32,208 bases of DNA from Cirrosporium novae-zelandiae (lineage: Eukaryota): contig JAPETS010000052.1 of assembly GCA_026023565.1 (NCBI GenBank), positions 124,001 to 156,208 on the forward strand, written 5' to 3'. Both the position numbers and the translations under genes were made by a program. Below, piece after piece: positions 1 through 32,208 of the stretch (position 1 is the first letter of the stretch; every line of letters starts with the position of its first letter). The notes beneath the pieces were generated by a model. That model did no database searches and was not told the origin of the DNA. It saw only the letters and a program-made list of their open reading frames with translations.

Positions 1-535
1 TTTCATTCCAATTAAGCCACACATACATGCTATTGTCAAGAAATAGCCAGCTTAGATAGCCACAGATCGATCATCCGCCCCGACAAACAACCACGCTTCC
101 ATCCTCACATCCATCTCCACTTCTTTCTTCCTCTATTTACGTTCCTCTCCTCCACTCCGTCAGGCTCTCTATCTTTGTCTCCCAACTCGGTCGTAGAAGC
201 AAGTTTCTTGCATAAACAGATGACGCCATTCGTAAGGTAATAGAGTCGAGTCCATCGCAATGCAATCATGAATAGCGGGAATATCGTTAAACTTTTGATG
301 ATGGTTCGTGATACATGAGAATGTCGGCAGCAGGCAATGCGATAATGACAGCAGTTGGCGCTGGTCAGTGTTCGAAATAAGTCGTCCCATAAAGAAAATG
401 CCGATAGGAGAGAGCGAGTGTAGAAAACAAAAACACCGGAAATACTCCGATAAGAAATCCATAAGTAACTAACTACCGACTCAAGAGATCCACTAGTAAT
501 AAAGGATTCTATGAGTCTAATAGGTAGCCATAAGC

Positions 536-1513
536 TTATGCGACAGCGGTGGTTGGTGCGGCTTGCTGCACCGGAGCGACGGGCTCGGTAGGTTGTACCA
601 CACCAGCATCAGCAGTAGGCTGGCCATTAGTCTCAACAGCTGTGCAGTCACGCGAGATATGGCCAGCTTGACCACATTTGTAACAGACTTTTCCTGCAGA
701 ATTGAGAGGCCCACCATTTGGAGCTGTGCAGTCTCTCGAAATATGACCCTGACCTTGTAAGCATTGTTAAACGACCGAGATTGGAGGTGAACTTACGAGC
801 TTTCCACAAGCATAGCATTTCATTGCTTGGGCCTGGCAATCACGGGCGTAGTGGTTGGGTCCACCACACTTGTAGCAAGTAGCTGTACGAGTAGCAGCGA
901 AACCTGGGCGGAAGCCTCCAAAAGGACCACGAACGGCACCAGCGCCTCTGCCCATTCCTACGCCATTAGGACAGTTTCGCTGTATTTATATTAGTTTAAT
1001 TAAGTAAAATTTCTCTCAAAGAATGAATAGCCGGAACATACAGCAAGATGGCCTGGTTGGCCGCAGCTGTAGCAGCGCCCACTAGCGGCGCCACTGATTC
1101 GCAAGGTTGGACAGTCAGCCTGGACATGTCCTAAACCTTGGCAATGATAGCATTGCTTAGCTGTGAAAATATGAGCATTCAGTTAGTTAATCGCGGAGGA
1201 CTGTACTTACTTTCTGTAGTCCGGGGATGTGGACACTGGTTTGACTCGTGACCTAGGGAAATGTTGGTGGTTGTTTTAGAGAGTGCGCAAGTATCCTCAC
1301 CTGGTTGTTTGCCTAATAAATAGTTTAGTTATGTCCATCTGCGCAAATGATTTTTGGGTCTTACAATTGTAGCAAAGGCGCTCGGAAGAGGAGCAAACCT
1401 CTAGATAGTATTTAGCCAAGATTCATATATTCATTGATAACTTAGATCCACACACCAGCATAATGGCCAACATTGCCACATTTGTAACACGCTCGACGAG
1501 ATAGAGAAGACAT
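536..1513 (-). CDS. GIS2: CCHC zinc-knuckle RNA-binding protein (Gis2/Byr3/CNBP family), 7 exons
   Basis: Spliced exons 1513-1456, 1400-1365, 1312-1301, 1252-1211, 1160-1042, 979-797 and 748-536, all with GT-AG introns. They give MSSLSRRACYKCGNVGHYAEVC..CYNCKQPGHESNQC..CYHCQGLGHVQADC..CYSCGQPGHLARNC..(Gly/Arg-rich linker)..CYKCGGPNHYARDC..CYACGKLGHISRDC..CYKCGQAGHISRDC..TTAVA*, i.e. seven CX2CX4HX4C knuckles. Confidence 0.93.
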
Positions 1514-1538
1514 ATTTTCGACTTTGTATGGTAGAATC

Positions 1539-1707
1539 CTAGAAGGAGAGGGTATTAGATATGTGGGTGAAGTTTGAATTGGCGGCGTCGCCGGTTTCGC
1601 GAAAGGAAAGAGAAAAAGTGTATCCATTTATTAAAGAGACAAAGCGGATGGGATCTGATGATGAAGAGGATAGTTCACAGGTCAAGTGTATAAGAATGCG
1701 AATATAC
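1539..1707 (-). other. Probable 5'-UTR intron of the GIS2-like gene
   Basis: Minus-strand donor GAG|GTATAT at 1707, branch TCTAAT, and pyrimidine-rich acceptor CCCTCTCCTTCTAG ending at 1539, 25 nt upstream of the ATG. Confidence 0.5.
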
Positions 1708-2594
1708 CTCACACGTTGATAACAACTGCAAATATCCTTCGCGATCTCAAGCACTGTAGCGACTGTACAATCAGCTTTTAATCGTTCTATCCTGGATGCA
1801 AGTCTGGGAAAATAACAACAAGGGAAAGGCGAACCCACACAACAGTCCTCCCTTCCTCTGCAATTCCTTCCTTCCAAAACTTTCCTATAATCCCGCCGCA
1901 AACAGTTTGATGCTCTTCAGCTCATACAATTTTTGGGTGGTTGTCGCAGAGAAGAAGTCTTCAACCTGCAAGGCCGGCATTTTTAGTTTTCACGAGGGGA
2001 ATGGCAAAATCTATGCCGCCTTACCCTTTTCTTCTTAGCGAAATTTCCCTGGTCCCAGCACTTGACATTCTGGTTGGATTTGATGCTTTTTGACCCCCGA
2101 ACTTGGACACAATGGCGACCTTGGCATTTGTCAACCGATGTGTGGTCTTGGGAAGAGGGGCACCAAAGTCCCTTTTGGCCTATCGTCTTGTTTTTTCCGC
2201 CGGCATCTTCCACTGGCCCTGAGCACGTTTGGATCAAGGCACCAAGGGTACACTAGGATACAAGGGTTCTTCTAGAAACCGATGACCACCACGTGAATCC
2301 CCAAAACCCTTGAGATAGCAGATATGATAAGAAAACTATGGGGTGACTAGGATGGATTGTTGAAAGACTTGGAGGTCTCCCAGCCGTTTTAATACTTTCT
2401 CTATCAACTAAGGTTCAAAGCTAAAAGACAAGAGTGCTAGAACATTGTGGAATTTCCTTGCTATTTCAGAACCCATCTACGCTTTTTCATTGAGTACCTT
2501 GGTAGCCAGCCACAATTCATCCTACTTCGTCTTTTATCCCAGCAAGAGTAAGCCGGGAAGACTTTTAATGAAGATACTAATACGAAAGAACTTT

Positions 2595-4265
2595 CTATGC
2601 AGATGCTCCTTCTCCACCCTCCTTCTCGATAACTGCTGGAGCATTGATGGTCCGACCTTTCAAAAATGTCAAGCCCTCACCTCCCTATATAACCGTTAAT
2701 AACATTATCGTGATAACCCTAGGGAATGAGAGGTCACGACTTACATAGCTAATCCGCGGAGAAACTTCGACACCGGTTTGTCCCTCGTTGACGACGATTC
2801 CTCCAGCGGCCCTCACCCATCTAGCGCCTTGATCTAAGATATCTTTCTTGCTCGTATCTGCATCGTCCTCACCTGTGCCCCTGGCATTCTTGAGCGGCGA
2901 AAATTCGTCTTCGCGTTTCACTTCCAACGAAGCGAATTTGTCTAATGGAAGCATAGGGAAGCAATCAAAGACAAACTGCTCTAGCTTGATACCATTTGGC
3001 TTTTCTGGCTTCTTGTATTCTCCAGTCTCCGTATCAGTGAAAGGAATCTTCTTGCGAGCCACATGGTGAGGCAACTTGTGAGACCACTCTTCGATCGAGT
3101 CCAGGAATCTGAAAGAATAGTAATGATTGACGATGTTAGCCGCTCGGAATTTAAGGAGGTCTGCATGTTTCAAGTCCTTTGCTTCTGATGTCTCCTTGTC
3201 TATCTCCGAGTATTCTACTACATCAGGCTTTCCATTCTTGAGTAGGATCAAGCCCACAGACTCAGTTGCATTTCGCTTGCGTACAACCTTCGTAGCAATA
3301 TCCACATTCTTTGAAGCGGAAAACCCAGTAAAAACGGGGTCAGCTACTTTGACGAGACAGTTGTCAACGCAGTAGGAATGAACATGCTCAATCCCTCGTT
3401 TTCGCATATCTGTCCTAACATCGGAAGTAACCAAAGCTTGGTAAATTCCACCGTTACCATCTGGCGCAACTGCGACCTGAATAAATTTGTAAGCATCAAT
3501 GCTGATCCACTACTTGAGAGCATAAGAGACCTTTGATTTGCTTTCGAGCAGAATCTTGCCGTCATTTGAGATACAAGGAAGCACTCCTTGTTCAAATATA
3601 ACAACATCCTCCTTATTCAATCCAAAGTAGTTATGTTCCTCAAAAAACTTCTCCGTAGTGCCCCTTGTTGGTCCACTTGTCATCACATACCAAGGTACCA
3701 CCACTTTATCCTTCTTATAGTTTGTTTGAGCAAGCTGCTGGACTTTCCAAATTCGTTCAGCTTGAATCTGGAACAATGACTTATGGCTAGGTAGACCAAT
3801 ATCGTAGCAACCTTTGGGAGCAGAACTTCCGAGGCGTGTTCCCTGGCCTCCAGCCATCAAGACCACAGCAACTTTGTTTTCCGCAATGAGCTCCAATCCA
3901 TAAGTGTACCATTTCTCAATATCATTAGGGTTCGAGTCAAGAACAGAAGCGGTAGCGGATTCAGGGAGAGGCTCGACTGTAGCCTGTTCCTTCGCAGCTG
4001 GCGGTGGGTTTAAAGCCTTATGAGATATTTCATTGATATGATTCGGATCAATAGTGCTGAGCTGGGCAAAGAGCTGTGCTTTGTCGGTGGTATTTAGTTC
4101 ATCATAGAAAGTGAAGACCTGTTCTTGCTTAGCCTCTACATATTTCTTGCGAAGTTCTTCTAATTCCTCTTCTGTGGGCTCCTTGAGTGACACTGGGGCG
4201 TCTTTCGAAGAGAGGTGGAGTTTATCGAGTAAGGTGTTTACGGTATCCTTCACAACAGCGGCCAT
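2595..4265 (-). CDS. UAP1: UDP-N-acetylglucosamine pyrophosphorylase, 3 exons
   Basis: Motifs [42 protein letters not shown] and [19 protein letters not shown]. Introns at 3477-3530 and 2685-2744; the last exon reads [29 protein letters not shown]. Confidence 0.95.
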
Positions 4266-4939
4266 GGTTACTGAAAGGGTTAATAATTGCAGTACGTGTT
4301 CGTCGTGCAATGTATAGACCTGAAAGTCCCCTTATCAATAACAAGTGACTGGTGGTGAATTAACGACAAAGAAATTGAAGAGTTGGATGGGTTTTGAATA
4401 GAAGGTGTTTCAGCACTGCCCACCCATATGAATTGAAAGTTCACCGTGCTTGGCCCGCAGACTGTCACCAATCCAATTACTGCCTCTCATCCAACCACAT
4501 GGAAATTCTATTTTTAAGGCACAAAATCCCAGTGTGTAATCGTATTTCATTGCTGCCCTGATACAGACCATGAACTAAAGACGGATGCCGACTTTCTACA
4601 AGCTTCAAGTTAGTATATCTACGCAATAGATAGCCGAAGCCACTTGCCAATCAGTCGCAAGTTATTACAGCGCGTCATGGTCAAACACGCAATAGTCCTT
4701 TGGCGTTCAATTGATAAATACGGTATAATACAAATATTTGGGAAGAAAAACACCCAATCACTATCCTTGCAACGCCCTCGTCATAATGCCTTTAGATGCC
4801 TGACCAAAAAAAGCAAGCTCTGTGGATCATAATGAATCGACGGCCTTTAAGACATTTGAGCCACAAACCCCAACCAATACCCAAGCCACAAATATCGTCA
4901 AAAATACCCAATTTCTGTACAGGGATCATAGATTCCTTG

Positions 4940-6364
4940 TCATCTCCTTCCACGATAATGTTCACGGTCGTTACGATCGTCTGGAGATCTTCTGCGGCGG
5001 CCGTATCGATTAGGGGAACGACTTTCAAAGCGGTCTCCTCCTCGCTGGTGTGGACTTCGACTTCTGGGAGAGATACGGCGAGGGGCGTAATGGTCATCTT
5101 TTTCCTGCCTCCCCTTGATGTCGTTCCTGTCAAAAACCATCCTATAACCTTTAGACCTTCCTTCTGTATCTGCAGCACGGTATTGTCTCTTCTTCTCTAA
5201 GCCAGATATGCCTCCAAAGCCACCACCTTGTCTTGAGCGCTTAGCATTTGTAGCCGTCCGCCAACTATCTGAGAGCTTTGAAACACTTTGTGAGAAGTCG
5301 ACATGAATCCGGTGGTCGTCAATGCTGACACCTTGCATCTTGAAATATGCCTGTTCGCAGGCTTCCTTCTCTTCGTACTCTATAAACGCATACTGAAGAC
5401 TGTCACCGGTCCGTTTATCGCGAATGACTTCACAGGAAAGGATTTTTCCAAATCGTCCAAATATAAGTTCGAGATCTTCATCTGCAGTAACCGGATTCAA
5501 TTTGCAGACAAAGAGAACATTTTCTGGAGGTTTGACTTCTGCAAAAGGTAGGTCTCCAACCATTTCCAAAGTCAAGGCCTGAGCTCTTGCTTCCCGCTCC
5601 CGTCGAAGCTTTTCCAACGCTTCCTCATCCATGTTATCGGCCAGGTCCTCGTCATCAGCGATACGCACTGTAGCGAGTTGTGCTTTGCTTGGGATAGGGC
5701 TTTCATCGGGGACGACCAAGCCAGGGGGATCATCGTATGGATCATCGAGGATAACCGTATGTCGGATGCGAATATCTTTCAAGGGTCTCCCTTTATCATC
5801 GCAGAAGGCAGAATTAACTTTTTCTAGGATGTCGAAGCCTTCAACAACCTTACCAAAAATGGCAGCTTTGCCATCCAGATAATCAAGATTGTCCCCAAGA
5901 GTGATGATAAACTGGCTGCCTGCAAGTCGCTTGTCCTGGTCCTTGGAGTCAGGAACGGTGGCTAGACTGACGGTGCCTCTCTCTGCATGTTTAAGTCGGG
6001 GATTGATTTCCGGCACGAACGTTTTCTGCGAACCGCCCTGTAGTATTCCCCAGATAGATGAACCTCCATCGCTTTCTGGGGCATCAGGACCAATCGGATC
6101 GCCTGTTTGAAAGGAGAAGTTCTTCTGCACCTCATAAATGGGCGCAAAATTGTAGTACTTTATTTTGCATAGCTTTAAGAAGCTGTATGGCGCGTATGAA
6201 ATCTTAGTGCTTGTCTTCAGCATCTTAACTGGTAGTACAGGGTGGGAGCAAGTGGAATAAAGGAGGGGGGGAAGGGGAGCTCACTTTTGACAGGCTTTTG
6301 GTGCATCGTCAGCCAGCAGGTCAATAACAATATCTCCTAGGGAGGTCTCGAGTAAGACGCTCAT
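4940..6364 (-). CDS. PPIL4: Cyclophilin-RRM peptidyl-prolyl isomerase (PPIL4/Rct1/Cyp6 type), 2 exons
   Basis: Exon 1 [27 protein letters not shown], intron 6183-6284, then [24 protein letters not shown] (cyclophilin domain), [33 protein letters not shown] (RRM) and an RS-rich tail. Confidence 0.93.
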
Positions 6365-9300
6365 GGTTACGACAATTGTGCAGAAAATGGAAGGGAGGTG
6401 GGTTTAGAACTTGCGCATGAGGAAATGTGGGCGAGGTTCATACGTCTTGGAAATGATGGGATGGAATTAAAGATGGAGCAGATGATAGAAAGCTCAGAGC
6501 TGGATCGCTGAATGGTAAGATCAAGATCGGCATAACGGAGAAAATGGTGGGGGGTGGTATTGAATGAAAACAATCTAGATGGCACAGAATAATCTTCCAA
6601 GAAACGAAAGATTCACGTAGCAAATAGATAATTAACGACCTTGGCTCTGATATTTTAGTAAAAAAATTTAATAATATTTTTCTGTCAAAGTATTTCAAGT
6701 TAGATATCAGTGAGTAGAAGAACTAACCTCGTAATTAATGTAAATTGCAGCATGGTTGTTATACTTTTTATAGTCTATTAAGGTAACCTACTGCCACATA
6801 TTTGTCGGTCGATCCACAACTTAATACCTCAGGCCGAGACGTTCAAATCCTTCAACCCTTCAACTCTGAATCAAATATTCAATCCTTGCTGTCTTAACTG
6901 TTCTTTCCCGTCATTTCCTCTTCCTCCCCCAACTTTTGCACAACCTCCAGACTTGCATCGGTTCCTCTTTACATCCCCCCTATCATTCGTCACTAATTAA
7001 TTCATTCCAACCAGAATGAAGTCCTCTACGATAATAACAATCTCTACAAATCTATATCGTTGAGTGAAAATTCTGATCCTAATCATTTCAACTATTCTGT
7101 TTCTCTTTCTAGATTCTGCATCCTTCATCACGCTATTAACTTCCTGCATTTCTGGCTGCAGGAGGCTTGGGCTTTGTCACTGATTTAATTTATTTACTAC
7201 TAATTTCTTCTACTTCCAATTGTTCATCAACGACATCTCACACTCGTTACATATCGTTGCCTCTTGTTTCTTCTCGCATGGGACACCTTACCCTGGTTAA
7301 AACACACCGCGGGTATGTATCGACTCGCTCACGGTCCGGTGCAAGTCTGGGGTGGGGATCTCATAACAGTTTGAGCGCCTCTTCGGTAACACACACCTCT
7401 GCCCGAGCCGGGGGCTCGAAGCCTTCACTGTAAGGGTGCTGGAAAATTATACGCTCGCCAAGTTGAAGCTCCGATGGAGACACGGCTTATTGCATGATCT
7501 GCAAAAACGGCCTCTTTTTAATCGCACGTGTGTTGTTGGAACAGAGCTGGTGCAACTGTGACCAAGTATGCTCTAGGTAGTGACAGGATACTAAGGTGGG
7601 AAATCATTCGATCGGCACTATAGCAATTTCCTCTCGACTATCTGACCTTCCCACCTCTACGTTTTCAACACCCTTCACCTAATCATCAAGATACATGATA
7701 TTTCAATCGATGCAGAGCTATAGAACTATCTTCTCTTGAAAGGTGGAATGGATTTGGAGTCGGTTTCCCGGGTTCGGCCAGTAAAAGATCTAGGTCATGC
7801 CATGTCAAGTTAGGGTACCTGCCGAGAGGGGGAATAGTGTAGCCCGAGCATTATGCTTCTGTTTTAATGCAGAGGAGATTTGATATAGGGACACAGACGA
7901 TAAAATCCTAGCGCGGAAAAAAAATCCGGATGTATCATTGGTTTCCCCTCCCCACCCCGCCAACCTGGATATACGCTAGAACATTAATCGGCCCTAACCA
8001 AGATCCATGATCGTACACGATTTTGAACGTCCCTTAGTTTAACCCTAGGTTTTGACTTAATCAACAGTTGCAAAATGTAGGGTTCTTGCTTCGCACGATT
8101 CTTTCCGGGGGTGGTTCATGCACCCTATAGCAGTACTATGGATGAAAGCGGCGCCACTTATTGGCGTATGTCCTACTATAGATGCATGCACTTATTTTAT
8201 TGTGAGCTGAGGCGCCGACCCTTTTGCTCTGTGTTGGTTGCAGCGATGCACCAGGGTTATCTGTGCTGCAATCATGAAATTTTTGAAATGCTTGGATGAT
8301 TTGCAGTCCGACCGATGAGAACGTTGTCAGCGCGGACCTTTTATGGAAATGTTCCAGTAGGGATCCAGGGTTGATCAGTTAAATAATAGCTAAACAGGCT
8401 CGTTGATTGCTGGTCGTCTCACTACCCTTGTACCTCTGTGTTGCCAGACACTAGGGTCAGATATGACCAGATATCTTACTGATCTGGGCGATCACACAGA
8501 GATTACCTTAGATTGGATTACGGGTAATACCGCACCGATCTAATGATCCCTTGCAACATTTCCGCGTGTATTGAAATACCGTTGATTGTGACATGGCTCA
8601 CAGGGAATCTATGATCCTTACGCAGGCATAGGGTGCGATGATGATTCTCATAGTTTTAACTTGGTTTTAGATTTAACCTGCCCTGCGGCCCCAGCTACGG
8701 TGGCAATGTCAACGATGTCTCAGCCTGGCCACCGAATTTTTCTATTTCTATAGGAAGCATTTGGATTGAAAATTCAGGTTTGCTACTAGATGTTTGATAG
8801 AAGGTTGCGGAGAATTTTGGACGAATGAGGAAGAGGCATGGTCAGTGAGCTGCGAGTAGCAAACACGCGGCGATTAAGTCTTGTAAAGACTAGTGAAGTC
8901 TGCTTATCTGACAAACTAAGAAAAATGATGTACCAATGATCCAGCTACCTTGGTATAGTTTTTTTTCTTCTTTCGAAACCCCTACTTCTCTGTTTGCAAC
9001 ATCAAAACGTCTCAAGTTCGACCGTTTGTTGCATGAGTATATTCCAGCCCAAAGCCAAAACATGGAATTTTAAACAAGTCATGGTATCTCGAGTTCAGCC
9101 GGACATCCTCGACGATGACTGAATTGACAGGTCCCCTAAAATCAATGGCTCTAGAGCCCTCCGTTGATGCCATTGTACCGGTCACACAGACATTCAACTT
9201 GACCGAACGGCCTCCACCCAGCTCTCACCAGTCGCCACGGGATCCAATGTAGCCCTGCCACTTCCATCTATCTCAATCCTTGCTTGGCGACACATGAATG

Positions 9301-9724
9301 ATCCGGGAAGCGACATATCCCCCCCAAAATTGGCATAGGTCCTTGATAGCCTTTCTTTCGTCCTTGTTGCACCAAAATGACTGGCTCCCTAGGTTATTCA
9401 CTACCTGAATAAAGAAATGCGGAGCATAGTATTGGTGTATTGTGAGGCATTAGTATTGCCTATCTGGCAAACAGAGCAGCAAGCAAGACCAAGCAAAGAC
9501 TGATGGCCTGTTTCTAGCTCCATAATCCTTATAGCTCTTACACTCCTGGGTCCCCTGCCCTCTTCTATCTATTACTCGTGAATTTCCTTTGCGACTTCCT
9601 GATATCATTTAAGTTTGATCCTACCTGCCAAAGTTCATCATTGTAATCTTATTGGCTTGAGGAGCATTACATCGCTTTCCCAATATCAACATCACCATCT
9701 TTACTAACTTCTTTATTTATCTTA

Positions 9725-11410
9725 ATGGCCATGGTGAGGGCGCCCTTGGTATTTACGGGTCCCTATTTCTCTAATTGTTTGTAAAAATCTGACTGCTACT
9801 AGGTCGCGACTCCTTATCCCCGGGCTGTTGAAACTCGGCCTTACAGTCACCATATTCACCAGACTTCTGGCAGGTTAACTCCCCAACCTGATTCAGATGA
9901 TGCAGAGGGAAAACGAAAGAGAGTATCTGTTGCGGTACGCTACGAGTTCCATAAAACCCAAGTGGAGATATTTATGATATACATGCTGACCCTAAGAATC
10001 AAGTGTGCTCGATGTCGCAAACGAAAAATCAAGTGCAGTGGAGATACTGGAAAAGGTGGTTGCACGAATTGTGCACACTCTGGACTTGCAGATCAATGCA
10101 CTTTCCTTCGTGTATGCTATTTCTAGCCGTTTAAAATAAAAAATAATTCTGCTAACTAGCTGTGCAGGTAAATTCACAACCAGCCACCGAAGTCTGGAAA
10201 TGGAGTTATGGGTTATGTCCCATTGCAAACATCGCGAGTCACTCTAGCAACGGCACTCCATCACACTCTATGAATCAGGCCCTGTTCCATCAAAATCAGT
10301 ATCAGTATGCTCGATGTCCAAACATGTATGGATACTCTGGAAGATTATCGACCTTAGGTCAACAAAATTACAATGGTATTCCCAGCTACAGTGATGAACT
10401 TTCCGAAGGCTATAATGTGCAGTCTCCTCCGTATATGCTACCAAGTCAGGATGGTCCAAATTCCTATGGATCGCACGAGCCAGCACGTTGGCCGCCTCTA
10501 AATCAAAACTCCAGGCCTTCGACAACAGGCATCTACTTAGACCAAGAAACTCCCAATTCCTACACAGGATCATCTTATCCGATTGTGAATACACCTGCAA
10601 TTGCCAATACACCTATTTCCATCAATACACCCACCTCACGATTGACCTCGAATTCTAGCGATTCCATCTCCAATTTTCCAACAATGTCTCCGCTTGCATC
10701 ATGCCTTCCGAGCTCAACTGACAGGCTTCTTCCCATCCCATCCACTAATAGGGCTACAACTTCTACCCAAAACAGTACCCAATCAAGTACGGGTGATGTT
10801 CTACCGGCAAGCCCGTATGCCTCAACGCAAGGACAGGATTTCAGAACCGATCCAACGTGGGCTTCCGAAAGCATATCGCCATCAACGGGACAGAGCAGGG
10901 TGACAAGCTATCCTAATGGAAGCCAGAGTAGCACCCTAGCTGTTCGTCCGAGAAATCCATCGGCTACGTGTTCCGAAGCAACAGTTTTCGGCTACCCCAT
11001 GGCTATCCCGCGCAGTCCTCCAAGTACGGGTGCAAGTGCAAGTTCTTCCTTCAACTCAACTTATAATGCGTCTACTACCCAACCACAGTCCGTCGATTTC
11101 GCGACAGTGGCGTAAGATAATCTATCTAAACTCAGCCAGATTTTAGAAAACTGACCACAAATCTGATAGTGATAGTACCACGCTCCAGGATGATGACTTT
11201 GGTGAGAATTACACTTGGGAGAAGCGACCAAAACGTGGCTCTCTAGAAGCTTCAAATAAGGACAACCAATCATACTCGAGCTATACTCCAGCTAGGGCAG
11301 CAGTGCATACATCTTCTCCTGGACTTGGGCGTCGTGGTTCTTACCCCAATCGCCCCCACTCTGCACAGAGAACCTCAATCCCAGAAGTATCTGCTAGAAG
11401 AGCATACTGA
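9725..11410 (+). CDS. Zn(II)2Cys6 binuclear-cluster transcription factor with S/T/P-rich tail, 5 exons
   Basis: Exons 9725-9733 (MAM), 9803-9934, 10004-10111, 10168-11111 and 11170-11410. Splicing gives KRKRVSVA-CARCRKRKIKCSGDTGKGGCTNCAHSGLADQCTFLR, a canonical six-Cys cluster. The start exon is less certain. Confidence 0.85.
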
Positions 11411-12319
11411 GGTCTAGCTGGATAGGATTAACATGTGCATCTTGGGTAGACTTATCCTTCAAACTTGAGTTAATAAGGAAGTGGGATTAGGTTCGCATTT
11501 TATTACTGTCTAACCTCTGACGGCTCAGGTTGTGTGCCAACCCAACTCGGACCTACTAAAACTATAACTCGAATTTCATTTAAAGAAAAAACAAAACTAT
11601 TAATGGTATTGGGAATGTGGATGGAGTCAACAGGAGTGAGATTTTAATCAGCGATCTATTTGTAGACGCACAAAAGTCTTTCATAAGGAATGTTTTTCAA
11701 TTAGCAATGTCTAGCTATGTACGTCCCCTATGTACTCCTACACACAAAGTTGGTGCAAAATGAGATAATACCAAAAGCGCAGCATCTGTGGTAACTGGAT
11801 ATCCTTGGGCTGGATCTCATGAATTATTCGGGCGATAGATTGATTTCTCTTTGGTACCACGTGAATGTTCTATTTCCAAGGGGTTTGACATCCTTGTGTT
11901 ATTTCTTACATTTCGGGTCTCTCACTCTAGGGATACAATGTTTCTGATGTAGATAGACAAATCGGATGGTGCGATTTCAAAATGCCCATTCTAAACTAGA
12001 GAGGGACCTTGGTTAGCATAGCGCCTGGTGGGCAAACAAAAGTTCTGACATCAACATTAATGAGATAGAAGAATGATTGATGATAATGAACGAGACAATG
12101 AAAAACGCGAGCGCGAAAATCCTTTTTTTTGTAATTGTCTTAAGAAAACGCCGAGTCTCTCGTAATCTCTGACCTGATCTCTGAGGATTCGATTGGAAAG
12201 CTATTTCACATGGGAGCATCACAGACATGGCCCCATTATCTGTCGTAAAGCTTTTCCCATAAACATTCCCATCGTTGTTCGAAGCCAGTGAAAAACAACA
12301 CCATCCACTTGCCAACAGC

Positions 12320-12877
12320 CTATTTCTTCTCCTTCTTGGCACCCTTGGTCTTCGCAGTACCCCGGAACTCCTTGGACCTGTTCTTGCGTTGTTTGCCTGA
12401 GGAGAAAACATCAGTAAACCGCTAGATATCTCAACCCATGGTGATAACGTACGTTGTTGTCTGCTGGCTCGCTCTGTTTTCTTTGTAACACCAATTCTCA
12501 CCAATCTGTGCAGAGGTTCGAACTTTTTAAGGGCTTCGCTTGAATCGTAGATGAGGGCAAAACCGGTGCTCTTTCCACCACCGTACTGGGTTCGGAATCC
12601 AAAGCATTGCACTTGGTCTTTGTTGCATTTATAAAGCTCAGAGAGCTTTCCTCGGAGTTCGTCTTTGGAGACGTTTGCTCGGTTTGGATGGAGAACATCG
12701 CTATTAGGAAATAAAGAATCAGCATCCAGGCAGTAGAAATCTTCATATCCACACTCATCGCGGTGACCGTGGCTATCAGTCACAAAATTCGAACACATAC
12801 ACCACCATTTGTTTGCGGCCTAGGAGGGCATTGCGCAGGAACTTGCGAGTGCGCAGGGTAACGGGTTGATCAGCCAT
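12320..12877 (-). CDS. RPS24: 40S ribosomal protein S24 (eS24), 3 exons
   Basis: [90 protein letters not shown]. Introns at 12701-12800 and 12397-12452. Confidence 0.97.
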
Positions 12878-13140
12878 ATTGAATATTTGTAGGGCCTACA
12901 GTTGTCGAGCAGGTAAAGATCCGGTGGTGATGGCTCGAAATGTTGTCCAGTCGTTGAATTGTAGCGTCGGCGATAAATGAAATTGATATTTCTCAAGAAT
13001 TTTGGTGTGTCGGAGAAGCGATTTGTGTGCCGCACTAACCGTATTGGGATGTGGCTAAATCCAGGTGGCAGTTAGAGGGGGGTTTTATAGACCACCTTAA
13101 TTTCTAGGTTTAATTCCCTTCTAATAACACAACATCAACC
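12878..13140. promoter_or_regulatory. Short bidirectional promoter shared by RPS24 and EFM3
   Basis: 263 bp lie between the divergent ATGs. The spacer contains GCACTAACC (~13032) and TGTGGCTA (~13050), resembling fungal ribosomal-protein promoter motifs (Homol-D-like). Confidence 0.55.
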
Positions 13141-14421
13141 ATGGCAGAGAAATATCTAGCAGAGGTATCGAGATTCAAGGATCAATACCTACAACTCTTT
13201 GATCCGGACTTGCTAATATTTCCACCTCCCGAGCTTCTTAAAAAAGAGAATATCCAAAATTCGCTCTACTCGGAGATATTCAAGGAAGGATCTTTGATAT
13301 ATGAACCTCCACCACGTTACAAATTTCGTGTGCTCAAGGATCTTATGACGAGGATTGAGAATGCTATAACCGACCCTGAGGAGGATGTATGCTTTCCTTA
13401 AACTTCTACTTTTACCATTTCCGCGCATTATCTAAAAACTGATAACACTACTCATCCCCCTAGGAAATCTCAGATGAATTGATGTCCTTATTGACAAATC
13501 TCCTAGCTGAACGACTACCTAGCGAACTAGACCAAGCACAACGACAATCATACGTTACATATACAGTCCCAAAGTCGTCTCTGAATGAACCCTCAAATCG
13601 CGTTACTATATTAGAATCAAGAAACCTCATCGCCACATCTGGAGGTACAGGCTATCGGACCTGGGAGGCTGCTCTTCACCTTGCCAATTACATCTGCTCA
13701 TCCGAAGGGAAAAAATCAGTGAAAGGGAAAAATATACTGGAACTAGGCGCTGGGACTGGGTTGCTATCGATCACTGCCACAAAATGCCTAGGTGCCAAAT
13801 TTGTACTGGCAACGGATGGCGATGATAATACCGTGGATAATATCGGAACTAATATTATCTTAAATAATTTCGGATGTCTTGGTATTAAGACCATCGAGGC
13901 TGCCACATTGAAGTGGGGCATGAGCTTGGATCAAAAGGTAAAAGGGGCTTGCGATTCTTACGATATCGTACTCGGGGCTGACATAGTAAGCATATTTCTT
14001 TCAAGTTTTTCTGGAGATCAGTGCTCCCCTACTGCTCAATAAGAAACGCCTACCTAGGTGTTTATTTCCCTAACTTGCCGTAGACATATGATCTTCGAAT
14101 CATTCCCCTTCTTGTCTCTACTCTTCGTGATCTTTTCGATGAATACCCTAATATTGAAGTCCTGATATCCGCAACCGTACGCAAAGAAGAAACAGTAGCT
14201 TGCTTCGTGAAGGCCTGTGGTGAGTGCATATTTAGTACTTTATCATTTCTTTGCTTGGCTAATATTGAATTTTAGAAACAAATGAATTCCTTGTTAAGTC
14301 TATTAGCCGTGATGTACCGCCATTAGCCCAACAAAGTGGCTTGTTTTACACATCAACAGTCCCAATCCGCATTTTCTCGATTCGTCGTTTGGCGCCTAAA
14401 AAGGACCCTTTCGCAATTTGA
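13141..14421 (+). CDS. EFM3: Protein-lysine N-methyltransferase of the EFM3/EEF2KMT (FAM86) family, 4 exons
   Basis: N-terminal PPPRYKFRVLK (FAM86-like), GTGYRTWEAALHL, ILELGAGTG (motif I), VLATDG and VLGADI|TYD. Introns at 13387-13463, 13986-14083 and 14220-14275; stop TGA 14419-14421. Confidence 0.85.
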
Positions 14422-14700
14422 TAGAACCAATTTAGCTTTTCTTCCAGTAACAATAAACTTAGTATACCCGAATCTTAGCTACTTGGGTGATCTCACCTAT
14501 TTCACCTTACGAATTATCGAGAAGATATAAAAGTTGAACTTTAATTCCAGTCCAAACCATGTTGAGTTACTATACATTTAATATGTCAAGCTGTATATAT
14601 AAAATATTATGGTACAATCTAGAGCATGTAATGATAGATAAATAGATAAATAGACAGTACATCCATCTGTTCTTCAGCAACAGGCACTATTTCCACGCTC

Positions 14701-16134
14701 CTAGTTTTTCCTACATTCGGGACAAAACCATTTTCCCTGGGGCTCCTTAGTCATCCCAACACAATTCCAATGGAACCACTCGTACGGACACGCAGGGTTA
14801 TCGCACGCAACCATATTCCCATAGCTGACACTCCGACAAGTACAATACTTCTTATCCTCGTCGCCTTCGGCGTCATCTTCACCCTCGCCCTCTGCGTCCT
14901 CATCCCCTGCATCTTCCATCTCATCCTGCGTCGACGCCCGCCGATGGCGACTATTGCTTCCTCCACCGACGACACCTCCCTGATAATGGGAATGCAAGTG
15001 CGAATGCGAGAGCGGAACGGAGGTGTCGGAGGCAACTTCACTGAGAATTGAGTCATCGTCCTCGTCGATACTAAGGTCGCCTGCAGGAGTGCCTTTGCGC
15101 TTGCGGGACGACCCCGAAGAGGTGGATTTGGTACCTTTGAGTTTACGGATCGCTGCGTGATGCGGCGCGAGTCTCTTGGACGCAGCTGTTTTCTTGGTAG
15201 TGGCGGCTGCGATCGTCGAGGAGCGAGGGCCTGCGCTCCCGCCACGAATGGATCCTGCTGGGGTGCCTGGTTTGGGGGTTGCAGGGCCGAGGGATGAGGT
15301 ACGGGTTAGACCCGAGGGGGGGAGTTGGAGAGCTGTGTTGAGGCGACGGCGTTTTGTGTTGGTGCCTGTGGAGGCGTCAGAGACTGGGGTTGCGGAGGAT
15401 TCGCGGTGGCGGTTGGTGATATGGAGGGTTTGATGGTGGGTAGGCGTTGGCGTGGAGGCATTGTGGGCTGTGGAGAGGGGGTGCGATGCGGATCGTTGGC
15501 TTATTGATGGTTGCTGGAGAAGACGGTTGAGAGCAGGGTTTCCTAAGGCGCTAGATAGCATGGATGAGGCAACCGGCGTGGAGGTGCCGGTAGAGGGATG
15601 CGTTGATAGTGAAGAAGAAACGAGGTTTGCGGGACTAGCGTGAAGGAGAGATGGTAATGGAGGATCTCGTGAAAGAGTGCCTTCGCGTTGGAGATCTCGA
15701 ATTTTCTGATCAAGCCGCTTGGTATGGCGGTCGAGCTAGACATATATCAATGTAGAGTCAAAAGATATAGATAGGGTTAACTTACGAGGAGGGCAGCCTT
15801 ATCAGTCAACGCAATTTTAGCAGTCTGTAACTCCTGTGCCTTTTCATAGTTTGCGAGTATTATTTTGTTGTACTGCTCCTCCTTTGGATGAGGGACGTGA
15901 CTACCGTTCAGTTTGATGTGCTTCTGAATGTTGCCATCCAGGTTGCGAATTATGCTTCTGCATTCTTGGATGATTTGATCTTTGGCTTGGATCTCTTCTA
16001 GGTAATGAGATATTTCGGCAGGTAGATTTGCAACTGAGATGCCTGTCAATACGAAAAGTTTGTATTTATATTTGATAGAGCATACCGTCAATGATAAAGT
16101 CCTCCAATACTGTTGCGGCATCCTCGGCCGTCAT
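14701..16134 (-). CDS. YNG2: ING-family PHD-finger chromatin reader (Yng2/ING3-like, NuA4 subunit), 3 exons
   Basis: [46 protein letters not shown] (ING N-terminal domain) and a C-terminal [41 protein letters not shown]. Introns at 16034-16085 and 15736-15785. Confidence 0.88.
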
Positions 16135-16882
16135 ATTCCGTATGTGGTCCGTGCGTAAGACGACAGAGAAGGAGAAGCAGAAGGACTTCTGACGTGAGAT
16201 AGAGAAAACGGAACTTCTCGCTCTGCAGATATCGCAAGAAAGAAATGAAAAGGAGAAGTTAGATTAACTACCTAGGTAGCTACTACTGCCTTCAGGTTGC
16301 TTGCAGTCTTGAAAAGCGCAATAATTACCACATAAATGATGACAGTGATAGACTTGAAGCTTGGATATAGGCGAAACAACGACAGAAAATCTCTGGCAGG
16401 ACGTCAAGAGAATCTTTAGATGTGTTGGTATCGTCGATTTAAAGGACGGTAGAGACAGTATCACTGGTAAAGGTGTTTTCAAAGACGGAGGCTTTGATGG
16501 AGTTGATGGAATGTCGTTGAAATCAAGTTTGCACTATTAGGCTTAGCGTTCAGCCTTACATATCTACATTCGCCACACCCAATATCAAATTCTTGAAAAC
16601 AGGTCATCTGGCTTCTATTTTTGGATCCGATTATTTTGATCCTCATTATCGCATGATTTTAAAGAATCATTCATATTCAAATTTACTCTTTCCCTCTTTC
16701 AATTGAAAGAGACTACAGTAAAATTTTGCTTGGTTGATGAAGACTGGGTATGCATCTAATAGGCGCTCGCTAGTGTTTCGAGCCGAATTCTGAACTCAAA
16801 GAAGACTTCAATACCACCATCATACATTCACTTTTGTTAACCTTCAAATCTTATTTATACCTCCTTCGCCGCTATATGCAAC

Positions 16883-18322
16883 ATGGGGAGATCAAGTCGC
16901 TCGAGCGTTGTCCAGGACTATAACTTCCCTCAACCTGGATCAACATCAACTCTAACACTTGATCAAAAAACCCAAAATGAGATCGCCCAAAGTCCAATAC
17001 CCCGACCGTCCGGTTATGATGTTTCTTGGCATTTCAACCCTGAAGTTGAGAGACACCACTTTGGCCAAACTCATCCTATGAAACCATGGCGTCTCACCCT
17101 CACTAAACAGCTTGTGATAGCTTACGGCATGTACGAAGCTATGGACCTCTATCTTACTCGTGCCGCCACACGCCAAGAAGTTGCCGAATTCCACAGAGAT
17201 GACTACATCGACTTCCTCCAAACCATTACACCGGCGAATATGGACAGCCTTCCAGATCTTGAGGGGACGTTCCGTACTTACAACTTTGGTGACGATTGCC
17301 CTGTATTTGACGGCCTTTGGAATTATTGTACGTTGTATGCAGGTGCCTCGGTTGATGCTGCCCGTAAGCTGTGTAATGATCAGTCCCAAATTGCCATCAA
17401 CTGGTCTGGAGGCCTTCATCATGCCAAAAAGGGCGAAGCTTCGGGCTTTTGTTATATCAACGACATCGTACTTAGCATCCTGCAGCTCCTTCGAATACAC
17501 CCTCGCGTCCTCTACATCGACATTGACGTCCATCATGGAGATGGCGTCGAACAGGCATTTTGGTCTACTGATCGTGTCCTCACCCTATCCTTCCACAAAT
17601 ACGATGGCGAGAATTTCTTCCCTGCCACTGGACCACTGGATTCAACCGGGCCTACCAATCCCCTCAACCCAGGCGCACATCACGCCCTCAATGTCCCCCT
17701 CAATGACGGGATCGAAGACGACAGTTACATTGAACTATTCAAAGCAATAGTTGGTCCCGTCATCGGCACCTACCACCCATCAGCCATTGTCCTTCAATGC
17801 GGTGCCGATTCCCTGGGGTGCGACCGGCTAGGCTGCTTTAACCTTAACATTCGCGCCCATGGGGCCTGCGCGGCTTTCGTCAAGTCCTTCAAGCTCCCAA
17901 TGCTTGTTCTTGGCGGAGGAGGCTACACTCCTCGTAATGTCGCGCGACTATGGGCGCACGAAACATCCATCATGATTGAAGCTTCCGATCGAATTTCCGA
18001 ACAAATTCCCACGCACACACCCGCTCTGGCTCTCAATGCCTTCCAACCCGAAGGGCCCACGCTTTTCCCCAAACTGACAGGTAGGCACGCAAATCACAAT
18101 ACGAGAGAGTACTTACATAGTCTCGTCGAGGCAATACACGAGCAACTGAGGTATTTGAAAGGGGCGCCAAGTACGCAGCTGCAGGTAATTCCACCGGACC
18201 TGATGGGCTTGAGAGAAGAAGTTGAGGATGAGTTAGCAGAAGGTAAGGAAGATCGGGAAGAAGAGAGAAAGAGGAGGGAACGAGGCGTCGGGACTAAGGG
18301 ATGTGTGATAGGCCTGGCGTAA
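16883..18322 (+). CDS. HOS2: Class I histone deacetylase, Hos2/HosA type (intronless)
   Basis: HFGQTHPMKPWRLTLTKQL (Hos2-type), GGLHHAKK..SGFCYINDIV, DIDVHHGDGV, QCGADSLGCDRLGCFNL and GGGGYT catalytic motifs are intact. Confidence 0.93.
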   Translation: MGRSSRSSVVQDYNFPQPGSTSTLTLDQKTQNEIAQSPIPRPSGYDVSWHFNPEVERHHFGQTHPMKPWRLTLTKQLVIAYGMYEAMDLYLTRAATRQEVAEFHRDDYIDFLQTITPANMDSLPDLEGTFRTYNFGDDCPVFDGLWNYCTLYAGASVDAARKLCNDQSQIAINWSGGLHHAKKGEASGFCYINDIVLSILQLLRIHPRVLYIDIDVHHGDGVEQAFWSTDRVLTLSFHKYDGENFFPATGPLDSTGPTNPLNPGAHHALNVPLNDGIEDDSYIELFKAIVGPVIGTYHPSAIVLQCGADSLGCDRLGCFNLNIRAHGACAAFVKSFKLPMLVLGGGGYTPRNVARLWAHETSIMIEASDRISEQIPTHTPALALNAFQPEGPTLFPKLTGRHANHNTREYLHSLVEAIHEQLRYLKGAPSTQLQVIPPDLMGLREEVEDELAEGKEDREEERKRRERGVGTKGCVIGLA

Positions 18323-18820
18323 AAGCCTATGCACTTAAACCATGGTATGATCTCGAGATTTTGGAGATTATTGCAATTAGGAAAGGAGGAGTAAGCTTTC
18401 TAGGCGTTGTGCGTGAAAGTGATGATAGACGCTTAAATGCGCTGAATAAGGACAAGGCATACCTTAGTTGTGCTCCACATGGCGTTGTTCAATGGACGGA
18501 CACTACGGCGTTTTGGAAAGGAAATAAGGGAGTGAAGGCAGGGTCTGGATTGTTTATTCTACGAGGAAGATACTAGTTGGATAAAGCTCTCGTGAAGGTG
18601 TATTATAGCTTTGTGTTCTGTACCTAAAGAACGTGAGTAACTTGATGTGAATACCGTGAAGCAAGTCTCATTGATTGGAAGCCATTTCCAAACAACACAC
18701 GAAGTCAAACCGACCCATATCAGTTCGCACTCGCCCCATAACTCTACCGCACTCCGACCTAGTCAACACATGACCCCACGCCCTCCCTTAAATAATCGCT
18801 TAACATCCCCTCTTTCAACG

Positions 18821-18909
18821 GCCCTAGTAGTTCAGTTGGCAGAATCTCACAGTATCTGTGCTTGCACACGACTCTTGTGAAGACGTCGGTTCGAATCCGA
18901 CCGTGGGCG
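18821..18909 (+). tRNA. Atypical intron-containing tRNA gene, Asp-like, apparent anticodon ATC (possibly non-canonical or pseudo)
   Basis: Cloverleaf: acceptor GCCCTAG/CGTGGGC (2 mismatches), D arm GTTC-AGTTGGCA-GAAT, anticodon stem TCACA/TGTGA, variable AGAC, T arm GTCGG-TTCGAAT-CCGAC, discriminator G. A and B boxes are intact. Removing a 17-nt intron (18858-18874) gives 72 nt with loop G-T-ATC-T-T. Confidence 0.75.
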
Positions 18910-19305
18910 CCTCAAGAATTATACACTGCACGTTATATTTCATGGGAGGAAAACACCGGTGATTCGGGTTTTCATAGGATGCCTCTAATCTGCGATTAAG
19001 CGGGAGTACATCTGAACTTTTTGTCATTTCTTCCTCTGAATTTTTTTTCTTCCCCTCTCTAGTTAGCTAAATGTAAGGTGAATGAATGAACGAGTCTTTT
19101 TTTTCAAGATATTATAACGACAACTCTATAACTATGATATAAGGATAAGGATACAAAAACAATCTCCCTGTCTCCGAATCCTACAATCGCAATCGACCAA
19201 CAAACCATCCCCCTCCCCCATCTATACCCATAATCGCCCATCCTCAAACATCAAAGGAAAAGAAAAAAATATATCAAACTCCAATACCCCCCCCCACAGC
19301 CACAC

Positions 19306-19779
19306 TCAATCATGGTCCATAGAATAGCCGTCGGAGTCTGGATAGTCTGAATCGTCAGAGTCACTACTCCCATATTTATCATTTCCAGTACAGCTCAATG
19401 CCAGCAGCCGAACCGGCAGGTAGAGAATCCTGGCCATTTCTCCCGCCTCTAGTAGCAAAATTGCCCAGGCCCCCATGAAGACGGACCAGACGACATTGCA
19501 GCAGGATATTGGGGTGCCGCTTGAACTTGGCTGGGATGTGGTGGTTGTGGTTGTTTGGTGGTGATCAGAGGAAGAAGTGGAGAGGTTGCTGGCCTGGGGA
19601 AAGAAAGAAGGGTTAGGCTATTTATTAGAAGGCTGCTAGCTTGTTTGAGAGGTTCGAGGGGGTGTTGTGTTGGACCAAATGGTGGGAGGGAAACTCACAT
19701 GTGTGAGATTTACGAATAAGATGAAAGCCAGGAAGGATTTGAATTTGACATGAGGTGGAGAACGTAATGTGGAGCTCAT
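19306..19779 (-). CDS. Small orphan protein (~122 aa), putative signal/anchor + S/T-rich stalk + hydrophobic segment + acidic tail, 2 exons
   Basis: Exon 19779-19699, intron 19698-19594 (GTGAGT..CTAAC..CCCCAG), exon 19593-19306 in frame: MSSTLRSPPHVKFKSFLAFILFVNLTH|ASNLSTSSSDHHQTTTTTTSQPSSSGTPISCCNVVWSVFMGAWAILLLEAG..SDSDDSDYPDSDGYSMDHD*. Confidence 0.6.
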
Positions 19780-20460
19780 GCTCGCTGTATTTAGGGACGG
19801 CTTACCGAGGGTATGGTACGGTTTCAATGGTAACAAAAGGACAAATTTAAGAAGTTCAAGGGGTTCCCGACACCTTATGAATTCAAAAAAAACCTTAGGG
19901 ATGAGAGAGACGCTTGAATATCTTGAGCTGGACGAAAAAGGGAATCGATTTATTTTAGTTATCTTTTTTGCATTTGTTAGGGTGGAAAGGAAGGTGGTCG
20001 TAGCTGTGAGATGAGTTGGAGCTCAGGAAAGAATTAATGTCATGACGCAACTGACTGACTGACTGCGCTTGCCAGCGCTTCTCTGGTATCTTGTTCATTT
20101 TTGAATGAATGTCTCCTTATTATTCGTTCTCTACTCGTGTGGTATATATATATACCTTCCCTTCTCTTGGGAGTAAGTTGACATAGGCATCTAGGCTAGT
20201 ATTCTATTTACATGCGAAGAAGTTAAACAGAGGAGTTTAATCTCCCACGTTTCATTTAACTCTCATGTATAGACTATATAAGTAATGAGATTTGGAATTG
20301 AAATTGAACATGGGATTGGGGAATAGGCTTTTTTGGCAAATGTTGATGATGTTTGGGGGAGGTCTCTAGGGAAAATGAATGAGTACTAAGGTGGGAATGG
20401 CTGAAGCATGTGTGTTTGAGTTTTTGATTTTTTGTATTAGAAGATTCATTCGCTTGTCCT

Positions 20461-20506
20461 ATCCATCTACCTCATCCATCTACCTTATCCATCCATCCAT
20501 CCATCC
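20461..20506 (+). repeat. (ATCC)n microsatellite with 13-bp duplicated unit
   Basis: atccatctacctc atccatctacctt, followed by (atcc)5. Confidence 0.8.
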
Positions 20507-20620
20507 TAGGCAGGATGTAGTGTGTATTACTTGAATAAATATAATACTTTTCAAAAGAGAAGAAACGAAAGAAAAGAAACGCCCATCCATATCATAAAAT
20601 CGTTGGTCTTAGATCTTCCC

Positions 20621-21003
20621 TTACTTTCTTGAGAAACAGAGCGCTTTCTTCATCCATCTGTAGGCGATACGCATATATGTTAGTCGGAATAATCAAAATT
20701 TTTATAAATGAATGAAGCATGGTATGTAATACCTTAGAGAGGAGTTGGTTTTTACTCACCTAAGCTTGAAAAATTTCTTAACTTTGGCACCTAAGGGGGC
20801 CTTTGGTGGTGGATGGGGTGGAGGCATAGGATTTCCCTGTCGCTCGTCACGTTAGCTCGATTATATTTGGAGTGAGAAATAGGTAGCCGTTTGATATGAC
20901 GTGCCCGTATTAGTAACTCGTACGGGATGGAGCCATTAAGGGGGCCCATGTACCCCTGAAATTCGATTTCGATTAGGTCGAGGCTATTTGGGGGAGGTGC
21001 CAT
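20621..21003 (-). CDS. Small orphan protein (~70 aa), Pro-rich with basic C-terminus, 3 exons (first intron probably GC-AG)
   Basis: Exon 21003-20905; intron 20904-20837 (CGG|GCACGT..GCTAAC..ACAG); exon 20836-20760; intron 20759-20658 (AG|GTGAGT..CTAAC..TACAG); exon 20657-20621. Product: MAPPPNSLDLIEIEFQGYMGPLNGSIPYELLIRGNPMPPPHPPPKAPLGAKVKKFFKLRWMKKALCFSRK*. Confidence 0.5.
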
Positions 21004-21099
21004 GTGGTGGATCGTTTGTGGTATTTAGATGTTTGTAGTGTATTGCATTTATGCTTTGTAGTTTGTGATTTGTAAAGTTCCTGTAGAAAGCAAGTTGGA

Positions 21100-21760
21100 T
21101 GAATGGTAGAAGTAAATGTGAATGAGGCCTTGCTTTGCTCTGAAATGAAGGAGGGTTCTCCCTCGTGTGGAATGCTTCAATATTTAGACCAGGAGACAGC
21201 TGAAACCCTCAATCCCACTGTGATTGAGGGCCCCTTTGTTGAAGAAACCTGCATACAATGCATAAAAGCCGGCTCGATCACGAATCGAGATTCTATCCAA
21301 CCATCATAATCTTGCTTGATGGTCATCTCTAGAGCTTATGACAATATCCTGTTCGGAGGCCTTGCCTACTCTTTTCCTACGTACTTTGGGGGGTTGACAC
21401 AAGCCATTAAGGATTCCGTTCATAAACAGCACTAACTTATCCATCTCCTCATCTTCTTCTTTTCTTTTTTCTCTAGCAGCAATGGGGCAATTGGGCGTGC
21501 CTTCCAGCACCCCTTGTACCATGCAGTAGTGTAGTAGAGTTGTGCTAAAAAAAATACAGCTCTACAAGTGCTCCAATTTTTGATGGCTACCACCTTTTTT
21601 CATTGATATCTCACTTGATGAGGGAGCTCAGAGAAAAGAGAATTGTTCTCATGTATTCTAAATCTTGGAACTGAAGGTTGAGGATGTTTCTCGACGTTGA
21701 GCTTAGGGATATCCTGCAATAATACAAAAGTCTTCGACAACATGCCAGTCTCCAACATGT
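21100..21760 (-). pseudogene. Decayed unknown gene, paralogous to the relic at 22573-24089
   Basis: One frame runs through the 21304-21522 ORF with scattered stops. Segment 21249-21318 aligns with 23261-23329 (+). Boundaries are approximate. Confidence 0.5.
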
Positions 21761-22245
21761 CCTTTGTACAGCAGTTTAAGCAGATAGAAAAGTCGATATA
21801 AGAGTTAGTCGTTCTTTTTCCCGGAAACCAGTCAGGGGACGGTTATAAGAGCGTATACTGGCCAGTCATGATAGTTGTTAGTGGCTAACCCAATGTTAGA
21901 GTTGCGAGAGAGTAAACCGCAGTATTTTATCTACTCTTGGGCTCGAGGAAAAACCAAGTAAACTTTCTTGTGGTTAATATGCCATAGAGTACATGACTAA
22001 ATGGACCTTTTGAGCAACTCAGAGGAGTAACACGATTATCCCTTAGTCTCTTAAAATGTCTTGTAGTTGCCTATTACGGAGCGTGAAGTCTGCGATTTCA
22101 CTCATGTCGAAGTTATGCTAGGAAAAAAGCATTCATGTCTGAGGAAAGGCAGGGCAGGGGTCGATCACTTGACAACCTACATGCTAAATGTCCTCTAAAG
22201 TTTTTCTTTGTGGCTTGCTGTACGTCTACCTCTTCATCCATCAAT

Positions 22246-22309
22246 ATTCACGACCATCGATATTCACGATTATTCGACATTCACGATTATCGACACTCAC
22301 AACTATCAT
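22246..22309 (+). repeat. Minisatellite, ~16-bp unit x4
   Basis: ATTCACGACCATCGAT / ATTCACGATTATTCGAC / ATTCACGATTATCGAC / ACTCACAACTATCAT, followed by a CTTTT/CTT tract (22326-22365). Confidence 0.75.
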
Positions 22310-22572
22310 AAAAACTCGTTCAGTATCTTCTTTTTCTTTTTCTTTTCTTCTTCTTCTTCTTTTTCAACCAGCTTCTTCAACCATACAGTTCATATCTATT
22401 CTCTAGTCAACCGGAAAGAGTCGCAGGATCTATTTTCAATCATCTCTTAGCTAAGTTAGGGCGAGCTCCCCGTCTCGACGTTCTATCTTACTTGAATGCC
22501 TGAGCTGGCACTGCTTAAACGGACTTGAAGCTGAGAAGGTATTGTTGGAAAATAGGATCTTCCGAAAAGACC

Positions 22573-24089
22573 ATGTCGGGTAAGTGCTGCGTCCCAGGTT
22601 TTCCCCATCACGGTTTTGTCTAATCGATGTTTTAGTCTAGGAGAAAGGTCGACACCGGCCTCTTGTGGAGAAGACAGCGTAGCCTCCTGCTAGTTCTATC
22701 ACCTTCTACAGGGTTAATGGAAGGGATTTGAAATTTCTGACCTTTGATGATACAGAGTTTCGATGCTAGAATAACTAAAGTGGGCACTCCAGTATCTCAC
22801 TGCCTCTGTGATTTTGTGTATCGTTCTTTATTAAATTTATCCAAAATATTCTAGTTATACTATCTAGTCTTGGCACGGCATCTTCCGAGATCCTTAACAG
22901 AAACCACACCTCGGGCACGGCTAGATCATGTGACCATGCACCCAGTCCATGCTTGCACCCTTTAAATATTCAGATTGAACGACCAACTATTCATGCTGAA
23001 TTGTCCCTTCAATATCCAGTACTATTGTTTGAAGTCCTCTTGGTGAGGTCTCTCTTTCATATCACCAAAGACTCCTAAGAAGGACGAAGCCTGTAGCCAG
23101 GTTAGAGACCTAGCAACCAAACTAGTTCGCGAGAAAAGGGCATTCAGATTCCCGAATGCTCCTCTAGGTGATACTGGGATGGAAACATTGATCGTTCAAG
23201 CTCAAGCCATCACTTTCACTAGATCAACAAGGAATCCTAACGGCCTATCAAATCATGATGAGCAAGGAAGATGATGCTTGAGTAGGATCACAATCCATGA
23301 TCGAGTTGGCTTTTATATATTTTATGCAGACGTTGATGTCGATTTGAGCGACACTATATATTCCTCTGCACCGCGCGCAGAGGATCACACAGATCCAAGC
23401 ATACCTATCGGAACTAGCGGCACCAAGACCCTTATATGCTCCCTAGAAATTCAAGCCGAGCTTCCTACACGAGAATAATATACGATACTTCAGGACTGCG
23501 GAGAATCTCTTGGGTGATTGCATCAGAAAGAGGGGAGCTCTCCTGGTGAGGGGGTTTATCTCTTCCAGGACCTAGCTGAGGATTGTTTTGTGAAACAAGA
23601 ATCAGCTGGGTCTAGGGCAGAGAAGACCCTGCTCGCTAGGCTCCCATCTTCTTGGAGGCCAAGCACTATCTAGGGTGACGCAAAATCCAAATGCTGGAAG
23701 AGAATTTCCAAAAAGCGAGTTTATAAAAGACTTTAGCAAACAAGTATTCGTTCGATATTAGTATCAAATAGAGCAACTTCTCAAGGCTTAAGATAGAAAA
23801 AGGTATGTTTTGTATCAGCTTTTTCTTGAAATGGTATTTTTCCAACGGGTTTAACTTCATCAGCAGGGTTAAACGTGCAGGCGGTTTCTTGTGAGCAGAA
23901 CTTTAGAGACATAGGCCGCGGGAAAGGCATACGCCGAAAACTTTTGCTGGAATCGGGGTCATTGGATTGACATTAACAGAAGCTGAAATAGGGGAAAGAG
24001 TCGAAGAAACCAAAAGGCAGACATTCGAAGACCATGTCGTTCGGCCAAGAATCGAGGAGTTTCTAAAGATTAATAAGATTACTTCTTAG
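22573..24089 (+). pseudogene. Decayed multi-exon gene of unknown family
   Basis: ATG TCG G|GTAAGT intron 22580-22635 and a later intron 23803-23866 (AG|GTATGT..CAGCAG). Protein-like frames are interrupted by many TAG/TAA/TGA codons. Confidence 0.55.
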
Positions 24090-24176
24090 AAAAACTATAC
24101 TTCCGGCAGTCGTGAAGACTATTTAGCGCATAAATAATTTAGAAAATAACAAACAGTTGGCGCAAATTTCGGTAGA

Positions 24177-24920
24177 CTACTCATGAGGATTGCTTTGTTT
24201 TTGGGCCCCATCCAAGTCCCATGGCCATATAACAGTAATATCTGCTTGTCGGAATGCTGTAGGCGTTGAATTTGGACAGTAATAAGAAATAGGGACAGCT
24301 TGAACCGATCGGGGGTACATCGATAGGGGAAGAATACTATAATTAGAGTAGTCTTCCCTTTTCACTAATGTCTCCAAAATAACAGCCCGACTCCTTACTC
24401 TTTGTCCGTGGCAGTTCATCGAGGGGATATGACAGAGCATCTGCTTTGTTGGTAATGTCTCGAAGATGTTTTCGCACGATTCCATTTGCCTTGACCCATC
24501 AACACCGAGATACTTAACTCTCCGCAAGAAACGCGGCAATTCCCGAAATATGCTCGACCTTGTGCTACTCCTCCGTTGTGATAAGGGCGATAAAGGCTTC
24601 ACCAAGACACGCTCTACACAGCGTTTACAGTTAAGCACCCACTTCTCATCAACAATCTCTTTTCCCTCAATGCATCACGTTCTACCCTCGATCTATAGAT
24701 AAAATGATTGTACAAGCCTCTCTATGTACGCAGGCTTCTTGATTCCCTTTTTCTTTTTCAAAATTCTTTCACAATCGCCAGTCCAAGTCAGAGCGGAAAT
24801 AACTTCCAACATCCGACGTGAAACAGGACTAGCATCAACTTGGGCACCTCAACCTTTTTCTGCTATAATGCTGGCAAGCCAACTCTCAACTGACGAATAG
24901 TGTGTTCTAGCCATCATGAA
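24177..24920 (-). pseudogene. Decayed unknown gene relic
   Basis: The frame of ORF 24177-24638 continues upstream to ~24917 (MMARTHYSSVESWLASIIAEKG*..YIERLVQSFYL*IEGRT*CIEGKEIVDEKWVLNCKRC) with only three stops. Confidence 0.45.
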
Positions 24921-25499
24921 ATTTATCACCATCTCCTTCTGGTTGATTTAGCGGTTTACACTTAAGGCTATTATGGCCTTTATGGACGCCAATGAGGGCC
25001 TTCTCAAATGCCGAGTATTTGTGATCACCTTACTTCTAGAGTAAGTATGGACCATAGAACCTCCCTTAGGACGAAGGTCTTGGATCTGATTATGGGTGGC
25101 CTTCACCGCACAACATATGCTTATGCTCAACCTCATCGGCCTTGGCACTTAACTTGTCCCGCAACTTTCATTATCGTTGTGAGCATCAAGGAACGCCCTA
25201 AGGCAACTTCAGCGGCATCTTCTTTCGCCACCAGGGTGTGATGCCCTCTTGGCTACGCCACTAAGAGGACATCATCCACTAGCAGCACCCCCAGCCCTTA
25301 CAATATCGCGAACGAGGCTACCTCATCTGGGCAGATCCAACTGCTCAATCAACGAGGATTGTCTCGCTACCTAACTCAGGTATTGGATTTTTGAATGAAA
25401 GTTAATTCTATGGGCGCAGCTTTCTCGGTGGTATGCGTCTTTTTAAAACAGTCTAAACCGCCAATGAAGCCAGGATGGTCTTAAGATCGTGAAGAATGA

Positions 25500-26120
25500 C
25501 TAGCGTCATTGCATTTGAAAGGAATGGATCCAGGGCCATTCTATTGCAGAGATGATGGCTTTAAGTCCTCTATCTTTCGAAGCTCTAGTCAATGTCATTA
25601 GCTGCACGGTTTACAATGTATAGGGATACAAGAAATACACTCGCCCTTTGGATCGTTAGCAGTAGGTTGCTGAACACCTATTTTTACCCACTCTGAAGCA
25701 TATCTCTCTATCTTCAATGAAACCTATCTGAAGCTAGGAATTCACCCCGAGGACCCTGCTTAGCTTTCCAGGATAGACAACATATTGTGTGTTTTGAGCG
25801 ATAGCGATCTAAATAACTACACAAAACGTATTAGTGAAGCTCGCCCAGGATTAAAACAATAGCAAAAGAGTCCGTCAAACATGCTACCAGAGTTGGGAAC
25901 AGACCCAATGATTGTTTATCAAGATAAATCAATAGTTCTGGTCTTGCCTACTTGGCAATGCTTCGCTCTTGGTGATAATATGATCATGAACCCCTATGAG
26001 AGCCTATTGTGAGTTCATAGAGGAATTGTTGCTACATCAAAGCACCGACGCATTAACTGAGCTGTTATTTACGCAAAACCTAGAAACAACCCAACAGCCT
26101 TAGGGATGGACTATACCCTA
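25500..26120 (+). pseudogene. Possible decayed coding relic
   Basis: Long frame with sparse stops (..EAYLSIFNETYLKLGIHPEDPA*LSRIDNILCVLSDSDLNNYTKRISEARPGLKQ*..); no recognisable family. Confidence 0.3.
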
Positions 26121-27588
26121 TGATATATTCATAATTAGTCATTCTATCTGGTGGTTTTAATTTTCCTCGGGACATACCTATATAAGAACCACTATTAAAG
26201 CTGACAGAGTAAACAGGATATATCCCTCAAGGAGGAGAGTCGACAGTTGATCAAGGCCATGGAGAGGAAAAGGGATGATCGAGTGAACGATATGAAGTTG
26301 ACTCTATCATGGGCTCAAGTTTTGCCACTTAGCCCGAGCTAATGTCTGGACAGTTTACACCATCATAAGGCTTGGAATCACAACATGCAATTGCAGTAAT
26401 TAGAGCTAAGGTTACCCTTATCCCGGTAGACCAGGAAACAGGCTCACAATAATGGTCTCTAGTACAGTTAGTGTCAAGGATCTCCTGCTAAACATGGTAT
26501 GTTGATGAAGAGCCTACTCAGTTATAGATCCTCCAAGAAGTTGAACTCCAGTGCCTTCTGTGTTAGAGTTTTCTAAACCAATATTATATCGAAGAGCTAA
26601 GTCATCGTCGGTATTTAATGACACCCCGGTAATTAGATTGAAAAGAAGATAACCAAGCATAAAGTGACTTTTCAAGATCTGGGGTTAGCAGTTTAAAGTT
26701 CTTCCAGTATGAATCATTGGATATCATCAAAGTCTGACTGCCGCTACTGTGTCAGGATGCATTTATGAAGGATGGCACGACAGCAGAGTGGGAAGGGGAG
26801 AGTCTCGGGGTGAAGGCTCATAGAACCGACAGAAAAGACGGTGGACAGGAGGTTTGCATATTGAACATCAGGACAGCTAGAAGCCTCACGACCTTGATGA
26901 AGAAATTTGTTATAGAAGTCAATTACCGTTTCTATGAAGCAGTATGGCTCGCCATAATGTCGGAGTATGTAATAAAAGGAAATGCAAGCTAGGGTGTGTC
27001 ATCAAGTTTACTTGTGTCGCTAAATGATATGGCTAAAAGAAGATGAAGTAGGAGATGTCGTGAAATAAAGAGGGGAGAAACAAAAGATTAATGAATGGAA
27101 TGGAGCAGAATCCGTTTGAAGAGATGGATAGAGAGGAAAGAGTTAATTAACTCTGTGAATAAGTGAGAAGTGAGCTAAAAAAAGTACACGCATCTCGACA
27201 GGGAAAGCAATGCTTAAGGTAATAACCACAAAAGAAAACCCGGATACCTAAAAAAACGGAACCCGACTTTCTTCGTTCTGCAGAAACTGGTGCCCTAATC
27301 TCGATTCGGACAGCACTTAACCCATCAGCGAAGGAGATATGAGGCTGTCGCAGTAGGGAATTACAAAACTAGGAGCTTTCTCATGCAGCTAACCTTGAAA
27401 AAAAATACCGCTAAGAAACGGAGCCAGCAATAAGTCCAGAACGAACAGGCTCCTTCAGGTATTTCTATTGTAGGCCATGAAGTATTCTACAGTATGTGAC
27501 AATGCGAGGACGCACAGAATAACCCTCATACTAACATTGTACCTCGGCTAACTATGTTTTAGGCCTTCTATATAATATTATAGTTGAT

Positions 27589-27601
27589 GGGGGGGGGGGG
27601 G
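27589..27601 (+). repeat. Poly-G tract (13 nt)
   Basis: Homopolymer run. Confidence 0.9.
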
Positions 27602-27988
27602 CATTGCCAAACCTATGCGAATGCGAATGGGCTTTAAATCGAGATTACGAGCCATTGGTTTTCATAGATTAGCAAGGAGTGGGCTAAGAACAAAGCATAA
27701 ACTATCAAAATAACTATTTATATGATGTATCGTTATCGGCGAAATATATATCCTCAAACTGGTAACCAGAATGTCATTTTAGGTAAAGAGAAAGAGGTGC
27801 GTTATCCATTCCCTGCGAATTTTTGTATGTCCCCTACTGTGGTAACTCTAGAACACGAAACAGAACTACAGATTATCGGAGTGGTTTCATCCCCCCCCCC
27901 AAAAGCACCTAGATATTTCTTTTGCTCTCACTTCAACTGCCACCGACTACACCTCCAAGGGTTCATCATTCATCCACTCCCCATCACG

Positions 27989-28822
27989 ATGCTAACCTGC
28001 CATCATCTTGACATTATTCTCTCAAAACGAGCATCAGCTAAGCCAGATAGACGAGGTTTTCCATTTTGAACCTTTCCGCCGAGGTCAGAAACGTGACCTA
28101 TAAACTCATGTCTGTCGAAGACGAGCAAGATGATAGCGGGTAGCGAACTATTTACTTCAAAGCTCCGTTTAATATGAAAGGAAAACTGAAGGCGGGAGTT
28201 TCAATATCCTCTAAAAACCTCGTGAATTCTAGATTCCTACTTCTTTGCCGCCAGATTTACCAGGAGGCCCAACATGTATTTTTCACATACAATGTACTCA
28301 CGTTCTCATCTAGCTAAGCCCTATCTGAGCTCCTGAACCCTCCCCAAAACTAGCAACACAGAGTCATAGCCCAGACCCAGCTCAACTTCCTTGACTACAT
28401 GTCCTTTACCTCTCTAGCAGCTCATGCCGACTTCACCAATGATAAGCCAAACCTCTTTAAACCGTATGTCGGGCCTCAAGAAATTGTGTTCCCTTTTCCA
28501 GGAATTTGTCTCTTCCGTCTCAACTATTTGGGTGCAGGGCGGGATAAGTTTATAGGTTGGGATAAACTAAGTAAGTGATTGGAGGTGCTACCGAGGACTA
28601 CTAAGATTGAGGCCAGCATTAGCATTAACATCGCGATAAGATATGGTAGGCGGGATGTTGTGTTAGAAAGTATTTCTCTAGAAGAATGCATTTTAAAAAG
28701 CTTCGGGAGGAACTTTTAGGGAAATTGCTGATGAGGCTGAAAGTTAGGATTGAGGTAAGTTGAAAGGGGGTTCTTGTCTGTGTGAACTGTACTAATAGAT
28801 ATATATAGGAAGTTCCGACTAA
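27989..28822 (+). pseudogene. Pseudogene of fungal F-box-like (LPxEIRxxIY..CRQIYxEA) family protein
   Basis: Restoring one T at 28064-28067 gives GFPFLNLSAEVRNVTYKLM..FLLLCRQIYQEAQHVFFTYNVLTF, the typical motif pair of this expanded ascomycete family. Stops at 28141, 28315 and 28351; possible intron 28755-28808. Confidence 0.65.
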
Positions 28823-29319
28823 AAATATATCATTTGAACTTCAGCACGATATTAAGGTAGTAGTAGGGGGGCAAGTGAAGAGGTGGCTACCTACTTTATA
28901 TAAAAGGCAGCAGGGAGTTCCCAGAAGGTCTTGTAGTACTTATTCTTTGCGGGCTATTGCGGATGACAAGCAATGCATGGGCTGAAAGATAAGCTTTTCC
29001 TCTTTCGCAATTCTAACTGGATAAGTTCACAATACCTATTTAGTCAGGGGTTTGAGTTCTTTAGGCATCTCCGCTTCGTCGCCGTCCCACTATCAACAAC
29101 AAGGACAAAAATATATTTTCCCATTGAATTAATCATTTGGCTTGACTCAATGCAAAAATATGAATGCATTTCAAAAAAGAAAATATTCAATTGAGATTAA
29201 TTACATCGTTTCACAATCGTCCTTGATTAAGTATTTGGAAAAAATAAAATAGAAGAATTGCCTTGAGCCTTTAATTAGTAGACTTATAATTGATAGTGTT
29301 GGCCAGAGCATACAGTATT

Positions 29320-29465
29320 TATTGTATGAATCGTCTCGTATTCGTATTTGTTCTTGTATACAAGAATGCCAAAGTCTGTATACCCGTATAAATTGTTGTT
29401 TTTCGTATAGAATAAAATACGCGTATATACGAACAGTACCCGTATATGCGACAAATACGCGGATA
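29320..29465. repeat. Cluster of CGTAT/ATACG motifs with a perfect 16-bp palindrome; possible DNA-transposon end relic
   Basis: About 9 CGTAT/ATACG copies in ~140 bp; TTCTTGTATACAAGAA at 29351-29366. Confidence 0.45.
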
Positions 29466-30023
29466 TCATCAAAGACTTGGAAATTTAACGACCCTTGGAA
29501 GGCTTGGCGTACTGCAGATCCACCCCGTTCGAAGCAACGTCCAATAGTTTTATTCAGCGGAAGCCCTCTTCAGCACCCCGAGTCTTACCGGAATCTACAA
29601 TACTTGAGACATTGACTCGTTCATAGGTCCGTCAAGTTGTAGATGATTCTTTAGCTTATCCCAAGTATATTTCCTTGTTGAAGTATTGCCATGTTTGTAT
29701 TGGCTGCTGCCTTGGCTGTTCGGGGCCGAAACAAGCAAAGTGAACGGTGAAGGATCCGAGGCGCGGCGGATAGCGTGGGATTGAGCGAGGAAGGCAACCG
29801 CATTATTATATAGATGATGAAGAATCCTGTCCTACTTGATTTTTCTTATGTTCTTCAACCAGCCTATCTAGTTCTGTCATCGCCTTGGTTTTCTTTTCTT
29901 CGCTTCTCTCGTGTTCTTCTCTTGAATTGTTCGTCTTGTTCTAGGATTGATTGGCTCTATATACGTGAACAAATGAATAACCTCCTCATCTACTTGAAAA
30001 AATACCCCCCGTCCCTCTCTCCC

Positions 30024-30925
30024 ATGTCCTCGAGGTCCGCATCTCCAGTCCCATCGAGGCCATATGATGGGATTCCAATTCCCTACTATACCCACCATGA
30101 CAATATCAATACCAATATGAACACCATGTCTTTCTTCTCCTTGTCCTCCCAACCACCCGACCAATGTCCATTCCGATGGCGCCCCTTCTCCATCACTCGG
30201 GCGGCAGAATCTCATCCCCTGCGCCAGGTCCGCCTTGGCACTCTCTATAGCAACCTCATCGCGGCACCTCTTCTCTTAGCCTCGACGGCATGGGGGACGA
30301 GCGACAGCTCATTTTGGCTTATTGAAACCGGGATTGTACGTATTCTATCGACTCTCCTCTTATCTTCCCCCTCGTTGAGCTAAAACTAACCACATAAACC
30401 AACCAGCTCACCCTCACCACTATCTTCACCCTCCAGGACCTGCGGCACTTCTCCCTACGCTCCAGCCACCGTTCTACTCTATCTACAACACCCTTCCTCG
30501 TCCCCCTCCTGGATATCTTCTTCGCCTTCGTCTGCCTCTCCTATTACATCGTCCTGATACTCGTAAATGTCACGGGCTTACTGCAAATATACGCGCAACT
30601 CATGTGTCTGGTTGTTTCCGTGATCCATTTCTGGGCCTTTGGGACTGTTCTACAGGCGAAGGTGGCGGCGAGGAAGGAAGAGACCGTGGTTGTGAGACGG
30701 AGAAGAGGGTGGAGGTGGGCTGGGTTTGCGAGGAGCGAGGATGGGATCGTGGTGAATTCTGAGTGCGGATGTGGGGGTGCGCGGAGTGGGAGCTCTGAGC
30801 GAGGTGGGGGGAAGAAGGCGGAGTGGGATTGCGGGCTTAGTGTCACGGACAGCGATGAGGAGACCTTGACAGATGAGGCGGGAGAGTTGATGTTCGGGGG
30901 AGAGGGTAAAGGGATGGGGGTCTGA
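30024..30925 (+). CDS. Hypothetical integral membrane protein (~276 aa, ~4 TM), 2 exons
   Basis: Exon 30024-30335, intron 30336-30406 (GTACGT..ACTAAC..CCAG), exon 30407-30925 in frame. Hydrophobic segments LYSNLIAAPLLLAST, FWLIETGILTLTTIF, LLDIFFAFVCLSYYIVLILV and LMCLVVSVIHFWAF, then a charged tail. Confidence 0.7.
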
Positions 30926-32189
30926 ATGAGTTATACAGGGTGGGAATGGATGCGTTTAAAGAAGGTCGGGAGACAGAACTTTGGATTAAGGATCCGTAGA
31001 ATTTGGCTTTTTTTTTCGGTGAAAGGGGAATGAAATGGAATGGATTGGTAGGACTCGAGAGATACTGGAATGGACAAAGGTCAGAGTCCTATCAGCATTA
31101 ATATCCCTACAAATAAATTCCTCAATAGTCTTAAAGATAGATACCCATACCATTGATATTACACTCGGTCTTTATCCCAAGCAAACACTCCATCTTTCAT
31201 CATGATTTCACCGTGGAGATTTCATACACACTCTCTAACATTTCAAATGCTAAACGCAAAACGCAGATACACAATAATAATAAAAAGTTCCCACTACCAC
31301 CTTCTTCGTATAAAAGTCATTCTTAAGTTCTATAGATAAACCTTCCTAACTTCCCCTCCCTTATCTTTTCTTCCAAAGCGCTTCCGAGATAGATACCATC
31401 CTCCCCAGATTCCACCTTTCAGATCTACTAATTAGGGCTTATTGAACTAGTAAATAATAACCGGTATGGATACGTAGCGAGACATGTACAGTACATGTGC
31501 ACAAGAAAAATAAACCTTAATTACCTGTTTTCTATCGTTCCTTCTTTTTCCAAGTGTTATCTAGTCTATATCTAATCAATAGCAACTGATCCAATACTTT
31601 TTACTACATACAGTACTACAGGTCAATGTCTTTTATATTCGCCTTCTATTATTATTGAAAATTATAATTCTTTATCTCTTGCATCACTACCATCATCATT
31701 TACCCCGAAACCTTGCGAAATGCTGGTTGACCTAATAGTCTGCATAATATATATTGGTAGAAGGAGACGTTAGATCCTGGGCAATGTAATGCCATTACAT
31801 TGAATCAAGCTTTATCTCTCTATAAGAAGAGGCCTTAGGTATAAATTATAATGATCAATAACAACAACTTCCTCATTTCCAGTCTAACGGACTGAATCTG
31901 AAAGTAACATAATAGGGTTATATAATCAAGAACAATACACAAATCCAGATATTGCATTCAGAATTCCACCGACCACCCTTCCGTATCTAACCGTGATGCC
32001 TTCTAGTACCACCCAACTAGCAGCAAGCCATTCAATGAGCAAATATATATCTCTCTCTTAGGATCACCCATCTAATTTGTCTAAACCTTCACATCTGCTG
32101 CTCTTGATCAATCAACCAATCAGGAAGTATATAACTAAATCTCCTATTCCTAGTATCCCTAAAGCGTCTTCCAATGGCTATCGCTAGCA

Positions 32190-32206
32190 GGGGGGGGGGG
32201 GGGGGG
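32190..32206 (+). repeat. Poly-G tract (17 nt)
   Basis: Homopolymer run at the window end. Confidence 0.9.
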
Positions 32207-32208
32207 AA

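What the first reader, a model, noticed from the sequence alone, without database searches (positions are those of the whole stretch)
18821..18909. Non-canonical Asp-like tRNA with an ATC anticodon and broken acceptor stem: possible non-ribosomal or specialised tRNA
Seen: intact Pol III A/B boxes, fully paired D, anticodon and T stems, a G10.U25 pair, a 4-nt variable loop (AGAC) and a G73 discriminator. With a canonical 37/38 intron (17 nt), the loop reads G32-U33-AUC-U37-U38. G32 can pair with the antepenultimate intron base (C18872), preserving the anticodon-intron pair used in tRNA splicing. Pairs 5:68 (U-U) and 6:67 (A-G) are mismatched. Known: G73, G10.U25 and U35/C36 are yeast tRNA-Asp identity elements. 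Eukaryotes decode Asp with GUC and avoid A34 in split boxes because I34 could misread Glu GAA; position 32 is normally a pyrimidine and 37 a purine. Inference: the RNA looks built to be transcribed, spliced and aspartylated yet poorly suited to decoding. It could serve as a donor for tRNA-dependent transfer (filamentous fungi have ErdS, which makes ergosteryl-aspartate from Asp-tRNA), act as a mistranslating or regulatory tRNA, or be a young pseudogene.
Basis: partly seen in the sequence, partly recalled or inferred. Interest (0 to 1): 0.8.

Follow-up and report, generated by a model that had tools for sequence, protein, structure and literature searches.

The report
Atypical fungal tRNA gene, probably decaying
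This is a real tRNA-shaped gene with an intron, sitting downstream of a fungal histone deacetylase gene, but its anticodon loop and acceptor stem are too abnormal for ordinary decoding, so it is most likely a lone degenerating tRNA gene and not a new kind of RNA.

Summary
Window 18821-18909(+) is the only tRNA match in the 32-kb window (Rfam tRNA, 42 bits against a threshold of 29). The D, anticodon and T stems are fully paired. G10.U25, the 4-nt variable loop AGAC, G73 and the U5.U68 and A6.G67 mismatches are all as described.

Removing a 17-nt intron at 37/38 gives the loop G-U-A-U-C-U-U. None of 8 intron placements and neither of 2 possible stem registers gives a normal loop. ARAGORN places the intron at 33/34 and calls Ser(ACT).

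The functional reading is not supported. Two of the five strong aspartate determinants, G34 and C38, are missing (PMC9976931). ErdS works with ordinary tRNA-Asp (PMC7334510, PMC13219428). The first run of five T lies 108 nt downstream. No RNA data and no related genome could be reached.

The tRNAscan-SE 2.0 paper lists Asp-ATC among "unexpected anticodons", "probably not functional" (PMC8450103).

My estimates are: degenerating or orphan tRNA gene about 0.55, non-decoding functional tRNA-like RNA about 0.2, other readings lower. Interest is low to moderate.

The parts
18821..18909 (+). tRNA-like gene (89 nt including the intervening sequence), positions 1-73
   Evidence: Rfam RF00005, 42.0 bits, full-length match. 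ARAGORN -i finds the same span.
18825..18826 (+). Acceptor positions 5 and 6 (T, A), which face T18904 and G18903. These are two adjacent non-Watson-Crick pairs.
   Evidence: Sequence. Marked 'vv' in the Rfam alignment. Pairing probability is 0 for both pairs and 0.27 for neighbouring pair 7:66 in the spliced form.
18828..18839 (+). A-box-like segment (positions 8-19, TAGTTCAGTTGG) inside the D arm (18830-18845, G10.T25)
   Evidence: Sequence. The comparison with the A-box consensus is recalled, not computed.
18852..18857 (+). 5' part of the anticodon loop: G32 T33 A34 T35 C36 T37 if the intron is at 37/38
   Evidence: Sequence. Enumeration of loop readings.
18858..18874 (+). Putative 17-nt intron at the canonical 37/38 position. 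G18870-A18871-C18872 is complementary to a GUC anticodon, and C18872 can pair with G32.
   Evidence: Rfam shows 24 nt where the model has 7. The MFE fold pairs the anticodon region with the intron. ARAGORN's alternative places the intron at 18854-18870.
18875..18875 (+). T38, where the aspartate determinant would be C38
   Evidence: Sequence. Identity set from PMC9976931.
18885..18901 (+). T arm GTCGG/CCGAC with loop TTCGAAT. B-box-like GGTTCGAATCC at 18888-18898.
   Evidence: Sequence. Rfam alignment.
18788..18796 (+). TATA-like TTAAATAAT, 33 to 25 nt upstream of position 1
   Evidence: Sequence only. Any role is inferred from recalled knowledge of fission-yeast Pol III promoters and could be chance in a 44% GC genome.
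18969..18972 (+). First T4 run after the gene, starting 60 nt past G73
   Evidence: Sequence.
19018..19022 (+). First T5 run, starting 109 nt past G73. A T8 run follows at 19041-19048.
   Evidence: Sequence.
18968..19023 (+). 56-nt segment that recurs, with 6 differences, on another contig of the same assembly. The match ends at the T5 run. It may or may not belong to the tRNA unit.
   Evidence: read-laying table 8, X1 record 3. The loose end before it resembles window 18936-18967.

Best explanation
A single-copy nuclear tRNA gene of the small-variable-loop class, closest in features to tRNA-Asp. It carries a short protein-spliced-type intron next to the anticodon. It has lost what a decoder needs and is most likely a degenerating or orphan tRNA gene.

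Shown:
- tRNA architecture with all D, anticodon and T pairs intact, and the usual conserved nucleotides present.
- A loop that is non-canonical under every splice reading (G32, U37, and A34 in a two-codon box).
- Two adjacent mismatches that leave a 4-bp acceptor helix.
- No nearby T-run terminator.

Inferred:
- The intron's GAC, complementary to GUC, suggests descent from an intron-bearing tRNA-Asp(GUC) by G34-to-A and further loop changes.
- TFIIIC and Pol III may still bind the A and B boxes and give some transcript.
- That transcript would be poorly charged, because G34 and C38 are missing.
- With a weakened acceptor stem it would probably be unstable, so it contributes little or nothing to translation.
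For: - The loop fails Y32/U33/R37 for 8 of 8 intron placements and in both possible 5-bp stem registers.
- Pairs 5:68 and 6:67 are mismatched. In the spliced form the cloverleaf (-20.2 kcal/mol) is not the minimum-energy fold (-20.7). Its ensemble probability is 0.03 and pair 7:66 forms with probability 0.27.
- The RF00005 score of 42.0 would rank below 50 of 54 tRNA matches (31.3-72.4 bits) found in 20 of the 119 metagenome loci. The intron accounts for part of that deficit.
- There is no T4 run for 59 nt and no T5 run for 108 nt downstream.
- Only 3 of 5 strong aspartate determinants are present (PMC9976931).
- The tRNAscan-SE 2.0 paper names Asp-ATC among eukaryotic 'unexpected anticodons' and calls such predictions 'unusual and probably not functional', though not automatically pseudogenes (PMC8450103, passage read).
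- The flanking genes are ordinary housekeeping genes.
Against: - The defects are not spread as uniform decay would predict. All 14 pairs of the D, anticodon and T stems and the conserved D-loop and T-loop nucleotides are intact, while 4 or more defects sit in the anticodon loop and mid-acceptor stem. My rough post-hoc estimate of that happening by chance is 0.01-0.04 (my own arithmetic, not a tool result).
- The precursor keeps a plausible splicing architecture: anticodon-intron helix, G32-C18872 pair, and the 3' splice site in a 3-nt bulge (fold and sequence).
- A TATA-like element sits at -33 to -25.
- No parent gene was identified.
- Human tRNA genes without a nearby T4 run can still terminate (PMC3141230, abstract in search listing only), so a distant terminator does not prove silence.
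Confidence: 0.55

Rival explanations
1. A functional tRNA-like RNA that does not decode. It would be transcribed, spliced and folded like a tRNA and used outside the ribosome, for example as an amino-acid carrier for a tRNA-dependent transferase such as ErdS, or as a regulatory or sensor RNA.
For: - The three internal stems and conserved nucleotides are intact while decoding features are lost.
- G73, U35, C36 and G10.U25 are retained (PMC9976931).
- ErdS holds its tRNA as an entrapped 'prosthetic arm' (PMC13219428, abstract and passages).
- Bacteria do have tRNA isoacceptors partitioned to cell-wall synthesis (PMC7826273, title and abstract start only).
Against: - G34 and C38, two strong AspRS determinants, are missing, and ErdS binds the anticodon through its AspRS domain.
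- ErdS works with ordinary yeast or A. fumigatus tRNA-Asp, so no dedicated tRNA is needed.
- The acceptor helix, the part a transferase must handle, is the damaged part.
- There is no expression or conservation evidence, and no ErdS/DUF2156 gene among the 12 window ORFs scanned.
- The staphylococcal precedent keeps normal Gly anticodons (PMC4574755, abstract start).
Confidence: 0.2
2. The tRNA-like part is a Pol III promoter and processing handle for a longer unit. Transcription would run on about 110 nt to the T5 run at 19018-19022, and RNase Z would release a downstream small RNA, a dicistronic tRNA-X gene.
For: - There is no terminator directly after the tRNA.
- A 56-nt piece of the trailer (18968-19023) recurs on another contig of the same genome with 6 differences. 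Its upstream flank is also similar, and the match stops at the T5 run.
- Fungal Pol III dicistrons exist: Yarrowia tRNA-5S (PMC2566860, title and abstract start only).
Against: - No RNA family other than tRNA was found in 18500-19400 even at E up to 10; the other 4 matches are far below their thresholds.
- The trailer fold is not clearly better than shuffles (z -1.8 and -1.2).
- The second copy showed no laid piece over the tRNA itself, so the repeat may be an unrelated dispersed element.
- There is no clean C/D or H/ACA box pair (by eye).
Confidence: 0.08
3. An active decoder. A34 would be deaminated to inosine and the tRNA would read GAU, GAC and GAA, giving low-level Asp/Glu mistranslation or filling a lineage-specific decoding role.
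For: The reading A34-U35-C36 with U33 is available under the canonical intron position. The tRNA body is otherwise intact.
Against: - G32 and U37 are very rare in decoders (recalled knowledge).
- G32.U38 can close the loop to 5 nt.
- The acceptor stem is weakened.
- A34 in a split codon box is among the anticodons eukaryotes do not use (PMC8450103).
Confidence: 0.05
4. A copy of a tRNA-derived SINE or other dispersed repeat, not a gene that decayed in place.
For: tRNA-like head without its own terminator; a repeated segment lies downstream.
Against: - There is no second copy of the tRNA part in the window.
- No second contig of the source run was laid on 18821-18909 at 80% likeness or more (this is weak, because filters can hide contigs).
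- No flanking target-site duplication was found.
- Introns are not expected in retroposed copies (recalled).
Confidence: 0.05

Closest known systems
Eukaryotic tRNA predictions with 'unexpected anticodons' (Asp-ATC, Pro-GGG, Tyr-ATA and others) flagged by tRNAscan-SE 2.0 (PMC8450103)
   Same: Good tRNA fold and internal promoter, with an anticodon that eukaryotes do not use. Treated as probably non-functional but not proven so.
   Different: This one also has G32, U37, U38, two acceptor mismatches, an intron and no nearby terminator. tRNAscan-SE itself could not be run here, so its score and isotype call are unknown.
Cytosolic tRNA-Asp(GUC) of yeast, with the identity set G73, G34, U35, C36, C38 and G10.U25 (PMC9976931)
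   Same: G73, U35, C36, G10.U25 and a 4-nt variable loop. That yeast tRNA-Asp has a 4-nt variable loop is recalled. The intron holds GAC, complementary to GUC.
   Different: A34 and U38 replace two strong determinants. G32 and U37 are abnormal. The acceptor helix is interrupted. The D arm is equally typical of Gly and Ala tRNAs in the metagenome sample.
tRNA-Asp as substrate of ergosteryl-aspartate synthase ErdS (PMC7334510, PMC13219428)
   Same: A tRNA of aspartate type used outside translation in Dikarya fungi.
   Different: The papers use ordinary tRNA-Asp. In the passages read, no special isodecoder is described ('isodecoder' occurs 0 times in PMC13219428). No link between this locus and ErdS was found.
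Non-proteinogenic tRNA-Gly isoacceptors of Staphylococcus aureus (PMC7826273)
   Same: A precedent for tRNA genes specialised for a non-ribosomal acceptor.
   Different: Bacterial. They keep normal Gly anticodons and intact acceptor stems (partly recalled; only listing text was seen).
[quoted passage not shown]
   Same: A fungal tRNA gene without its own terminator driving a downstream RNA.
   Different: There the tRNA is a normal functional tRNA and the downstream RNA is 5S rRNA. Here no downstream RNA family was detected.

Membership tests
tRNA (Rfam RF00005) | Covariance-model score at or above the curated gathering score over the full model | tested here: met
   42.0 bits against 29, model positions 1-71 of 71, E 8.1e-06 for the window.
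tRNA (Rfam RF00005) | Four-stem cloverleaf with 7/4/5/5 pairs | tested here: inconclusive
   The D (4), anticodon (5) and T (5) stems are fully paired. The acceptor stem has 5 of 7 pairs. The cloverleaf is 0.5 kcal/mol above the MFE in the spliced form.
Standard elongator (decoding) tRNA | 7-nt anticodon loop with pyrimidine 32, U33 and purine 37 | tested here: not met
   0 of 8 intron placements and 0 of 2 stem registers give such a loop. The rule itself is established knowledge (recalled).
Standard elongator (decoding) tRNA | An anticodon from the set used by eukaryotes | tested here: not met
   ATC under the canonical intron or ACT per ARAGORN. Asp-ATC is listed as an unexpected anticodon in PMC8450103.
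tRNA-Asp (aspartate identity) | G73 discriminator | tested here: met
   G18909. Determinant list from PMC9976931.
tRNA-Asp (aspartate identity) | Anticodon G34 U35 C36 | tested here: not met
   A34 U35 C36, so 2 of 3.
tRNA-Asp (aspartate identity) | C38 | tested here: not met
   T18875.
tRNA-Asp (aspartate identity) | G10.U25 pair (yeast) | tested here: met
   G18830/T18845. Not specific to Asp: the same D-arm pattern is mostly Gly, Ala and Trp in 118 metagenome tRNAs.
tRNA-Asp (aspartate identity) | Best score with the eukaryotic Asp isotype model | not testable with these tools
Eukaryotic intron-bearing pre-tRNA (Sen endonuclease substrate) | Intron one nucleotide 3' of the anticodon (37/38) | tested here: inconclusive
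   A 17-nt insert is compatible with 37/38, but the sequence equally allows other placements. The splice junction is not observed.
Eukaryotic intron-bearing pre-tRNA (Sen endonuclease substrate) | Anticodon-intron pair between position 32 and the third-last intron base | tested here: met
   G18852 and C18872 can pair. The MFE fold pairs G32 with C18874 instead, so the pair is possible but not predicted as most stable.
Active Pol III type-2 gene | A and B boxes | tested here: met
   TAGTTCAGTTGG at 18828-18839 and GGTTCGAATCC at 18888-18898. The consensus is recalled.
Active Pol III type-2 gene | T-run terminator shortly after the 3' end | tested here: not met
   First T4 run at 18969, first T5 run at 19018.
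Active Pol III type-2 gene | Transcript observed | not testable with these tools
   No RNA run is listed for this DNA.
tRNA-derived SINE | Many dispersed copies with target-site duplications | tested here: not met
   No other copy in the window. No other contig of the source run lies on the tRNA (weak). No flanking direct repeat. The whole genome could not be searched.
tRNA pseudogene | An identifiable functional parent and lack of conservation in relatives | not testable with these tools
   No genome is held. The nearest HOS2 relatives are only about 70% identical. No fungal genome collection is available.

The most novel reading that the evidence does not exclude
The locus encodes a stable, spliced tRNA-shaped RNA kept by selection for a job outside decoding. 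It could be an aspartate-type carrier tRNA held by a tRNA-dependent transferase such as ErdS, so that lipid aminoacylation does not drain or pollute the translational tRNA-Asp pool. Alternatively it could be a Pol III handle for the repeated downstream segment. The intact internal stems, retained G73/U35/C36/G10.U25 and preserved precursor architecture do not exclude this.
Probability: 0.12. Interest if true: 0.8.

Novelty: new member of a known kind. Interest (0 to 1): 0.25.

Why it matters
If it is a decaying gene, it matters only for annotation. It should be flagged as an atypical tRNA or pseudogene and not counted as an Asp or Ser decoder. It also shows that finders disagree on such genes: Rfam calls a tRNA, ARAGORN calls Ser(ACT), and the canonical intron rule gives Asp(ATC).

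If it were expressed and conserved, it would be, as far as the papers I searched show, the first eukaryotic tRNA gene specialised for a non-ribosomal use, and a natural test of how much of the aspartate identity set AspRS and ErdS need. Nothing found here lifts it to that level.

Tried and rejected
- **Own genome.** None is held, so the genome's tRNA-Asp, Glu and Gly genes could not be listed.
- **Sequencing runs.** 3 runs were listed. Only X1, the probable source, holds the stretch. No RNA holder is listed.
- **Laying X1-X3 at 80% likeness on 16800-19600.** X2 and X3 gave only short pieces inside the deacetylase gene (17075-17943) and nothing on the tRNA; they are unrelated organisms. No second X1 contig lay on 18821-18909.
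- **Pattern scans for relatives.** The strict body pattern gave 0 hits in metagenome contigs and 0 in viral contigs. The odd-loop pattern gave 0 hits in prokaryote genome contigs.
- **Relaxed D-arm plus T-loop pattern.** These are unrelated tRNAs that match this gene only over 25 nt or less of the D arm. They served only as a score and isotype yardstick.
- **Earlier findings of this scan.** Nothing was found for this sequence, place or genome. The word search returned only phage and bacterial tRNA-intron cases that do not bear on this locus.
- **Alternative intron positions or stem registers giving a standard loop.** Rejected.
- **RIP-type mutation as the cause.** Rejected by eye. The inferred changes at positions 32 and 37 and in the acceptor stem would be transversions, whatever the ancestor.
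- **Downstream C/D or H/ACA snoRNA, 5S or another RNA.** No Rfam support, and the folds are not clearly significant.
- **Bacterial-type promoter and terminator scan.** Nothing found, and not relevant to Pol III.
- **The A. fumigatus tRNA-Asp sequence from the ErdS papers.** Supplements were not opened and may hold it.

Full report
**What is there**

Window 18821-18909 on the + strand matches the Rfam tRNA model over its full length. The score is 42.0 bits against a gathering score of 29, with E 8.1e-06 for the 32-kb window. It is the only RNA-family match at gathering level in the window. A permissive scan of 18500-19400 added nothing credible: the other 4 matches are far below their thresholds.

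Reading the sequence against that alignment gives the following.
- Acceptor stem: pairs 1-4 and 7 are Watson-Crick, while 5:68 is U.U and 6:67 is A.G.
- U8 and A9.
- D stem GUUC/GAAU, with G10.U25 and an 8-nt loop holding A14, G18, G19 and A21.
- Anticodon stem UCACA/UGUGA.
- 24 nt lie between the anticodon-stem strands where 7 are expected.
- Variable loop AGAC.
- T stem GUCGG/CCGAC, with loop UUCGAAU.
- G73.

**The anticodon loop**

The sequence does not fix the splice sites. The eukaryotic rule (intron after position 37) gives the loop G32 U33 A34 U35 C36 U37 U38. ARAGORN finds no tRNA without introns. With introns allowed it removes 17 nt after position 33 and calls tRNA-Ser(ACT).

I enumerated all 8 ways of leaving a 7-nt loop, and all 5-bp stem registers in the region; two registers exist. 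None gives pyrimidine-32, U33 and purine-37. Under any reading this RNA does not have a decoder's loop. In the spliced form G32 and U38 can also pair and shrink the loop to 5 nt.

**The acceptor stem and overall quality**

In the spliced 72-nt form the cloverleaf (-20.2 kcal/mol) is slightly worse than the minimum-energy fold (-20.7). The minimum-energy fold keeps only four acceptor pairs and lengthens the T arm. The cloverleaf has ensemble probability 0.03, and pair 7:66 forms with probability 0.27.

As a yardstick, I scanned 20 of the 119 metagenome loci fetched with a D-arm pattern. They held 54 RF00005 matches scoring 31.3 to 72.4 bits, and 50 of the 54 score above 42.0. The comparison is rough. 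Those are mostly intron-less, prokaryote-like genes, and the intron costs this gene several bits.

**Is it aspartate-like?**

Partly. The review by Giege and Eriani (PMC9976931, passages read) gives five strong, conserved aspartate determinants: G73, G34, U35, C36 and C38, with G10.U25 added in yeast. This RNA has G73, U35, C36 and G10.U25 but lacks G34 and C38. The same review notes that an AspRS mutation which breaks contact with G34 is lethal in yeast.

Intron bases 18870-18872 read GAC, the exact complement of a GUC anticodon. Anticodon-intron pairing is usual in such precursors (recalled), so a G34-to-A change in an intron-bearing tRNA-Asp(GUC) gene is a reasonable origin.

Against over-reading the body, the D arm is not specific to Asp. 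Among 118 tRNAs carrying the same D-arm pattern in 119 metagenome loci, ARAGORN called 44 Gly, 24 Ala, 14 Trp, 11 Pro and 5 Asp, with the remaining 20 spread over other calls. Isotype-specific models could not be run.

**Transcription signals**

A-box-like (18828-18839) and B-box-like (18888-18898) sequences are present, and TTAAATAAT lies at -33 to -25. The first run of four T starts 60 nt after G73 (18969-18972). The first run of five T starts 109 nt after it (19018-19022), and a run of eight follows at 19041-19048.

From recalled knowledge, fungal tRNA genes normally have a T run within a few tens of bases. A human study shows that genes without one can still terminate (PMC3141230, abstract in search listing only). 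No RNA run is on record for this DNA, so expression is unknown.

**Relatives**

None could be reached.
- No genome is held for the window.
- The only run holding the DNA is its probable source.
- The two other runs of that study are unrelated organisms.
- Strict pattern scans found 0 matches in metagenome, viral and prokaryote contigs.
- The upstream protein is a HOS2-type histone deacetylase (Pfam PF00850). Its best non-self relatives, of 7921 proteins with E at or below 1e-50, are only 69-71% identical. They come from lichen-associated and other Pezizomycotina such as Hypocenomyce, Sclerophora, Pycnora, Sarea, Chaenotheca and Xylona.

The host is therefore a Pezizomycotina lineage without a close sequenced relative in these collections. 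Conservation, the decisive test, remains open.

**A side observation**

In the source run, a second contig (18.7 kb, same depth) matches window 18968-19023 with 6 differences in 56. The 30 letters before the match resemble window 18936-18967, and the match stops at the T5 run.

This could mean a tRNA-headed Pol III unit with a conserved trailer, in the way Yarrowia joins tRNA and 5S genes (PMC2566860, listing only). It could equally be an unrelated small dispersed repeat. Several results give the first idea little support:
- The trailer has no Rfam match.
- Its fold is not clearly better than shuffles (z -1.8 and -1.2).
- There is no target-site duplication.
- The second contig showed no piece over the tRNA.

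**Weighing**

For decay:
- A loop that is abnormal at three or four positions.
- A half-open acceptor helix.
- Two missing charging determinants.
- A distant terminator.

Against simple decay:
- All 14 pairs of the three internal stems and the conserved loop nucleotides are intact, while the defects cluster in two places. By my own rough, post-hoc count, four defects would avoid the other diagnostic positions by chance about 1-4% of the time.
- The precursor keeps a splice-competent look.

That pattern is what keeps a non-decoding function alive as a rival. The ErdS version of that rival is weakened. ErdS recognises the anticodon through its AspRS domain and works with ordinary tRNA-Asp (PMC7334510; PMC13219428). 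The 12 window ORFs scanned hold no related gene.

**Verdict**

- Observation: confirmed.
- Interpretation: partly supported.
- Best reading: a lone, degenerating or orphan tRNA gene of aspartate-like descent (0.55).
- Rivals: non-decoding functional tRNA-like RNA (0.2), Pol III handle for a downstream RNA (0.08), active I34 decoder (0.05), SINE-like repeat (0.05). The remainder is unassigned.
- Novelty: a new member of a known kind, an atypical tRNA gene with an unexpected anticodon.
- Interest: low to moderate until expression or conservation is shown.

Noticed in passing
window 18968-19023 (similarity probably from about 18936): This non-coding segment recurs with 6 differences in 56 on another 18.7-kb contig of the same assembly (X1 record 3). 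The match ends exactly at the T5 run. It may be a small dispersed repeat or a conserved Pol III trailer.
   Followed up: partly
window 18829-18838 and 19009-19018: A 10-nt inverted repeat, 90% complementary (AGTTCAGTTG / CATCTGAACT), lets the end of the trailer, just before the T5 run, pair with the A-box/D-arm region of the tRNA. It may be chance.
   Followed up: no
window 18323-24100: Nearly 6 kb after the deacetylase gene has no ORF of 150 aa or more on either strand. The stop-to-stop ORFs there are 128 aa or shorter, and the two scanned (19306-19617 and 19636-20022, minus strand) have no Pfam match. The stretch is gene-poor or holds intron-rich or non-coding genes.
   Followed up: no
window 16883-18322: The HOS2-type histone deacetylase has no relative above about 71% identity among 5.8 billion proteins. 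The organism therefore belongs to a Pezizomycotina lineage that is poorly sampled in public data.
   Followed up: partly
window 2685-4310 (-), 4940-6223 (-), 12013-12798 (-), 13479-14042 (+), 14701-15735 (-): The neighbours are ordinary housekeeping genes: UDP-glucose pyrophosphorylase family (in two ORF pieces, presumably split by an intron), cyclophilin-RRM protein, ribosomal protein S24e, a lysine methyltransferase and a PHD-finger protein.
   Followed up: no
window 18910-18911: The two bases after G73 are CC, followed by T, so ARAGORN extends the gene to 18911. Eukaryotic tRNA genes do not encode CCA (recalled), so this is probably chance.
   Followed up: no
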